This document shows, one piece after another, positions 1 to 20,367 of a DNA stretch of 20,367 nucleotides (positions are counted from its first letter, which is position 1; each line of letters starts with the position of its first letter). This stretch comes from Candidatus Xenobia bacterium (GTDB lineage: Bacteria; Vulcanimicrobiota; Xenobia; Xenobiales; QWHO01). Both the position numbers and the translations under genes were made by a program. The notes beneath the pieces are model-generated. The model saw only the letters and a list, made by a program, of their open reading frames with translations. It was not told the origin of the DNA and made no database searches. The stretch is taken from assembly GCA_045863235.1 (NCBI GenBank), contig BTUM01000119.1, forward strand, positions 1 through 20,367, written 5' to 3'.

Positions 1-1661
<1,661 letters not shown>

Positions 1662-1677
1662 GCTCCCGTCAACCCTG

Positions 1678-1712
1678 GAAGCGCTCGCCTCTGGCGGGCG
1701 CTTCTTTGTTTT
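1678..1712 (+). terminator. Rho-independent terminator
   Basis: GAAGCGCTCGCC-TCT-GGCGGGCGCTTC hairpin followed by TTTGTTTT, 16 bp after the stop at 1661. Confidence 0.8.
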
Positions 1713-1818
1713 CCCCGACCCGTATCATTGCGGAAGCGACACACGGGGGAACTGACACAACCCCTGCCACTCCGGGAGCGCAAGCAGGGACCAGAGCCCG
1801 GCCGGCAAACCCGAGCCC

Positions 1819-2919
1819 GTGCGCCTGATTGTCCCCTCGACCCCCCTGCCGTTCGATCAACCGGTGCCCCTCCGCGTGGAGGGCTGCTCCCCCCTGGACG
1901 TCGTGGACCTGCGCACCCGACTCAACGACCGGCAGGGCCGGCCCTGGGAAGCCTGGGCACGCTTTGCGGCCCAGGCAGACGGTACGGTCGACCCCGGTCG
2001 GGACGCGCCTCTCGAGGCCAGCTATTTCGGGTTCGATCCGGTCGGGATGCTGTGGTCGATGGCTCCCCTCGATCCCCAGAGCGAGCCCTTCGAGCTCGAG
2101 CCCGGACCGGCCAGGATGCAGGTCATCGCCAGCAGTCCGCACCAGGAGCCCTGCCGGGCCGAGGTGACCCGGCTGGCCGGACAGCCCGGGGAGCCCTTTG
2201 GACCGGGCGAGCTCTTCCGCGGCCAGGCGGGCCGGGGAGCGGTGCTCCTTCTGGCCAGTCAGGGCCTACCTCGCGAGGGAGCCGCCATGCTGGCCCAGCA
2301 CGGGCTCACCAGCTGGGCTCTGGCTCTGCCACCGCGGCCGGTTCCGCTGGAGTGGTTGAGCGACCAGCTGGCCGAGCTGGCCCGCGACCACCAGCGAGTC
2401 ACTGTTTGTGCCACGGGACGGGCCGGGGAGTATGCCCTGCTGGCCGCCACCAGGCGGCCAAAACTGGATGCCCTGGCGATCTGCTCGGGAAGCGGGCTGG
2501 CCTTCGCCGACTCCTGGCTGGGTGTGCCGGGCATCCAGGTCGACTTCACTCAGGTCAAGCGCCTGCAACGCGAAGCCTACGAGGCAGCCGTGGCCGACCG
2601 CGACCAGCGCGATCGGGGGCGCATTCCGGTGGAAAAGATCGAGGCTCCCCTCCTCTTGATGTCCGGACAGCAGGACGGCTATTGGCCCTCGTCGGCCTTC
2701 TCCGAGCTGGCCATGCAGCGGCTGCGCAAACTGGGCCAGGAGTTTCCGGCCGAGCATCTCACCTTCGAGCAGGCCGGCCACCTGCTCGGCCCCGAGCGCG
2801 GGGTCCCCCACCGCCCCACGGGCTTCCTGGCCGACCTGGGGGGGCGACCAGCTCACCAGGCCCAGGCTCAGCGGGCGTGCTGGGAAAAGCTCCTGAGCTT
2901 CTTCAACGCAGCGGGCTGA
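1819..2919 (+). CDS. Acyl-CoA thioester hydrolase/BAAT-family alpha/beta hydrolase homologue
   Basis: N-terminal BAAT-type motif (F.A.ADG.VD..RDAP...SY.G.DP.G.LWSM). C-terminal motifs IPVEKIEAPLLLMSGQQD.YWPS and AGH. GTG start. Confidence 0.85.
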   Translation: MRLIVPSTPLPFDQPVPLRVEGCSPLDVVDLRTRLNDRQGRPWEAWARFAAQADGTVDPGRDAPLEASYFGFDPVGMLWSMAPLDPQSEPFELEPGPARMQVIASSPHQEPCRAEVTRLAGQPGEPFGPGELFRGQAGRGAVLLLASQGLPREGAAMLAQHGLTSWALALPPRPVPLEWLSDQLAELARDHQRVTVCATGRAGEYALLAATRRPKLDALAICSGSGLAFADSWLGVPGIQVDFTQVKRLQREAYEAAVADRDQRDRGRIPVEKIEAPLLLMSGQQDGYWPSSAFSELAMQRLRKLGQEFPAEHLTFEQAGHLLGPERGVPHRPTGFLADLGGRPAHQAQAQRACWEKLLSFFNAAG

Positions 2920-3511
2920 GCCAGCGCACCACGATGAACCCGCCCTTCTCGGGGGCGAGTAGAACCTTGCCCGTCTTGCCGACCGTCGAGGTCACCCCGG
3001 CTACCAGTTTGTCGCTCTGCCAGCCTTCGAAGCGGGCTACCCAGGTCTGGTTGCCTTCCTTGGGCGTGGTCCAGCGAAAGCGGTTGTCCTTGCCAAGCAG
3101 AAGAGCTCGCGTGTAAGCAGGTCGGAAGGTCCCGTCCAGCCAGCGATAGACCTTGAACTCCACCGGACGAACATCCGAGATGGGTGCCGGAGCCACCAGC
3201 TCGATCTGCTTGTCACGGTCGATGTCTCCCACCACCTCTGGCAATGAGACTCCGCAGTCCCAGGCCCCAAATGCCATCGGGTCGGTGGCCTCGGCCACCT
3301 TCTCCGATTCCCAGAGCACCTTCCCATCGGCGCCAAGCACCACCAGGGTGGCGAAGTAGTTGCCCTCCTCCACCCGATAGGCCCGCAGGGTCATCGTCTC
3401 GGCCTGCTTGTCGCCATCCAGGTCGCAGCTCCAGCTCTCCTTGAGAAGCTCCCCCTCGACCTGGGCCAGGGCCAGAACGCTCAGGAGCAAGACGAGTGCC
3501 AGGGCCTTCAC
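2903..3511 (-). CDS. Secreted hypothetical protein with FG-GAP/VCBS-like Ca-binding motifs
   Basis: GTG at 3511 overlaps the upstream stop (GTGA), with AAGGAGG RBS at ~3522-3528. Signal peptide VKALALVLLLSVLALAQ; motifs DLDGDKQAE and GDIDRDKQIELV. Confidence 0.75.
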   Translation of the reverse strand: MKALALVLLLSVLALAQVEGELLKESWSCDLDGDKQAETMTLRAYRVEEGNYFATLVVLGADGKVLWESEKVAEATDPMAFGAWDCGVSLPEVVGDIDRDKQIELVAPAPISDVRPVEFKVYRWLDGTFRPAYTRALLLGKDNRFRWTTPKEGNQTWVARFEGWQSDKLVAGVTSTVGKTGKVLLAPEKGGFIVVRWLSPLR

Positions 3512-4287
3512 GAGGCGAGCACCTCCTTGTCCGCTCGAAACGTGCGAGGATCGGCCCAGCGCGCTCGGACCGCTTTGAGCCAACCCACCCGCCGGCCCTG
3601 ACTGAACAAATGGATGGTGCCGGTCACACCCTCCTCGTCGACCCCATTCAGATCGATGCGCACGTCCACCGGGCCTGCAGGCGGGAGCGGCTCGAGCAGG
3701 GTGACCTCGTCCACCGAGCGGGGCAGCAGTCCCCGGCCCTCCCGACACTGAGCCCAGAAAATGGCCAGCTGAAAGGCCCCGTCGATCACTTTCGGATCGA
3801 GATCCCACGCCTCGCGAGGATCCCCGGGAATCCAGTCGACCGGCCGACAGCCGGCCACCGTGCCGGCCACACTGGTGGAGGTGAGTTGAGGCAGCGAAGT
3901 GATAGCCTGCAGCAGCGGCCCGTGAAAGGTGTGCTGGCGGTAGAAATCCTCCAGGGTCAGGCGCGGCTCCATCGCCTTCCCGGCGGGCAGATCGGCCGGG
4001 CCCTCTCCCAGGCCCGCCAGCCGGGCCCGAAAGACAGCCACCTCTCGTCCCCCCGGCCGCACATCCAGCAAGCGCACCAGATCGTCCTGCCGGTCGACGC
4101 GCACCACGGCGGGTCGATTTACCAGCAGACCCCGCTCCACGGCAACCTCGAGAAAGGTAAATGGGGGCTGAACCTGCAGCGACCCGACGAAGAGGTCAAG
4201 GCCCGCTGCCAGCGGCAGGAATGCCCGCCCCGCCAGACTGTGATCGCGCAGGTAAGGGTGGGTCTCGAGGCTCAGGTTGTAGGTCAC
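3508..4287 (-). CDS. Stand-alone polyketide synthase-type dehydratase (double hot-dog PS-DH) protein
   Basis: Catalytic HxxxGxxxxP motif (YLRDHSLAGRAFLP), FHGP..Q and D...DGAFQ motifs. GTGA coupling to the ACP gene. Confidence 0.85.
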   Translation of the reverse strand: MTYNLSLETHPYLRDHSLAGRAFLPLAAGLDLFVGSLQVQPPFTFLEVAVERGLLVNRPAVVRVDRQDDLVRLLDVRPGGREVAVFRARLAGLGEGPADLPAGKAMEPRLTLEDFYRQHTFHGPLLQAITSLPQLTSTSVAGTVAGCRPVDWIPGDPREAWDLDPKVIDGAFQLAIFWAQCREGRGLLPRSVDEVTLLEPLPPAGPVDVRIDLNGVDEEGVTGTIHLFSQGRRVGWLKAVRARWADPRTFRADKEVLAS

Positions 4288-4529
4288 CGCTTGGCCCTGA
4301 TCAGCTCGGCCAGCTCGCCGAAGGTCTTTAGCTTCTCGACGTCGGAGGGCTCCAGGCTCAGGTTGAAGCTGTCTTCCAGCACCAGAACCAGCTCGGCCAC
4401 CGAGACCGAATCGAGCCCCAACTCGGCCAGCTCGCGCTCAGCGGTGACCGGCCCCAGGTCTTTCACGCTCACCTGGCGCAGGGCGTTCTCGAAGATTCTG
4501 GCTGTCTCTGAATCGAGGGGAGGGGTCAT
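4284..4529 (-). CDS. Acyl carrier protein (81 aa)
   Basis: Phosphopantetheine site ELGLDSVSVAELV..LED.F and C-terminal KTFGEL; acidic; ATG at 4529. Confidence 0.9.
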   Translation of the reverse strand: MTPPLDSETARIFENALRQVSVKDLGPVTAERELAELGLDSVSVAELVLVLEDSFNLSLEPSDVEKLKTFGELAELIRAKR

Positions 4530-4608
4530 CTCGGGCCCGATTTTCGGCGCCCGCTGGCTCAGCCCTTTCGGGCATTTTTCACCCTCTCTGGTTAAGCTGA
4601 AGGAAGCC

Positions 4609-7038
4609 ATGAACTCAAACTGGGCCGATAGCGCCGTCCGGATTTCCCGCCAGGGGCTGGAGCGCATGAATGAAACCTACTGGCTGAATGGGACCAGCAA
4701 GCGCCTGGCGGCCGGCGAGGAGACGCTGGATCAGCTCGACCGGCTCGACCCCCGGGCTGCCTCTCCGGCGCGCCTGACGCGCCAGGTAGCCCTCACGCTC
4801 GAAGGAGACGAGCGCGTGGAGTTGCTTCGAGCCGGCCTGAAGGCTACTGCCGACCAGTGCGCCTCCCTGGCGGTGGGCAGCACCTTTCCCCTGGTTGGCC
4901 TGGCCCTGGCTCTGGGCCAGGCCCGTCCCGAGGCCAGCCAGACCGTGCTGGAGGAGCTGGCCAGGGAGACGGCCGACCCGGTGGTGGAGCTGCTGGCCCA
5001 ACGCCGGTCGGGCCAGGCCGGCCTGGCGACCCTGCAAGCCATATCCGAAGGGGCGGAGGCTCGCGCCCGGGCCTGCGGCCAGGGGAAGCTGTGGGAGCTG
5101 GATGCGGACACCCGACTGGCCGTAGCTCGCCAGGTGGCCGGCTCTCCCGAGCTGACGAGCCCCCTGTTGGAGCGGCTGAGCCTCCTGGAGGGAGCTTCGG
5201 CCGCCATGCTGGAGAACGCACTCCAGGCTCGCCCCGGAGGAGAGCTGCAGATCGGCGCGGCGGCCCTCCAGAAGGCTCCCGAGCAACTCCGGCTGGCGCT
5301 GGTGGAGTTGACCCGCCCGCATCTGCCGGCCGAATGGAGCTCCATGATCGCCGAGTTAGAGCCCTCCTGCCAGGGCGTCGAAGAGCGCACCCGCCTGGGA
5401 GACGCAGCCATCGCCCTGGCCGCCGACAGGCAAAGCGCCGACCTGCTGACCCTGGCCGCCGGCCTGAAAGAGCCCTCCGAGAGCCTGGCCGGGGAAATGC
5501 TGCGGCGCCTGCCGCTCAGCCCGGCCCTGGGCGAGTGGCAGGCCACGGCCGGACTGCTCAAGCTGACGCCTCCCCAGGTGCTCGAAGGCGCTCTCGCGGT
5601 CGAGAGCACCCCGCTGGCCGACCTGGTCGAGCGTCATCTGAGCCAGCCCGAGCAAGCAGCCCTTCTGATCGGAGCCGAGAAGGGGCGGGCCACTGGCGAT
5701 CGAGCCAGCTTCCTGGCCGGTCTGGAGGCCTGCGGCGGGGGCAGGGAGGCCTACCGGGCGGCCCTGGGTCCAACCCCGAGCAATCTCAGCGAGTTGACGA
5801 TCGCCTTCCAGCCGGTGCTGGCCGCCAGCGATGCCCCGCTCCAGACGCTGGCCCGGGCCCTCCCCCACTGGTCAGCCCTGGCCGCCAACCCGGACGAGGC
5901 GGTCATGCTCGAGCTGCTTCAGACCTCCTGCCAGGGGGAGCTGTACGAGCCTTCCACCGTATGGAAGGGGGTCCAGCAGGCTCTCGAGCTGGTAGGCAAG
6001 CAGCCCGGCTGCGATCTGGCCAGCTTCAGCCACTCCCTGATCGTTCCCATGCGTTTCTGGATGGACGGCTCACGAGTGGGCGCCGAAGCCCTCGCGGCCC
6101 TGCAGGCGAGGGGTCAGGCTGAGCGTCAGACCGCTCTGGCAACCGTGGCCGGTTTCATGCATGAGTTGCAGGGCCAGATCCCCGATGAGCATGAGCGCCA
6201 CGCCATCATCAAAGTGGGCCTGGACTGGCTGGCCAGCAACACCCCCAGCGTCGAAGGGCTGGGCAAGCTGGCCCGGGCTCTGCGCAAGGAAACAGAAGGC
6301 AAGCACACCGACCTGATCACGGGAGGCCTGGCGGCCCGCTATCTGGCCGCTCAGGGCAGTCCCCCCTTGAGCCAGCAGGGGCGTTTCCTGGCCGCGGTTG
6401 CGCAAATGCGCAGCGAGAATCTCCACGAACGTCTGGAGGCCGTCTCCGACGGGTTGGACCGGGTGGCTGCCGATGCCAGGCTGGCTTCGATCGCGAGCGC
6501 GGTAGCGGCCCGTTTCAAGGAATCCCCGCTGGAGCGCCAGAAAGTGGCCCGCCTCTGCTTCGCCGAGCTGGCCTCCTCGGCCAGCGATCCGCGCCATTCG
6601 GCCGCCTTCTCCACCTTGAGCCAGTTGGTGGACCTCAGCCTTCCCCAGCCGCAAGGGGGAAATCTGGGGGTGCTCTTGCTCGAGCAGATGACCGAGCCGC
6701 CCGATCCGGCTCGATTGGGCTCGGTGACAGCTCAAGCCCTGCTGGACCTGGACCAGGAGTCCCTGCGCCAGGCTGCTCCCCTGCTCCTGGATGGCCTCGA
6801 GCGCACGGCCGCTGCCTGGGGCGACCGCAAGCTGGTCCCCCCGCTGGTGGCAAAAGCCCGCTCGCAGGAAGACCTTGCGGCAGCCCTGAGCCAGCTTTCC
6901 GAGCAACTCTCCGACTATCAGGGCGATGCCTACTGGCTGGTCGGCGCCGCCCAGGGAGCCCTTCCCAGCGCCAGCGTGGAGGAGCGCAACGAGCACGTCA
7001 TCGTGGGGGGCGTGGCGGTGCGCAAGAACCAGGACTGA
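4609..7038 (+). CDS. Large Leu/Ala-rich, probably alpha-helical hypothetical protein (809 aa)
   Basis: ATG at 4609 after AAGGAAG. The upstream part of the 3496..7038 ORF is antisense to DH/ACP. Host-like codon usage; no recognisable catalytic motif. Confidence 0.75.
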   Translation: MNSNWADSAVRISRQGLERMNETYWLNGTSKRLAAGEETLDQLDRLDPRAASPARLTRQVALTLEGDERVELLRAGLKATADQCASLAVGSTFPLVGLALALGQARPEASQTVLEELARETADPVVELLAQRRSGQAGLATLQAISEGAEARARACGQGKLWELDADTRLAVARQVAGSPELTSPLLERLSLLEGASAAMLENALQARPGGELQIGAAALQKAPEQLRLALVELTRPHLPAEWSSMIAELEPSCQGVEERTRLGDAAIALAADRQSADLLTLAAGLKEPSESLAGEMLRRLPLSPALGEWQATAGLLKLTPPQVLEGALAVESTPLADLVERHLSQPEQAALLIGAEKGRATGDRASFLAGLEACGGGREAYRAALGPTPSNLSELTIAFQPVLAASDAPLQTLARALPHWSALAANPDEAVMLELLQTSCQGELYEPSTVWKGVQQALELVGKQPGCDLASFSHSLIVPMRFWMDGSRVGAEALAALQARGQAERQTALATVAGFMHELQGQIPDEHERHAIIKVGLDWLASNTPSVEGLGKLARALRKETEGKHTDLITGGLAARYLAAQGSPPLSQQGRFLAAVAQMRSENLHERLEAVSDGLDRVAADARLASIASAVAARFKESPLERQKVARLCFAELASSASDPRHSAAFSTLSQLVDLSLPQPQGGNLGVLLLEQMTEPPDPARLGSVTAQALLDLDQESLRQAAPLLLDGLERTAAAWGDRKLVPPLVAKARSQEDLAAALSQLSEQLSDYQGDAYWLVGAAQGALPSASVEERNEHVIVGGVAVRKNQD

Positions 7039-7063
7039 GGCCACCGGCGGGGAACGCCTCGAT

Positions 7064-7468
7064 ATGAAAGTATCCACCATCCAGATCGCCCTGCTGGCGC
7101 TGCTTTGCAGCCTGGCCGCCCGGGCGGCCCTGCCCCCTCTGAGCGACGAAGAACGGCTCAATACCGCATCCGACGTGGTCATCGGGGAAGTGCGAACGGT
7201 CGAGCAGAAGGTCGAGAAAATCAAGGTCGGCACCGACATCCACTATTCCGCCCAGGTGGTGGTTCAAGAGCACGTCAAGGGTCGGCTCAAGCCCGGCGAC
7301 GTCATCATCGTGCGCTTCGACCAGACCGGCAAGAGGCCGCCCACCTGGGCCGGTCCCCAGGGCCAGAACGAGGCCCTCACCCCGGGTCTGCGGGCCAAGC
7401 TCTTCATGACCGAGGACGTGGGCTTTTTCCGCCTGCTGCAGCCCAACGGCTGGGACCTGGCTCGCTGA
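7064..7468 (+). CDS. Small secreted hypothetical protein (134 aa)
   Basis: ATG at 7064; signal peptide MKVSTIQIALLALLCSLAARA; beta-rich mature region (ASDVVIGEV...V.V....KG.LKPGDVI.V). Confidence 0.8.
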   Translation: MKVSTIQIALLALLCSLAARAALPPLSDEERLNTASDVVIGEVRTVEQKVEKIKVGTDIHYSAQVVVQEHVKGRLKPGDVIIVRFDQTGKRPPTWAGPQGQNEALTPGLRAKLFMTEDVGFFRLLQPNGWDLAR

Positions 7469-8052
7469 AGACCCTGCCCGACCTCCTCGCCCCCGGGCTC
7501 GAGCTGGTGCTGGTGGGGATCAATCCCAGCTCTTACGCGGTGGAGGTGGGTCACTACTTCGCCCGACCCCAGAACCGCTTCTGGCCGGCCTTCTCGCGCT
7601 CGCGCCTCAGTCTGAGAGCGCGCCGCGGGCTCGAGGTGGAAAACCTCGTCTGCCAGCACGACCGCCATCTGCCCCGTTTCGGAATCGGCATGACCGACCT
7701 GGTCAAGATACCCAGCGCCCAGGCAGCCCAGTTGGAGACCTCCCTCTTCCGCGAATGGGCGCCCCGGACCAGGCAGCGGCTGGAGGCAGTGGAGCCGACC
7801 GTCATCGCCTTTCAGGGGATGATGGCCCTCAAGCCCTTTCTGAGGTATGGCCTGCAATCCAAGGAGAAGCCAGCCTTCGGGCCTCTTGAAACACGGATGG
7901 GTCAGGCCCGGCTCTACGCCCTGCCCAACCCCAGCCCGGCCAATGCAAGCTTTCGCCTGGACGACTTCGTGCGAGGATTCGATGAGCTGGCCGACTTTAT
8001 CGCTCGGTCAGCCCCCGCGAACGCCGCAAGCGTTCCAGATCAACCACGGTGA
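7465..8052 (+). CDS. mug: Mismatch-specific uracil/thymine DNA glycosylase (Mug/TDG, UDG family 2)
   Basis: Motifs LPDLLAPGL, VGINP, GHYFARP.NRFW, GIGMTDLVK and LPNPSPAN. Probable CTG start overlapping the upstream TGA. Confidence 0.9.
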   Translation: MKTLPDLLAPGLELVLVGINPSSYAVEVGHYFARPQNRFWPAFSRSRLSLRARRGLEVENLVCQHDRHLPRFGIGMTDLVKIPSAQAAQLETSLFREWAPRTRQRLEAVEPTVIAFQGMMALKPFLRYGLQSKEKPAFGPLETRMGQARLYALPNPSPANASFRLDDFVRGFDELADFIARSAPANAASVPDQPR

Positions 8053-8683
8053 TCTGACCGCCGGCCAGCTTGACCAGCCCATTGAAGGCCATCAGGTCGA
8101 GCATCAGCTTGACTCCAGCCGGCTCCAGGCCCGTCATGCCCCCGAGCAGCTCCAGGTCGAGCGGCAGGCTCGGACCCTCGCTCTCGGCCCGGGTGACGAG
8201 CTTTCGCACCAACCGCTGGTAGGCGTCGAGGTGAGCCACCGCGGCCAGGTCCTCGTTGGTCTGCCGCAGCCGGCGAGCCATCCCCCGCATCAGGCCCAGA
8301 GCCAGCTCGGGATGCTGGCCCACCAGCTGGTGAAAGCTCTCGCGCTGGAGGACCAGCAGCTCGCAGGGAGCCACCGCCTCGGCCGTGGCCGAGCGGGGCC
8401 CCCCGTCGAGCAGGGCCATCTCGCCCAGGTGCTCGCCGGGACCCACCAGGCCCAGGGTGAAAGCCTCGCTCTCGCCATCGGCCCGGCTGGTCAGGCGCAG
8501 CTGCCCGCTGAGCACCACGAAGAACTCGTCACCCTCCTCGCCCTGGCGCATCAAGCGCTCTCCGGCCGCCAGCTCACGCAACCGCGCGGCCCTGGTGAGG
8601 GCTTCCAGAGCCGACTCACTGAGCCCCGAGAAGAAGGGAACCGCTGCCAGAGGGGCCCGAGCCCGCTCGAGCGAGAGGCTCAC
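7997..8683 (-). CDS. Crp/Fnr-family cyclic-nucleotide-binding transcriptional regulator
   Basis: cNMP-binding motifs QGEEGDEFFVVLSG and GEMALLDGGPRSATA, C-helix, C-terminal HTH-like region. GTGA coupling to ygeW. Confidence 0.88.
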   Translation of the reverse strand: MSLSLERARAPLAAVPFFSGLSESALEALTRAARLRELAAGERLMRQGEEGDEFFVVLSGQLRLTSRADGESEAFTLGLVGPGEHLGEMALLDGGPRSATAEAVAPCELLVLQRESFHQLVGQHPELALGLMRGMARRLRQTNEDLAAVAHLDAYQRLVRKLVTRAESEGPSLPLDLELLGGMTGLEPAGVKLMLDLMAFNGLVKLAGGQITVVDLERLRRSRGLTER

Positions 8684-9897
8684 CTTGCCGCCAGCGACTT
8701 GACGCAGCCGCGCCGGGCGACCACGTTGTCCAGGCAGGCTTTCAGCATGTCAGCCGGCTTCTCGAAGCGGGTCAGCAAGATCATGGCCGCGATCACGAAC
8801 GGTTTGTGGCCCGCCTCGCGATAGGTGGCCAGGCGATAGCGGTCGAACACCGAGGCGGCCACCTCGCCTTCCTGGCAGCTCACCCCGGTGATGTCGGCCG
8901 GCAGGCAGTGCATGTAGTGCGCCTTGCCGTCTTTGGTGCGCTTCATCAGGTCCTCGGTGCACTCCCAGTTCTTGTGCTTGGCGTTCTCGGCCAGGGCGTG
9001 CTTCTCGAGCTCTTTCAGCTCGTCGTTCTTGCGTGCCATCAAGAGCTCGGTGCGCTTCTCCATGACTTTGTAGGGGGCCCAGCTCTTGGGATACACCACG
9101 TCCGCACCCGAGAAAGCCTCCTCCATCGAGTGGGCCACCGAGAACGAGCCGCCCGAGGCGGCGGCGTGTTTGCGCGCGGCGTCCAGCGTCTCGGGCACCA
9201 GGTCATAACCTTCGGGATGGGCCAGCACCACCTCCATCCCGAACCGCGACATCAGGGCGATGATACCCTGCGGCACCGAGAGCGGCTTGCCGTAGCTGGG
9301 CGAGTAGGCCCAGGTCATGGCGATCTTCTTGCCCTTCAGATTCTCGAGGCCGCCATAAGTCTCGATCAGATGGCGCAGGTCGGCCATCGACTGGGTGGGA
9401 TGGTCCAGGTCGCACTGGAGGTTGACCACTGCCGGGCGCTGGAAGAGCACGCCCTCGTTGTAGCTCTCCTGCACCGAGTCGGAGACCTCTTGCATGTACT
9501 TGTGGCCGGCGCCCAGGAACATGTCGTCGCGGATGCCGATCACTTCGCTGAAGAAGCTGATCATGCTGGCCGTCTCGCGCACCGTCTCGCCGTGGGAGAT
9601 CTGCGAGGTACTCTCGTCCAGCTCTTCGGTCATCAGGCCCAGCATGTTGCAGGCGGCGCGAAACGAGTAGCGCGTGCGGGTGGACTTGTCGCGGAAGATC
9701 GAGATGCCCAGACCGGTATCAAACAGCTTGGAGGAAATGCCGGCTCTGGCCATCTTCTGGAGTGCCTCGGCGGCCAGCAGTACGGCCTTGAGGTTGGACT
9801 CGCTCTGCTGCCAGGTCAAGAGGAAGCTGCCCTGATGCAGGTTGGTCGAAGTCTCGGCCAGCTGGCCGACCAGGTTGCGGATCTCTTCGTGCGCCAT
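8680..9897 (-). CDS. ygeW: YgeW-family knotted carbamoyltransferase
   Basis: Motifs FRDKSTRTR.SF, QISHGETVRETA, IGIRDDM, NLQCD.DHPTQ, AYSPSYGKPLSVPQG, YPKSW and YMHCLPADI. Confidence 0.92.
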   Translation of the reverse strand: MAHEEIRNLVGQLAETSTNLHQGSFLLTWQQSESNLKAVLLAAEALQKMARAGISSKLFDTGLGISIFRDKSTRTRYSFRAACNMLGLMTEELDESTSQISHGETVRETASMISFFSEVIGIRDDMFLGAGHKYMQEVSDSVQESYNEGVLFQRPAVVNLQCDLDHPTQSMADLRHLIETYGGLENLKGKKIAMTWAYSPSYGKPLSVPQGIIALMSRFGMEVVLAHPEGYDLVPETLDAARKHAAASGGSFSVAHSMEEAFSGADVVYPKSWAPYKVMEKRTELLMARKNDELKELEKHALAENAKHKNWECTEDLMKRTKDGKAHYMHCLPADITGVSCQEGEVAASVFDRYRLATYREAGHKPFVIAAMILLTRFEKPADMLKACLDNVVARRGCVKSLAAR

Positions 9898-9957
9898 CGT
9901 CCACCTCGAGTTCGTAGAATGTCAGACGGGCTTCGAGGGGGCGCGAAACGGGACCTC

Positions 9958-11160
9958 TCAGCCCGGCAGGTTGCCGGCCCCCTCCCACCACAGACAGGCC
10001 AGGACGGCCTGCACGGAGGGGACGTAGCCCGAGCCCTTGTCGCCCCCGAGCACCACCACCAGGTAGATGACGGCCAGGATGGCCAGCACCAGGAAGAGGA
10101 TCTTCCAGATCGAGTAGGGCGCTTCGCCCGAGACCTTGCCCGTCTCGCCGTTGACCAGGAAGCGGTAGGACTTGCCCTGGTAGCGATAGGCGGCCACGTA
10201 GACGGGCAGCAGCACGTGCTTCCAGGTCACGTTGTCGAGCCGCATGGAGATCTGCAGGTTGCGGTGCGTGTCGCCTGGCACCTCCCTGGCGCACGCGTTG
10301 TACTCCAGCCGCTCGAACTCTTTCTGCCCTTTCTCCCAGCCGTCCCGGGGCCCCACGCCATACTCCTCGGCGGCCCAGCCCGACAGGTACTCGGGCTTGT
10401 AGCCCACCAGCTGGTTCTTGGTATTGAAGGGCTCCAGCGCCTTGACCAGGCTCTCGGACAGACCCTTGGAAGCGCAGATCAGGATGTCATCGTAAGTGCC
10501 GAAGTGATGCCCCGAGCTCGGCTGCCAGCGTGTCTTGGTCACGGTCCGGGTCTGGCGCTTGCCCTCGTTGTCGGTGTAGTGCTCGGTCTCCTGGTAGTAA
10601 TAGCCGCTTTCGGCCTTCCAGCGGGTCTCGGCGTTGGCGTCGAAGGTCCAGAATGGGGTGTAGAGCCCGTTGATGTCGTGCACCCGGGCCATGCGCTTGA
10701 GGTTGTTGGGACGAAACCAGAGCGAGCGCACCCACTCGGAGAATTTCTGAGCGGCCTGCTCTTTGGTCACTTTGAACGGGATCAGCGTCTCAGGCGTGAT
10801 CAGCGTGGGATCGGCTGGCTTCTCGGCCACCATTCGCGAGGCGCAGAAAGCACACTCACCCGAGGTCGTCTTTTCGGGGAACGTCGTGGTGGCCCCGCAC
10901 TGCTTGCAGGCCACCGAGTAGGTCTGCACGCCCCATCCTTTATTGGCTTCCCCGCTGAGAAGCTTACTCAGAGCGTGCTCGACCGGGCCCGAGAAGGTGG
11001 AGGCGGAGGGAGCCTCCTTGGGGATCTCCACCTCGGCGTCGCAGTACTCGCAGCGCAGGTTGCCCGCGCCGGCGGCAAAGACCAGGGTGGCCCCGCAGCC
11101 GGGGCAGGGAAACCGGCGCGTGGCCGGGCTGGCAGCAGCGTTCTGGGTCTCGGTGCTCAT
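9958..11160 (-). CDS. Zinc-ribbon membrane-anchored protein (family often labelled 'primosomal protein N-prime-like' or YdjG-like)
   Basis: Four CxxC pairs (CPGCGA, CEYC, CKQCGA, CAFC), LLPVY...Y.Y....Y..LVNG.TGKV.GE.PYS, and a C-terminal TM helix. ATG at 11160 preferred. Confidence 0.85.
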   Translation of the reverse strand: MSTETQNAAASPATRRFPCPGCGATLVFAAGAGNLRCEYCDAEVEIPKEAPSASTFSGPVEHALSKLLSGEANKGWGVQTYSVACKQCGATTTFPEKTTSGECAFCASRMVAEKPADPTLITPETLIPFKVTKEQAAQKFSEWVRSLWFRPNNLKRMARVHDINGLYTPFWTFDANAETRWKAESGYYYQETEHYTDNEGKRQTRTVTKTRWQPSSGHHFGTYDDILICASKGLSESLVKALEPFNTKNQLVGYKPEYLSGWAAEEYGVGPRDGWEKGQKEFERLEYNACAREVPGDTHRNLQISMRLDNVTWKHVLLPVYVAAYRYQGKSYRFLVNGETGKVSGEAPYSIWKILFLVLAILAVIYLVVVLGGDKGSGYVPSVQAVLACLWWEGAGNLPG

Positions 11161-11245
11161 CCGCCAGAATTCGATTTGCTCCTCGGGAATAACCTGCCGG
11201 CCCTCGCGTCTTGAACACACAGATTCCAAGACGAGGTGACAGACG

Positions 11246-12556
11246 ATGAACAATAAGCTTCTTGCCGGAGCGATCGGACTTTTTCTGGCTACCGGGCTCT
11301 ACCTCTCCGCCACCCTCTCGCGACCTGCCCAGGCCGAGCCACCCCGGCCCAAACCCACCGCAACGCAGAGCGTCGCCCAGAATCCGGACAAGCCGGACAA
11401 GCCGGACAAGCCCGGTAAGCCGGTTGTCGCCTGGGCCCCGGCCGTGAAGCCCAAGCCGCTCTCCCCCACTGTCCAGACCGGACTTGACTGGCTCGTCAAG
11501 CACCAGCTCCCCAACGGGGGCTGGGGGCAGGGTGAGGAGTCTCAGCAGATGGGAGGCGGGGCCAACCTGGCAGAGGTGGCCAACGTGGCCGATACCTGCA
11601 TCTCGGCGCTGGCCCTGATCCGGGCCGGAAGCACCCCCACGAGCGGTGAGCACGCCCAGAGCCTGCGCAAGGCGATCGGATTCGTGTGCGGCGAGGTGGA
11701 AGGCTCGGACCCCGACTCGATGCAGGTCTCCAAAGTGAACGGAACCCGGGTGCAATCCAAGCTCGGGCCTCACATCGACACCTTCCTGGCCTCCATGCTG
11801 CTGGCCGAAGTGAAGGGCAAGATGGGCGATCCGGCCGCCAACAAGCAGGTGGACGTCTGCCTGGCCAAGGTGCTCAAGAAAATCGAGAAGAATCAGAAGG
11901 AGGACGGCACCTGGACCCGCGAGGGCTGGGCTCCGGTGCTGGCTCAGGGAATGGCCAGCAAGGGCCTGAATCGTGCCGCTCAGGCGGGTGCGGACGTGGA
12001 CCTCAAGACGCTGGAGAAGGCCCAGACCTATGCCTCCACCCAGGCCACCGCCCCGGCCGGCGCGGCAGGCGAGGGCTCGGCGGGCGTGGCGCTTTACTCC
12101 ACCAGCTCCAACACCGGGGCTCTGCAAGACTCGCTCAACACGTTGGAAGCTCGCGAGGACGAGCTGAAGGACAAGGCCAAGAATGCGCCCACCAAGAAGG
12201 AGCGCGACGAGGCCCAGGGCCAGCTCAAGCAGCTCGACGACGGGCGCAAGGCTCAAGAGTCAGCCCGGGCCACCCTGGTCAGCAAGCTCGACGACCCCGG
12301 CTTCGTGGCCGGCTTCGGCAACAACGGAGGGGAAGAGTTCCTCAGCTACATGAACATCAGCGAGAGCCTGGTGGTCAAAGGCGGGGAGGAATGGCAGAAG
12401 TGGGACCAGTCCATGATCGCCAACCTTGGGCGCGTGCAGAATAAGGATGGCAGCTGGACCGGACACCACTGCATCACCGGCCGCAACTTCTGCACCGCCG
12501 CGGCGCTGCTGGTGCTGACCGCCGACCGGGCACCGGTGCCGATCACCAAGCGCTAG
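11246..12556 (+). CDS. Exported prenyltransferase/squalene-oxidase-repeat (QW motif) protein
   Basis: GAGGTGA RBS; signal peptide; Pro/Lys linker; QW motifs GLDWLVKHQLPNGGW, QKEDGTW and QNKDGSW. Confidence 0.85.
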   Translation: MNNKLLAGAIGLFLATGLYLSATLSRPAQAEPPRPKPTATQSVAQNPDKPDKPDKPGKPVVAWAPAVKPKPLSPTVQTGLDWLVKHQLPNGGWGQGEESQQMGGGANLAEVANVADTCISALALIRAGSTPTSGEHAQSLRKAIGFVCGEVEGSDPDSMQVSKVNGTRVQSKLGPHIDTFLASMLLAEVKGKMGDPAANKQVDVCLAKVLKKIEKNQKEDGTWTREGWAPVLAQGMASKGLNRAAQAGADVDLKTLEKAQTYASTQATAPAGAAGEGSAGVALYSTSSNTGALQDSLNTLEAREDELKDKAKNAPTKKERDEAQGQLKQLDDGRKAQESARATLVSKLDDPGFVAGFGNNGGEEFLSYMNISESLVVKGGEEWQKWDQSMIANLGRVQNKDGSWTGHHCITGRNFCTAAALLVLTADRAPVPITKR

Positions 12557-12632
12557 GAGCGTCCGACCGCCGCCTACGATCTCTTATGGCGGCTTGCGGC
12601 CGGAGTCTCCCAAACGCTACGCAACGCCAATA

Positions 12633-12671
12633 AAGCAAACAGACGCGAGCTGAGCCCGCGTCTGTTTGCTT
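12633..12671. terminator. Probable bidirectional intrinsic terminator between convergent genes
   Basis: Perfect 15-bp inverted repeat AAGCAAACAGACGCG / CGCGTCTGTTTGCTT; better U-tail on the minus strand. Confidence 0.75.
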
Positions 12672-12689
12672 CCAGGCCGAAAGGTGGGG

Positions 12690-13061
12690 TCAGCCGGCGA
12701 TGCGCCGGGTGGCCTCGTACTGCCTGAGTTTCTCGCGAATCTCGGCGGCCCGGCGGATGGCCCCCGAGACATCGCCATCCTTCAAAGGTTGGCGCGTGAT
12801 CGGTTTGCCCACCATCTGTTCCAGGCGGGCTTCCTGCTCACTCACCAGTTGCTGGCAGACGAAGGCCAGGTCTCCCTGCATGTCCTCCACCCACTGCTCC
12901 TGGCGCTGGCGCATCTCGCTTATGGCTGCTTCCTGGTCGGTCACCTTGCGCTGGGCAGCGGCCAGTGAACGGGCCAGGTCGAAATTCTTCTTACTGAGCT
13001 TCTTGTTCTGCTCGCGGACGTCGTCTTCCACTGGAGCGAACTCGACTTTGGCTTGTATCAT
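12690..13061 (-). CDS. Hypothetical coiled-coil protein (123 aa)
   Basis: AAGGAGA RBS upstream of the ATG; heptad-like charged helix; terminator downstream. Confidence 0.75.
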   Translation of the reverse strand: MIQAKVEFAPVEDDVREQNKKLSKKNFDLARSLAAAQRKVTDQEAAISEMRQRQEQWVEDMQGDLAFVCQQLVSEQEARLEQMVGKPITRQPLKDGDVSGAIRRAAEIREKLRQYEATRRIAG

Positions 13062-13163
13062 CGCTGGGTCTCTCCTTGAGGGGGAAAGTCAGAGTCTTCC
13101 GCTCTCATACTATGATCCGTGGCCACCGTTGCGCTGTGTTCTGGATCACAGGGAGCCAGGCAA

Positions 13164-14582
13164 TTGGATCCGAATCAGGCCCTCGTGCGTCTGCTGACCG
13201 CCTGGCTCATCTTCCTGACCACCCTGATGGGGGGCTGTGCGGGCTCGCTCACCTCCCAGATCTCCCGCTCGATCGGTCACGCCACCGACTACCTGGCCGA
13301 CCGTCAGTCTCATGACGGAGCCTGGCGCTCGGAGGTTTACAAGGATATGGAGGACGGCGTCTCGCTGACTCCCACCGTCTGCAAAGCCCTGATGTTCGGG
13401 GGAACCAACCAGCGGGCCCGCAAGTCGGCCGAGTTGGGCATGCAGTACGTGGTGGGGCTGGCGGATGCCAGCGGGCCGAAGGTCCCCCTGGCGTATCCGG
13501 TTTATGATGGGGCCGCCGCCGCGCTGCTCTTGATCCGAGCCGGGCAGGGTCAGTCGCAGGCCTGTCAGAGCTTTCTTCGCCTGTTGCGCCAGCACCAGTT
13601 GGGGTCGGAGGCGGGTTGGGCGCCGAAGGACCCTCAGTTCGGAGGTTGGGGATACTCCACCGCCATCCCCTACAAGCCCAGGCGGATGGAGCTCTGGAAC
13701 GCCGCCAGCGACTCCAACCTGTCCAGCACCCTGTTCGCTCTTGGGGCCCTGAGCAGGGCCACCTCCCCGGACGACCCGGCCGTGCAAGCCGGATTGGAGT
13801 TCGTTCTGCGCTGCCAGAATTACGACTCAGGCGACCTCGCCTTCGACGACGGGGGCTTTTTTGCCAGCCCCACCTTCGGGCCCCTGAATAAAGCCGGAGG
13901 AGCGGGAACTGACCGCCAGGGGCGCACCCGCTATGTCTCCTATGGGAGCGCCACCGCCGATGGAATGCGTTGCCTGTTGCGGGCCGGCTATCCGCCAGAC
14001 CACCCCCGCGTAGCCGCGGCTCGGGCCTGGTTAGAGAAGAACTTCTCCGCCCAGGAGATGCCCGGCAAGTTCCCCAACGAGCTGGAGATCGAACGCGACT
14101 CGCTCTATTACTACTGGTGCTGGTCGCTGGCTCACGCCATGAACGATTTCGAGCAAGCCGGAGGCCTGAGCAGCCTCAACTGGGCCGAGCCGATGGCCCG
14201 CGAGCTGCTGGCCCGCCAGCTGGACTCGGGCTGCTGGAAGAATCAGGCCACCGCCTCGCGCGAGGACGACCCTCTGGTGGCCACGCCGTTTGCCATGGCG
14301 GCTCTGTCCCTGGCGCGCCAGAAGCTGGTGGGGAAAGGAGGAGCTCCGACCAGGGCCTCCTCACCCCCGGCGAACCCGCGCCCCTCGAGCCGCCCGGGCT
14401 CGCCCTCATCCGGGCCTGTGGATGAGCCCCCGGCCAGTTCTGGCTCGCCTCCTTCGACCGGGCCGGATGAGCCTTCCGCCCCCTCTTCCAGTGGCGGGTG
14501 CTGGAAGTGCGCTGCCGGGGTCAGGTCCTGCCGAGATGGCGTTGCTCGACCTGCTGGCTCGAGTCGCCCCCAAACCGGTTGA
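13164..14582 (+). CDS. Prenyltransferase/squalene-oxidase-repeat protein, probable lipoprotein, with a Pro/Ser-rich tail
   Basis: TTG at 13164 (GGGAG RBS) or GTG at 13185; lipobox-like LMGGC; QW-type motifs YLADRQSHDGAW, FGGWGY, FVLRCQN...DGGFF, YGSATADG and QLDSGCW. Confidence 0.8.
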   Translation: MDPNQALVRLLTAWLIFLTTLMGGCAGSLTSQISRSIGHATDYLADRQSHDGAWRSEVYKDMEDGVSLTPTVCKALMFGGTNQRARKSAELGMQYVVGLADASGPKVPLAYPVYDGAAAALLLIRAGQGQSQACQSFLRLLRQHQLGSEAGWAPKDPQFGGWGYSTAIPYKPRRMELWNAASDSNLSSTLFALGALSRATSPDDPAVQAGLEFVLRCQNYDSGDLAFDDGGFFASPTFGPLNKAGGAGTDRQGRTRYVSYGSATADGMRCLLRAGYPPDHPRVAAARAWLEKNFSAQEMPGKFPNELEIERDSLYYYWCWSLAHAMNDFEQAGGLSSLNWAEPMARELLARQLDSGCWKNQATASREDDPLVATPFAMAALSLARQKLVGKGGAPTRASSPPANPRPSSRPGSPSSGPVDEPPASSGSPPSTGPDEPSAPSSSGGCWKCAAGVRSCRDGVARPAGSSRPQTG

Positions 14583-14949
14583 GCGTTACGAGCTGAGCGA
14601 GCGCCTGGAGGTCTCGCTGGAGATGCTCTACCGCCTGGTCTATCGATTGCGCGGTCAGCTCGGAGAGGGGACTGTGCTTCAGGTCGGACGCAGCACGACT
14701 CGCCGGGGAAAAGTCCATGGCCGGGCCGGCTACCGGCTTACTCGGCCCTGCGTGCGCCAGGCCTCGAGGTTCAACCTTTCCCTCCCTTCCTCGGGCGTCG
14801 GGCGCCCTTTCTTTCAGCATAAGCGTGCGACGCAACGCGCGCCATGCCCGAGCACTCCTCGAGTCCTCCCCAAATTGTCCCTTCCCATGCAAAAGAGGAC
14901 CCGATTCGCTCGAGTCCTCTCGCCTTGCCTGCGGCTGGCCGGTTCGTAG
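14536..14949 (+). CDS. Possible small OmpR/PhoB-type winged-helix DNA-binding protein or remnant
   Basis: MALLDLLAR..PKPVER.EL.E.L....EMLY..VYRLR.QLG....LQ.....GYRL resembles Trans_reg_C. Start uncertain (14422, 14467 or 14536). Confidence 0.5.
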   Translation: MALLDLLARVAPKPVERYELSERLEVSLEMLYRLVYRLRGQLGEGTVLQVGRSTTRRGKVHGRAGYRLTRPCVRQASRFNLSLPSSGVGRPFFQHKRATQRAPCPSTPRVLPKLSLPMQKRTRFARVLSPCLRLAGS

Positions 14950-15071
14950 GCACCGACCAGAGTTTCATCCTTTCCCTATCATTGCTCGCTTCCCCAAGGT
15001 CGAGCCCCCAATTCATGACCTGTCCCCATTTCCAAACGCTCTCGGCCCTCAGCCTGGGAGTCGCGGTAGTT

Positions 15072-15757
15072 TATCAGGCGACAGATTAAACTGACCCCCT
15101 AGCGACACCAAAACTGACCCCCCCCAGAAGAGAAGGAGGTCAGCTATGTCCCATTCGCATGTTCCCTCATCCAGGTGGATTGAGGGGATTTCAACAATTC
15201 AGGCACCAGAAGAAGTTCAAACTATGCTGAGTCTTGCTGCAAAGGGTTGGGGCGCCAAGCGTATCGCGCGTGAACTGGGGTGCAGCAAGAACACGGTCAA
15301 GCGCTATCTAAGGCAGGGCGGCTGGAAGCCGTATAAGGGGCCGAACAGGCAGCCACTGCTGGCCGAAATGTCCGGGTGGCTCCGTGAGAAGTTCCTGAAG
15401 CACTCTGGGAATGCCGACGTTGTGCGGCAGGAACTGAAGAGCGAGAAGGGGGTCGAGGTTTGTCTAAGGACCGTAGAGCGTGCCGTGGCAGACTTTCGCC
15501 GGGAAGATAGGGTTAAGGCGGAGGCGACGGTTCGGTTTGAGACCGCGCCAGGCCACCAGCTTCAGATCGACTTCGGTTCCAAGACGGTGTTGATCGCGGG
15601 AAAGCCTACGCGCGTCTTTGTCTTCGTAGCAACGTTGGGCTACTCGCGGCGGATCTACGTAGAGGCATTCCTTCACGAACGCCAATCGGCATGGTTCCAG
15701 GGATTAGAGGGAGCCTTCCGACACTTCGGCGGCATTACCGTTGAGGTTCTCATCGAT
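15072..15757 (+). mobile_element. IS21-family element A, left end plus truncated istA
   Basis: End TATCAGGCGAC (probably a variant of TGTCA...) with two subterminal repeats GCGACA...AAACTGACCCCC (15078-15099 and 15102-15122), followed by istA. Confidence 0.85.
15146..15757 (+). pseudogene. istA: IS21-family transposase, N-terminal 204 codons only
   Basis: AAGGAGGT RBS; HTH (IARELGCSKNTVKRYL); RFETAPG.QLQIDFG; LGYSRR; AFRHFGG...VLID. Homology ends at the second catalytic Asp. Confidence 0.9.
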
Positions 15758-15783
15758 TATGTTCCGCGCCACGTAATCGATGA
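15750..15783. other. 34-bp inverted repeat with 13-8-13 geometry at the istA/istA fusion junction (putative tyrosine-recombinase core site)
   Basis: TCATCGATTATGT-TCCGCGCC-ACGTAATCGATGA; arms match at 12/13 positions around an asymmetric 8-bp spacer. Confidence 0.6.
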
Positions 15784-16417
15784 CGACCACTCTGGGAGTT
15801 CCGCCAAAAAATTCAAGCATCCGGATATGCGAGCCGATCCAGCACGGGAGATCCTGGGCCCAGCTGGCCTCGGCAAAGGTGTTATTGCTTGCGCCCAGCA
15901 CCCCAACAAAGATCTGAGCCCAAGTGACCTCGCCGGTCTGGGCGTCGATCACCGGCACCTTGTCGCCGGCGTAGTCAACGAAGGCCTTCTCACCGAAGCG
16001 GTGTGTCTGGCGCATGACCGGCTCCACATGGCCGATCCACTCATTGTATCGCTCACAGAACCAGCTATACTCGAAACCGTCCGGGTTAGACCGTTTGTAT
16101 TCCTGCCACAAAAGCTGCAGGCTAACATGCACTTTCGGCCGCTTCAGCTCTCGATGCACCTCGGCCCAGTCAGGAACTGGTCTGGGGTCCGCAGCGCACG
16201 GCTCCACACGATAAAGCCGCGCCTCCAGGTCAGCATCACTCCATTCATCGGGGAGTGGCCACACAACGCCATTCCCCCTGGCGCGCATCAGACAATCGGA
16301 CACAGTAGAGGGGGACACGCGACACGAGGACGCGATGTCTCGATGGGTCTTCTCCTCCTCGAACTTGAGTCTTAACACCTCTCGGGCCTTCTTCATTGAC
16401 ATTTTAGGAGCTGGCAT
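15776..16417 (-). pseudogene. istA: IS21-family (IS408-like) transposase, N-terminal 214 codons only
   Basis: MSMKKAREVLRL; PDWAEVHREL; LQLLWQEY..NPDG..YSWFC..Y; MRQ.H..GEK.FVDYAG; IFVGVLGAS..TFAEA; FFGG.PR.VVID. Ends at the second catalytic Asp. Confidence 0.92.
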
Positions 16418-16468
16418 CCGTCCCGCGCCTCCTCAACATAAAGTTGAGGATTATTCACCACAGGTTGA

Positions 16469-16582
16469 CTGTGATCGGCTTCGCGTGGAAACCGTGATCG
16501 GCTTCCCGTGGAATCTGTGATCGGCTTGCCGTGGAAACTGCGATCGGCTTGCGTGGAAACTGTGATCGGCTACGCGTGGAAT
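16469..16582. repeat. Five tandem 22-23-bp IS21-family subterminal repeats (CTGTGATCGGCTTNNCGTGGAAA)
   Basis: Units at 16469, 16492, 16515, 16538 and 16560 with no spacers, abutting the IS terminus. Confidence 0.9.
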
Positions 16583-16587
16583 ACGCA

Positions 16588-17211
16588 ACCATTGACCCAG
16601 ATGATTGGTGGAGCAACTACGCCAAGGGCCTTATTTATGAGTCCTATCATTCAATGCCTGATCCGTTCATTGTAAACAAACTCTTAATAGAGGCCTTTGT
16701 TCCACACGCAACCCCAGACGTTGAGGCACACGTAGACATAACCCTGACCCTGGGCATGGCTGTCGCTCCGATGGGAGAAGTGGGTGCTGCTTCCTCTGAA
16801 TTAAGCAGGTGGGTTCAGACTCAGCTAGGCAGGTGGCACTGGACTCAACTGCTGGAATCATTCAATCCACTTAATTTCCGTCACCTCTTCAATCTGTCAA
16901 AATGCAAAATCTTTGAACATCACGTCATTCCTCAGGCGGACTTCATGCTTGATTTCCTGAAAGCTGCAGGCGTAAAGGATCCGATCGCTTTCATCGACCA
17001 GTTCGTGATTGGTCTTCCGAAGAGAATACACGATGCGGTTCACATAAAGAAATTCTTGGACCTGAGACCGGGAGGTGGCTTGTGGAACAAAGAATGGTAT
17101 GCCTGGGCTGAGGCGAATGTCGGCGCCAGCGTCGATGAAATCGTGAACCAAGCTCACCAAATGATAAAGAAACATAATCTGGAAAGCTACTTGCCATACT
17201 TCCAAAGATAA
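16588..17211 (+). pseudogene. 5'-truncated polymorphic toxin with a DUF2380/TIGR02269 (SitA6-like) C-terminal domain
   Basis: HHVIPQ...I..F...LP..IH..VH.....GG.WN..W motif; lower GC than the host; the frame runs into the IS end; immunity-type gene follows. Confidence 0.75.
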
Positions 17212-17305
17212 TTCTTGGAACAGGAGGCAAGGAGTAGAACCGGCGAAGACCTTCAAGCCAGGCTCGTTGTCCACGAAGAGTGGGCATCTTCTAAGAGAGG
17301 ATAGA

Positions 17306-18055
17306 ATGAAGATCTATCGCGCGATATCTGCCTCTGACCCATCATACCAGATGACAGGTAGATGCAAGTGGGTTCTACCCGGCGTGGAATGCCCCGACTG
17401 CGGTTCCACCTGGTCAATTATCGGCGCTGACTACCCCTCGGTAGACCTATCGGCTGCTGAGGACTTGATCGATGAGTTCGGGCTTCTTGACCGCCATTGT
17501 ATTGCCTGGCAAGCCTACAAGAGTCTGGAGAAGCGCCTAACTCCCTACACTGGGGCACGAAAGTTGTTGCCTGGAACAGGCATGGGTCCGTTTGAAGGTC
17601 AGATAAGTGCAGAAAAAGGAAACGCCTTTTGGCCGCAGTCCTGGGCAATTTTGATTCGCGACGACACGCTTAAGGCAATCGCCTTAGAACTTGGCCAGGA
17701 GTTATCGCACGGCAGTGCGGTTCTGAATGGCGAAAAATCCAATTTTGTCTACCTAGAAGTCCCAGTGGGTCCGGCTGTTTATGCAGCGAAGCCCAGATGT
17801 GCAACATGCGGTCGAATTTCGAACCGTCCAAAGGACAGAGACTTTGTGGGCATAGATTCTGCCAGCACCTCGGTTCCAGCAGTCTTCCGCGCAGCGGATT
17901 GGCCAACCAGAATCTTTGCGAGTGAAGCCTTCGTGAGAGCTAGTCAATCAGCTGGATTGGATGGAACCAATTTCTTGACCGCCGCAGAAGCTAGAGACCT
18001 ACATATTGCTAAGACCATTATGGGCGACCCCAGTATACTTTCAGAACTTCCATAA
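17306..18055 (+). CDS. Double-CXXCG motif protein (TIGR02264 / SitI6-like immunity protein)
   Basis: GAGAGG RBS and ATG at 17306; KWVLPGVECPDCGSTW...GADYPSVDLS, LPGT.MGP, CATCGR and VFR..DWPT.I..SE.FV. Confidence 0.85.
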   Translation: MKIYRAISASDPSYQMTGRCKWVLPGVECPDCGSTWSIIGADYPSVDLSAAEDLIDEFGLLDRHCIAWQAYKSLEKRLTPYTGARKLLPGTGMGPFEGQISAEKGNAFWPQSWAILIRDDTLKAIALELGQELSHGSAVLNGEKSNFVYLEVPVGPAVYAAKPRCATCGRISNRPKDRDFVGIDSASTSVPAVFRAADWPTRIFASEAFVRASQSAGLDGTNFLTAAEARDLHIAKTIMGDPSILSELP

Positions 18056-18205
18056 TCCCGCTCCCGGCTTCGAAGCGTGCACCTTCGCCCAGGCCTGGCC
18101 ATCGTAGCTGGCTGCAGTTCTTCCGGAGCCGCCCTGAGGGGGCGAGTTAGCGCCAGCCGTCGGCTCCGCCGCCGGCCGCCGCCAACTCGCCCCCTCTCCG
18201 ATCCT

Positions 18206-18243
18206 GGGGTCTGAGTATCAGTGGAACAGAAACTACAGTTAAG
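18206..18243 (+). mobile_element. 38-bp Tn3-family terminal inverted repeat (Tn3-like), facing right
   Basis: GGGGTCTGAGTATCAGTGGAACAGAAACTACAGTTAAG closely resembles the Tn3 IR GGGGTCTGACGCTCAGTGGAACGAAAACTCACGTTAAG. Confidence 0.85.
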
Positions 18244-18304
18244 CGCTCATCACCCTGGAAAATTGGGCTGAAACCATCCGGCAATGTACAGGCGGCCCTG
18301 TTCT

Positions 18305-18718
18305 TTATTCAGGTGGTGCCGTCGGAGCGTCGCTCGGGACGGATCTTGCCTGGAAGAACTCGGCCACCTCCGGCTTGCCGAGCTCGTTGTTCACGACCCG
18401 CAGGGTCAGGTCGACCAGCTCGTCGTCGCTGACGGGGACCTTGTAGCCGTGCAGCTCCAAGAAGACCAGCGCCGCGGCGGTGCCGGTGCGCTTGTTCCCA
18501 TCTACGAAAGCATGGTTCTTGACGATATGGAACAGATACGCGGCCGCCATCTCAAAGACGCCCTTGTGCAGGTACTCGTCGCCGAAGCCGGCCTGGGGCA
18601 TGGCGATCGCCGAGTTCAGCAACTCGACGTCTCTCAGGCCCTTCTCGCCGCCGTAGCGCTCGAGCTGGTCCTGGTGGATGGCGACGATTTGCAGCAGATC
18701 AAGGAAGAAGAAGTCCAT
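18305..18718 (-). CDS. doc: Type II TA toxin, Fic/Doc (death-on-curing) family
   Basis: GG..GLRD..LL.SA...P, AAAYLFHI.KNHAFVDGNKRT motif. Confidence 0.92.
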   Translation of the reverse strand: MDFFFLDLLQIVAIHQDQLERYGGEKGLRDVELLNSAIAMPQAGFGDEYLHKGVFEMAAAYLFHIVKNHAFVDGNKRTGTAAALVFLELHGYKVPVSDDELVDLTLRVVNNELGKPEVAEFFQARSVPSDAPTAPPE

Positions 18719-18756
18719 CAGGATGCTCCTTCCTCAAAAGCTGTGCGCATTCGGTA

Positions 18757-18984
18757 CTACTCTGCCAGACGTCGGAGAGCGCCAGCGTGACGTTCGTTCA
18801 CCTTTTCCAGAGCGGCACGGAAGCGCTCATCGCGCTGTTCGTCGTGAACCGGATGGATGACCAGCGCCTTGCCGTCGGTCGTGATGCTCAATGGCGTGTC
18901 GGCATCAATGCCCAGCAGCTCCATGATTGGGCGCTCTATGATCAGAGCGTAGCTGTTGCCGTGCTTGGTGAGTGTCTTTACCAT
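18757..18984 (-). CDS. AbrB/MazE/SpoVT-family antitoxin
   Basis: LTKHGNSYALII...I...LGI; C-terminal ...H...LRRLAE; directly upstream of doc; GAGGTGGAG RBS. Confidence 0.9.
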   Translation of the reverse strand: MVKTLTKHGNSYALIIERPIMELLGIDADTPLSITTDGKALVIHPVHDEQRDERFRAALEKVNERHAGALRRLAE

Positions 18985-18996
18985 GCTCCACCTCGT

Positions 18997-19023
18997 ACAT
19001 CCAATGTGTATCCAATGTTAGCA
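18997..19023 (-). promoter_or_regulatory. Putative TA promoter/operator
   Basis: Extended -10 TGcTAACAT (19023-19015, minus strand) overlapping direct repeats ATCCAATGT (18999-19007 and 19010-19018), consistent with TA autorepression. Confidence 0.55.
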
Positions 19024-19143
19024 CAGGTATAGGACGGTGTATACCCCCTATCCTGTTGGGGGTCGGGGTTTTCAGACGACGTGGGGGCTGGAGAACAGGC
19101 GGCGCGTCTGAAAGTCTCGGGTGGCGGTTGTGTAGCGCAAGTA

Positions 19144-19181
19144 GGGGTCACCTCACGAAACGGAAAATATCGTACGCTAAG
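19144..19181 (+). mobile_element. 38-bp Tn3-family terminal inverted repeat (Tn21-like), facing right
   Basis: GGGGTCACCTCACGAAACGGAAAATATCGTACGCTAAG fits the Tn21-type GGGG...AAACGGAAAAT...ACGCTAAG pattern. Confidence 0.85.
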
Positions 19182-19206
19182 CCCGACTGCCGACCCGCAA
19201 AATTAC

Positions 19207-19543
19207 AGGGCTTCCCAGGTTCCTGGGCGACCCGCTGTGTGCGCGCGCGTGCTCTCCGACCCCGGCGGGTCGGGCGGACCAGGCCATCTCGGTCCGCCCG
19301 ATGTTGCCTTCAGCCTTTCGGAAGGCTTAGGCCACCGCAGTTAGTGTATTTCGAGGCTCAATCACACGGCTCACCTACTCGCTGTCTACGCTTCGCAAGC
19401 AGGGTTACCCCTTACCCACGCAAGACTCGCTTCCGGGCGGCCGGCCAGCCTTACCCGGGCGGGGTTGGCTACCCGCAGGGTCACATTTCGAAGTTTCGGT
19501 GTTCTACCACCATCCTCTCCAAACCAGGCTTATCCTGGCGCAC
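19207..19543 (-). ncRNA. Group II intron 5' fragment (domain I), truncated; no RT ORF or domains V/VI in the window
   Basis: Minus strand begins GTGCGCCAGG and contains typical domain I strings (CCGGAAGCGAGTCTTGCG, GCGAAGCGTAGACAGCGA, GATTGAGCCTCGAAA, GAAGGCAACA, CCAGGAACCTGGGA). EBS1 CCGAAAGG is complementary to the exon end. Confidence 0.85.
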
Positions 19544-19555
19544 CCGAAAGGACAC

Positions 19556-19844
19556 GGTGCGGCTGCGCCGCACCGCCGCCCTTTCCGGCTCACCCGATCG
19601 ATTGAGGGTGCCGTGAGGGAGCCGCGTTCTCATTGGATGGCGCGCGTCCGCCGGCTGCGAAAACCCCGGGCGGACGCGCTCAGGTCCGGAGCTGTCCCCC
19701 GTGAAGGGCGGCATGGGTGCGGCTGCGCCGCACCGCCGCCCTTGCTTGCTTCCCCATCCTTTGGCACAAGGGCCGCCTGAATACCGTGCTCAACCAGGTG
19801 GCGCGCGTCCGCCAGCTGCGAAAACCCGGGGCGGACGCGCTCAG
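19556..19844. repeat. A-B-A-B array of palindromic repeats, period ~160 bp (REP/BIME-like)
   Basis: A (28 bp, identical copies) at 19556 and 19716; B (46 bp, 2 mismatches) at 19638 and 19799; each forms a GC-rich hairpin. Confidence 0.8.
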
Positions 19845-20233
19845 CAGGCGGAAGCTCCGTCCGCGAAGCGCGCGCCCTTTACCGGTAAAGTGCGCGCACT
19901 GCGCGAGAGGCATGGGCCGCGGGCCAACCCCCTTTTTTGAGTCTCGTCCAGCGCCAGGGTCTGCCCTCCGGCCCGCGCGCGATGGCTTATCGTCGCGCGG
20001 GCCGGTGGTGAGAGTCTCGGGGGTGGCGGTGACGCCGACTCGGGGCCCTCAACCAGGCAAAGGTGATTCCGGGCCCCGGCCGGCGTCACCGCAGAGGCGC
20101 CTGGCCTCACAGACCCCGGCGAAAGCAAGAGTGGGCCGGGCAAGACAAGGCGCGGGGGCCTCCTCGGCCGGGTGCGGCGCCGGCGGTCTCGAGCGGTTGC
20201 TTCGTCAGCCCTCTGCTGGCCTGACCAGGGCGT

Positions 20234-20303
20234 AGCACGGCCGCCGACGGGCCGTCAATTTTGTAGTGCAAAATCGTTTTGACGGCCCATCGGCGGCCGT
20301 GCT
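20234..20303. repeat. Long inverted repeat: 25-bp arms (24/25 match) with a 20-nt AT-rich loop
   Basis: AGCACGGCCGCCGACGGGCCGTCAA ... TTGACGGCCCATCGGCGGCCGTGCT. Confidence 0.8.
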
Positions 20304-20367
20304 TTGAATCGGCGTGAGGCCGGGCGCCGGGCAACCGAGGGCCCGTGCCCCCTCCTGACCGCCGGCC

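What the first reader, a model, noticed from the sequence alone, without database searches (positions are those of the whole stretch)
15750..15783. Two different IS21 transposases cut at the same catalytic codon and joined through a loxP-like 13-8-13 site
Seen: istA-A (+) ends ...FGG.T.EVLID and istA-B (-) ends ...FGG.PRVVVID. Both stop at the second DDE Asp, where IstA normally continues D-N, and both now read D-Y-V. The 18 bp between them (TATGTTCCGCGCCACGTA) match neither expected continuation. With the flanks they form TCATCGATTATGT-TCCGCGCC-ACGTAATCGATGA: 13-bp arms (12/13) around an asymmetric 8-bp spacer. Known: this is the geometry of tyrosine-recombinase core sites (loxP, FRT), TTATGT resembles the XerD arm, and RIT-type recombinase elements are reported to insert into mobile-element genes. 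Inference: the footprint of a site-specific element that targets the conserved active-site codons of IS21 transposases, inactivating them; recombination between two such insertions would fuse the halves. Random deletion is unlikely to hit the same codon in both.
Basis: partly seen in the sequence, partly recalled or inferred. Interest (0 to 1): 0.85.

Follow-up and report, generated by a model that had tools for sequence, protein, structure and literature searches.

The report
RIT end scar fusing two transposases
A 20-base leftover end of a three-recombinase (RIT) mobile element welds together the front halves of two different insertion sequences at their active-site codons, which suggests that one RIT end can integrate twice and delete or rearrange the DNA between two transposons.

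Summary
The junction is real: contigs from two studies bridge it, one possibly the window's source. It is a RIT footprint, but not a loxP-like 13-8-13 core. The foreign DNA is a 20-bp two-armed module (15757-15776) between two mirrored 6-bp crossover hexamers. A module of this pattern is one end of RIT elements: 78 of 119 sites have RIT arms on one side. Intact copies of both IS fix the breakpoints: A is cut inside its Asp codon, and B lost its own hexamer (V-P-D became V-I-D), the mark of a 6-bp staggered exchange. Body-less junctions of two transposase 5' halves recur (4 of 119 by profile, one in a complete chromosome). The predicted reciprocal, a module-less RIT between two 3' ends, was seen in 6 of 21 informative metagenome elements (assembly caveat). 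Most likely the RIT's inner core stayed active after insertion into istA-A and integrated again into istA-B, removing the body. The scan had already noted RITs in istA and this module on other DNA; three of my word searches of its notes aimed at fused halves found nothing. No recombination was tested.

The parts
15072..15125 (+). Left end of IS21-family element A, with two 21-22 bp internal repeats
   Evidence: Sequence; other flanks and the empty site meet at 15072-15073 in runs X2-X4 and in G001
15146..15756 (+). istA-A 5' half, cut after GA of the second catalytic Asp codon; the frame runs on antisense over istA-B to 16375 (409 aa)
   Evidence: NF033546 positions 4-184 of 294; intact contigs in X3 and X4 leave the window after 15756 and read on D-N-A-S-A-L-V-K-T-H
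15751..15756 (+). Left 6-bp crossover hexamer CATCGA; whether it is native to IS-A is unresolved
   Evidence: Register from RIT ends; each intact A contig has one unplaced difference, within 15717-15756 in X3
15757..15776 (.). RIT end module TTATGTTCCG-CGCCACGTAA: two outward-facing 10-bp arms meeting at a CG centre; the arms differ at 3 positions
   Evidence: Same pattern beside three tyrosine-recombinase genes in L063 and L075 and at 78 of 119 sites with RIT arms; both arm types seen elsewhere, 57 and 7 halves
15777..15782 (-). Right crossover hexamer, mirror of 15751-15756; it replaces IS-B's own GCCCGA (3 of 6 differences)
   Evidence: Intact B contigs in X2 and X3 match only from 15783 and read V-P-D-N-P-K-P-G; P0001, 98% identical, has Pro here
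15783..16417 (-). istA-B 5' half; native sequence ends inside Val212; the frame runs on to 15704 (237 aa)
   Evidence: NF033546 positions 1-184 of 294
16469..16587 (-). Left end of IS21-family element B with tandem 23-bp repeats
   Evidence: Repeat family D6; other flank at 16587 in X1

Best explanation
The 20 bp are the terminal module of a RIT element whose three-gene body is gone. SHOWN: a RIT of this group reads target-5' / hexamer / module / mirrored hexamer / body / hexamer / target-3', inserted at the second DDE Asp codon of IS21 and other DDE transposases; hexamers are shuffled among the three sites. INFERRED: the module has two equivalent arms, so after one side has integrated, the inner core (module / hexamer / body end) is still the same kind of site as in the presumed circle and can integrate again. 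A RIT first entered istA-A. Its inner core then attacked the Asp codon of istA-B, joined the module to B's 5' half, gave it the RIT's hexamer, and joined the body to B's 3' half. If A and B faced each other on one molecule, this cut out the body, both 3' halves and the DNA between, leaving two dead transposases. That this is a RIT footprint is about 95% likely; the figure given is for the whole route.
For: Module at RIT ends: 78 of 119 unique sites, also in an isolate plasmid, in istA upstream of istB (L379). Inner hexamer equals outer in 44 of 72 ends with GA on both sides; shuffled mean 2.8, maximum 11 in 5000. B's hexamer is foreign. Foreign hexamers on the 5' side also appear in ordinary insertions, read from the residue that family B keeps before Asp (L379, L084). 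Body-less double junctions: L107, L143, L163 (IstA profile both sides) and L141 (Pfam rve both sides). L107 is in a complete chromosome with one module, no body arms and no recombinase trio. Reciprocal product in 6 of 21 informative elements. In another target family, 2 of 6 body-less modules sit between two inverted 14-bp ends flanked by a perfect 9-bp direct repeat, a third 8 of 9, as expected for deletion of an element's interior.
Against: The module's arms differ at 3 positions; 0 of 78 RIT-end modules do (67 perfect, 8 one, 3 two; the search pattern allowed at most 3), which hints at halves from two different RITs. No RIT body, arms or trio in G000 and no parent state 'RIT in istA-A' among the loose ends shown for 4 runs (4 loose ends and 21 pieces were not displayed). 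CATCGA cannot be shown to be native to A. The 6 reciprocal cases are metagenome contigs and could be repeat chimeras; one has the same 3' half at both ends and one ends in a non-transposase. G000 is a 166-contig assembly, and depth in X1 is about twice as high on B as on A, so missing 3' halves do not prove deletion. No recombination was tested.
Confidence: 0.6

Rival explanations
1. Two RIT insertions, one in each IS, were resolved against each other: through a module-body-module intermediate, or by a crossover at the shared CG centre of two different modules.
For: Module-body-module elements between two different istA 5' halves exist: 3 of 20 complete elements (L138, L150, L158), L150 in a single-contig chromosome. 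The two arms here match the halves of two distinct perfect modules seen elsewhere.
Against: B's hexamer would then be independent of A's, yet it is the exact mirror; CATCGA is 7 of 156 hexamers at RIT ends. Asymmetric modules also occur at intact RIT ends (3 of 78 with two differences), so asymmetry can be inherited.
Confidence: 0.3
2. A single loxP/dif-like core (13-8-13) recombined in its 8-bp spacer by a host Xer or Cre-like enzyme.
For: The literal geometry is present; G000 has 17 tyrosine-recombinase matches.
Against: Breakpoints lie outside the spacer, at 15756 and 15783. The variable, exchanged bases in relatives are the flanking hexamers. The geometry occurs 88 times in G000.
Confidence: 0.03
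3. Misassembly, or a fold-back or template-switch event unrelated to any element.
For: Palindromes do cause fold-backs; L159 (same IS on both sides, 61 bp from a contig end) looks like one. X1 may be the source data and X2's bridging contig is only 81 nt at depth 3.3; X3 and X4 show no junction.
Against: An unbranched 713-nt contig in X1 and the X2 contig from another study carry the junction with 0 differences. The module is not a perfect palindrome and matches a RIT end pattern expected about 0.002 times in the genome.
Confidence: 0.03
4. Footprint of a different codon-targeting element, such as the serine-recombinase cassettes that an earlier scan note places in istA.
For: Such elements are noted at the same codons (unchecked note e1-3977199); a palindromic centre would suit a serine recombinase.
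Against: Where the module's other side holds recombinase genes they are tyrosine-recombinase trios; six-base exchange regions fit tyrosine chemistry (established knowledge). I did not search the loci for serine recombinases.
Confidence: 0.04

Closest known systems
RIT (recombinase in trio) elements, ritABC (PMC3414803, PMC2864759, PMC8138268; passages read)
   Same: The module is the end of about 3.5-kb elements with three tandem tyrosine-recombinase genes and terminal inverted repeats; RITs are reported inside radC, an IS66 tnpA and a Tn6049-like transposase gene, with a palindrome overlapping one end.
   Different: Here no recombinase gene or body remains; one module joins two targets. In the passages read there is no module with two crossover hexamers, no hexamer carry-over, no Asp-codon targeting, and Table 1 of PMC10214605 lists RIT specificity, empty site and movement as not tested.
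[quoted passage not shown]
   Same: Tyrosine-recombinase elements that carry 6 bp from the donor site into the new site; one SE insertion was into an IS3 gene.
   Different: They have other gene sets (IntA, Tfp, IntB, Srap; TnpA, B, C). In the passages read no two-armed module or second integration is described.
loxP / FRT / dif cores and Tn916 coupling sequences (recalled, not looked up)
   Same: Inverted recombinase-binding arms around a 6-8 bp exchange region; Tn916 tolerates unlike exchange regions.
   Different: The 34-mer is two half-cores back to back, with exchange regions on the outside, not one core.

Membership tests
RIT element (intact) | Three adjacent tyrosine-recombinase genes | tested here: not met
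   None at the junction and no trio in G000; so this is a remnant, not an element
RIT element (intact) | About 3.5 kb body with terminal inverted repeats | tested here: not met
   No body-arm pattern in G000, 0 matches for two patterns
RIT-derived site | 20-bp two-armed module of RIT ends | tested here: met
   78 of 119 sites with this pattern have RIT arms on one side; trios beside it by Pfam PF00589
RIT-derived site | 6-bp hexamers on both sides, usually mirrored | tested here: met
   CATCGA and its mirror here; 44 of 72 in relatives against 2.8 shuffled (related elements are not independent)
RIT-derived site | Trios beside the module belong to the RitA/RitB/RitC subgroups of the archetype CH34 element | not tested
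   No comparison with the CH34 proteins was run; assignment rests on gene number, overlaps, size and ends
RIT-derived site | Bound and recombined by RitABC | not testable with these tools
   Needs an assay
loxP/FRT/dif-type single core | Strand exchange within the central spacer | tested here: not met
   Breakpoints at 15756 and 15783, outside the spacer
IS21 family (elements A and B) | IstA transposase | tested here: met
   5' halves match NF033546, 151 and 144 bits, below the 160 cut-off for whole proteins; full-length relatives P0001 and P0121 pass
IS21 family (elements A and B) | Ends with multiple internal repeats | tested here: met
   Left ends only
IS21 family (elements A and B) | Complete DDE triad, istB and right end | tested here: not met
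   No IstA 3' half in G000 by profile or tblastn; no istB among the window's ORFs by eye; istB was not searched genome-wide

The most novel reading that the evidence does not exclude
RITs are double-attachment-site elements: the 20-bp module is a separable two-headed adapter, and module and body are exchanged as independent units. RITs would then routinely fuse, delete or invert DNA between any two DDE transposons at their active-site codons, a widespread and overlooked engine of genome rearrangement and of IS inactivation, with a 32-bp minimal site that tolerates unlike exchange regions.
Probability: 0.4. Interest if true: 0.8.

Novelty: new variant of a known kind. Interest (0 to 1): 0.62.

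Why it matters
RIT movement had not been reproduced in the laboratory as of PMC10214605 (2023). This junction, with both intact parents visible in public data, gives base-level breakpoints, a 6-bp carry-over and a minimal site. With the four natural states seen (normal insertion, module at both ends, module only, body only) it yields a concrete reaction scheme that a two-plasmid assay can test. It also shows how a parasite of transposases can disable two insertion sequences in one step and rearrange the host genome, and it gives a 20-bp signature for finding such scars.

Tried and rejected
Blastn of the junction against plasmids gave no informative match, best E about 0.1. The 34-mer is unique in G000. 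A multi-copy 12-mer look-alike in four contigs belongs to an unrelated hairpin repeat. Two viral scans with IS-context patterns gave no IstA or trio: 30 loci, none IstA, and 11 loci, none with a recombinase hit. A side scan for the 14-bp target family returned 9 loci that I did not analyse. No close intact IstA-A protein was found, best 80% in the longer class and 70% in the shorter one, so A's native hexamer stays open. The exact module occurs in 1 of 301 genomes of the phylum, G000 itself; the ten one-mismatch matches are no more than the reversed-pattern control (the tally includes unpublished G252, on which no claim rests). The sequence following IS-A's empty site was not found in G000. 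No reciprocal body was found in the five genomes beyond the two known double-module elements and one weak one-mismatch hit. Of 11 plasmid loci, 5 showed a module at an istA Asp codon and none a module-less body between two 3' halves; several had other end types or were broken. X1 has no cover at 16646-16787, which proves nothing. Structure and complex prediction were not run: no protein question bore on the verdict.

Full report
OBSERVATION. Two IS21 istA 5' halves face each other, 15146 onward on + and 16417 downward on -, each with its left end. Both stop at the same profile position, 184 of 294; that this is the second Asp of the DDE triad is established knowledge, recalled. Neither has a 3' half or a second copy in G000. 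The 13-8-13 shape is common, 88 times in G000, so it carries little weight alone.

REALITY OF THE JUNCTION. 18 public runs from 18 studies hold part of the stretch; I laid the best 4. X1, possibly the source, has an unbranched 713-nt contig over 15100-15812. X2, another study, has an 81-nt contig over 15732-15812 with no difference, at depth 3.3. X3 and X4 show no junction. These are short-read contigs, not long reads.

BREAKPOINTS. Intact IS-A contigs (X3, X4) leave the window after 15756 and read on D-N-A-S-A-L-V-K-T-H. Intact IS-B contigs (X2, X3) match only from 15783 and read V-P-D-N-P-K-P-G; P0001 (98% identical, 518 aa) agrees. Pro precedes the Asp in 86 of 89 B relatives in which the motif was found (31 of 120 did not match my pattern); A relatives have Val 64, Ile 34, Leu 20, Phe 1 of 119. 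So the foreign DNA is 20 bp (15757-15776) plus a hexamer (15777-15782) that mirrors 15751-15756 and replaced B's GCCCGA. Caveat: each intact A contig has one difference whose place is not listed; it may lie in the hexamer (my estimate about even odds). Then CATCGA would be foreign to both and would come from an earlier target.

WHAT THE 20 BP ARE. A viral scan for the module pattern with no flank constraint gave 24 loci; 2 lie directly beside three tyrosine-recombinase genes. 78 have RIT body arms on one side; 36 of these face an IstA 5' half by profile, and many others look by eye like other DDE transposases. Because GA was forced, this shows that a large RIT group uses Asp codons, not that all do: the two viral RITs have other targets. 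The body begins with two more 10-bp arms of the same consensus. An isolate plasmid shows the full layout in istA upstream of istB (L379). Earlier scan notes had pointed to a 6-bp crossover and a built-in 20-bp palindrome; I tested both here.

HEXAMERS TRAVEL. Inner equals outer in 44 of 72 ends, against 2.8 when shuffled (kin are not independent). Of 25 trio-bearing elements examined, 20 showed a far end. In 17 it continues into a transposase 3' half: all three hexamers alike in 6, two alike in 7, all different in 4. In 3 it meets a second module and another istA 5' half (L138, L150, L158). This is what 6-bp staggered exchange without a homology requirement would give (inference), and resembles the 6-bp footprint of SEs and Tn554 (PMC10214605).

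THE SCAR RECURS. Of the 119 sites, module-only junctions between two transposase 5' halves are L107, L143, L163 (IstA profile on both sides) and L141 (Pfam rve on both sides). L097, L098, L112, L122 and L168 fit by motif only; L159 may be a fold-back. L107 lies in a complete Sorangium chromosome that has one module, no body arms and no trio. Leaving L159 aside, hexamers are mirrored in 2 of these 9, so mirroring is not automatic. Six further sites have the module between two inverted 14-bp ends; 2 have a perfect 9-bp flanking direct repeat, 1 has 8 of 9, 3 have none.

THE RECIPROCAL. If the inner core integrates again, bodies without a module between two 3' halves should exist. A scan for body ends joined to 3' halves gave 128 metagenome and 2 viral stretches (129 loci read, 126 unique ends). 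22 elements showed both ends; 1 ran off its contig. 15 had a module at the other end (7 by script, 8 variant palindromes by eye). 6 had none: 4 between two different transposase 3' halves (L256, L265, L304, L311), 1 with the same half twice (L250), 1 ending in another gene (L281). The pattern favours such elements twofold, and metagenome assembly can join repeat copies; none was found in 11 isolate-plasmid loci.

MECHANISM. Shown: identity of the module, breakpoints, foreign hexamer on B, existence of the four states in assemblies. Inferred: the circle, the chemistry, the order and the route. Best route (0.6): insertion into A, then a second integration of the inner core into B. With convergent targets this deletes the body and both 3' halves; with direct targets it inverts. 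Main rival (0.3): two insertions resolved against each other, favoured by the 3-base asymmetry of this module (0 of 78 at RIT ends), disfavoured by the mirrored hexamer (7 of 156). Deletion is likely but not proven: G000 is fragmented and B has a further context in X1. Both truncated frames keep their N-terminal helix-turn-helix and lack the catalytic Glu; any effect on intact copies is speculation.

COMPARISON. It works like a RIT attachment site; it is not an intact RIT, and not a loxP-type core. Papers: I read passages found by term search in PMC3414803, PMC5737581, PMC8138268, PMC10214605 and PMC2864759, no whole text and no supplement. Ricker et al. 2013 and Van Houdt et al. 2009 were seen only as citations and may describe ends and targets in more detail. 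Five literature searches listed nothing on module-only junctions, second integration or Asp-codon targeting; the library lacks most subscription journals. In the scan's notes, RITs in istA and the module were already recorded; word searches aimed at fused halves returned nothing, as did searches by sequence and place.

VERDICT. Real; a RIT-made fusion of two IS21 elements; new variant of a known kind. Interest 0.62: the family and its targeting are known or already noted, but this case supplies parent-verified breakpoints and a testable two-integration model.

Noticed in passing
window 19050-19544 (-): 5' part of a group II intron: Rfam RF02005 at 19250-19467, 163.7 bits; no intron ORF seen next to it.
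   Followed up: partly
window 16588-18055: DUF2380 fragment beginning at IS-B's left end, followed by a Gmx_para_CXXCG gene; looks like a toxin-immunity-type pair whose 5' part was cut off by IS-B.
   Followed up: partly
window 18305-18985 (-): Fic/Doc gene with a short upstream ORF that may be its antitoxin.
   Followed up: no
window 15072-15073, run X2: X2 holds the fused junction but shows IS-A's left end with another flank, and the window's flank running into the empty site: the fused unit may lie at another locus there.
   Followed up: no
window 15333-15338 and 15970-15976: Further nested insertions in other copies: an IS-B-type end inside IS-A in X2, and another element inside istA-B in X1 whose letters also appear in G003.
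   Followed up: no
L082, L114, L125, L161, L169, L180 (module positions): 48-bp palindromes made of a RIT module between two 14-bp ends, two with a perfect 9-bp flanking repeat; L142, L177 and L191 show RIT ends at the same 14-bp target. The target element is unidentified.
   Followed up: partly
L139:4503, L099:4503, L124:4503, L166:303: Body-less modules with a transposase 5' half on one side and unrelated DNA on the other, suggesting off-target second joins.
   Followed up: no
L381:5175, L382:4793, L388:6070: Module at the end of the third recombinase gene rather than the first, i.e. bodies flipped relative to the module, in isolate plasmids.
   Followed up: partly
G000 contigs C3, C45, C102, C163: A roughly 110-130 bp non-coding repeat with internal inverted arms, at least four copies; unrelated to the junction.
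   Followed up: no
window 1-1661: Long protein made largely of 9-bp GNA-type repeats.
   Followed up: no
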